Assembly: GCA_038870455.1 (NCBI GenBank)
Contig: JAWCPB010000023.1
Span: 1-18,544, forward strand
Source: Candidatus Micrarchaeia archaeon
GTDB lineage: Archaea; Micrarchaeota; Micrarchaeia; Burarchaeales; JACRGF01
Reading direction: 5' to 3'
Length of the DNA stretch: 18,544 nucleotides
Position 1 is the first letter of the stretch; every line of letters starts with the position of its first letter. The notes under the pieces are model-generated. The model was not told the DNA's origin, made no database searches, and saw only the letters and a list, made by a program, of their open reading frames with translations. Of the stretch, positions 1 to 18,544 are shown one piece after another. Made by a program: the position numbers and the translations under genes.

Positions 1-2316
1 GATTTGGGGAAAGCCATGAGCCACTATCATGAAATACGCGGGGAGTTGGAAGTCATTGAGCTCGAGGTGGATAGACAGAAGGCCAGGGCGCTCGCGGCAT
101 ACCTGAAGGCGCACGCGCAGGAAACTATTTTCTTCGACGAGACGCCCGCGGTCGGCAAGCCGACGCAGCTCACGGTTGTCGTGGAATTCGAGAACGACTT
201 GGACATTGGGCACGATGAGCTTTTGAGGATAGAGGTGCCTGTGAGCGTTCCGGTTGGCGAGCCTGCGGGCAGGTCATCCGAGATAATAGATGCTGTCTAT
301 GCGGATGGAAAGCTCACACTTGCGCTCGCCTCGGTCGCGCCGGGAACAAGGTACTATGCGGTTTTTCGGGAAAAAACAACGCTCGCCAAAGACGGAGGAA
401 GCAGCGAGAGCGTGGAGTCGGTCTCGCAGTATGTTCTGAGAAAGCGCGCGGTGCAGAGGTTTGATTCTCTGATGGAGCTTCCGGCGCTCAGGCTCGAGCG
501 CGCGCTGGCCGCGAGCCCGCTTTACTTCGAGGCTTTCCACAACGGGGTGGAGGCCGAGGCGGACGTGGTTGAAGAGGACGGCGTGCGCGGCGAGGTCCTG
601 CTTGAGAGGGTGGGAAAGGGAAGGGGGGAGGCGTCGCTCAGGTATGCGTACGCCAATCCGTATGCCGTGAGCAGGCGCAACTACGCCGTGGCGCAGACGG
701 AAGCCGGCGCGAGAGTTTCATTCGAGATTGTCGTGGACAGCGCGTTTGAGCTGGAGAGCGCACCCGTGCAGGTCGTCGAGCCGGCAAACGCGAGCGTGCT
801 GGCGGCGAGCGCGGCCGTGCTCGGGCTCGGGGGCTGTGCTCCGAAAAACGTGCGCGCGCAGAGCACGCTGGTCGGGTTCATACTGACTTGGGACGCGGGC
901 GCGCTGAGGAAAGGGGAGCGCTGCGTTTTTGCGGTCGCGTATGAAATCGAAAGCCAGTCGGCGTACGCGCAGGCGAGGGCGGACGCGCTGTCGCAGGCCG
1001 CCGGAAATTCCTCGCAGTACGCCACGCGCCTGCGCGAGGCGCAGGCGCTCATCAGCCAGGGAAAGTACGCTGAGGCGGCTGGAAAACTGGAGGAGATTGA
1101 GCGCGCGCTGGCGAACGTCACGAGCATAGAGCCCAGCCGCAGCGCTGTGGAAAAACAGCTTGCTAGGCTGGACGAGGAGCAGGCCGAGCTGAACGAGAGC
1201 AGGGGCATTCTCGCCGAGGCGGGGAGGATTGGCGAAGCGCTGGCCGTCGAGAGGAGCCTGCAGGAGTCTGACGCTGAAGAAACGGTCGCGAGGAGTTACC
1301 TGGAGCGGGGAAAGCACGAGCTTGCAGCGAAGAGCGCCGCGCGCGCGCTCGCCAAGTTGAATGCAGAGGCTGCACAGAGGGGACTGCTCTCCTGGCGCGA
1401 TGACATCAGGCGCAGGATTGCGAGCGCGGAGAACGCGCTCGCCGCGCTCAAGCCGCTCGCCGACCTTCCTGCCGCGCGGGCCGAGGCCGAGCGGGCGGAG
1501 GCACTCGCCGAGGATGCAGGCAGAAAAATGGCCGCGAGGGAATGGGCGGGGGCCGCCCAAGCGCTTCAGAACGCCGACATTGCAGTCAGGAACGCGACGT
1601 GGTCCGTGGAAGCAGCGGCTGAGGAGATTTACGATGACGCCGCGGGGCAGAAAAGCGCGTTTGAGGAAATAAAGCGCGCTTTCGCGCAGGCCGTCTCCGG
1701 TTTGGAAAAGGCCTTGAAGGTCACAGTGGATGCCGGCAGGTACAAGTCCGGGAGGCTGAGCGTGGGCTTCGACGCGCCGGTTGCCAAGGCGCAGGGAGAC
1801 ACTGACGAGCGCACGCTGGAATACTTCTTCCAGCACATGGGAGCGAACAAAACAAAGTTCGTGCTCGAAAACACGCTCGCGATCAAAGACGCGCGCGACA
1901 CGCTCGGGCGCTTGAACAGCACGAGGGAAAGGTTCGAGGGGGAGCTCGCGAGCCTGCACAAGAGAGCGCAGGCCTCGCTCAACGCGGCGCTCGCGGCGAT
2001 AGGCGAGCTCGAAAAAAGAGCTGATGGCGAGCAGGCGCAGAAGGAGGCTCTTTACCTGCAGTCCCAGGCAAGAATCGCGAGGGAAGCGCTATCCGACGGA
2101 AGGTACTCGGATTCTTCCATGGTTTCGAGTTACATCCTGGAGAGGGCGCGGGGGCGGCTGCCTGCGCCGCAGGCCGCGCCCGGCTTTGGGCTCGGCAGCG
2201 AAGTGTGGATTGCGGTCATCTCGCTCATCATCCTGGCGGTGTTCGCCTACCTGTTCCTTGGGGGAAAGCCCGCCGAGCCGGAGCACAAGGTGTTAAGAAG
2301 AAAGGGAGAGTTCTGA
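1..2316 (+). CDS. Large membrane-anchored surface protein, probably 5'-truncated (beta-rich domains, long helical/coiled-coil stalk, C-terminal TM anchor)
   Basis: Frame open from base 1 to TGA 2314-2316. Beta-type segments (e.g. FILTWDAGALRKGERCVFAVAYEIE), then ~400 aa of Ala/Glu/Arg-rich helical sequence, a hydrophobic segment VWIAVISLIILAVFAYLFL and a basic tail. Several N-x-S/T sequons (NAS, NSS, NVT, NES, NAT, NKT, NST). Confidence 0.75.
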   Translation, partial: DLGKAMSHYHEIRGELEVIELEVDRQKARALAAYLKAHAQETIFFDETPAVGKPTQLTVVVEFENDLDIGHDELLRIEVPVSVPVGEPAGRSSEIIDAVYADGKLTLALASVAPGTRYYAVFREKTTLAKDGGSSESVESVSQYVLRKRAVQRFDSLMELPALRLERALAASPLYFEAFHNGVEAEADVVEEDGVRGEVLLERVGKGRGEASLRYAYANPYAVSRRNYAVAQTEAGARVSFEIVVDSAFELESAPVQVVEPANASVLAASAAVLGLGGCAPKNVRAQSTLVGFILTWDAGALRKGERCVFAVAYEIESQSAYAQARADALSQAAGNSSQYATRLREAQALISQGKYAEAAGKLEEIERALANVTSIEPSRSAVEKQLARLDEEQAELNESRGILAEAGRIGEALAVERSLQESDAEETVARSYLERGKHELAAKSAARALAKLNAEAAQRGLLSWRDDIRRRIASAENALAALKPLADLPAARAEAERAEALAEDAGRKMAAREWAGAAQALQNADIAVRNATWSVEAAAEEIYDDAAGQKSAFEEIKRAFAQAVSGLEKALKVTVDAGRYKSGRLSVGFDAPVAKAQGDTDERTLEYFFQHMGANKTKFVLENTLAIKDARDTLGRLNSTRERFEGELASLHKRAQASLNAALAAIGELEKRADGEQAQKEALYLQSQARIAREALSDGRYSDSSMVSSYILERARGRLPAPQAAPGFGLGSEVWIAVISLIILAVFAYLFLGGKPAEPEHKVLRRKGEF

Positions 2317-3045
2317 AAGGCGCGCGGACAGGAGCTCGTCCGCAGCGCGGGCCATGGCCGTGATGTCAGGGGAGGCGGCCAGAAGGCGGTTGATTGAAAG
2401 CGCGTAAGGCCCTTCGGGCGCATTGCCTGTCAGCAGCGCATTGATGATGGAAGCGAGGAAAGCGGAGTTCGAGTTGTTTATACCGTTAAGCTCGCCTTCG
2501 TTCAGGAGCGAGGAGTCAAAGAACTTGTGGGCTGCGTTCGTAGCGAGCGCCTGCCAGAAAAGCTGCGAGCAAGCCCGCGAGGCCTCGCCTTCGGAGAGGA
2601 GAAGCCTGAGCTTTGCGTTTATGGACGCAACGAGCTCCGGGGGCAGGAGGAGATAGAAGTACTCCCTCGCGACAACGATCTCCAACTCCTCCTTTTCAAG
2701 CTCGCGCGCCACGAGTATGACGTTGGCGCTCCGGCTCGAGAAGGACACGCTGCTGAGCTCGCTTGTTATCTGGACGTCAACGGGCCTGGGAGAGGGAAAC
2801 GCCTTCTTCAGCCGGGAGAGCACGCCGCGGATTTCGTTAGCGTACCAGCGCAGCCTCGTCTCGTCAATAAGCTTTTCCTCACGTGCGCGCTCGCAGTCCT
2901 CGCACCTGTGCTTTCCGTCGTTGCTGAGGAAAATCCCATTGCCTTCCTCAACGCACTCGAGCCAGTCATTATCATCGATTTGCGAGTAATCCACGTCAAT
3001 CTCTGCTGTCCGCTCACAGTCATGGCATCTGAGAACCTTCTTCAA
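2293..3045 (-). CDS. Hypothetical protein with N-terminal Zn-binding module (CHDC...CEDC) and a degenerate zincin-like helix
   Basis: 250-aa ORF with TTG start preceded by SD-like GGGTGG; two CxxC pairs; segment EELEIVVAREYFYLL. Converges on and overlaps the upstream gene by 24 nt. Confidence 0.7.
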   Translation of the reverse strand: MKKVLRCHDCERTAEIDVDYSQIDDNDWLECVEEGNGIFLSNDGKHRCEDCERAREEKLIDETRLRWYANEIRGVLSRLKKAFPSPRPVDVQITSELSSVSFSSRSANVILVARELEKEELEIVVAREYFYLLLPPELVASINAKLRLLLSEGEASRACSQLFWQALATNAAHKFFDSSLLNEGELNGINNSNSAFLASIINALLTGNAPEGPYALSINRLLAASPDITAMARAADELLSARLSELSLSS

Positions 3046-3089
3046 GCAAAACCACCCTGCTGGTCGCCCAAGCGGTGTTAAAACAGAAG

Positions 3090-3176
3090 CTACTCCTCTT
3101 CTTCCTCCTCCTCTTCCTCAAGCTCTTCCTCGTCCCACTCTTCCTCCTCTTCCTCCTCTTCCTCCTCATCCAGCAC
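3090..3176 (-). CDS. Putative 28-aa poly-glutamate micro-protein MLDEEEEEEEEEEWDEEELEEEEEEEEE (not in the ORF track)
   Basis: GTG at 3176-3174 lies 6 nt after GAGGTG (3188-3183). TAG at 3092-3090 falls exactly at the end of the GAR repeat. Repeat variation is mostly at the third codon position (GAG/GAA). TATA-like ATTTAAAT at 3219-3212. Confidence 0.55.
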   Translation of the reverse strand: MLDEEEEEEEEEEWDEEELEEEEEEEEE

Positions 3177-3182
3177 TGACGA

Positions 3183-3219
3183 CACCTCGTTAATCGTGTT
3201 CGCCCGCGCAAATTTAAAT
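3183..3219 (-). promoter_or_regulatory. Putative TATA box (ATTTAAAT, 3219-3212) and SD (GAGGTG, 3188-3183) for the poly-Glu ORF
   Basis: AT-rich box in GC-rich surroundings, ~25-30 nt upstream of an archaeal-type SD; overlaps the TAA stop of the 91-aa ORF. Confidence 0.45.
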
Positions 3220-3489
3220 AGCTTTCTCTTCCGCCGTCTCGTAAAAACGCTCCGCCTGCTCCTCGCGTTCGCCTTCGGTTTTTTTCCTGCGTTTTTTCCT
3301 CGCCCTTTTCAGGATGCCTTCTTTTCCCTCACGCTCGAGCGCGCGCTCTATTGCGCGCGCGTCATGCCCCTCCTCCCTCTCGAGCTCGCGCAGTATCTCG
3401 ATGGCAAGGCTTTTTCGTTTCGAGAGGCTCGGCTCGATTGATTTGAGCAGGTCGGCGACTCTTTCGAGAAAGCGAAGCCAACAGACCAT
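3214..3489 (-). CDS. Small charged hypothetical protein (91 aa) with basic patch KRARKKRRKK
   Basis: ATG 3 nt after the enolase stop, with SD GAGGTGA overlapping that stop; fills the gap co-directionally. Confidence 0.6.
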   Translation of the reverse strand: MVCWLRFLERVADLLKSIEPSLSKRKSLAIEILRELEREEGHDARAIERALEREGKEGILKRARKKRRKKTEGEREEQAERFYETAEEKAI

Positions 3490-3492
3490 GCC

Positions 3493-4782
3493 TCACCTCC
3501 GCGCGATTATGCCGGCGGAACGGAATTTCCTCCCGGCATACCTCGCCTTCTTGCCGAGCTCTTCCTCTATTCTGAGGAGCTGGTTGTACTTGCACGTGCG
3601 CTCGCCTCGGGCGGGGGCGCCGGTTTTTATCTGGCCCGCGCTTATTCCCACGGCCACGTCGGCTATGCTCGCGTCCTCGGTTTCGCCGGAGCGGTGGCTC
3701 ACCATGACGGAAAGGTTGCTGGAGAAGGCGAGGCTCGCCGCATCCAGCGCTTCGGAGAGCGTGCCGACCTGATTTATTTTCAACAGTAGCGCTGTGACGC
3801 TGGAGGCCGCGATGGCTTGCTTGAGGCGGCCGATGTTCGTGGCGAGCAGGTCGTCGCCGACAATCTGTACCTCTTTTCCAAGCAGCTCCACCGAACGGGC
3901 GAATCCTGCAAAATCCTCCTCGTGAAGCGGGTCCTCGAGGCTGACGATGTCGTAGTCGCCGCACAGCGCGGCGTAATGCTCAAGAAGCCCTTCCCTGTCG
4001 AGCGAACGGCCGTCAATCTTGTACATCCCGCTCCGCCCATCGTAAAAAGAGGTCGCTGCCGCATCCACGGCGAGCTTCACGTCGTCCTCATACCCGGCCC
4101 GCGAAACCGCTTTCGAAAGCGCGTCGAGCGCCTCGCGCGTCGTCTTCATGCCCGGGGCGAAGCCGCCCTCGTCGCCCACGTTGCGCGCGCTCACACCGTA
4201 CGCCTCTTTCAGGTTTTTTCCGAGAGTGTGGTAGACTTCGGCAGCCATGCGCAGCGCCTCGCGGAAAGAGGGCGCGCCGATGGGGGCGATCAGGAACTCC
4301 TGGACGGCGAGCTCGTTGCCCGCGTGCTTTCCTCCGTTGATGACGTTCAGGAATGGGACCGGAAGGAGGAAGGCGCGCCTGTTCAGGTGCTTGTAAAGAG
4401 GCGTTCCCTGCGCTGATGCCGCCGCCCTCGCCACTGCCAGCGAGACGGCGGTCGTTGCGTTCGCGCCGAGCCTTGACTTGTTGGGCGTGCCGTCGAGAGC
4501 GATGAGCGTCTGGTCGATGTTTCTCTGGTCGAGCGCGTCAAGTCCCTTGAGCGCCCGGGCGATTTTCCCATTCACGTTTGCGACCGCCCGCAGCACGCCT
4601 CTGCCGAGAAAGTGCTTCGCCCCATCGCGGAGCTCGAGCGCCTCATGCGCTCCCGTGCTGGCCCCGCTGGGGGCGGCAGCGCGCCCGAAGCCACGCCTTG
4701 TCCTCACCTCGACTTCAACGGTCGGGTTTCCCCTCGAATCGAGTATCTCGCGCGCCCTGACGGACTGGATGAACTCCTTCAC
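3493..4782 (-). CDS. eno: Enolase (phosphopyruvate hydratase)
   Basis: Motifs ILDSRGNPTVE, PSGASTG, GDEGGF, IVGDDL, LLKINQVGTLSE, SHRSGETED, GQIKTG, KYNQLLRIEEEL; 429 aa; SD GGTGG before the GTG start. Confidence 0.98.
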   Translation of the reverse strand: MKEFIQSVRAREILDSRGNPTVEVEVRTRRGFGRAAAPSGASTGAHEALELRDGAKHFLGRGVLRAVANVNGKIARALKGLDALDQRNIDQTLIALDGTPNKSRLGANATTAVSLAVARAAASAQGTPLYKHLNRRAFLLPVPFLNVINGGKHAGNELAVQEFLIAPIGAPSFREALRMAAEVYHTLGKNLKEAYGVSARNVGDEGGFAPGMKTTREALDALSKAVSRAGYEDDVKLAVDAAATSFYDGRSGMYKIDGRSLDREGLLEHYAALCGDYDIVSLEDPLHEEDFAGFARSVELLGKEVQIVGDDLLATNIGRLKQAIAASSVTALLLKINQVGTLSEALDAASLAFSSNLSVMVSHRSGETEDASIADVAVGISAGQIKTGAPARGERTCKYNQLLRIEEELGKKARYAGRKFRSAGIIARR

Positions 4783-4797
4783 TCAACCACCAAACCA

Positions 4798-4819
4798 ATT
4801 TATAGCCCAGCCTTATAAT
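4798..4819. promoter_or_regulatory. Divergent promoter region eno / SAMP operon (TTTATA and palindromic TTATAA)
   Basis: 55-nt intergenic gap. TTATAA at 4813-4818 starts 25 nt before the SAMP ATG (leaderless spacing) and reads the same toward eno. Confidence 0.55.
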
Positions 4820-4837
4820 CGTTTGTCGGTTGGGAGA

Positions 4838-5026
4838 ATGAGGGTCAAGTTTGATGGAAAGTGGCGGAGCATTCGCTTCAAGGGAAGCGTGGGGGAATTG
4901 CTGGAAAAGCTTGGGCTGAACAACCAGGTTTTCATCGTGAAGGCGAACGGGCGCATTGTCCCCGAAACAAAAGAGCTGGGGAATGACGCGGTTGTCGAGT
5001 TGTTGAAAGTCATTTTGGGAGGATGA
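4838..5026 (+). CDS. ThiS/MoaD-family ubiquitin-like sulfur carrier (SAMP2/TtuB-like), 62 aa
   Basis: MRVKFDG...SVGELLEKLGLN...VKANGRIVPE...VELLKVILGG with C-terminal di-Gly, directly upstream of an NcsA/TtuA gene. True start is the ATG at 4838, inside ORF-track entry 4478..5026. Confidence 0.9.
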   Translation: MRVKFDGKWRSIRFKGSVGELLEKLGLNNQVFIVKANGRIVPETKELGNDAVVELLKVILGG

Positions 5027-5027
5027 T

Positions 5028-5972
5028 ATGCCATCCTGCAGTTTCTGCCAGAGAGAGGCCTGCGTATTCCTCGCGTACATGAGCAGGCACTTCTGCGCCA
5101 AACACTTCAAGGAGTTTTTTGAGAAGAGGGTGAGGCGGACCATCCGCGAGTTCGGCATGCTGCGCGGCGTGAAGCGCCTGGGCATAGCGCTCTCGGGAGG
5201 AAAGGACAGCCTGACCGCGCTCCACATCCTTGCGCCCATGGCGAGGGAGATGCGCATCGAAGTGCACGCAGTCACAATCGACGAAGGCATACGCGGCTAC
5301 AGGGACAGGCTGGTAGCGGTTGCGCGGCAGGCGTGCAACGAGCTCGATGTGCAGCATCATGTTGTTTCCTGCAAGAAAGAGGTTGGATTCTCGATTGATG
5401 AGGTCGTTGCGCTGAGGAAAAGGGAGACGAGTTGTTCTTACTGCGGGGTCTTCAGAAGGTGGGCGCTCAACAGAAAGGCTAGGGAACTCGGGCTCGACAA
5501 GATTGCGACGGGCCACAACCTTGATGACGTCGCGCAGACGGTTTTGATGAACATACTGCGCAACGAGCCGCGCCCTGCCAGGTTTTCCCCGAACGGCGGG
5601 CTGGTGGAAGAAGAGGGGTTCGTGGACAGGATCAGGCCGCTGTTCCGCACTCCGGAGAAGGAAGTGGCGCTCTACGCGCTGCTTAAGGGACTGCCCGTGC
5701 GGTTCTCCGAATGCCCGCACGCGCACGAGGCCTTCAGGAATGAGGTGAGGAATTTCCTGAACGAGGTCGAGGCCAAGCACCCGGGAACGAAGTTCAAGGT
5801 AGTCAATGCACTGCTGTCGGCGCGGCGCGCGCTGGCCGGGAGCATAGCCGGGCCTCTCGAGCGCTGTCCGGCCTGCGGCGAGCCGAGCTCGGGGGGAGCG
5901 TGCAGGCGGTGCGAGATGACTGCCTCGCTGGCGCGCGCGCTCGGGGAGGGGAGGGCGTGCGGGTCGCCTTAA
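5028..5972 (+). CDS. ncsA: tRNA 2-thiolation enzyme, NcsA/Ncs6/TtuA family
   Basis: N-terminal Zn finger (CSFC...CAKH), PP-loop SGGKDS, central CSYC, GHNLDD, IRPL, ECPH, C-terminal Zn finger CPACGEPSSGGACRRC; SD GGAGG overlaps the SAMP GG codons. Confidence 0.93.
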   Translation: MPSCSFCQREACVFLAYMSRHFCAKHFKEFFEKRVRRTIREFGMLRGVKRLGIALSGGKDSLTALHILAPMAREMRIEVHAVTIDEGIRGYRDRLVAVARQACNELDVQHHVVSCKKEVGFSIDEVVALRKRETSCSYCGVFRRWALNRKARELGLDKIATGHNLDDVAQTVLMNILRNEPRPARFSPNGGLVEEEGFVDRIRPLFRTPEKEVALYALLKGLPVRFSECPHAHEAFRNEVRNFLNEVEAKHPGTKFKVVNALLSARRALAGSIAGPLERCPACGEPSSGGACRRCEMTASLARALGEGRACGSP

Positions 5973-6652
5973 TCAGCGATGCACACGCCAACCTCCCGGC
6001 GCTGCTGGAGGTGCTGCGGAAAATCGACGCGCTGGCCCCGGATGGTATTCTGTGTGCGGGCGATGTGGTCGGCTACAATCCATTCCCCAACGAGGTGGTT
6101 GGGGAGCTCAGGAAAAGAAAAATCCCCTGCGTGATGGGAAACCACGACTGGGCCTGCCTGAGCGGCGACACGGGCTGGTTCAATCCCAGCGCGGCAGCGG
6201 CGATTGAGTGGACGAGAGAGAGGCTGACGAGAGAAAACATGGAGTGGATCGCGAAACTCCCTAAGCGCATTGAAAAAAACCTTGGCGGGCTGCGCGTGCT
6301 GGTGGTTCACGGCTCTCCGGACGACGAGCTTTTTGAGTACGTTTTCCAGGAAGACGCAGAGGAGAGGGCGGAAAGGTGGCTGGGGGAAACTGACGTGCTC
6401 GTGCTGGGGCACACGCACGTTCCCATGGGGCTCGGGGTGGAAATCGGCGGGAAAGAGAGGATGATTGTGAATCCGGGTGCGGTCGGCCAGCCGAGGGATG
6501 GAAATCCCAGGGCGAGCCTCGCTGTGCTCGACACGGAGGAGTTCAAGTGCGAATGGGGTAGAGCCGAGTATGACGCCGGGGGCGTGAGGGATGAAATTCG
6601 CAGGCAGGGGCTTCCCCCAGAGCTGGGCGACAGGCTGCTGGCTGGATTTTAG
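5957..6652 (+). CDS. Calcineurin-like metallophosphoesterase (231 aa)
   Basis: Motifs SDAH, AGDVVGY, GNHD, VHGSP, GHTH, NPGAVGQPRDG. GTG at 5957 after GGAGGG overlaps the ncsA end (ORF track starts it at 5900). Confidence 0.92.
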   Translation: MRVALISDAHANLPALLEVLRKIDALAPDGILCAGDVVGYNPFPNEVVGELRKRKIPCVMGNHDWACLSGDTGWFNPSAAAAIEWTRERLTRENMEWIAKLPKRIEKNLGGLRVLVVHGSPDDELFEYVFQEDAEERAERWLGETDVLVLGHTHVPMGLGVEIGGKERMIVNPGAVGQPRDGNPRASLAVLDTEEFKCEWGRAEYDAGGVRDEIRRQGLPPELGDRLLAGF

Positions 6653-9600
6653 GCCTTGCACATGCTCGTGCCGCACTGCACGCAGGTCGCGCAGCCTTCG
6701 CTGAAGTAGAGCTTTGCGCCGCACACGGGGCACACGTCCTCTTCCCTTGTTCCTGCCTCCTCTGTTACCCCGGCCTTGAGCCCGCCTTCCGTGACAACGA
6801 CTTTGCGCGTGGGAAGCGCGGCTGGAATGTGCAGCACCTGCTCGGCCTTGCTGCGGTCCCTGTAGATGGTGATGCCCTTGCAGCGTAGCTTGTAGGCCAG
6901 CAGGTAGGCGTCCTCAACGTCCTTGACGGTGGCGTCGGCAGCGAAGTTGATCGTCTTGCTGACAGCGTTCTCCGTGTATCGCTGGAACGCGGCTTGTATG
7001 CGCACGTGCCACTCGGGCGAGATGTCGTGCGCGGTGACGAAAACGCGCTTGACGTCATCAGGAATGCCCTCAATGTGCTGTATGCTTCCTTTGGCGGCTA
7101 TCTTCCTCATCAGCTCGTCTGAGTAAAAGCCCTTCTCCTTGGCGATTTTCTCAAAGTACTCGTTCACGTAAAGCAGGTCCTTGCCGTCCATCACGCGCTT
7201 GATGTAGCTGATCGCAAAGAGGGGCTCGATGCCCGAGGAACAGTCGGCTATCATGCTGATGGTGCCCGTAGGGGCGATTGTTGTGACGGTGGCGTTCCTG
7301 CGCGGCGGCTCGCCCTTCTTGGCGTAGATGCTGTCCTTGAAGTTCGGGAAGGGACCGCGGATGGCCGCGAGCTCCCTGTCGTAGGCCACCGCCTCTTTTT
7401 CTATGAACGCCATGATCTTCTCGGCCAGGCCCTCGGCCTCCTCGCTGTCGTACGGAAGCCAGAGCTGAACAAGCAGGTCTGCGAAGCCCATGATGCCAAG
7501 GCCTATCTTCCTGTTGGCCTTCGTCATGTCCTCGATCTGGCTGAGGGGATAGCGGTTCATGTCGATGACGTTGTCAAGGAAGTGCACCGCGGTCCTAACG
7601 AGGCGCCTCAGCTTCTCCCAGTCGATTTCCTTCCTGCCGTTTGTTTCCTTTACGCACTTCGCGAGGTTGATCGAGCCGAGATTGCAGCTCTCGTAGGGCA
7701 GAAGGGGCTGTTCGCCGCAATTGTGGACGACGATGCCATTGGCGATGAACGATCGCGTGATCGGCTCAGAGAGGTCGAAGACTTCTTTGGACCCCTGCGG
7801 CTCGATGAAGGCGACTGTGTCTTCAAACCGCGTTGAGTAGTAATCCTTGCTTCCCAGTTGCTTGACTTTTTCTGAATGGATTCCGCGCATGAAACCGACG
7901 CGCTCGAGGAAAAGTGGGACCGCGTCCTTCGAGATCTCCAGCTCAAAACACACGCCGTCTGAAACATAGTTGCGTTTTTCTCCGCGCTTTGTGGTGTATG
8001 CAAAGCAGGCATGCGGGCTTCGCGAGCGGTCGTAGATGCGGGAGAAGATGCCGAGATTCAACAACAGCAGCTGCACTCCCTGGAGAAGCCTTCGGGATTT
8101 CGATGTGAGGCGAATGTAAGCGGACTTTTCTGGAACGATGTTGATCGTACCATCCGCGGTGAAGAGAGCCTGCAGGAAGCCGACCACCGCATCACGCGTG
8201 GCTTTGAATAGGCTTGCCGGAACTTCTTTCTCATCCGCATCTCCAAGCTTCACGCCAAGAGAATTGAAGAAATCGACAAAGAACTTGCTGTGGTAAGAAA
8301 GGTGGATAACCCCATTGGCTCTTTTTACTGCCTTAACCGGCCTTCCATAATAGCCGTCGATCACCGGCTTCAGGAGTGCGAGAACCGGCAGGTCTGCTTC
8401 GGAGAAAGTGAAGCCGACGCGGGCGTTTTTTCCCTCACGCAGCCAGCCGTCGCCCACAAGCCAGCCGAGAACCTGCCCGAGCTCGGCGCTCCATTCGCGC
8501 GGGAAGTTGGGATGATAAAGACGGCCGTTTGCCCCGCGGATTTCCGAGTTGGTCATAACCGGCAGGCGCGCATCGGAATTGAAAAAGCCAGCGCCTGATT
8601 GGATGAAGACCCTGCTCTTGCCGGGAACGAGTTCCTCGATGCGCCTCCATCCCTCAGGAGTCAGCACGCGGTGGTCCGGAGTTGCTGTAAGCTCGAAACC
8701 CGCGTGCGTGGTGAGCCTGACCACCGACTTTTTGCCGGTCTTCCAAGCTTTTTGCATGCGGAGAAGCCGTACGCCATGCTGGAGTTGAGTCTGCAAGCCA
8801 ACGGAAGCGGGCTGTGTGCGGGCATCAACGGCCACACTGACCTCCTCCGTGTCGGCCAGTTCTTCCATGCGAACCAGACCTCTGTCTGTCGATACGAGGG
8901 CATTTCCGGAAACGCAGGGATTAGTCGCCTCAATCTGCCCAACGCTCGGAGTGGGGTTGTCCTCGTTTATCCTGTCGAGGAAGATCATGCCTGGGTCGCC
9001 CGTGCGCCAGGCCATGGTGACGATGAGGCTGAAAACCTCGCGCGCGTTGAGGCGCTTGACGGGCTGGCCGTTGCGCGGGTTGATCAGCTCATAGTCCTGG
9101 TTGGCCAGCACGGCCTGCATGAACTTTTCTGTTGCGGCCACGGATATGTTGAAGTTCGTCAGCACGCCCTCGTTCTGCTTGGCGGTGATGAACTCGAGTA
9201 TGTCGGGGTGGTCGACGCGGAGGATGGCCATGTTCGCGCCCCTCCGCTTGCCGCCCTGCTTGATGGCTTCGGTGGCGGAGTCGAACACTTTCATGAAGGA
9301 CACGGGCCCGCTCGAGACGCCCCTCGTGCTCATCACCACGTCGTTCTTTGGGCGGAGGCGCGAGAAGGAAAAACCGGTCCCGCCGCCGCTCTTGTGAATC
9401 ATGGCGGTGTGCTTTATCGAGTCGAATATTTCCTCGATGGAATCCCCCACAGGAATGACAAAGCAAGCGCTGAGCTGCTGTATCTCGTTGCCGGCGTTCA
9501 TGAGCGTGGGTGAATTGGGCAGGAACTCAAGGTTTGCCATGGCCTGGTAGAACTCCTCCTCAGCGGCCGCGAGGTCTGCATTTTCGTCTGAAAGCCTGTC

Positions 9601-10062
9601 CGCCTGGGCGATGTTCTTGGCTACGCGCCTGAACATCTCGTCGGGAGTCTCGATGACGTTTCCCTCGCTGTCCCTCCTGAGGTACCTTTCCTTAAGCACC
9701 TTGAGCGCGTTGATGCTGAGCTTTGTTGTGACGGGCCGGCCGAAAACTAGCTCGCGCAGCTCCCGCAGCTCCTTGTGCTTCTGCCTGTAGAGTATGTACG
9801 CCTTGGCCGTCCTCGCGTGCCCGTTCTCGATGAGCACCTTCTCGACAATGTCCTGAATGTCCTCCACGCCGGGGGTCTCGCGGCCGTCGTATTTTTTTTC
9901 AAGCTCTTCAACCACTTGGTCGCTTAGCTTCTGCGCGAGCTCCCTGTCCTTCCCGCCGACTGCCTGGGCGGCCTTGAAGATTGCGTTGGTTATTTTCTCC
10001 TGGTCAAATGGCACAATGCGCCCGTCACGCTTGCGGATGAACTTCAGCGTTCTCTCTGTCAA
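6649..10062 (-). CDS. nrdJ: Class II (adenosylcobalamin-dependent) ribonucleotide reductase with N-terminal ATP-cone, one intein and a C-terminal Cys-rich ribbon
   Basis: ATP-cone (IRKRDGRIVPFDQEKITNAI...AKAYILYR), PNSPTLMNAG, LSACF, GGGTG, spliced NP/CGEQPL, SCNLGSINL, TTIAPTGTIS, SKTIN, KGITIYRD, and C-terminal CPVCG...EGCATCVQCG...C. Likely start TTG 10062 after GGTGG (ORF track gives 10074). No class I small subunit in the window. Confidence 0.92.
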   Translation of the reverse strand: MTERTLKFIRKRDGRIVPFDQEKITNAIFKAAQAVGGKDRELAQKLSDQVVEELEKKYDGRETPGVEDIQDIVEKVLIENGHARTAKAYILYRQKHKELRELRELVFGRPVTTKLSINALKVLKERYLRRDSEGNVIETPDEMFRRVAKNIAQADRLSDENADLAAAEEEFYQAMANLEFLPNSPTLMNAGNEIQQLSACFVIPVGDSIEEIFDSIKHTAMIHKSGGGTGFSFSRLRPKNDVVMSTRGVSSGPVSFMKVFDSATEAIKQGGKRRGANMAILRVDHPDILEFITAKQNEGVLTNFNISVAATEKFMQAVLANQDYELINPRNGQPVKRLNAREVFSLIVTMAWRTGDPGMIFLDRINEDNPTPSVGQIEATNPCVSGNALVSTDRGLVRMEELADTEEVSVAVDARTQPASVGLQTQLQHGVRLLRMQKAWKTGKKSVVRLTTHAGFELTATPDHRVLTPEGWRRIEELVPGKSRVFIQSGAGFFNSDARLPVMTNSEIRGANGRLYHPNFPREWSAELGQVLGWLVGDGWLREGKNARVGFTFSEADLPVLALLKPVIDGYYGRPVKAVKRANGVIHLSYHSKFFVDFFNSLGVKLGDADEKEVPASLFKATRDAVVGFLQALFTADGTINIVPEKSAYIRLTSKSRRLLQGVQLLLLNLGIFSRIYDRSRSPHACFAYTTKRGEKRNYVSDGVCFELEISKDAVPLFLERVGFMRGIHSEKVKQLGSKDYYSTRFEDTVAFIEPQGSKEVFDLSEPITRSFIANGIVVHNCGEQPLLPYESCNLGSINLAKCVKETNGRKEIDWEKLRRLVRTAVHFLDNVIDMNRYPLSQIEDMTKANRKIGLGIMGFADLLVQLWLPYDSEEAEGLAEKIMAFIEKEAVAYDRELAAIRGPFPNFKDSIYAKKGEPPRRNATVTTIAPTGTISMIADCSSGIEPLFAISYIKRVMDGKDLLYVNEYFEKIAKEKGFYSDELMRKIAAKGSIQHIEGIPDDVKRVFVTAHDISPEWHVRIQAAFQRYTENAVSKTINFAADATVKDVEDAYLLAYKLRCKGITIYRDRSKAEQVLHIPAALPTRKVVVTEGGLKAGVTEEAGTREEDVCPVCGAKLYFSEGCATCVQCGTSMCKA
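7720..8916 (-). mobile_element. Intein (399 aa) with LAGLIDADG homing endonuclease inside nrdJ
   Basis: Begins CVSGNALV after EATNP; block B LTATPDHRVL; endonuclease motifs VLGWLVGDGW and FLQALFTADGT; ends VFDLSEP...FIANGIVVHN followed by extein Cys (CGEQP). Removal restores the RNR motif NPCGEQ. Confidence 0.96.
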
Positions 10063-10063
10063 T

Positions 10064-10110
10064 CCACCACCCAAAAGAACAGGTGGTATGAGGTGAATGA
10101 ATTTTTAAAG
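10064..10110 (-). promoter_or_regulatory. nrdJ promoter/leader: TATA-like TTTAAAAA (10109-10102), inverted repeat ACCACC-N10-GGTGGT, SD GGTGG
   Basis: Read directly from the intergenic sequence; inverted-repeat arms at 10066-10071 and 10082-10087. Confidence 0.55.
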
Positions 10111-10127
10111 ATTTGTAGCAACGTCTG

Positions 10128-10133
10128 AAAAAA
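10128..10133 (-). terminator. Possible oligo-T terminator after acylphosphatase
   Basis: T6 on the minus strand immediately after the TGA stop. Confidence 0.35.
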
Positions 10134-10406
10134 TCAGTAAGTTGTGCGGAAATCAGTGAATTCTCCCCGGAAGGCCTGCCACTCGAAATCCACTTTTGTC
10201 ACGCGCGCGCCGGGAGGGCCTTTCCTGCACCAGGCGAGGAGCTTTTCGAGCATGGTCTTCTCTCCCTCGGCAATTACTTCCACGCCCCCATCATGCGTGT
10301 TTCTGACCCAGCCGGTTAGGCAAAGCCCTCTTGCAAAATCCTCCGTGCTCGCGCGGAAGAAAACGCCCTGCACAAGGCCGTGAATGTGCAGGTGCAGGCG
10401 CGCCAT
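10134..10406 (-). CDS. acyP: Acylphosphatase (90 aa)
   Basis: IHGLVQGVFFR, LTGWVRNTHDGGVEVIAEG, GPPGARV; ATG at 10406 after GGGGTGAGG (ORF track extends to 10499). Confidence 0.95.
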   Translation of the reverse strand: MARLHLHIHGLVQGVFFRASTEDFARGLCLTGWVRNTHDGGVEVIAEGEKTMLEKLLAWCRKGPPGARVTKVDFEWQAFRGEFTDFRTTY

Positions 10407-10416
10407 CGCCAGAGCC

Positions 10417-10641
10417 TCACCCCCCGAAGAGCCCTTTGAGAACGCGCGAAAAAGTCTTTGCAACTCCCCTGAGCGCAGGCGCGCCTCTGAGCTTGCCAAA
10501 CAGACTGATGAGCTCTTCCCGCATTTTTGCCCGCCATTCGCCCCACAAAAGCGTGATCCCCCTCAGGGGCTGTTGTCTGATTATCTCCTCCCTTCTTTCT
10601 GCTCTTGGTCTTTCTGCCTCTTGCGCTTCTTGCATGCGCAT
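10417..10641 (-). CDS. Small hypothetical protein (~74 aa)
   Basis: ATG ~16-23 nt downstream of TTTTTATA on the minus strand; its stop overlaps the acyP SD; fills an otherwise empty gap. No recognisable family. Confidence 0.45.
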   Translation of the reverse strand: MRMQEAQEAERPRAERREEIIRQQPLRGITLLWGEWRAKMREELISLFGKLRGAPALRGVAKTFSRVLKGLFGG

Positions 10642-10647
10642 ATTTTT

Positions 10648-10665
10648 GAAAAAGAATATAAAAAG
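10648..10665. promoter_or_regulatory. Divergent promoter (purine-rich BRE-like run plus TATAAAAA) for ridA and the small ORF
   Basis: GAAAAAGAATATAAAAAG; TATAAAAA at 10657-10664 starts 27 nt before the ridA ATG (leaderless spacing). Confidence 0.55.
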
Positions 10666-10683
10666 AGATAGCGAAGTGACTGC

Positions 10684-11064
10684 ATGGTCAAAAAGATCGT
10701 CTCGACTGAAAAGGCCCCAAAGGCAATCGGACCTTACGCGCAGGCTGTGGTGAGCGGCCGCCTAGTGTTCTGCTCGGGACAGATCGCGCTCGAGCCGGCA
10801 AGCGGGAAGATGGTTGAGGGAGACGTGGGGGCGCAGACGCGCAGGGTGCTCGAGAACCTGCGAGCCGTGCTCGAGGCCGCAGGAAGCTCGCTCGCCAAAG
10901 TGGTGAAGACGACAGTGTATCTCAAGGACATGAACGATTTTCCAGCGATGAACGAGGTCTATGCGGAGTTCTTCGGGCAAAACCCGCCCGCGAGAGCAAC
11001 CGTCCAGGCCGCGAGGCTTCCGCGAGACGCGCTTGTTGAAATAGAGGCAATTGCGGAGCTATAG
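10684..11064 (+). CDS. ridA: RidA/YjgF/UK114 family reactive imine deaminase
   Basis: [41 protein letters not shown] (catalytic Arg), [13 protein letters not shown]; 126 aa. Confidence 0.95.
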
Positions 11065-12144
11065 GAAGGCGCGCAGCCTCTGCAGGGCTCGCAGTTTTTC
11101 GCCTTCGCCTATTTTCGCGCTTTCGACTGCCTGCTTCAGCACGCTGATTGAATGGTCGTAGTCCCCTCTCTGCACGGGAAAGGGAATGCCGTCCTTGCCC
11201 CCGTGCGCGAAAGAATACTTGGCTGGGTCGCTCCAGTCCAGCGGTGTTCCGAAGAGCAGCTGGGAGAGCAGAGCCAGCGCGCGCAGCTTGGTGCGCCCAA
11301 TGCCGCGCAGGGCGACGAGCTCCTCGTAGTTCTTGGGCTGGAGCTCGAAAGCGCGCTGCAGCTCCGCCCATCCTCTCGGAGAAATGTCGATGGAAAGAAG
11401 CTCGTGGTGAGAGGGAAGGGAAAAGTCGTGCGCGAGGGTCCTCTGGCCGGAAAAGTGTTTTTGAATGTGTAGGGGGTTGTCGTTGATGAGGTCAACGCTC
11501 GCATTTCTCGCGGCATCATTTTTGCCGGAAGTTAGGTCAAGCACGCTCTCCTCGGCGGCCTGCGCCGCAATGCCCGCATGAGGCTCTTCGACAAAACAAC
11601 CGACCGTTTCGCCGAGCCAGTGGTAGCGCCTCGCCGTGCCCGTATCGGGCTTCATGCCCTGCTGCACGACGCACCACTCGCCCCTCTCGGTGAAGAAAAT
11701 GCAGTGGTGGTACAGCTCGTGGGAGTCCTGAACGCACGCCGAATCGACTTTCGCTGACAGGAAGGAGGCTCGCGTGAGGGAGGAGATTTTTTGGTCTGAG
11801 AGGGAGAGCCTCTCGCCGAGCGCGCTTATCTCAGCGGGCGCTTTGCGCGAGGCGGCTCCTTTTCCGCCGGCAACCCCGATGCCGTGCTCCTCGGGGGAAA
11901 AGGCGAGCTTGAGCGCGGCGCACGTTGTTGTGGTGAGCCCGCTGGAGTGCCAGTCGAAAGCAAGCGCGCAGCCGAGCGCCTGGAACCACACGGGATCGCT
12001 GAGCCTGCGCAGCAGCTCGCGCGGGCCGTATTCGAGGATGATCGCATCGGCTATTGCTTTTGACAACCTCACCATGCGCTGGAAGAGCCAGCGCGGAGCC
12101 CTGCCAGGGTGAAGGGGCAGGGTAACGCTGCCCGTCTTCTGCAT
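11059..12144 (-). CDS. DUF763 family protein (function unknown)
   Basis: Motifs [85 protein letters not shown], recognised from memory of the family. ATG 12144 fits leaderless spacing from the TATA-like box. Confidence 0.88.
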
Positions 12145-12164
12145 GAGCAAAAAACTGCATGCGG

Positions 12165-12199
12165 ATATTAAAACGAGCGGCAGGCGGAATTCCGGTGAA
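12165..12199 (-). promoter_or_regulatory. DUF763 promoter with upstream element shared with radA (copy 1)
   Basis: Plus-strand ATATTAAAACGAGCGGCAGGCGGAATTCCGGTGAA aligns without gaps to 15276-15310 at 28/35. Confidence 0.7.
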
Positions 12200-12228
12200 A
12201 TATTAAAGTATGCCTGTGTTTTTCTTGC

Positions 12229-13032
12229 GTGAGGCTCTGGCAGAAGCTCAGGCTCCCGCCTCCGAAAAGCGAGGCGAGCGGAGGGAGGCTCTCGCTGAAG
12301 GAAAACGAGGTGTATTCAGGCATCATCGTGCCGCGCCTTCCCTGCTTTGTGAGGCTGGACGGCTGGAAGTTCCACGGGCTCAGCGCCGCGCTTGGGTTTG
12401 AGAGGCCATTCGACAAGTTTTTTGCCGAGAGCATGGTGTTTGTCGCGAGAAGGCTCATAGAAAAATTCGATGCCGCGCTCGCATACATCTTCTCAGACGA
12501 GATAAACCTGCTTTTTCTCAAGAGGCCCGGCTTCGAGAGAGTCGAGAAAATCGATTCTGTGTTCGCCGGGCTCGCCAGCTCTCTCCTGTACGCAAGGCTG
12601 GCGGAAGAGAAGGAGCACGTGTCCGAGCTTGCTTTTGACTGCAGGGTGATTCCGGTTGAGAAAAAAGAGGTCAAAAAATACCTGGTTTGGAGGCAGGCCG
12701 AGGCGTGGAGAAACTGCTGCAATGCGGTTGCCTACTGGGCGTTGAGGAATGAGGGGCTGGGCGCGGCTGAAGCGGCCAAGAAGCTTGAGGGGCTTGGGGT
12801 GCGGAGACTGCGCGCGCTTGCGAGGAAAAAAGGCGCTGGAAAAAGCGAGGCATGGCACGAGCGAGGCATTCTCCTCCACTGGGAGGCTTACAGAAAAAAG
12901 GGGTTCGATCCGGTGAGAAGGAAAGCCGTTGTGGTGGAGAGGAGGAGAGTGAGGGAAGAGTGGAAGCCCCCCTTGTTCGCTGGCAGGCGAGGCAAAGCAT
13001 TTATTGAACGCGTGCTAAAGAAAACCGCATGA
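12229..13032 (+). CDS. thg1: tRNA(His) guanylyltransferase Thg1-like protein (3'-5' nucleotidyltransferase)
   Basis: VRLDGWKFH, FERPFD..F...M, YIFSDEINL, RVEKIDS, FDCRVI, YLVWRQAEAWRNC.N, W.ERG. TATA-like TATTAAAG at 12201-12208 supports a leaderless GTG at 12229. Confidence 0.93.
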   Translation: MRLWQKLRLPPPKSEASGGRLSLKENEVYSGIIVPRLPCFVRLDGWKFHGLSAALGFERPFDKFFAESMVFVARRLIEKFDAALAYIFSDEINLLFLKRPGFERVEKIDSVFAGLASSLLYARLAEEKEHVSELAFDCRVIPVEKKEVKKYLVWRQAEAWRNCCNAVAYWALRNEGLGAAEAAKKLEGLGVRRLRALARKKGAGKSEAWHERGILLHWEAYRKKGFDPVRRKAVVVERRRVREEWKPPLFAGRRGKAFIERVLKKTA

Positions 13033-13703
13033 TAAAAGCGCTTATTTTCGATCTCGATGGCGTCATCGCGGACACAGAGCCGCTGCACTATGCCTCTTTT
13101 CACGAGGTGCTGCGGCGCTGGGGAATACGCATTTCATGGCGGGAGTGGTCAACGCGCTACATCGGAACCGGCAGCAGCCACATACTCACAGACATATTCA
13201 GAAGGCATGGCATCAGCGAGGATGTGACCAAATGGGTGAAGCGGAGAAGCGAGATCTACGCGCGCATGCTCAGGGAAAAGAGGGTGAGGCCGATCAGGGG
13301 GTTCATGCGGTTTTACGCGCGGGCGAGAAGGGCGGGCCTGCCGTGCGCGGTGGTGAGCGGCGGGCACAGGGCGCACGTCAGGACGACGCTCCGCAAGCTT
13401 GGCATAGAGGAGGCGTTCGCCATCGTCTCGATAGAGGATGTGAAAAATCGAAAACCGCATCCCGAGGGATTTTTGGTTGCTGCGGAGAGGCTTAGGGTGA
13501 AGCCGAGCGCGTGCATCGCGTTCGAAGACAGTGTCGCGGGCGTGGAGGCTGCCGAGCGCGCGGGGATGACGACCATCGCGCTCACGACAAGCACCACGCG
13601 GAAGAACCTGAGGAAAGCGGATTTGGTTGTGGGGGACTACACGGACCCGCGGCTCAGGAAATTCTTGGAAAAACTTTCTAGTGCTTCCTTCCTTTCCGGC
13701 TGA
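13029..13703 (+). CDS. HAD-superfamily phosphatase (beta-phosphoglucomutase/CbbY-like)
   Basis: IFDLDGVIADTE, AVVSGG, KPHPE, FEDS..GVEAA..AGM; ATGA overlap with the thg1 stop. Confidence 0.93.
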   Translation: MIKALIFDLDGVIADTEPLHYASFHEVLRRWGIRISWREWSTRYIGTGSSHILTDIFRRHGISEDVTKWVKRRSEIYARMLREKRVRPIRGFMRFYARARRAGLPCAVVSGGHRAHVRTTLRKLGIEEAFAIVSIEDVKNRKPHPEGFLVAAERLRVKPSACIAFEDSVAGVEAAERAGMTTIALTTSTTRKNLRKADLVVGDYTDPRLRKFLEKLSSASFLSG

Positions 13704-14139
13704 AAAAGAGCTTGAGCACCCCGTACGCTCCCCTCGCGGCGAACGCGGCAGGCCTAAGGAGCACAGCTGTCCTCGTGGCCCTCAGCGTGCGCAGAAGCGA
13801 AGCAACAAAGAACTCGCCCTGTTGCTCATAGGAAACGGCGAGCAGGCCGACAAGCGGCGAGATGATGACTATCAGATCGAAGACGGTCCGTGGCTTGTCC
13901 TCGGCCAGAAAGCGCGCCTTGTTCCTCGCGATGGCCAGCAGGACGGCGAATTCAAGGAGAAAGGCAAACCATATCGCCCATTCAATCAGCGAGAGGAAAA
14001 AGAATTGCTCGGTCGAAAGCGGGAGGACGAGCTGAGCTAGGAGTATTGGAATGACGAGAAGCGCGAGCAGGACCATTGCATGCTCGTTGAAAACAGCCTT
14101 GACGGCTCTGTCGAGCTCCTCTTTTGCGCGCTTTGGCAT
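13678..14139 (-). CDS. Stand-alone voltage-sensor-like (S1-S4) membrane protein, no pore domain
   Basis: Four hydrophobic segments; S2 IEWAIWFAFLLEF, linker ARNKARFL, S3 FDLIVIISP, S4 LRTLRATRTAVLLR; ends at 153 aa with no GYG pore. TATA-like TTTTTTAATA at 14168-14159. Confidence 0.75.
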   Translation of the reverse strand: MPKRAKEELDRAVKAVFNEHAMVLLALLVIPILLAQLVLPLSTEQFFFLSLIEWAIWFAFLLEFAVLLAIARNKARFLAEDKPRTVFDLIVIISPLVGLLAVSYEQQGEFFVASLLRTLRATRTAVLLRPAAFAARGAYGVLKLFFSRKGRKH

Positions 14140-14182
14140 GCAAGAGTTTGGAGTGGGGTATTAAAAAATGTGAGGAATGCAG

Positions 14183-14213
14183 AAAAGAAAAAAAGCGAGG
14201 GGTGCGAGCCCTC
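14183..14213 (-). terminator. Putative radA terminator (short hairpin plus T-tract)
   Basis: Minus strand after the radA stop: GAGGG-CTCGCAC-CCCTC followed by GC and TTTTTTTCTTTT. Confidence 0.55.
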
Positions 14214-14225
14214 TCCCACAAGCGC

Positions 14226-15242
14226 TTAGTCCCTTATGCCTTCGGGCGTGACTTTGAACACGCACTCGCTCTCTGGCATGCTCGGGGAATCCACAAGCCT
14301 CGCGATGCGCCTCTCCTCCTTGCCCTTCCTGAGGTATATGCGGTAGGTCGCGTTGTGCGCCAGCACGTGGCCGCCGATGGGCTTGGTGGGGTCTCCGAAA
14401 AGCACTCCCGGGTCGTCCATGACCTGGTTCGTGACGTACACTGCGAGGTTGAAAGTGTCGGCAAGCCTCTGCAGCGCGTGAAGATGCTTGTTCAGCTTGC
14501 CCTGCCTCTCGCCGAGAGCCCCCCTGCCCATGTAGTCCGTCCTGAAGTGAGCCGTCAGCGAGTCGATGATGATCAGCTTGATGTTGTGCTGCTTGATCAT
14601 CTCCTCGGCCTTGTCGACGAGAATCATCTGGTGGTCTGAGTTGAATGCCTTGGCGACGAAAATGTTTTTGAGCGCGGCCTCGGCCTCTATGCCAGCCGCT
14701 CTTGCGATCTGCGCCACCCTCTCAGGCCTGAAAGTGCTTTCGGTGTCGATGTAGAGCACGTTTCCGCCCAGCCCGCCCTCCTCAGCCGGCTTTTGGGCAT
14801 TTACTGCAAGCTGGAAGCCCAGCTGCGTTTTCCCGCTTGAAAACTTTCCGTAAGCCTCTGTGATCGCCTGCGTCTCAATGCCACCGCCGAGCATGGCGTC
14901 GAGTTCCTTGCTGCCCGTGGCCACTCTGCCGATGCTCTTCCTCCGCTCGAGAATCCTGTCCGCGGTCTCGTAGCCCATCTCGAGCGCATCCCTCGCTGCT
15001 GCGATGGTTTTTTTCGCGGTCTCGACAGCGATGTCGGCAGCCTCCTCGAGCTCGTGAGGCGAGGAGGTGGCTATTTTTTCAAGAGAGTCGTAGCCTGCTT
15101 TCCTGAGCTTCTCGGCAGTCGCCTCGCCAACTCCCGGCAGGTCCTCGAGCGAAACAGGTTTTTTCTTTTCCTCTTTCATTTCAATCACTTCGCTCGCCAC
15201 TCCCTCGACAGGAACTTCTTCAGCCTTTTTTTCACGCGCCAT
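14226..15242 (-). CDS. radA: DNA repair and recombination protein RadA (338 aa)
   Basis: N-terminal Hh[16 protein letters not shown], Walker [21 protein letters not shown], Walker [41 protein letters not shown] 15242 after SD GAGGTG. No intein. Confidence 0.98.
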
Positions 15243-15275
15243 GCAAAACACCTCAGCGGAAGGTTTGGCTCCGGC

Positions 15276-15310
15276 ATTTTTAAACGAGAGGGAGCTGGAG
15301 TTCCGGTGAA
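15276..15310 (-). promoter_or_regulatory. radA promoter with upstream element shared with the DUF763 gene (copy 2)
   Basis: Plus-strand ATTTTTAAACGAGAGGGAGCTGGAGTTCCGGTGAA; TATA-like TTTAAAAA on the minus strand at 15284-15277; 28/35 identical to 12165-12199. Confidence 0.7.
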
Positions 15311-15371
15311 TGCAGGCGTTTGGGCGAATGAGGTATATATTAGTATTGGGACACACATGAGGAGGGGGAGA

Positions 15372-15983
15372 ATGGACAACTCGCTTGCTCTCATCGCAGT
15401 CGCGGTGGTCCTCGCGGCCTGCTGCGGCCTGCCGGCCTTCCAGCCACAGGCGAACGCCTCACAGCCCGCGCCCGCCGCGCAGCCGAACTACACTCCGCCT
15501 GCCCCGCCCGCTTTTCCCCTGCAACCGCCTGCCCCGCCGGCCGCGCCCGCGGGCTGTCTTGTGGACGAAATCCGGTCACTGCTCAGCGAATTCAACGCCT
15601 CGCGCGCCGCCGCGTACGCCAACTGCTCCGTCATCACGAGAACGGACTCCTTCCCGTGTCATGACACGCCCTCCTGCCAGCAGGCTTGCTATGCCTCGTG
15701 GCTGTGCAGGCAGCAGGCTTGGAACCTCGACATCACTTTCATAGAAGCCATCCGCGACTGGAGGGGCAACGAAACAATGTTGGGCAGGGGAATGGAGGAG
15801 GCCGAGAGAGGGATTTCCTCCGGAAACAGGCAGGCCGCGCTGGAGGGCATTTCCGCGATGCGCGCCTCGGCAGCGGCCATTCAATCCAACCCGCTTTTCG
15901 GACGCTATGCGTTCTGTCCTCCGATGGACTTCGGCTGGAGCGCGCTTGAGGAAGCCGAGAGGAAAACGCGCGCGTGCGGGTGA
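15372..15983 (+). CDS. Secreted/lipoprotein-like Cys-rich protein with Pro-rich linker (203 aa)
   Basis: ATG 15372 after GGAGG; TATA-like TATATATT near 15334; signal [19 protein letters not shown]; Pro/Ala linker; 10 Cys; sequons NAS, NYT, NCS, NET. The ORF-track extension to 15054 overlaps radA and is unlikely. Confidence 0.75.
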
Positions 15984-16006
15984 AGAGGCGGCGTCGCTGA
16001 GGGGCA

Positions 16007-16489
16007 ATGTTTAAGTATTTCCAGCGCCCAAAAAACAGCGTGGCGTCCAGAAGAAAAAAGCGGGGAAAAAACAGGTCCGTATGGCTCGAGTTCGCGATGG
16101 TGGCGACTGCCTTTACGGGCATACTCGTGCTGGTAGCTGAGACAGTCCTGCCGAACATTCCTGGGAAGGACGCGGTCGAGCAGCTGGACCTGGTCGCTGT
16201 GGCGATCCTGGCCGTGCTGCTCTTCCTCGAGTTCTCGCGCGCCGAGAGCAAGAGGCTCTTCCTGAAAAGGTATTGGCTCGATGTTGTGGTCATCATCCCC
16301 TTCATGGCCGCGCTGCGGCTGCTGAGAGGACTGCGCGCCGAGGTGCTGCTGGGCAGGGGCCTGGCGCGCGTGCTCATCGGATTCGTCGAGCCGGGCGTGC
16401 TGGTGCTCGAGAGGGCGAGGAAGGCGGTGGGCTCGGCGATGAGCTTGAAGACCGTGGTTGATATAGCGAAAAGAATGCTGGGGCTCTAG
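16007..16489 (+). CDS. Second stand-alone voltage-sensor-like (S1-S4) membrane protein, no pore domain
   Basis: S2 LDLVAVAILAVLLFLEF, linker AESKRLFLKRYWLD, S3 DVVVIIPF, S4 LRLLRGLR; no pore. The start may instead be GTG 16040 (TTTAAGTA at 16010-16017). Confidence 0.75.
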   Translation: MFKYFQRPKNSVASRRKKRGKNRSVWLEFAMVATAFTGILVLVAETVLPNIPGKDAVEQLDLVAVAILAVLLFLEFSRAESKRLFLKRYWLDVVVIIPFMAALRLLRGLRAEVLLGRGLARVLIGFVEPGVLVLERARKAVGSAMSLKTVVDIAKRMLGL

Positions 16490-16490
16490 C

Positions 16491-16769
16491 ATGAAGAAAA
16501 CGAAAACAAGAATTTCTCTTGAAAAAGAAGCGGAGTTTGAGATGGAGAAGGATTTGGTTTTCTTCCTGAACGCGAGCGAGAGGCACGCCTACCTGACAAT
16601 CATTCTGGTGGTGCTGTTCCTCGCGATTGCGCTGCCGAGGCTCGAGTGGCCGAGGGACGTGCTTGGATGGGTTGCGTACGCGCTCGTGGCGATCATCCTG
16701 CTCGCGGCTGTTGCAAACGCGGCTTTGACGCTGAAGGAAAAGGGCAGGTTAAGCGAAAAAGGAAAATGA
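16491..16769 (+). CDS. Small two-TM membrane protein (92 aa)
   Basis: ATG 1 nt after the upstream stop; two hydrophobic helices (YLTIILVVLFLAIAL; VLGWVAYALVAIILLAAVANAAL) with charged termini. Confidence 0.7.
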   Translation: MKKTKTRISLEKEAEFEMEKDLVFFLNASERHAYLTIILVVLFLAIALPRLEWPRDVLGWVAYALVAIILLAAVANAALTLKEKGRLSEKGK

Positions 16770-16802
16770 AGTGATTAAAAAGCCTGCGCGAAAAGCGTTA
16801 GC

Positions 16803-17684
16803 GTGCGCGGGGGAAAGAAAGCCGCCGAGCCCACAGAGGCGCTATTGGCGGAGGGCGGCTGGGAAAAAGGCGTGAGGCTCGCCGGCTTCGTTGTATTCAT
16901 TGCGGCTCTCGTTGTCATTGCATTCTATGCGGCCTCGGCCATCTCGCCCAAGCCAAAAATCGCGCTCATCACCATCAACACGCCCCTCGAGGAGCCCTGG
17001 ACAGGCGAGATAATAAAAATGCTGAGGTGGGCGAAGGAAAGAAGGGAGGTCGCGGGTGTTGTGCTGCGCGTGAATTCCCCCGGCGGAAGCGTGGGAGGCA
17101 GCGAAGAGCTTTACATGGAAATAGCGAGGCTGAGGCTGGCCAAGCCTGTTGTCGTGTCCATAGAGGACTTGGGTGCGAGCGGGGCTTATTACGCGAGCGT
17201 GGGAAGCAACTGGATTTACGCCAAGCCCTCCTCGCTCGTGGGAAGCATCGGCGTTGTCGCGATACTGCCGAGCGAAAAAGAGACGAGAGAGTTTTTTGAA
17301 GAAAACACTGTCATCGACACGGGCCCGAGGAAAACCGTTGAGGTGGAGCAGGAGCTCATGACCCAGATGCAGGCCATGCTGGGAAACTTCCTCGGCACGG
17401 TGGAGGCGGAGAGGGGGGCGAAACTCAAGGCGACGAGGGAGGAGCTCGGCGAGGGGAGGATTTACATCGGCAGCGAGGGGGTTGCACTGGGGCTCGTTGA
17501 TGAAATCGGCTCGCTCGAGGATGCTGTAAATAAAGCGGCGGGGCTGGCGGGCGCGAGAGAGTATGAAGTGGTGGACGTGAACGAAGAGCTGAGGGCAGGC
17601 TCTGAAACGATAGTAATCTTCGGCGCGAACAAGAGCATTCCGCCCGGCTATTACTACGTTTATATTCACGGGGAGAGGCGATGA
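16803..17684 (+). CDS. sppA: S49 family peptidase (SppA-like, single domain, N-terminal TM)
   Basis: VVLRVNSPGGSV, KPVVVS, GASGAYY, IYAKPSSLVGSIGV, GRIYIGSEGVALGLVDEIG; TATA-like ATTAAAAA ~25-29 nt upstream of the GTG. Confidence 0.9.
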   Translation: MRGGKKAAEPTEALLAEGGWEKGVRLAGFVVFIAALVVIAFYAASAISPKPKIALITINTPLEEPWTGEIIKMLRWAKERREVAGVVLRVNSPGGSVGGSEELYMEIARLRLAKPVVVSIEDLGASGAYYASVGSNWIYAKPSSLVGSIGVVAILPSEKETREFFEENTVIDTGPRKTVEVEQELMTQMQAMLGNFLGTVEAERGAKLKATREELGEGRIYIGSEGVALGLVDEIGSLEDAVNKAAGLAGAREYEVVDVNEELRAGSETIVIFGANKSIPPGYYYVYIHGERR

Positions 17685-18544
17685 GGGGCAAAACGATTGC
17701 GCTTGCCGTTGCTTTCATTCTCCTGATTGTCGCAGCATGGAGAGTTTATTTCCAGCCGGGCGCATACGCGCCTCCGGGCGGGGTGGCTTTCAACCTTTCT
17801 GTTCCCAGCTATGTGGTGGGCGTGTCGCTCTCTGCTGAACAGGGGATGGCGCAGGGAGTGCTGGTAGTCGATGCCTTTCACGCGGCGAAACCCGTTGATG
17901 CCGGCGAGCTGACCGCGAGGGTGTCCGCGCTCGGCTATTCAGTTGATTACGCGCTTGAGGAGGGTGAGCTGGAGGAAAAACTGCGGGAAGCGGACGCGCT
18001 TCTGCTGATTCTGCCGAGCGGGCTGAGCAAGGAGGAAATGAGCGGAATAGAGAAGTTTGCCGCGAGCGGTGGCAGGATTCTCCTGCTCGCCGACCCTGAT
18101 GTGGCCAGCGAGGCGGGCGCGGTTGCAGCGCGCCTTGGAATTGGCTTTGGGAGCGGATATGCGTATAACCTGCGGAATAATGCGGGCAACTACAAGTACG
18201 TGCTGGCCACTAGGTTTGCCGCTGTCAGCGAGCTCGGGAAAGGAGTTGGGGTCGCCGCCTTCTACACCGCTTGCCCAGTCCAAGGGGATGTGGTTGCGTT
18301 CGCGCAGGAAGGCACGCGGGTGTTCCCTTCTCCAAACATGGGGGAGGTGGGCTTGGTTGCAGAAGGAAAAAATGCCGCTTTAATCTGCGATGCGCATTTC
18401 CTCCAGCCCCCCTACGCCTTTGCGTACGACAACCAGGCGCTCATACAGAACCTCGCCCGCTTTCTGACCGGCGGAAAGCGCGTGCTCGGGCTGGCCGATT
18501 TTCCCGCTGTTGTGAGCAGGGACACGACAATCTTTTATGCCAAC
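17681..18544 (+). CDS. Membrane-anchored DUF4350/GldG(GIFT)-like protein, 3'-truncated (absent from the ORF track)
   Basis: ATG overlaps the sppA stop (ATGA). Hand translation MRGKTIALAVAFILLIVAAW...VLVVDAFH...ADALLLILPSGLSKEEMSGIEKFAASGGRILLLADP...ICDAHFL...DNQALIQNLARFL stays open to the window end. Confidence 0.75.
   Translation, partial: MRGKTIALAVAFILLIVAAWRVYFQPGAYAPPGGVAFNLSVPSYVVGVSLSAEQGMAQGVLVVDAFHAAKPVDAGELTARVSALGYSVDYALEEGELEEKLREADALLLILPSGLSKEEMSGIEKFAASGGRILLLADPDVASEAGAVAARLGIGFGSGYAYNLRNNAGNYKYVLATRFAAVSELGKGVGVAAFYTACPVQGDVVAFAQEGTRVFPSPNMGEVGLVAEGKNAALICDAHFLQPPYAFAYDNQALIQNLARFLTGGKRVLGLADFPAVVSRDTTIFYAN

Follow-up and report, generated by a model that had tools for sequence, protein, structure and literature searches.

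Two intergenic stretches of a Micrarchaeia contig, one upstream of radA and one upstream of a DUF763 gene, look alike, and the question addressed here was whether they are copies of a regulatory site and, if so, which promoters it marks and which protein may bind it. The window (the whole stretch of DNA analysed, 18,544 nt) had been given a sequence-only reading that proposed a damage-response promoter class co-regulating the two genes. To our knowledge archaea are without LexA, and the sole damage-response regulator worked out among them is Orc1-2 in the Sulfolobales. No transcription control in DPANN archaea was found described in the literature searched. The evidence below indicates, at a probability of roughly 0.9, that the two stretches are real copies of a conserved regulatory site belonging to a regulon.

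Element copies at radA and DUF763

The stretches at 12171-12199 and 15282-15310 were aligned without gaps and matched at 24 of 29 positions, or at 28 of 35 when extended to 12165-12199 and 15276-15310; the recomputed figures were those first reported. When both intergenic regions were shuffled 400 times by mononucleotide, the best ungapped 29-mer alignments had 15-20 matching positions; no shuffle exceeded 20/29 and none reached 24. The two copies share one orientation, and each is intergenic and upstream of a minus-strand gene; the gap from core to TATA-like box is exactly 16 nt at both, in agreement with the equal spacing noted by the sequence-only reading. That reading had seen no third copy by eye, and a search of the 18.5-kb window with the 10-mer core at up to one mismatch likewise returned the two known copies alone. 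At least two such 10-mer matches were found in 70 of 200 shuffles and are not unusual per se; the significance of the pair lies in the 29-nt alignment, the fixed place with respect to TATA, and the evidence from the whole genome and from other genomes. The GGARTTCC pseudo-palindrome proposed earlier was not conserved, the class consensus being GGAAAGTTACC.

Table 1. Genes and promoter features at the two loci (positions in the window)
Feature	Position	Strand	Remarks
DUF763 gene, 361 aa, helix-hairpin-helix-like motif	11059..12144	-	PF05559, E 5e-122
DUF763 TATA-like box	12165..12173	-	sense TTTTAATAT; 20 nt before ATG at 12144; sequence reading
DUF763 promoter C-rich spacer/second half of element, 16 nt	12174..12189	-	sense TTCCGCCTGCCGCTCG; between core and TATA
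DUF763 promoter core box	12190..12199	-	sense TTCACCGGAA; one of six promoter-type copies in the genome
Divergent Thg1-like gene	12229..13032	+	Pfam Thg1, E 1.6e-22
radA, 338 aa, HhH and Rad51/RecA core	14226..15242	-	Pfam Rad51, E 5.7e-94; HHH_5, E 1.4e-10
radA TATA-like box	15276..15284	-	sense TTTAAAAAT; 33 nt before ATG at 15242; sequence reading
radA promoter C-rich spacer/second half, 16 nt	15285..15300	-	sense CTCCAGCTCCCTCTCG
radA promoter core box	15301..15310	-	sense TTCACCGGAA
Divergent 203-aa gene, no family	15372..15983	+	own TATA-like box GGTATATATTAG near 15333-15344

The short distance from the DUF763 TATA-like box to the ATG predicts a leaderless or near-leaderless mRNA, while a GAGGTG Shine-Dalgarno-like stretch was read between the radA TATA-like box and its ATG. 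The spacer of the DUF763 copy corresponds to box 2 GTTACCCC of relatives. The radA core has an orthologous copy in the same-genus genome G001 and reads CA(C/G)TGGAA in other genera. An AT-rich box, ATATTAAAG (12200-12208), lies before the Thg1-like gene and directly adjoins the DUF763-copy element. The DUF763 protein matched PF05559 over the full length of the model at 407.5 bits (cut-off 35.5), with residues 6-324 on profile positions 2-319 of 319. Invariant positions were identified in an alignment; the AF2 model of the protein (pLDDT 85.6) gave no match against solved folds.

Distribution in the genome and genus

The sense core TTCACCGGAA occurs exactly eight times in the 1.04-Mb MAG that holds the window (G000), and six of these occurrences have a TATA-like box 14-17 nt downstream. 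The six promoter-type copies precede the genes for MCM, RadA, HerA, DUF763 and an 89-aa protein, and a 41-aa/82-aa gene pair. Twenty third-order Markov genomes held a mean of 2.05 cores and 0.05 cores with TATA, a contrast that is somewhat inflated since the simulation ignores the AT-rich make-up of intergenic DNA. With a genus-level weight matrix the six sites scored 27.8-35.9 bits and the next match 14.6. Copies with one or two mismatches were located upstream of NreA, PriL and NurA. Target identities were assigned by Pfam (MCM, HerA, NreA, NurA, PriL, RadA, DUF763). The pyrimidine-rich BRE position, reported earlier for the window pair, was seen across all six promoters.

In G001 all five exact cores are of promoter type and precede sequence matching the G000 targets (HerA, the 89-aa gene, RadA, the MCM promoter and the 41-aa operon). 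The variant copies at NreA, PriL and NurA are also kept there, the PriL copy reading CACTGGAA in G001 and CACCGGAA in G000, and the same-genus DUF763 copy is TTCAATGGAA. The genus form of the element is TTCACCGGAA(C)TCC followed by a C-rich stretch.

Conservation across the class

The class form is (TT)CACTGGAAAGTTACCCC, with the box ending about 15-19 nt before TATA, immediately beyond the BRE position. The pattern [ACT][CG][CT]GGAA, 13-21 nt, then TATA was found within 220 nt of radA at 15 of 30 class loci and, at five more, at the head of the upstream operon, giving 20 of 30 genomes with none of 30 for the reversed control. The remaining 10 of 30 loci had no copy upstream of radA. Over 41 genomes CASYGGAA-N14-20-TTTWWA gave 232 matches against 27 for the reversed control, overlapping gap variants being counted in both. 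CASTGGAA sites numbered 20 against 0 in the control in G019, and 8 against 2 in G008, where they precede MCM, HerA, the 89-aa gene, two 41-aa-type genes, a LAGLIDADG gene and a TnpB-like gene. Numerous TnpB and LAGLIDADG genes of some genomes are likewise preceded by the element. Across genera the spacers of the host-gene copies have diverged, and the box and TATA alone are conserved. Family f8 (four genomes) is without the CACTGG half at radA. Upstream sequence of the 89-aa gene is long enough at three f8 loci, and two of these retain AAAGTCACCC alone. Membership of the regulon is not uniform, and the NreA, NurA and PriL copies are weaker or lineage-variable.

At DUF763, the strict motif was present upstream at 4 of 12 Micrarchaeia loci and a looser form at 3 of 12; in G008 a single promoter with the element serves a 202-aa-radA-DUF763 operon, and no copy was found at 4 of the 12. 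Among Halobacteriales, 6 of 12 DUF763 loci carry a match to TTTCACTTTCA with at most two mismatches at -55 to -69, with 0/12 on the antisense strand and 0/68 at other DUF763 loci. Since haloarchaeal DUF763 genes also carry this motif, radA and DUF763 are linked in both lineages. The earlier claim of co-regulation of the two genes is upheld in part, by the shared element at fixed position, the G008 operon and the haloarchaeal motif; the set is much wider than two genes.

Comparison with known boxes

The haloarchaeal motif TTTCACTTTCA, 11 bp long, lies upstream of TATA in radA1, top6B, vng17 and vng280, all induced by UV-B, and a transposase gene has a near match (Boubriak et al. 2008, Saline Systems 4:13, PMC2556686). 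Its place at radA1 agrees with the TTTCAC-containing motif upstream of haloarchaeal radA named in the sequence-only reading. Both lineages have a box upstream of the radA TATA (16 nt upstream in the window) and at some other genes, among them a transposase gene in haloarchaea and TnpB in Micrarchaeia relatives. The class consensus TTTCACTGGAAA shares 7 of 11 positions with it, namely the first seven bases TTTCACT, and the window copies, (A/T)TTCACCGGAA, have only TTTCAC / TTCAC in common with it. The second half differs, being a direct repeat (TTTCA-C-TTTCA) in haloarchaea and CACTGGAAA plus GTTACCCC in Micrarchaeia. UV induction is established for the haloarchaeal set. The Micrarchaeia set includes MCM, HerA, NurA, NreA and PriL. 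No binder of the haloarchaeal motif has been named since 2008 in the literature searched. In bacteria an initiator (DnaA) or damage regulator (LexA) reads a short box at replication and repair promoters; the domain, proteins and promoter logic differ, and the likeness is one of analogy only.

Published origin recognition boxes (ORBs) listed in Table 2 of PMC4153887 include TCTGCACTGGAAATGA-AGGGGT and TTTCCACTGGAAACAG-AGGGGT, with the archaeal consensus CTTCCAGTGGAAACGAAAGGGGT, and the Pyrococcus ORB oligonucleotides given in PMC1904270 contain TTTCCACTGGAA. The class core CACTGGAAA / CAGTGGAAA is identical to published ORB cores (for ORBs: PMC4153887, PMC1904270, PMC1868953), in line with the ORB resemblance suspected earlier. 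A homopolymeric G:C run follows the core at 4 nt in the element as in the listed ORBs, but it is a C-run where the ORBs of PMC4153887 have the G-string (GGGG) on the same strand; the MCM copy alone of the six in G000 has GGGGG, 9 nt after GGAA. The ORB dyad core is TTCCAGTGGAAA / CACTGGAAA and the window copies read CACCGGAA, with a left arm (TTCA) one base shorter than TTCCA; likewise the core of this genus, TTCACCGGAA, falls one base short of TTCCAGTGGAA and carries C in place of T. ORBs are clustered round an AT-rich unwinding element, usually by orc1/cdc6, whereas the element occurs as single copies at fixed TATA distance. In Thermococcales an ORB-bearing oriC adjoins radA and cdc6 (PMC11005403). 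By its sequence the element looks like a single replication-origin recognition box set before a promoter.

Two Orc1/Cdc6 paralogues are encoded in each of six genomes (G000, G001, G008, G013, G019, G033). One of them, type A, carries a canonical Cdc6_C domain; type B gave no Cdc6_C match above threshold, and its C-terminus in G000 and G001 matches the generic wHTH model HTH_24. In the same six genomes the element was absent from the roughly 600 nt ahead of the orc1/cdc6 genes examined, and the surroundings of these genes showed no repeat cluster of ORB type. Core plus G-string was at background level in six genomes. S. islandicus Orc1-2 is a proven promoter-binding damage regulator (Sun et al. 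2018, PMC6061795), in agreement with the sequence-only reading: a non-initiator Orc1/Cdc6 paralogue that activates or represses damage-response genes through a common short promoter-proximal box. The six Micrarchaeia genomes resemble this in having two paralogues, one of them without a canonical Cdc6_C match. The Sulfolobus element differs (ANTTTC, 23-55 nt before the ATG) and so do its targets (ups, ced and tfb3, as against radA, MCM and herA here; PMC6061795). By reading, ANTTTC is absent from the radA copy and at no conserved place in the six G000 copies.

Discussion

The element is probably an orientation-specific, conserved upstream promoter element of Micrarchaeia, and it is likely to mark the promoters of a DNA replication, recombination and repair regulon. 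The regulon would comprise MCM, RadA, HerA, DUF763 and two sets of conserved small proteins, together with NreA, NurA and PriL. In the most likely mechanism, a sequence-specific DNA-binding protein on the box would control TBP/TFB recruitment. An activator appears more likely than a repressor: the site does not cover TATA or the start but lies on the upstream side of BRE/TATA, and the BRE positions in this genome are pyrimidine-rich. DNA damage as the signal, as against replication or growth state, has about even odds. With its wider gene set the class reads as one of replication, recombination and repair promoters no less than as a damage regulon. Against a pure damage regulon stand the replication genes MCM and PriL, and the TnpB and LAGLIDADG genes that carry the element. 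In some relatives such mobile nuclease genes would have adopted the same element.

As binder, one of the two Orc1/Cdc6 paralogues is the leading candidate, at a little under even odds, because the box equals the ORB core with a G:C run, of opposite polarity, at ORB spacing, and by analogy with Orc1-2. A dedicated factor of another kind (a small wHTH, RHH or other lineage-specific protein) is a tentative alternative, the ORB likeness then being convergent or a shared GGAA-type winged-helix half-site. It would accord with the lack of the element by the orc1/cdc6 genes and of a canonical G-string, with the direct-repeat form of the haloarchaeal counterpart TTTCACTTTCA, which is unlike an ORB, and with the Pyrococcus results given in PMC1904270, in which a lone mini-ORB was weakly bound by Cdc6 and not occupied in vivo. 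Several conserved small proteins of the regulon could be autoregulated factors; however, the best-conserved of them (89 aa) misfits by distribution and no candidate emerged, and a 9-nt identity to the ORB cores of PMC4153887 with equal 4-nt spacing to the G:C run is unlikely to be chance.

That the 89-aa Micrarchaeota-specific protein itself binds the box as an autoregulated factor is very unlikely. Its own promoter is the top-scoring site in G000 (35.9 bits), the motif was seen by eye upstream at about 20 of 29 loci, and identity is 63-93% among the 120 homologues listed, all from Micrarchaeota or unnamed records. Nevertheless it has no DNA-binding family match, and its presence in 31 of 41 relatives includes family f8, which is without the CACTGG half. 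No homologue was found in G030-G032, G034-G037, G039 and G040 (90-97% complete), of which G036 and G039 nonetheless carry the box upstream of radA and DUF763. An equally improbable origin is that the boxes are leftovers of IS200/IS605-type (TnpB) ends, a portable promoter brought to host genes. About 10 of the 20 sites in G019 stand before TnpB-like genes, and the 30-nt promoters of these genes are nearly identical; L202, L198 and L196 were Pfam-tested, and the others called by N-terminal similarity. Box-bearing TnpB copies also occur in G004 and G008. Against this, host copies stand at orthologous genes across genera, families and orders with only box and TATA kept, and G000 and G001 carry the box at host genes only; the elements therefore more likely copied a host promoter class. 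TFB contacts roughly 7 nt of BRE in archaeal promoters. Reading of the class by a second TFB/TBP pair instead of a gene-specific regulator would fit the two TFB genes of G000 and the atypical, pyrimidine-rich BRE positions of the six promoters, but the box lies 15-19 nt upstream of TATA, past the BRE contact, and the sequence between is not conserved across genera, which leaves this reading scarcely credible. Chance resemblance of the two intergenic regions can practically be dismissed: two one-mismatch 10-mer matches per window are ordinary, but a 24/29 match in 0 of 400 shuffles, six promoter-type copies against 0.05 expected and orthologous conservation across the class are not.

A broader and rather doubtful proposal is that in Micrarchaeia, perhaps in DPANN more widely, an Orc1/Cdc6 protein also serves as a transcription factor in the manner of DnaA. 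Through single ORB-derived boxes about 17 nt upstream of TATA, expression of the replicative helicase, a primase subunit, RadA, HerA/NurA, NreA and DUF763 would then follow DNA damage or the status of the initiator, and TnpB and homing-endonuclease genes would have hijacked the switch. The haloarchaeal TTTCAC(T) start and the Thermococcales radA-ORB adjacency would be traces of one ancient archaeal radA/replication circuit, and DUF763 an undescribed HhH-type DNA-repair enzyme within it, found in archaea and many bacteria.

The analysis yields a sharply defined 16-20-bp element with a concrete target list, and two candidate binders, the Orc1/Cdc6 paralogues, in six of six genomes examined. The TnpB copies suggest that these elements time their own expression with host replication or repair. 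By the logic of regulon membership DUF763 may be a DNA-metabolism protein working with RadA, and the cross-lineage link would assign this widespread orphan family to RadA-linked DNA metabolism.

Paired elements in the window

The two look-alike stretches upstream of DUF763 and radA were present as the sequence-only reading had quoted them, with 24/29 identical positions, or 28/35 when the alignment was extended. In 400 shuffles of both intergenic regions the best 29-mer matches were 15–20. The sense-strand order at both copies was TTCACCGGAA, 16 nt, and a TATA-like box (TTTTAATAT or TTTAAAAAT). The TATA-like box of DUF763 was located 20 nt before the ATG, a distance short enough to suggest a leaderless mRNA, while that of radA was 33 nt from the predicted ATG with a GAGGTG stretch in between. 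The upstream end of the DUF763 element is adjoined by an AT-rich box, and the GTG of a divergent Thg1-like gene follows about 20 nt on. Because the two boxes abut, a protein bound at the element could affect the Thg1-like promoter as well. Coordinates are collected in the table.

Positions of the genes, elements and repeats discussed in the text
Feature	Location	Strand	Description
DUF763 gene, full-length	window 11059–12144	-	PF05559, E 5e-122
Element before DUF763	window 12171–12199		
AT-rich box (ATATTAAAG)	window 12200–12232 region		
radA gene	window 14226–15242	-	Rad51 family, E 5.7e-94; HhH at N-terminus
Element before radA	window 15282–15310		
Class II-type ribonucleotide reductase (RNR) gene	window 6649–10074	-	1141 aa; intein with LAGLIDADG domain (Pfam)
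RNR promoter	window 10100–10135		convincing box copy not found
MCM gene	G000:C4 from ~25295	+	MCM_N, MCM_OB and MCM domains; long intein-like insert, judged by eye
82-aa ORF	L071:1643–1885 (G000:C10)	-	
Orc1/Cdc6 type B gene	G000:C24:6666–7709		~345–357 aa; ATPase and lid domains; C-terminus under Cdc6_C cut-off
Box-headed operon of G008	G008:C4:30460–33185		202-aa gene, radA, DUF763; loci L005, L180, L221
Identical box promoters, each with 66-aa ORF	G019:C1:342814, 368803, 394792		spacing exactly 25,989 nt
Hairpin repeats of G000 (AACCCTTTTTCGGCG...CGAAAAAGCGTTGACGGAAAAA and variants)	C11:9360–9520; C26:15800–16090; C32:40–520; C43:4975–5123		often at contig ends

Sites in the whole genome

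The window is contig C23 of the genome under study, G000 (1.04 Mb in 51 contigs, 60% G+C, rated 90% complete), which is that of a DPANN archaeon. The core TTCACCGGAA was found eight times in this genome. A TATA-like box lay 14–17 nt past the core in six of the eight, and the order was always box, TATA, gene. Twenty genomes simulated with a third-order Markov model, which leaves aside the AT-richer composition of intergenic DNA, averaged 2.05 cores per genome, of which 0.05 had a TATA box at 12–20 nt. When the genome was scanned with a weight matrix made from the genus sites, the six promoter sites stood apart at 27.8–35.9 bits, against 14.6 for the next match.

Exact-core promoters preceded the genes for MCM, HerA, RadA, DUF763, an 89-aa protein without a family, and a 41-aa ORF followed by the 82-aa ORF. 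The latter was placed near DUF736-like clusters by Atlas features (score 0.93), which serves as a lead only. The genes for NreA (Nre_N and Nre_C domains), the primase large subunit (PriL) and NurA were preceded by copies that deviate from the core at one or two positions but keep its spacing, and a fourth such copy preceded the gene of a beta-CASP/metallo-beta-lactamase protein. The element is a family of sites rather than a pair. The original observation of two matching copies is thereby confirmed and extended genome-wide; its interpretation as a regulatory box linking radA and DUF763 was right in kind, but the two-gene set was too narrow, as it left out MCM, HerA and others.

Conservation in related genomes

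All five exact cores in the same-genus relative G001 were of the promoter type, and lay upstream of matches to G000 targets (HerA, the 89-aa gene, RadA, the MCM promoter and the 41-aa operon). The variant copies of NreA, PriL and NurA were found again in G001; that of PriL reads CACTGGAA there and CACCGGAA in G000, the change falling at a position that is variable in the class. The DUF763 copy of G001, TTCAATGGAATCC, comes right behind an ATP-dependent DNA ligase gene, immediately after the stop codon.

At radA the pattern [ACT][CG][CT]GGAA, 13–21 nt and TATA was found within 220 nt in 15 of 30 class loci, and 400–800 nt upstream, at the operon head, in five more; the reversed-sequence control gave 0/30. 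The first gene of the radA operon encodes a 196–202-aa protein without a family in four genomes (G019, G008, G026 and G028), and a small relative of the 82-aa ORF, directly upstream of radA, in G030 (L185). A single box promoter in G008 heads the 202-aa gene, radA and DUF763, with 16 nt between the last two. The 202-aa protein of G008 starts MAEYYFD... and was judged by eye to be a possible DEDD-type exonuclease.

CASYGGAA-N14-20-TTTWWA gave 232 matches in 41 genomes versus 27 when read backwards, overlapping gap variants being counted in both, and the bare 10-mer gave 138 versus 45. The 89-aa gene had the box upstream in about 20 of 29 loci (by eye). The box was absent from radA in f8, a family of four genomes in the class, where only AAAGTCACCC was left at the 89-aa gene in two of the three loci with enough upstream DNA. 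AAAGTCACCC is the counterpart of the element's second half, which argues for a bipartite structure of box 1, CAC(T/C)GGAA, and box 2, (A)GTTACCCC; box 2 reads CTCCACCCC in the genus of G000. The box may also extend beyond Micrarchaeia, since DUF763 promoters of two Woesearchaeota MAGs (L090, L094) contained (A/C)CACTGGACA 14–17 nt before TATA, and an unclassified archaeon (L123) had TTCTCGGAAAAC 17 nt before TATA.

Mobile genes with the box

Sites of the form CASTGGAA with a TATA numbered 20 in G019 (0 in the control) and eight in G008 (2 in the control). About ten of those in G019 preceded TnpB-type genes, of which L202, L198 and L196 were assigned by Pfam (OrfB_IS605 and/or Cas12f1-like TNB) and the remainder were called from N-terminal similarity. 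Two further sites preceded 41-aa-type genes, one the 89-aa gene and one the radA operon. The G008 sites were at MCM, HerA, the 89-aa gene, two 41-aa-type genes, a LAGLIDADG gene, a TnpB-like gene and the radA-DUF763 operon; NreA in G008 had the TTCACCGGAA form. Copies at host genes share only the box and TATA, and occur at orthologous genes across orders, so we read the mobile genes as probable adopters of a host promoter class rather than its source.

Three of the 20 G019 sites were identical copies with a 66-aa ORF behind each, and their regular spacing implies that a segment of about 26 kb is present in three tandem copies. At three others (L194, L206, L207) the same conserved stretch (...ctaccgaggggcactcgggaagtaacgcctgcaa...) began about 50 nt past TATA with no ORF nearby, and this promoter class may drive a small RNA gene there. 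Both RNR and MCM of G000 bear inteins or intein-like inserts, and in relatives the box was seen at free-standing LAGLIDADG genes.

Comparison with known archaeal boxes

Searches for an equivalent element, with most subscription journals outside their coverage, returned only PMC2556686, PMC6061795, PMC4153887, PMC1904270, PMC1868953 and PMC11005403 as related. A description of the element was not found in this searchable literature, and one may exist elsewhere.

The Halobacterium UV-B motif TTTCACTTTCA is reported upstream of TATA at radA1, top6B, vng17 and vng280; the transposase gene npa has a near match, and boxes like it occur at radA of Methanospirillum and of further haloarchaea (PMC2556686). 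The motif has TTTCACT in common with the Micrarchaeia consensus. We located TTTCACTTTCA with at most two mismatches at -55 to -69 in 6 of 12 Halobacteriales DUF763 loci, and a CACTT(T/C)C box at the same distance in 10 of 12 (by eye). As TTTCACTTTCA read backwards overlaps itself, a reversed-sequence control was invalid, and the antisense strand (0/12) and DUF763 loci of other lineages (0/68) were used instead. In a check of whether the hypothetical gene vng280 could belong to DUF763, the peptides implied by its qPCR primers matched none of 11 haloarchaeal DUF763 proteins. Orc1-2 of Sulfolobales is described as binding ANTTTC boxes of damage-response promoters (PMC6061795), but this hexamer is not conserved in the Micrarchaeia element.

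Origin recognition boxes (ORBs) were compared as well. Their euryarchaeal consensus is given as GTTCCAGTGGAAAC-AAA----GGGGG (PMC1868953), Pyrococcus ORB oligonucleotides include TTTCCACTGGAA, with TTCC and GAA invariant (PMC1904270), and those listed for Methanomassiliicoccales include TTTCCACTGGAAACAG-AGGGGT and TCTGCACTGGAAATGA-AGGGGT (PMC4153887, Table 2). The 9-nt core recurs in the class consensus of the Micrarchaeia element, (TT)CACTGGAAAGTTACCCC, while in the window's copies its left arm, TTCA, is one base shorter. Both the element and ORBs have a G:C run that starts 4 nt past the core, although on the same strand this run is of C in the element and of G in ORBs. The ORB-bearing oriC of Thermococcales adjoins radA and cdc6 (PMC11005403). 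The element sites are single, at promoters and not near orc1/cdc6, and the core with a G-string occurred at background level in six genomes; they are thus not origin ORBs. A protein of the ORB-binding kind may still, by analogy, recognise them. No ORB cluster was found near the orc1/cdc6 genes, and a local repeat scan of G000 for origins returned only a dispersed hairpin-repeat family.

Candidate binding proteins and mode of action

Two Orc1/Cdc6 genes were identified in each of six genomes (G000, G001, G008, G013, G019 and G033). In the type A protein (~385 aa) the winged helix is of the canonical Cdc6_C type (E 1e-17 to 4e-20); the G000 copy is cut at a contig end. The shorter type B paralogue (orthologues L247, L248 and L250) matched HTH_24, a generic wHTH model, just over threshold in G000 and G001. 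The longer paralogue lies beside a conserved small gene, SepF-like by eye, in divergent orientation. The box was absent upstream of either gene. The leading candidate binder is an Orc1/Cdc6 protein, and each of the two would be a possible reader of an ORB-like box. The 89-aa protein, itself encoded behind a box, fits the role poorly: f8, where the radA box is absent, encodes it, and nine class-level genomes gave no match to it, two of them (G036, G039) having the box. Neither a family match nor a solved relative of it was found. There are also two TFB genes in G000, but the box stands too far from TATA for a BRE contact of the kind known from archaeal promoters.

The box ends about 15–19 nt before TATA and so abuts the BRE. 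Archaeal activators that help to recruit TFB/TBP usually sit beside the BRE, whereas the usual place of repressors is over TATA or the transcription start. The bases at the BRE position are pyrimidine-rich in the six G000 promoters. Both features favour activation over repression, at about 60:40, and a protein on the box would then help to recruit TFB/TBP. Its signal would be DNA damage if the halophile parallel and the presence of RadA, HerA, NurA and NreA are followed; replication or growth state would be equally possible given MCM and PriL. Damage induction and an activator, both proposed in the sequence-only reading, are putative.

The DUF763 family

DUF763 proteins of archaea and bacteria are about 50% identical and share many invariant polar residues, including H12, D64, H66, D134, H147, R172-R173 and a GGKDG loop; an HhH-like LxGIGxxxLxAL stretch was seen in the alignment. 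The predicted model (pLDDT 85.6, pTM 0.85) gave no match in the PDB using Foldseek at E <= 0.001, and sequence search against solved structures gave none below E 0.24. The best match in a VIA wide search, of HhH-like helices 209–297 to Fft3 and the TEFM N-domain, had Z 5.1 over 63 residues, a range the tool calls common. NCBIfam and PADLOC gave no match, and the searchable literature mentions DUF763 within a domain census only.

The neighbours of DUF763 (51 loci, 102 flanking ORFs) included DNA-metabolism genes in about ten loci, among them two DNA ligases, Orc1/Cdc6, GyrB twice, Fpg, an AP endonuclease with a RecF-like gene, a 5'-3' exonuclease, a PD-(D/E)XK nuclease and a KaiC/RadB-like gene. 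This neighbourhood is suggestive only. Five bacterial MAGs of Syntrophobacterales, Thermodesulfobacteriota and Pseudomonadota (L136, L142, L145, L148, L151) have a conserved neighbourhood of their own, with a radical SAM gene upstream of DUF763 and a 425-aa ORF without a family downstream. The shared box, the radA-DUF763 operon of G008, the ligase-DUF763 tandem of G001 and the haloarchaeal UV motif together support a probable role for DUF763 in RadA-linked DNA metabolism.
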